Shown here: positions 1 to 12,081 of the stretch, piece after piece
Position numbering within the stretch: the stretch's first letter is position 1
Layout: every line of letters begins with the position of its first letter
Source: Candidatus Iainarchaeum sp.
Lineage (GTDB): Archaea; Iainarchaeota; Iainarchaeia; Iainarchaeales; JAFCCW01
NCBI GenBank assembly: GCA_017609985.1
Contig: JAFCCW010000024.1
Coordinates: forward strand, 1-12,081
Direction: 5' to 3'
Length of the DNA: 12,081 bases
Program-made: the position numbers and the translations under genes
The notes under the pieces: model-generated
What the model saw: only the letters and a program-made list of their open reading frames with translations
Databases searched by the model: none
Told to the model about the DNA's origin: nothing

Positions 1-339
1 TTGTCCGAAGTTTGCTGTTAGTTCGTTCCATTTGATTATTTTGGTGCAGTCTGTGTCTTTGTCGCAGCAGATGTTTTCGTTGTTGCAGTGGATTGTTACG
101 CTTCTTTGTGTTTCGTGTTCGAATGTTGTTGTGTTGATGTGTGGGTGTTCTACTCCGAATTCTATTTCTTTTGTTTCTGTCATTGTTCCAAGTGAGTTTT
201 CTGCTATTGACAGACTTTCGTGTATTTCATCAATTGGTTCTGGTTGTTGGTAGAATTGTGGTGCAATGTAAAGTATAAACATCAGTAATAAGGCTGCTGC
301 AGCAATCGCAATCACAAGCATCTTAATAGGTTGCTCCAT
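1..339 (-). CDS. Hypothetical membrane-anchored or secreted protein, N-terminal 113 codons only (runs off the left edge)
   Basis: Not in the ORF track because its stop lies outside the window. Hand translation from ATG at 339 is stop-free to base 1: MEQPIKMLVIAIAAAALLLMFILYIAPQFYQQPEPIDEIHESLSIAENSLGTMTETKEIEFGVEHPHINTTTFEHETQRSVTIHCNNENICCDKDTDCTKIIKWNELTANFGQ. It has an N-terminal hydrophobic helix, a C-x5-CC-x5-C cluster and strong third-position codon bias. Confidence 0.85.
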   Translation of the reverse strand, partial: MEQPIKMLVIAIAAAALLLMFILYIAPQFYQQPEPIDEIHESLSIAENSLGTMTETKEIEFGVEHPHINTTTFEHETQRSVTIHCNNENICCDKDTDCTKIIKWNELTANFGQ

Positions 340-368
340 CCAAAAACCAGTAATCTATTGTTTTATTT

Positions 369-376
369 ATTAAAAA
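369..376 (-). promoter_or_regulatory. Possible archaeal TATA box for the left-edge gene
   Basis: Minus strand reads TTTTTAAT about 30 nt upstream of ATG 339 in the 340-416 intergenic gap. The region is AT-rich, so specificity is low. Confidence 0.35.
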
Positions 377-416
377 GAGTTATGTTCTGGTTATTTCTTT
401 TGTTCAGTTATTTTTT

Positions 417-1151
417 CTATTTCTTTTGCGCAACAACAATTATTCCGATGCCAAAAGGCAGTGGTAGAAAGTCAAGCAACCATGACTCAAAATCCATTAG
501 CTTTACGAGCAGACTGTTCACAAGCTGGCTTGTTTCTTTCAGGTCTGATTCTTCCCTGCCTTCTTTCACCAGTTTCCCAGCAAGCCTTGCAACTGCAACA
601 GCGGGGAACAAGAGGCTTGTCCAGTATCCAGATCTAACTATCTTAAATCCTGCTTCTGAAACCATGTTCTCGATTTCTTTTTTTGTATGACGTCTTGCTC
701 CCTGAATTGCTCTATCGTGAGCAGAGTAAAGCGAGCTGAAAGCAGATTCGTTGACTAGAAAAAAGCCGTCTTTCTTTAGCACGCGATAGCATTCTCCTAT
801 TGCTTTCCTATCCTCAACATTTCTGTGATAAATTACATTAATTGCAGTAACCAAATCAAAGCTTTTGTCCTTGAACGGCAGACTGTCAATTGAAGCTTTT
901 TTCACAGCAAGCTTTCTTTTCCTGCAGAAGCCAAGCGCTGTATCAGAAAAATCTATGCCCTCTGCATTTCCCAATCCACCAAGTTCTTTCAACAGAATTC
1001 CTGTTCCGCAGCCTGCGTCAAGAATTCTTAAATCTTTTCTGCTTGCCAATCCAGCTTTTCCAAGAAACTTAAAAATCTTTTTTCTAAGGGAAACATTCCA
1101 CCAGTAGGTTTCTTCTGTTTGAAAAAGTTTAGCGTATTCTTTTTCTTCCAA
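417..1151 (-). CDS. Class I SAM-dependent methyltransferase (Methyltransf_11-like), glycan-cluster associated
   Basis: Motif I ILDAGCGTG, GIDFS, LPFKDKSFDLV and ECYRVLKKDG. Start re-called to TTG at 1151 (MEEKEYAKLFQTEETYWW), 4 nt after the aminotransferase stop and preceded by AGGAAGTGA. The ORF-track extension to 1355 overlaps the upstream gene and looks non-coding. Confidence 0.9.
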   Translation of the reverse strand: MEEKEYAKLFQTEETYWWNVSLRKKIFKFLGKAGLASRKDLRILDAGCGTGILLKELGGLGNAEGIDFSDTALGFCRKRKLAVKKASIDSLPFKDKSFDLVTAINVIYHRNVEDRKAIGECYRVLKKDGFFLVNESAFSSLYSAHDRAIQGARRHTKKEIENMVSEAGFKIVRSGYWTSLLFPAVAVARLAGKLVKEGREESDLKETSQLVNSLLVKLMDFESWLLDFLPLPFGIGIIVVAQKK

Positions 1152-1155
1152 GCTT

Positions 1156-2247
1156 TCACTTCCTGAAACGATTGATTGCCTGCACAACTTCACTGATTTC
1201 TTCTTCAGTGTGTTGCGGGCACAAAGGAATTGAGAGAACTTCTTTGACTGCTTTTTCTGTTTCAAGCAAGCTCTCACCACCATATTCTGAGAAAGCTTTC
1301 TGCTGATGAACAGCAATTGGATAATGAATAATTGAAGGAATTTTCTTTTCTTCAAGGAACTTTTTTAGGGCATCTCTCTCCCTGCATCTGACAACATACA
1401 TGTGGTAAACATGTTTTCCATATTTTCCAAAAGGCTTTGCTGCAATACATTTATTCTCAATTCCTGACTCATAAATTCCAGCAAGCTCTATTCTCTTTTC
1501 ATTCCATTTGTCAAGATGCTCTAGCTTTACTCTCAGCAAGGAAGCCTGCACTTCATCAAGCCTTGAATTCAATCCAGTTACTTCGTTCTCATATCTGTTC
1601 TTTTGACCCATATTTCTCATTTTTTCAAGCACTTCTGCCTTGTTCTTGTCACTGGTTACAATCATTCCTCCGTCACCAGCTGCTCCAAGATTTTTTGTGG
1701 GATAAAAAGAAAAACAACCATAGTCTCCAATTGAACCTGCTTTCTTTCCTTTAAACTCTGCTCCGTGGGCTTGACAGGCGTCCTCTATGACTGTGAGAGA
1801 ATGCTTTTCTGCAATCTCTTTAATCCCATTCATGTCCGCCATCTGACCATAAAGATGCACTGGAATTATTGCCTTTGTTTTCTCCCCGACAAGTTTTTTT
1901 ACTTCTTCACAGTTAATCAAAAAACTATCTTCTTCAATGTCTGCAAAAACTGGTTTAGCTCCTGCGAGAACAACTGCAAGAGCTGTCGGAGTTGCAGTGA
2001 ATGAAGGCAGGATAACCTCGTCTCCTTGTTCAATTTTCTCTGCCATCAGGCATAACTGAAGAGCCTCTGTTCCGTTTGCTGTCCCAATTCCGTAACCTGC
2101 TCCACAGTAATCTGAGAATTCTTCTTCAAATTTTTTTCCCTCTTCTCCAAGAACATAGTGTCCTGTTTCAAAAACTTTTGAAACACGTTTTTCTGCTTCT
2201 TTTTTTATTTCCGCCCATTGCCTTTCAAGATTAACAAAATCAACCAT
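1156..2247 (-). CDS. DegT/DnrJ/EryC1/StrS-family PLP-dependent NDP-sugar aminotransferase (FdtB/WbpE-like)
   Basis: NGTEAL, IIPVHLYGQMADM, IEDACQAHGA, SFYPTKNLGAAGDGG (PLP lysine), GLNSRLDEVQA, HVYHMYVVR and IHYPIAVHQQ. Start re-called to ATG 2247 (MVDFVNL), preceded by GGTGA. Confidence 0.95.
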   Translation of the reverse strand: MVDFVNLERQWAEIKKEAEKRVSKVFETGHYVLGEEGKKFEEEFSDYCGAGYGIGTANGTEALQLCLMAEKIEQGDEVILPSFTATPTALAVVLAGAKPVFADIEEDSFLINCEEVKKLVGEKTKAIIPVHLYGQMADMNGIKEIAEKHSLTVIEDACQAHGAEFKGKKAGSIGDYGCFSFYPTKNLGAAGDGGMIVTSDKNKAEVLEKMRNMGQKNRYENEVTGLNSRLDEVQASLLRVKLEHLDKWNEKRIELAGIYESGIENKCIAAKPFGKYGKHVYHMYVVRCRERDALKKFLEEKKIPSIIHYPIAVHQQKAFSEYGGESLLETEKAVKEVLSIPLCPQHTEEEISEVVQAINRFRK

Positions 2248-2251
2248 GTCC

Positions 2252-3139
2252 TCACCAGTAATGCTCTTTGTTTTTTTCAAAAAATTCAACAGTCTTTCTT
2301 AATCCTTCTTCCAAAGGTGTTTTCGGTTTCCAGCCAAGGCTCTCTCTGATAAGGGTGATGTCTGAACAATAGCTTCCGATGTCAATTCTCCTGCTTTCAT
2401 CAGGGAAAGGAACAAGTTCTACTTTTCCCTGCCCTGCTGCTTTGACTGCTTCTTCTGCAAACTCTTTGATTGTGACACCGTTTTCTGTTCCAAGATTGAA
2501 TGCGCTCCATTTCTTGATTTTTTCTGCTGCAAGCAAAAAAGCCTCAACCACGTCATCCACATAATTAAAGTCTCGCATCTGCTGACCGTCACCAAACACA
2601 TTTATTGTTTCTCCATCCATCGCAAGCCTTATGAACAATGCAAGAAAAATCGGGTGGTCGCGATTCATTATCTGCCTTGGTCCGAAAGTGTTTACCACGC
2701 GGAGAGAGCATGTTTTTAGCCCATAAACTTCGCTGTAAAGCCGGTGATATTCTTCTCCTAATAGTTTGTGAATTCCATAAAAGTCAGGAGGGTGCATTGG
2801 GTGACTTTCGCTGACCGGCAGGCTTTCTGCCCTTCCATACTGTCCCCGCGAGCCGGCATAAACAATCTTTCCGTCAAAGCCTGTTTTTCTGCACGCTTCA
2901 AGAAGTGCGATATGACCTTTTGCATTTATTTCCAAATCCTGCAATGGCTCTTTCATGGAATCCAGATGCATTGATTTGCCGGCAATATTGAAAATAAAAT
3001 CATTGAACCCTGTTTTGCTGATTTTTCCGTCAACAACAGCCACGCTTGCTCCGAGTCCGACGAGCCTGTGCACAATATTGCTTCCGATAAATCCTGCTCC
3101 ACCGGTCACAACGCATTTTTTTCCAGAAAACTCACTCAT
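2252..3139 (-). CDS. NAD-dependent NDP-sugar epimerase/dehydratase (extended SDR), apparently with an internal in-frame deletion
   Basis: VTGGAGFIGS, FNIAG, catalytic YGIHK (YxxxK), LRVVNTFGPRQ, FGDGQQMRDFNYVDD and LGWKPKTPLEEGL. Start re-called to ATG 3139 (MSEFSGKK), with AGGTGA 7 nt upstream. Confidence 0.92.
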   Translation of the reverse strand: MSEFSGKKCVVTGGAGFIGSNIVHRLVGLGASVAVVDGKISKTGFNDFIFNIAGKSMHLDSMKEPLQDLEINAKGHIALLEACRKTGFDGKIVYAGSRGQYGRAESLPVSESHPMHPPDFYGIHKLLGEEYHRLYSEVYGLKTCSLRVVNTFGPRQIMNRDHPIFLALFIRLAMDGETINVFGDGQQMRDFNYVDDVVEAFLLAAEKIKKWSAFNLGTENGVTIKEFAEEAVKAAGQGKVELVPFPDESRRIDIGSYCSDITLIRESLGWKPKTPLEEGLRKTVEFFEKNKEHYW

Positions 3140-3166
3140 CTGCCATTCACCTGCTTGCCTTTGCAT

Positions 3167-4804
3167 TCAAGCACAAAGTTCAAGCACAAAGCCTGTTTCA
3201 AACCCCTTGTCAGTAAATGTTTTAAGCAGTGAACAGTTTTTTATTACATCGTTCCAGAGAATCGGATTTCTTCTTTCAGGAAAATTCAGAAAGAGAACGG
3301 TTCCCCCATCGTCCAGATGTTCCCGCTCTGTGCTGTCGCTTAAGTCGTAGAAATTGTCCGAGCCAAGATAGAACGGGACATCAACATCAACCGCAAAGTA
3401 AGGAGGAGGCAAATTGTTTTCTTCAGCAAAATCAACCATGTCCATTATTGTCTTATTGTAGTCCGGCGATTTTGCATAGAAGAAATGCTCTTCAACCATG
3501 AAAAAGTTGAACGGAATGCTCACTCCAATAAGCACAAGCAGACCAATTCTTTTACGTTTCTCACTCTTTGAGAACATGAACACGGCAAAGCCTGCTGTTC
3601 CAACAAGGGCTGTGAAAGCAAGGGAATACAGGGACACTGCAAAAACAGGGCCTGAAGAACCAGTATACCACACATTCGGGTTTAGCAGGACAAGCCCTGC
3701 ATCAAAGAATTCCAAGCTGAACGGCTGAACCGTAAAACTGTACATGTTAAGAAAAACAATCAGTGCAGTGAAAACAGCGGTGATGACCGCAAGCTTTCTC
3801 CAGTTGCTTTTGATTAATTCCCTGCAATTCATAAGTGCCTTTGCTGAAAGAATTCCCATAGCCGGAATTAATATCATTGCATATCTCTCAAGCTGTCCGT
3901 GCGAATTAACAAGAATCAATAGGGCAAGCCCTGTTCCAAGCCAGGAGAAAAAAATCCACTCGTCTTTTCTCTCTCGTCTGAAGAAAGCCGCCAGGGGAAG
4001 AAAAAAAAGCAGGGGAGTTCCGTACTGCATTATCCTGTAAAGATACTTGAACAGTGCCTTGCCGACAGTCAGGAGCTTGTCGCCCCCTCCGCCTACTCCG
4101 GTGGCACCCCATTCAAGCGTGAACAAAAACTTGTCCCAGATTCCAAAAACAAAAGCATAAATTGGAAACAGAGCAATCAGTGCAAAACCTGTTAGTGTAA
4201 ATCCAGCAAAGCATTTCGCCTGCTTTTTGTTAATCCTCCCTGTTGCAATAAGAAAAACAAGAATTATCGGAAGCGCTATCAGAGCAGTGTATTTTGTCCA
4301 GAGCGCCAGCCCAAAAACAAGCCCTGCGCCAAAAAGATATTTTTTTCTTCCATTCAGAACGAACAAGTAATACAAATAAATCGATGCAGTCAGGAGCATT
4401 GTAAGCAGACTGCCATCAAGCTCTGCTGAGAGTGACGCGTGAATATGGTAAAAGCTTAAGCCTGTTATTGCAACCGCCAGAAAACCAACTTCCCGTCCGT
4501 AAACCTTTTTTGCAAAAAGGAAGACAAGCAAAAGAGTTATCATTCCGTAAAAAAGGGGAATCACCCTTATCGGAAAATCAACTCCAAACAATTCGAAAAA
4601 ATCCGAGAAAAATATGTAAATATATTCATTTACAAACCTGCCCGGCGGGTGACCATAGACTTCGGGATAAATTCCCTGTCTCAGACCATCAGCTCTTGTC
4701 GCATTCAATGGTTCGTCATCAAAAAGCAGGAGATTCAGCCCGAAAGAGGAAACAACAAGTATTATTGCAAAAAGCAAAAAAAGTTTTTTTTGAAAAATTA
4801 TCAT
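3167..4804 (-). CDS. GT-C fold integral membrane glycosyltransferase (ArnT / PMT_2, GT83/GT39-like)
   Basis: More than 10 hydrophobic segments. Acidic DDE right after TM1, followed by HPP, an R-V-I-P-L-F-Y-G helix, LALWTKYTA, ERYAMILIP and a small soluble C-terminal domain. Start is ATG 4804 or GTG 4810. Confidence 0.88.
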   Translation of the reverse strand: MIIFQKKLFLLFAIILVVSSFGLNLLLFDDEPLNATRADGLRQGIYPEVYGHPPGRFVNEYIYIFFSDFFELFGVDFPIRVIPLFYGMITLLLVFLFAKKVYGREVGFLAVAITGLSFYHIHASLSAELDGSLLTMLLTASIYLYYLFVLNGRKKYLFGAGLVFGLALWTKYTALIALPIILVFLIATGRINKKQAKCFAGFTLTGFALIALFPIYAFVFGIWDKFLFTLEWGATGVGGGGDKLLTVGKALFKYLYRIMQYGTPLLFFLPLAAFFRRERKDEWIFFSWLGTGLALLILVNSHGQLERYAMILIPAMGILSAKALMNCRELIKSNWRKLAVITAVFTALIVFLNMYSFTVQPFSLEFFDAGLVLLNPNVWYTGSSGPVFAVSLYSLAFTALVGTAGFAVFMFSKSEKRKRIGLLVLIGVSIPFNFFMVEEHFFYAKSPDYNKTIMDMVDFAEENNLPPPYFAVDVDVPFYLGSDNFYDLSDSTEREHLDDGGTVLFLNFPERRNPILWNDVIKNCSLLKTFTDKGFETGFVLELCA

Positions 4805-4810
4805 GCCCAC

Positions 4811-4933
4811 CTTTACCGGTTTTTAGTATTCCAATTTTCTATAAAAATGTTTAAAAACAGACTTATGTCTTACTTTAATGCTGTTACTGCTTCAGCTAGT
4901 TTACTTATTTGTATTTGGCGGTCTGGTGTTTGA
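4811..4933. promoter_or_regulatory. Divergent promoter region with TATA-like boxes
   Basis: 123-nt gap between divergent operons. TATAAAAA at 4840-4847 reads TTTTTATA on the minus strand, about 36 nt before ATG 4804. TTTAAAAA lies at 4850-4857 and an SD-like GGTG at 4925-4928. Confidence 0.55.
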
Positions 4934-5656
4934 ATGAATAAAATTAAGGAAATAAGCCTGATAATTCCCTGTTACAACGATGAAAAAGTTGTTCCAAAAA
5001 CTTTTTCTGCAGTAAAGAACGTTCTGAACAGCATGGGCAAAGAATATGAAATAATATTTGTTGATGATGGTTCAAAGGACAAAACTCTTGAAGTGCTGAA
5101 AAACTTTGAAAAAAAAGACAAAACAGTCCATGTTCTGGAACACAAGAAAAACAAAGGCAGGGGGCAGGCTGTTCAAACAGGGGTTGCAAAGGCTGGCGGG
5201 CGATACGCAGGCTTTATTGACTCTGACCTTGACATTAATCCGAAATATCTTTCAGGACTTTACAATCTTCTTTCATCTGGAAATGACATGGCAATCGGAA
5301 GGCGAGTGCATGTTTTGGAACTTCCCACTCTTCACCGCGTTTTATTAAGCAAGGGATATCATTCTCTGGTTCGCTTGATGCTTGGAATAAAGTTTGATAC
5401 TGAATGCGGCATCAAGATGTTTGACAGAAAAAAAATTCTGCCGGTTCTTAAACAGACAAAAAACAAGCGCTGGTTTTGGAGCACAGAAATTGTTACTCTT
5501 GCCCATTACTCTGGCCTTAAGATTGCAGAGCTTGATGTCCTAAGGGAAACAAATGAGGAAACAGAATCAAGCGTTGACTTGTTAAGTGACATAAAAGAAT
5601 ATGCCCGTGAACTCTTTCGTTTCAGAAAAGAGTTAAGGCAGAAAGGTGTTATCTGA
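4934..5656 (+). CDS. GT2 glycosyltransferase, dolichyl/polyprenyl-phosphate sugar synthase-like (Alg5/AglJ/DPM1-type)
   Basis: IIPCYND, FVDDGSKD, NKGRGQAV, FIDSD (DxD), DTECGIKMF (cf. Alg5-type DTQCGFK) and RWFWSTE. 240 aa, soluble with an amphipathic segment. GGTG 5 nt upstream. Confidence 0.9.
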   Translation: MNKIKEISLIIPCYNDEKVVPKTFSAVKNVLNSMGKEYEIIFVDDGSKDKTLEVLKNFEKKDKTVHVLEHKKNKGRGQAVQTGVAKAGGRYAGFIDSDLDINPKYLSGLYNLLSSGNDMAIGRRVHVLELPTLHRVLLSKGYHSLVRLMLGIKFDTECGIKMFDRKKILPVLKQTKNKRWFWSTEIVTLAHYSGLKIAELDVLRETNEETESSVDLLSDIKEYARELFRFRKELRQKGVI

Positions 5657-6603
5657 TGATTTCTTCAAAGAAAAAAAATTCCAAGAGTTCCGCTTCTTCT
5701 GCTTCTTCAACTATCTCTGCAATAATTCCTGTTTTCAACAACGAAGCCACAATCAAAGAATGCATTTTATCTCTTCAAAAACAATCCATTCCATTCAAGG
5801 AAATAATTGTTGTTGATGACGGAAGCAAGGACAACACAGTTTCTATCTCGAAAAAGCTCGGGGCAAAAGTTTTCCAAATCAAGCCAGTGGGCAGGAGCGG
5901 TGCAAGAAATTTTGGAGCAAAAAAAGCAAAGAGTGAAATAATTGCCTTCATTGAATCTGACTCAGTTTATTCAAGCAACTGGGTAGGAGAGGTTTATAAA
6001 AAATTCAGCAAGGGTGCAAGAGCAGTCATTGACAGACGCGCTGTTCTGAATCCTGAAACATTTATTGCAAAAATGAATGATGCAATATTCACTGCTCGTT
6101 ACAAAAATTATTCTCCAATGAATGCCTGGGCTTTCCAAAGAAAGCTTTTTCTTGACCTTAACGGCTTTGATGAATCACTTGATCACGGTGAAGATGTAGA
6201 GCTTGGAAACAGGTTGAAAAAGAGGGGAATCCAGATTGTTCTGGCAGACCAGGCTTTTCAGTTTCATGCAGGCGAACCAAAGTCTCTTGAAGAGGGAATG
6301 CAGAGAAGTTTTTCTTTTGGAAAAAATATGATTTCTTATTACAATAAATATCCTGAAAAATTTCCAAAAGCAAAGATTGCTTTTTTTTCATTTCTTCCCT
6401 TCTCTCTGCTTTTTTACCCATTGTTTGTTCTGATGATTGCTTTTGCTTATGCAAGAGTTTTTTTCAGGTTTTTGCCAAGCAATATCGACATTAAATATGT
6501 TGCTGTTTATCCTTTCTATGTGATTTTAACAGAATTCGTTTTCACGCTTGGCTTTTGGAAAGCTCGTGTCTTTGGAAAACAAAAACAGAGGGAATCAAAA
6601 TGA
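5656..6603 (+). CDS. GT2 glycosyltransferase with C-terminal membrane helices
   Basis: IIPVFNNE, VVDDGSKD, GRSGARNFG, FIESD at the DxD position, GFDESLDHGEDVEL and 2-3 hydrophobic C-terminal segments. TGATG coupling with the upstream gene, and AGGTG upstream. Confidence 0.92.
   Translation: MISSKKKNSKSSASSASSTISAIIPVFNNEATIKECILSLQKQSIPFKEIIVVDDGSKDNTVSISKKLGAKVFQIKPVGRSGARNFGAKKAKSEIIAFIESDSVYSSNWVGEVYKKFSKGARAVIDRRAVLNPETFIAKMNDAIFTARYKNYSPMNAWAFQRKLFLDLNGFDESLDHGEDVELGNRLKKRGIQIVLADQAFQFHAGEPKSLEEGMQRSFSFGKNMISYYNKYPEKFPKAKIAFFSFLPFSLLFYPLFVLMIAFAYARVFFRFLPSNIDIKYVAVYPFYVILTEFVFTLGFWKARVFGKQKQRESK
5692..5709 (+). repeat. 9-nt tandem duplication GCTTCTTC(T/A) x2 encoding ASS-ASS in a Ser/Lys-rich N-terminal extension
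   Basis: GCTTCTTCT GCTTCTTCA read directly from the sequence. Confidence 0.5.
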
Positions 6604-7787
6604 AGCTGTGCAGAATAATTGATGATTTTCCAACCGGAGACCAGATTCTTGGGGATCTCGGACCAAATTATTATCATTACGCAAAGGGAACAACTGCTGC
6701 TGGAATCGAAGAACACATCATTTGCCAGCGCAAAAAAGGCCAGCCAAAAAAAGAAGAAATTGAAGGCTTTACTGTCTGGAGAGTTGCTCCTGCAGACACA
6801 CCTCACCCAAGGCGGGACATGCTTTTTGGAGAATTTGCAAAAAAATCGCTTGAAAAAGTTCTTGAACTCAAACCGGATATCGTGCACGGGCACAATTCAA
6901 TACACTATGCAATTGCCAGAAACAAAAAAAAGCTGGAAGAAAAAGGAATAAAACTTCTCACGCATCTTCACATTCATGTTGACATGTTCAGGAGAGCAGA
7001 GCATTTTCCTCTCTTTGAAAACCCTTCTTTTGCCTTGCGGGAGCGTGCACTTGACCTGACTTATTTTTTGCAGTTTATGCCCTGCATTAAAAATGCTGAC
7101 CGAATAATTGCCTGTGACAAGTCAGTTAAGAAAAGCACTTTGAACTATGTCTCTGATATTCCAATTGATGTTGTTTACAACGGTGTTTCGTTTGCAAAAT
7201 TCAGGAAAACAAAATCGGAAATAAAAAAAGAGCTTGGTGCGGAAAAACTTTTGCTTAACATCTGCAGACCGGTTCCATGGAAGGGACTGCAGTATCTGCT
7301 CAGGGCAATGCCGGCGATTACCCGCGAGTTCTCGGGTACAAAACTGTTACTGCTTGGAGTTGAAAGGCCAGAGTATAAGGTCTATCTTGATTGGCTGAAG
7401 GCAATAGCAAAAAAGCACGGTGTTAAGAATGCTGAGTTTGGAGGCCGCATTCCCTACTTTGACTTGCCAAAATACTACTCTGCTGCAGACTGCTTTGTTG
7501 CCCCCAGCTTTCCAGACCCAAGCCCTAAAACAGTTTATGAAGCACAGGCGTGCGGTTGTCCTGTTGCAGGAGTCGGGGGGGAGAAAAGTGGCATTCAGGA
7601 AATTTTTGGAAAAGAGTCTGGTTTGCTGTTCAAGCCAAGAAATGTTACTGATTTGGCTGAAAAAGTTTCTTATATTTTGAAGAATTCGTCAAAATTTCAC
7701 GGTGGAAGAAATGCAATAAAACAAAGAGCCACCTGGCAGAAATGTGTCAGTGACATGATAGAAGTTTATGATAAAATTTTGAAATAA
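6600..7787 (+). CDS. GT4 (GT-B fold) glycosyltransferase, divergent
   Basis: KPDIVHGHN, VVYNGV, CRPVPWKG, YYSAADCFVAPS and EAQACGCPV. Start re-called to ATG 6600 (ATGA overlap with the upstream stop). Confidence 0.92.
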   Translation: MKLCRIIDDFPTGDQILGDLGPNYYHYAKGTTAAGIEEHIICQRKKGQPKKEEIEGFTVWRVAPADTPHPRRDMLFGEFAKKSLEKVLELKPDIVHGHNSIHYAIARNKKKLEEKGIKLLTHLHIHVDMFRRAEHFPLFENPSFALRERALDLTYFLQFMPCIKNADRIIACDKSVKKSTLNYVSDIPIDVVYNGVSFAKFRKTKSEIKKELGAEKLLLNICRPVPWKGLQYLLRAMPAITREFSGTKLLLLGVERPEYKVYLDWLKAIAKKHGVKNAEFGGRIPYFDLPKYYSAADCFVAPSFPDPSPKTVYEAQACGCPVAGVGGEKSGIQEIFGKESGLLFKPRNVTDLAEKVSYILKNSSKFHGGRNAIKQRATWQKCVSDMIEVYDKILK

Positions 7788-7792
7788 ATTTT

Positions 7793-8566
7793 TTAAAACT
7801 GCCCGCCGCGATTTTTGTAAAAGCTTACTTCCTTATTCCATTCGGATGCTAGTGCGGTTCTCCAATTAGCTGATTTATTGCAGTATTTGCATATTTTAAC
7901 TAATCCTTTCTGGTGCTTTTTCCTGAAGTCCTGCATTTCCCTGCTGTTCCATGCTTCCATTATGCTTTGTTTGTTAACATCTCCAACCACCTGCTGTGCA
8001 TCCCAGAAAAAACAGCAGGGCACAACTTTTCCATCCCAAGTAATAGCCATCTTGCTCCAAAGGTCAAAGCAGTGGGTTTCATCAAAAACTTCTCCGCCTT
8101 CACCCCATTGGTGAACACCGCGTGTTTTTCCAACTTCCTGCAGGACATAAAGCGCATTTTCTTTATCTGCTTTTTTAGCGAATTCCTTCACCAGCGGGTT
8201 TTTTTTGAAATAATTTATTATTGTTAAGCTGGGTGTGGTTTTAAGATTTTTTAAGAAGGTGGCATTGGTTGATAAAACAGCTTTTATTCCCACGTCTTTT
8301 ACATAGTCAATACATTTGTTCACATCTTTGTGCATCAGGCTTTCACCCATAAAATGCAGGGAAATCATATCAACATTTCCAACACACTGGTCTACAACTT
8401 TTTTAAATAACTTAAATGACATATAACCTCTTGCTCTGGTTTGGTTTTTGTTAGGGCAAAACGAGCACGAGAGATTGCAATGGTTTGTGAGTTCAAGTTT
8501 AACATGCTTTGGAAAATCCGCGATGGGCAATTTCAGCTTGTAAAAAAGCGCTGATTTGATATTCAA
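7793..8566 (-). CDS. Radical SAM protein with C-terminal SPASM/twitch domain, unusually short
   Basis: ELTNHCNLSCSFCP (CX3CX2C at 8456-8479), FMGESLMH (GGEP-like) and LSTNATFL. C-terminus is CFDLWSKMAITWDGKVVPCC...VGDVNKQSIMEAWNS...ICKYC. Start is TTG 8566 (AGGTG 6 nt upstream) or GTG 8575. Confidence 0.9.
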   Translation of the reverse strand: MNIKSALFYKLKLPIADFPKHVKLELTNHCNLSCSFCPNKNQTRARGYMSFKLFKKVVDQCVGNVDMISLHFMGESLMHKDVNKCIDYVKDVGIKAVLSTNATFLKNLKTTPSLTIINYFKKNPLVKEFAKKADKENALYVLQEVGKTRGVHQWGEGGEVFDETHCFDLWSKMAITWDGKVVPCCFFWDAQQVVGDVNKQSIMEAWNSREMQDFRKKHQKGLVKICKYCNKSANWRTALASEWNKEVSFYKNRGGQF

Positions 8567-8637
8567 TGCAAACACCTTTTTGGCTCAGTATTTTTCCGGC
8601 TAATTATTTTTTTCATGTTAAAGTAATATTTACAAAC

Positions 8638-8645
8638 TTTTATAT
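8638..8645 (+). promoter_or_regulatory. Archaeal TATA-box-like element in the second divergent intergenic region
   Basis: ACAAAC-TTTTATAT about 37 nt upstream of ATG 8682. The same bases read TATAAAA on the minus strand, facing the radical SAM gene. Confidence 0.5.
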
Positions 8646-8681
8646 TGACATCGGAAAAGATATTACCAAAGGGTAGATGCC

Positions 8682-9056
8682 ATGAAAACCAGTAAAATTA
8701 AGGGCTTAGTAATCCGAAAAGCCAATATTTTCGAAATAAGCAAGATTGTTTCCATTCAAAAAACCCACTTTATTTATTCCAAGTTCTGGCTTTGGCTTTT
8801 AAGGAGTTTTTTAACAGGGCATGTTTTTGTTGCATTAAAAAATAACAATCTAGCGGGTTTTATCATCTGGAATAACAAAACTCTCTGCTCTATTGTGGTT
8901 TCCGAGGCTTTTAGGGGGCAGGGCATTGGAAAAGAGCTGGTGAATGAGACCATGCCCTGCACTGATATTCAGATAGTTGAATGCAGTTTGCACAATAAAA
9001 AGTTTTATGAAAAATCAGGATTTAAAGTGGAAAAACTTAAAATGGTGAAACGATAA
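8682..9056 (+). CDS. GNAT-family N-acetyltransferase (small, RimI-like fold)
   Basis: VIRKA at the N-terminus, LAGFI, acetyl-CoA motif A VVSEAFRGQGIGKELV and motif B KFYEKSGF. Confidence 0.9.
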   Translation: MKTSKIKGLVIRKANIFEISKIVSIQKTHFIYSKFWLWLLRSFLTGHVFVALKNNNLAGFIIWNNKTLCSIVVSEAFRGQGIGKELVNETMPCTDIQIVECSLHNKKFYEKSGFKVEKLKMVKR

Positions 9057-9105
9057 TTTCTCCTTACCTGAAAACTGAAAAAAATTATTTTTGGCGTGTT
9101 TTGTG

Positions 9106-10155
9106 ATGAATATTTTGTTTTTTGGCGGCTATAATCAGGATTATGCAAGAAACAAGGTCATAAAGCACGGGTTGGAAAAGAATGGCGTCAGAGTGGAAGA
9201 ATGTCATTCCCAGAAAGGATTTTTGTTAAGATTTTTTACCCTGCTGTTTAGGGGGTTTTTCAAGAGCTTTGACGTGCTCTGGGTTCCATATCCTGGTCAC
9301 ACTGATATTTTGTGCGGAAAAATTCTCTGTGTCCTGAAAAGGAAACCGCTTGTTTTTGATGTCTTTGTTTCCCGCTGGGATTCAGAGGTTGAATACGGCA
9401 ATATTTTGGGAAAAAAATCTTTCAAGGCAAAGTTTTTGTGGTGGAGCGACAAAATAGCATGTGAACTTGCAGACCTTGTTTTTTTGGATACTCCCCAGCA
9501 CATTGATTTCTTTGTGAAAGAATTCGGGATTTTGAGAAAAAAACTTGAATGGGTTTTTATCGGAGCCAACGAAAAAGTATTCTATCCCCAAAAGCAGTCT
9601 AAGAAAGGGAAAAAATTCAATGCTCTCTACTATGGTCTTGCAGCTCCCCTTCACGGGCTGGAGCATATAATATCTGCCGCGCAGTTACTGAAAGATGACC
9701 GAGAAATAAAAGTTACTCTGGTTGGTGGAAACTGGCGTTATCGTGATGCAATGGAAAAGCAGGCTTCTGAACAGGTGTTTGATTTTAAGGGGCTGTTGCC
9801 GCTTGAAAAAATTCCTGCTGAAATAGCAAAGGCAGATGTTGTTTTCGGGCTTTTTGGTGACACTCCCAAAGCACAGCGTGTAATACCCAACAAGGTTTTT
9901 GAAGCGATTGCCATGAAAAAGCCTGTTATAACCATGCGCTCTTCAGCAGTAAGCATGGTTTTTGAACACAAGAAAAATGTTTTTCTTGTAGATGCGGCTT
10001 CGCCCCGGCAAATAGCAAAAGCAGTGCTTGAGTTGAAAAAGAACAGGCGTCTCAGGGAAAAAATTGCAGAGACTGGGCACAATCTATTTGAAGAAAGTTT
10101 TTCTGAAGCAGTTATCGGGAAAAAGATTCTCAGAGTTCTGCAAAAACTAGTGTGA
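9106..10155 (+). CDS. GT4 (GT-B fold) glycosyltransferase
   Basis: KPLVFD, ADLVFLDT, YYGLAAPLHGLE, ADVVFGLFG and RVIPNKVFEAIAMKKPVIT (PNK-x-x-E subtype). Start re-called to ATG 9106 (MNILFFGGY). Confidence 0.92.
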   Translation: MNILFFGGYNQDYARNKVIKHGLEKNGVRVEECHSQKGFLLRFFTLLFRGFFKSFDVLWVPYPGHTDILCGKILCVLKRKPLVFDVFVSRWDSEVEYGNILGKKSFKAKFLWWSDKIACELADLVFLDTPQHIDFFVKEFGILRKKLEWVFIGANEKVFYPQKQSKKGKKFNALYYGLAAPLHGLEHIISAAQLLKDDREIKVTLVGGNWRYRDAMEKQASEQVFDFKGLLPLEKIPAEIAKADVVFGLFGDTPKAQRVIPNKVFEAIAMKKPVITMRSSAVSMVFEHKKNVFLVDAASPRQIAKAVLELKKNRRLREKIAETGHNLFEESFSEAVIGKKILRVLQKLV

Positions 10156-10182
10156 GCTTGGTGCGTTTATGAAAGATAAATA

Positions 10183-10189
10183 TTTAAAA
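10183..10189 (+). promoter_or_regulatory. Candidate internal TATA box for a leaderless transcript of the B12-radical SAM gene
   Basis: GATAAATA-TTTAAAA ending 24 nt before ATG 10214, which is typical archaeal leaderless spacing. Confidence 0.5.
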
Positions 10190-10213
10190 GAAGAAGCAAA
10201 AATCATTTGTCCT

Positions 10214-11701
10214 ATGCGGGTTCTTTTAGTCAATGCGCCTTCAGAGCGTGATGGAAAATTTTTCAAAAGAGCAGGGGTAAGATGGCCTGCGCCGGGTCAC
10301 AAGTATAAAGATTCAAAAGACCCGGGGCGTTATGTAGCATTCCCTTTTTTTCTTGCCTATACTGCGGCTCTTCTAAAGGAAAGTGGGAATAGTGTTTACG
10401 CGATTGATGCTGTTGCCCTTCAAATGAATGAAACTGATTTTTATAAAGCAGTAAAGAAGCGCTCTCCTGAGTTAACTGTGATTGAAACAGCCACTCCCAC
10501 AATCTCTCTTGATTTAAAATACGCAGAGTGGATTAAGAAAAACACAAATTCAAAAATAATACTGGTGGGACCGCATGCCAGTGTTTTTCCCAAGGAAATG
10601 CTCAGACACAAGTTTATTGACTATGTTGCCATAGGTGAGTATGAGAAAACAGTTGAAGAGTTAGTGGAAAAGCTTAGCAAATCCGAGCAGGTAAACAAGG
10701 TTAAAGGTCTTGCTTTCAAAAAGAGCGGAAAACCAGTGGTGAACAAACGCCGTGAAATTATTCAGCCACTGGACCAGCTTCCTTTCCCTGCAAGAAATCT
10801 GTTTCCGATTGACAGCAGGCCTGATATAGGGCTTTATTGGGACGGCATCTGCACCCATTACCCTGCAATAAAGGTTGCGACAAGCCGTGGCTGCCCGTTT
10901 AACTGCAATTACTGCCTCTGGACACAGGTTATGTATCCTGGAAGAAAATTCAGGGTTTTTTCAGCAAAAAGAGTTGCTGATGAAATTGAGCACGTAATAA
11001 AAAAGTACGGAGCAAAAGAGATTTATTTTGATGACGACACATTCACCGGAAACAGAGAGCACGCTCTTGGAATTTGCAGGGAACTTAAAAAGAGAAAGAT
11101 TAAAATTCCGTGGAGTGCAATGTGTGATGCAATAGTCACAACCGAGGAAATGATAAGGGAAATGAGTGAAGCCGGCTGCAAGTCAATAATGTTCGGGCTT
11201 GAAAGTGCTGACCCGAAAGTGCTTAAGAAAGTAGGCAAGCCCATTGACCTTGAGTACATCAAGAAGGTTTTAGACTGGTGCAATAAATACAAAATTGTAA
11301 CCAGAATAACCAATTGCTATGGCGTAACCGGTGATTCAGAGGAAAGCATAAGGAAAACATTTGAGTTTTCTTCCTCGCTCCCAGTGCACTCGGTGCAGGT
11401 GAGTGCCGCAATCCCGTATCCTGGAACCCGCTTTTACAATGAAGTTAAAAAAGAAGGAAGTCTGACAGAAAAAGACTGGGACAATTACGACGGCAGGCAG
11501 CTTGTTTCCTATCCTCAACTGTCCGGAGAAAAAATTTCACAGCTTGCAAAAGAGCTTTCAGAAAAATACCACCGCAGGAAACGGAGAAATCCCCGGTGGC
11601 TGGTGAATGCGGCAAAAAGCGTCTGGAGAGAATTCGGTTTAAAGGGTCTGTTAAAGGTTTCAGCCAGAAACTTGAAGCGCATTGCCAAGGGCGAATTCTA
11701 G
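10214..11701 (+). CDS. Cobalamin-binding (class B) radical SAM protein, HpnJ-like
   Basis: N-terminal B12-binding domain (FPFFLAYTAALL, ILVGPHAS, DYVAIGEYE), LDQLPFPAR, TSRGCPFNCNYCLWTQ (CX3CX2C at 10892-10915), EIYFDDDTFT, GLESAD and PYPGT. RAGVRW, CLWxQ and FDDDTFT resemble my recollection of HpnJ-family motifs. Alternative start at ATG 10169. Confidence 0.9.
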   Translation: MRVLLVNAPSERDGKFFKRAGVRWPAPGHKYKDSKDPGRYVAFPFFLAYTAALLKESGNSVYAIDAVALQMNETDFYKAVKKRSPELTVIETATPTISLDLKYAEWIKKNTNSKIILVGPHASVFPKEMLRHKFIDYVAIGEYEKTVEELVEKLSKSEQVNKVKGLAFKKSGKPVVNKRREIIQPLDQLPFPARNLFPIDSRPDIGLYWDGICTHYPAIKVATSRGCPFNCNYCLWTQVMYPGRKFRVFSAKRVADEIEHVIKKYGAKEIYFDDDTFTGNREHALGICRELKKRKIKIPWSAMCDAIVTTEEMIREMSEAGCKSIMFGLESADPKVLKKVGKPIDLEYIKKVLDWCNKYKIVTRITNCYGVTGDSEESIRKTFEFSSSLPVHSVQVSAAIPYPGTRFYNEVKKEGSLTEKDWDNYDGRQLVSYPQLSGEKISQLAKELSEKYHRRKRRNPRWLVNAAKSVWREFGLKGLLKVSARNLKRIAKGEF

Positions 11702-11717
11702 GTTTATTTAACTTAAC

Positions 11718-12080
11718 TTATTTTTCTTTCAAATCCTTCAAACTGCATTTGAACAAGACCTGTCTGCGTTTTCTTGCCATTGTCTGTTCTTCAATTGTAA
11801 AGTATTTGCTTACTATTTTTTTCCAGTTAGCAAAATCCCAAAATTCTCTGAAATGGTTAGTTCCAAAAAAATGATTGGTTCCATAAACCTCTGTAGCGTG
11901 AACAAACCAGAAATTGTTTCCCAAGTTATGGCCGCTTAGCCATCTAACCAGAAAAAGAGGAAAATTTAAAAGGTTCCATATTTTCCATTCTGCTGTGGGT
12001 AGGATGAGTATTACGACGCCTTTTTTCCTTAATACTCTGTGGATTTCTTCTGCAAATTCTTTTTTTTTTGAAACATGTTC
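11718..12080 (-). CDS. Class I SAM-dependent methyltransferase, C-terminal part only (starts beyond the right edge)
   Basis: The frame is open from 12080: EHVSKKKEFAEEIHRVLRKKGVVILILPTAEWKIWNLLNFPLFLVRWLSGHNLGNNFWFVHATEVY... EHV-x6-EEIHRVLRKKG is a typical Methyltransf_11 motif II/III region. The ORF track shows only the last 68 codons. Confidence 0.8.
   Translation of the reverse strand, partial: EHVSKKKEFAEEIHRVLRKKGVVILILPTAEWKIWNLLNFPLFLVRWLSGHNLGNNFWFVHATEVYGTNHFFGTNHFREFWDFANWKKIVSKYFTIEEQTMARKRRQVLFKCSLKDLKEK
11851..11883 (-). repeat. 18-nt-period imperfect tandem duplication encoding GTNHF-F-GTNHF
   Basis: Plus strand AAATGGTTAGTTCCA (11851-11865) vs AAATGATTGGTTCCA (11869-11883), 13/15 identical. 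Confidence 0.7.
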
Positions 12081-12081
12081 A

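Follow-up and report, generated by a model that had tools for sequence, protein, structure and literature searches.

The window analysed here, an entire 12-kb contig (12,081 nucleotides) of a 1.16-Mb archaeal genome that is 86.6% complete, is in our view probably one of two islands for cell-surface glycans in a DPANN archaeon with a small genome. The explanation that best fits the data, to which as a whole this same degree of confidence applies, is that an ordinary glycan kit works here alongside two sugar-acting radical SAM enzymes, and the closest characterised relatives of both radical SAM families do act on sugar rings. The ORF list and Pfam searches identified as the ordinary kit a DegT-family sugar aminotransferase, an SDR, a GNAT, two methyltransferases (one truncated by the contig end), four cytoplasmic-type glycosyltransferases (two GT2 and two GT4-type) and one membrane GT-C (Table 1), so that every gene named in the first-pass annotation was recovered where it had been placed and its reading of the locus as a glycan-building island was supported. 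Both of the methyltransferases that it counted are present, but the second consists of a C-terminal portion without a Pfam match of its own, and we assigned it from a 66-bit match to a protein of locus L023 (L023:4437-5048) that carries Methyltransf_11. In the NCBIfam model search none of the contig proteins reached a curated equivalog cut-off, and the locus thus matched no characterised pathway, as the annotation had supposed. No flippase, initiating transferase or AglB was found within the window, and the partial ORF at its left end, which had no family match in Pfam or NCBIfam, is only a possible member of the island.

Table 1. Features of the window, with probable translation starts where these differ from the ORF limits.
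Positions	Strand	Product	Match or feature	Start
1..339	-	Partial ORF, N-terminal 113 aa	One hydrophobic N-terminal segment, then a Cys-rich stretch	
417..1355	-	Class I SAM methyltransferase, last gene of minus-strand operon	Methyltransf_11, 69.6 bits	Probably near 1170, as the first ~66 codons of the ORF overlap the DegT gene (coordinates)
1156..2289	-	DegT/DnrJ/EryC1-family PLP sugar aminotransferase	PF01041, 374.9 bits, profile positions 3-359 of 360	Probably Met15 at 2247
2252..3166	-	Extended SDR, epimerase/dehydratase fold	Pfam Epimerase, 151.8 bits, in two stretches	
3167..4810	-	GT-C membrane glycosyltransferase, PMT_2/ArnT-like	PF13231, 56.2 bits (61.9 bits in the genome search)	
4934..5656	+	GT2a, soluble, 240 aa, polyprenyl-phosphate sugar synthase-like	PF00535, 111 bits	
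5656..6603	+	GT2b, hydrophobic C-terminal region	PF00535, 106 bits	
6555..7787	+	GT4a, both domains	Glycos_transf_1, 92 bits; Glyco_transf_4, 62.7 bits	Probably Met16 at 6600
7793..8575	-	Compact twitch radical SAM enzyme, BtrN-like, 260 aa	SPASM, 66.8 bits; Radical_SAM, 28.8 bits	
8682..9056	+	Small GNAT N-acetyltransferase, first gene of right-hand plus-strand operon	Acetyltransf_7, 48.1 bits	
9091..10155	+	GT4b, GT4-type, WcaI-like	Glycos_transf_1, 59.7 bits, C-terminal half only	Probably 9106
10169..11701	+	Radical SAM enzyme with N-terminal B12-type Rossmann domain, HpnJ/AprD4-like	Radical_SAM, 78.8 bits; B12-binding, 43.2 bits	Met16 at 10214 (database gene call, 495 aa)
11718..12080	-	Second class I methyltransferase, C-terminal 120 aa, N-terminus past contig end	Similarity to L023:4437-5048	

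The minus-strand operon opens with the GT-C gene, which is divergent from GT2a and whose product had neither an NCBIfam match nor a PDB sequence match. The SDR carries the motifs GSRGQYG and YGIHK, although in comparison with its relative L092:2487-3455 (44% identical) it is short of about 30 Rossmann-fold residues between strand 2 and strand 4, and it has no D-E pair at the site that we take to be typical of 4,6-dehydratases. In the case of the aminotransferase, the best NCBIfam models were WecE-type (221 bits, cut-off 375), ArnB (215) and PseC (209), all below cut-off. On the plus strand, GT2a matched Pyrococcus DPMS (5mlz), GtrB (5ekp) and ArnC (9hwj/9bhc) in PDB sequence searches from residue 4 to residues 150-180, and it gave nearly full-length but sub-cut-off matches to the ArnC, PpgS and Dol-P-hexose transferase models. 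The stop codon of GT2b overlaps the likely ATG of GT4a (ATGA), while GT4b matched the WcaI subfamily model below its cut-off (44.9 bits) and has an ortholog in locus L023 (328 bits). With GT2a divergent from a PMT_2-type GT-C the arrangement resembles the three-component lipid-carrier systems ArnC/ArnT, GtrB/GtrC and DPMS/PMT, and the SDR and DegT genes follow GT-C in the positions of ArnA-type and ArnB-type enzymes. It differs from them in that a genome-wide search found no GtrA-type flippase, in having no formyltransferase or deformylase, and in that all matches fell below curated cut-offs.

The first of the two radical SAM genes is a solitary minus-strand gene with a plus-strand operon on either side. 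Its earlier description as "SPASM/twitch" was right as to a radical SAM enzyme with a SPASM match, but the protein has only four auxiliary cysteines and is therefore twitch-type (cluster ligands C33/C37/C40 and C169/C187(C188)/C229/C232). Its nearest characterised relative is BtrN, the twitch radical SAM 2-deoxy-scyllo-inosamine dehydrogenase of the butirosin pathway, whose partner aminotransferase BtrS is a member of the DegT family. BtrN was the top Foldseek match (E = 7.7e-10, about 20% identity in the fold alignment), and its structure 4m7t aligned in a single stretch (E = 6.7e-14), which paired residues 25-234 with residues 28-257 of the chain and kept the four cysteines of the auxiliary cluster in register; both proteins measure about 250-260 aa and share the CX3CX2C motif. 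The twitch family profile pointed in the same direction when compared with the PDB, three of its best matches being sugar-acting (BtrN, E = 6e-32; BlsE, 7.5e-17; DesII, 1.6e-11). A DegT-family aminotransferase is found in the same island as the twitch enzyme, as in the BtrN/BtrS system; unlike there, the setting is an archaeal glycan island rather than an aminoglycoside cluster, and the aminotransferase is encoded 5.5 kb off in a different operon, DegT being a flanking gene at none of 20 twitch-family loci.

It could be argued instead that the island is partly decayed, with the twitch enzyme and the shortened SDR as inactive remnants and at most one radical SAM step still working. The solitary position of the twitch gene on the opposite strand and the SDR deletion would agree with such decay, as would the finding that the twitch enzyme matched its own family profile in two pieces (positions 10-128 and 187-312) with positions ~129-186 missing, that its predicted model was poor at residues 106-167 (mean pLDDT 67, falling below 50 at 106-125 and 140-167) and that its closest ortholog is 32% identical over most of the length, with none found above this value. 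Both reading frames are nevertheless open, the twitch enzyme retains its full set of seven (3+4) cluster cysteines together with the motifs GES and TN, BtrN is naturally of the same size and aligns contiguously, and other short forms exist in the family (6 of the 149 best representatives have 285 aa or less, two of which match the profile in a single stretch). Decay is the alternative that survives best, yet we regard it as rather unlikely.

To return to the reading of an island with two functional sugar-acting enzymes, the second radical SAM enzyme has a confident AlphaFold2 model (mean pLDDT 92.5) and belongs to an uncharacterised family spread over many phyla. Its closest NCBIfam model was HpnJ (263.8 bits against a cut-off of 577.6), about 120 bits ahead of the next, and HpnJ was also the best family model for all nine relatives tested, while a paralog on contig C23 was far nearer to it (467.9 bits). 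BtrN and HpnJ were both among the enzymes that the first-pass annotation had listed, so the nearest relatives of the two families had been anticipated in part; absent from that list was AprD4, the closest PDB match of the B12-type enzyme by sequence profile (E = 1.4e-37) and its top Foldseek match (6fd2, TM 0.75/0.81). AprD4 is the radical SAM 1,2-diol dehydratase of apramycin biosynthesis and acts with AprD3, an SDR-type reductase. Like AprD4 the enzyme has an N-terminal B12-type Rossmann domain, and SDR genes are frequent neighbours of its family (within 3 kb in 43 of 99 loci, directly adjacent on the same strand in 17). The AprD4 family model, however, gave 84 bits against a cut-off of 500, and identity is about 20%. 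HpnJ belongs to the making of the hopanoid side chain, where glucosaminyl-BHT is proposed to undergo ring contraction, giving a cyclitol ether; its substrate is a lipid-linked sugar, and in the window a glycosyltransferase gene stands immediately upstream of the B12-type gene, although the squalene-hopene cyclase, HpnI and HpnK context is missing here. The S. acidocaldarius control genome also matched the HpnJ model (at genome level), and the mechanisms of HpnJ and of the Sulfolobus calditol synthase Cds are themselves only proposals (PMC13459092, sections 2.6 and 3.2).

Given its N-terminal domain, the enzyme could alternatively be a class B radical SAM C-methyltransferase of the GenK/GenD1 kind, which would depend on host-derived cobalamin and form a C-branched sugar. 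For this domain the Pfam B12-binding score of 43.2 bits does exceed the threshold of 32.1 bits; several methylase models matched the enzyme at E = 1e-18 to 1e-42 without coming near their cut-offs, and TsrM, MgmA, CysS and TokK followed AprD4 in the fold search. HpnJ and AprD4, the best family and the best structure, are on the other hand non-methylases, AprD4 does not bind cobalamin (PMC12931638, section 6), and searches of the genome for CobS, CbiB, FecCD and PduO-type adenosyltransferase revealed no genes for cobalamin assembly or its canonical import. In that genome B12-binding domains above cut-off occurred solely in these radical SAM enzymes, all three of which are housed in glycan islands. 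None of 151 genomes of the order yielded CobS, despite up to 12 B12-type enzymes in some of them, and FecCD rose above cut-off in two of the 151. The failure to find CobS in any of these genomes favours a cobalamin-independent rearrangement or dehydration over C-methylation, which, given that the searches revealed no cobalamin genes, now appears to rank last in likelihood among the candidate reactions. Since a symbiont could obtain cobalamin from its host by a non-canonical route, and the genome is incomplete, we leave some room for a methyltransferase but think it improbable, slightly more so than decay.

That two sugar-acting enzymes operate in the island is further supported by the genomic context of both families, which the first-pass annotation had named beforehand as a test. 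After 53 of the 152 B12-type loci fetched were dropped for having less than 6 kb of flank, a sugar gene was present in 89 of the 99 analysed and lay within 3 kb in 83, compared with 24% and 12% (136/1116), respectively, of control positions in the same genome; measured against this background the clustering of glycan genes exceeds chance. In eight B12-type loci examined with Pfam (145 ORFs) the neighbours included GT2, GT4, SDR, NTP_transferase, Wzx and PMT_2, and 17 of the 20 best twitch-family loci in the order were flanked within 1.5 kb by SDR, GT2, GT4, UGDH, NeuB or GFO. The two families also co-localise: 21 of 34 strong twitch-family matches, counted by hand in genomes G001-G060, had a B12-type match within 20 kb on the same contig. 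The linkage does not extend to the same specific clades being conserved together, as had also been envisaged, for DegT lay within 3 kb of only 2 of the 99 B12-type enzymes and was no more a neighbour of the twitch family. Very improbable in this light are non-sugar substrates, whether a peptide, as for SPASM-type maturases, or the lipid chains of archaea, as for GDGT-modifying or ladderane-type B12 radical SAM enzymes, with an incidental placement in a glycan island: the twitch enzyme weakly matched NCBIfam peptide and cofactor maturases, GDGT-MAS was among the PDB matches of its family profile and the B12-type enzyme weakly matched a "lipid biosynthesis B12-binding/radical SAM protein" model (136.6 bits), but the sugar-gene association is conserved across many phyla, P0097, a relative of the B12-type enzyme, carries a fused nucleotidyltransferase domain of the sugar type, the best solved relatives are sugar-acting, and the 106-bp gap beside the twitch gene has no ORF in a list that covers those of at least 80 aa.

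Taking the favoured explanation of an ordinary kit with two sugar-acting radical SAM enzymes, we infer the following reactions, substrates and product glycan. The pathway would start from a nucleotide sugar supplied by genes located elsewhere in the genome, which would be oxidised, aminated by the DegT enzyme and N-acetylated by the GNAT; the sugar may be assembled on dolichyl phosphate by GT2a, given its resemblance to DPMS, GtrB and ArnC, the chain would be extended by GT2b, GT4a and GT4b, and GT-C would transfer the product to an acceptor outside the membrane. The BtrN-like twitch enzyme would abstract hydrogen from a carbinol carbon of the sugar, leading to oxidation (or epimerisation), whereas the HpnJ/AprD4-like enzyme may perform a non-methylating, probably cobalamin-free rearrangement, either a diol dehydration to a deoxy sugar or a ring contraction to a cyclitol, with O- or N-methylation of the unit as the putative final step. 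Because the closest studied relatives of its radical enzymes reshape sugar rings in antibiotic and membrane-lipid pathways, the island suggests that this archaeon carries surface sugars of an unusual kind.

Every class of gene that the first-pass annotation had named in the window was recovered in the ORF list and in the Pfam and NCBIfam searches, and the genes are arranged in three operons with one of the two radical SAM genes standing by itself between two of them. The window is the complete contig C20 (12,081 b), one of the 37 contigs of an assembly of 1,164,119 b with a completeness of 86.6% and an archaeal 16S rRNA gene (1398 bits), and the contig's G+C content of 0.40 is typical for this genome. 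None of the 13 window proteins reached a curated NCBIfam cut-off, so that the cluster matches no characterised pathway. A tRNA scan of the window found none, and the partial ORF at its left end had no family match in Pfam or NCBIfam.

Arrangement of the genes in the window
Feature	Position	Strand	Content
Partial ORF	1-339	-	small protein, hydrophobic at its N-terminus and rich in Cys in one stretch (CNNENICCDKDTDC)
Minus-strand operon	4810 to 417	-	GT-C (PMT_2), SDR, DegT aminotransferase, methyltransferase
SDR of the minus-strand operon	2252-3166	-	
Plus-strand operon	4934 to 7787	+	GT2a, GT2b, GT4a; divergent from GT-C
Twitch/SPASM radical SAM gene	8575 to 7793	-	single gene; plus-strand operons on both sides
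Second plus-strand operon	8682 to 11701	+	GNAT, WcaI-like GT4, B12-domain radical SAM enzyme
Truncated methyltransferase	right end of contig C20		

Both radical SAM families are found in the company of sugar genes in many genomes. When the window proteins were searched against 80 genome loci holding members of the B12-type family (relatives of the radical SAM enzyme with a B12-binding domain), an SDR homolog was present in 41, a GT2a-like gene in 27, a GT2b-like gene in 24, a SPASM-type enzyme in 22 and a GT4a-like gene in 15. A larger labelled reference set, applied to the 99 of 152 loci whose flanks measured 6 kb or more (53 loci with shorter flanks were left out), placed a sugar gene in 89 of the 99 and within 3 kb in 83, the corresponding values being 24% and 12% for 1116 control positions drawn from one genome only, the window's own, with C20 excluded. 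Further B12-type paralogs occurred in 59 of these 99 loci and a SPASM-type enzyme in 29, and Pfam labels on 145 ORFs in eight loci gave the same picture of sugar genes, gene by gene. The arrangements that recur are SDR-SDR-radical SAM, a radical SAM gene followed by a WcaI-like GT4, and radical SAM genes in tandem. Members of the twitch family, to which the second radical SAM enzyme of the window belongs, were found in 88 of the 151 genomes of the order (Iainarchaeales); sugar genes lay at most 1.5 kb from the twitch gene in 17 of the 20 best twitch loci, and a hand count gave a B12-type match within 20 kb in 21 of 34 strong twitch matches. DegT flanked the twitch family in none of 20 related loci. 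The linkage that the first-pass annotation had named as a check holds for sugar genes generally but not for the DegT, GNAT and GT-C clades specifically, DegT being present in only 5 of the 80 B12-type loci.

Matches to the B12-type enzyme were obtained in 48 of 61 genomes of the order, with up to 12 per genome. The genomes G001-G060 show a marked expansion of the B12-domain radical SAM genes, with the highest number reached in genomes of ~1 Mb (G021, G056), and these genes are often grouped on a single contig (for example, G021:C2 8.6-61 kb and G043:C46 143-158 kb). At three loci (L105, L106 and L125, from genomes G144, G086 and G019, respectively) twitch-family genes adjoin genes for NeuB-type nonulosonic acid synthases, and at L125 a CMP-sugar cytidylyltransferase gene is also adjacent to the twitch gene.

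The top NCBIfam model for the window's B12-type enzyme was HpnJ, with 263.8 bits (263.6 in the genome search) and 145.6 bits for the runner-up model. This score does not reach the cut-off of 577.6 bits for the HpnJ equivalog (TIGR03471), nor do the 84 bits obtained with the AprD4 family (NF033070) reach its cut-off of 500, and the Pfam and NCBIfam matches in the window included no deacetylase or cyclase family of a hopanoid context (the hpnI glycosyltransferase, the hpnK deacetylase, squalene-hopene cyclase). AprD4 is a radical SAM 1,2-diol dehydratase with paromamine as its substrate. The AlphaFold2 model of the B12-type enzyme is confident (mean pLDDT 92.5) and shares the overall fold of AprD4 (Foldseek E 3e-23, TM 0.75/0.81, 493 columns), with a Rossmann-type N-domain, a radical SAM barrel and C-terminal helices in both. 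By profile, AprD4 was also the best solved match (E 1.4e-37), and TsrM, MgmA, OxsB, CysS and TokK came after it among the solved matches to the enzyme.

Examination of a large protein collection identified a coherent family of ~500-aa proteins, with 71% to ~38% identity to the window's B12-type enzyme, from DPANN archaea, Patescibacteria, Verrucomicrobia, Methylococcales and others. Their behaviour with the HpnJ model was the same in all nine relatives tested (217-285 bits). In one metagenomic relative, P0097 (746 aa), a B12-domain radical SAM enzyme of this family is naturally fused to an NTP_transferase domain (PF00483) at the N-terminus, residues 2-116. Identity to the window's enzyme was 48% at best in the metagenome scan and 58% for the relative at locus L023. 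The window's copy is nearer to proteins of other DPANN lineages and of bacteria (40-71%) than to any from its own order among the genomes sampled (38% at best), and such closer relatives outside the order hint at a lateral movement of glycan cassettes.

The first-pass annotation had counted C-methylation among the reactions by which the sugar could be remodelled, and the question of the cofactor bears directly on it. The B12-binding domain (PF02310) of the enzyme scored 43.2 bits (cut-off 32.1). AprD4, the solved structure nearest to the enzyme, has a domain of this kind that binds no cobalamin. The window's own genome, at its 86.6% completeness, yielded no CobS, CbiB, FecCD or PduO-type adenosyltransferase, and B12-binding domains above the cut-off occur there only in three radical SAM enzymes of glycan islands. 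None of the 151 genomes of the order gave a CobS match, and a FecCD-type permease exceeded the cut-off in two; despite this, most of the genomes encode proteins with B12-binding domains. A review (PMC12931638, section 6) describes AprD4 as not binding cobalamin and places HpnJ under "other or unknown transformations". The lack of matches for cobalamin genes and the resemblance to AprD4 and HpnJ jointly favour a non-methylating chemistry over C-methylation of the sugar, and this chemistry is probably independent of cobalamin. Cobalamin may still be taken up from a host or by some other route. That so many "B12-type" enzymes occur without cobalamin genes makes it a testable point how far the domain predicts the cofactor.

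The 260-aa twitch gene was initially read as an internally deleted, dead copy, a reading to which the split match to the family profile (positions 10-128 and 187-312 only) and the poor model across residues 106-167 lend some weight. Database relatives of the enzyme have 300-365 aa and at most 32% identity over most of the length. We revised that reading, keeping it as a rival, because BtrN, itself of about 250 aa, aligns with the enzyme in one contiguous stretch (E 6.7e-14) that brings the four cysteines of the auxiliary cluster into register, because BtrN is also the best fold match, even if the TM-score is only 0.57/0.60, and because other short forms exist (285 aa or less in 6 of the 149 best representatives). 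In its length and contiguous alignment the enzyme would fit an abridged BtrN core, but two stretches of its model (residues 106-125 and 140-167) have a pLDDT under 50. The CX3CX2C motif (C33/C37/C40) and C169, C187, C229 and C232 do not vary within the twitch family and align with the cysteines of BtrN, and the window's enzyme has the BtrN-type complement of one auxiliary [4Fe-4S] cluster with four cysteines rather than a full SPASM domain. The best solved relatives of the family profile were BtrN, BlsE, GDGT-MAS and DesII, three of the four being enzymes that act on sugars.

A BtrN-like function for the twitch enzyme would have consequences for the supply of the DegT aminotransferase. The window SDR is ~30 residues short in the segment that leads from strand 2 to strand 4 of the Rossmann fold and lacks the acid-base pair typical of 4,6-dehydratases, so that the keto sugar for DegT may come either from this unusual SDR or from the BtrN-like enzyme. 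The pair BtrN and BtrS offers an analogy for the second of these sources, in which the predicted product, a ketone formed by oxidation of an aminocyclitol or sugar carbinol, would go to a partner aminotransferase; the island does contain a DegT gene, though not next to the twitch gene. A homolog 44% identical to the window SDR (L092:2487-3455) has the missing segment, and in it an Asn replaces the Tyr of the window's YxxxK.

The remaining steps may run through a lipid carrier. GT2a matched structures and models of DPMS, GtrB and ArnC, all below curated cut-offs, and its top-scoring PDB match was chondroitin synthase. The GT-C that it faces scored 56-62 bits with PMT_2 against a cut-off of 26.1 and had no meaningful match among PDB sequences. 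A GtrA-type flippase (PF04138) was not found in the window's own genome. The likeness of GT2a and its position facing the GT-C fit a route in which the sugar would pass via a dolichyl-phosphate sugar, provided by GT2a, to an acceptor outside the cell, with the GT-C carrying out the transfer.

The same genome has a second, larger glycan island at G000:C23:1-45000, of which locus L122 spans 18000-37999. The order of its operon is B12-type radical SAM, NTP_transferase, NUDIX, SDR, SDR, methyltransferase, GT2 and a full-length twitch radical SAM, and its B12-type paralog, with 467.9 bits, is much nearer to HpnJ than the window's copy. At its right edge are Alg13/Alg14-like genes, a WecA-type gene and an STT3/AglB candidate (43934-44977), which is the only such candidate of the genome. 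A junction of C20 with this island was considered and rejected: C23 ends in a truncated B12-type gene, and the ends of C20 are the methyltransferase and the small ORF.

To our knowledge, there is no archaeal surface-glycan pathway with a characterised radical SAM step, and text searches of the literature, in a coverage that mostly excludes subscription journals, returned no paper tying radical SAM enzymes to glycan clusters of DPANN or other archaea. What the window newly contributes is the BtrN-sized enzyme and the cobalamin argument. Taking these results together, we put forward as a tentative proposal, which we consider rather unlikely to hold, that the surface glycans of DPANN archaea, and likewise those of Patescibacteria and Omnitrophota, may bear sugars that are carbocyclic (cyclitol), deoxygenated or rearranged in some other way. 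Cobalamin-independent HpnJ/AprD4-like enzymes and BtrN-like twitch enzymes would produce them, with carrier-linked or nucleotide-linked sugars as substrates.

If this were true, the radical sugar chemistry of aminoglycosides and of hopanoid and calditol head groups would be widespread in the envelopes of ultra-small anaerobic microbes, and the up to 12 paralogs per 1-Mb genome across the order would be a means of varying the cell surface. Should the sugar rings indeed be remodelled, both enzyme families would be a source of new anaerobic sugar chemistry and the aminoglycoside-type radical enzymes could be set, in evolutionary terms, against a background of primary envelope metabolism. In such a scenario, host-dependent ultra-small archaea would carry envelope sugars that standard glycomics misses.
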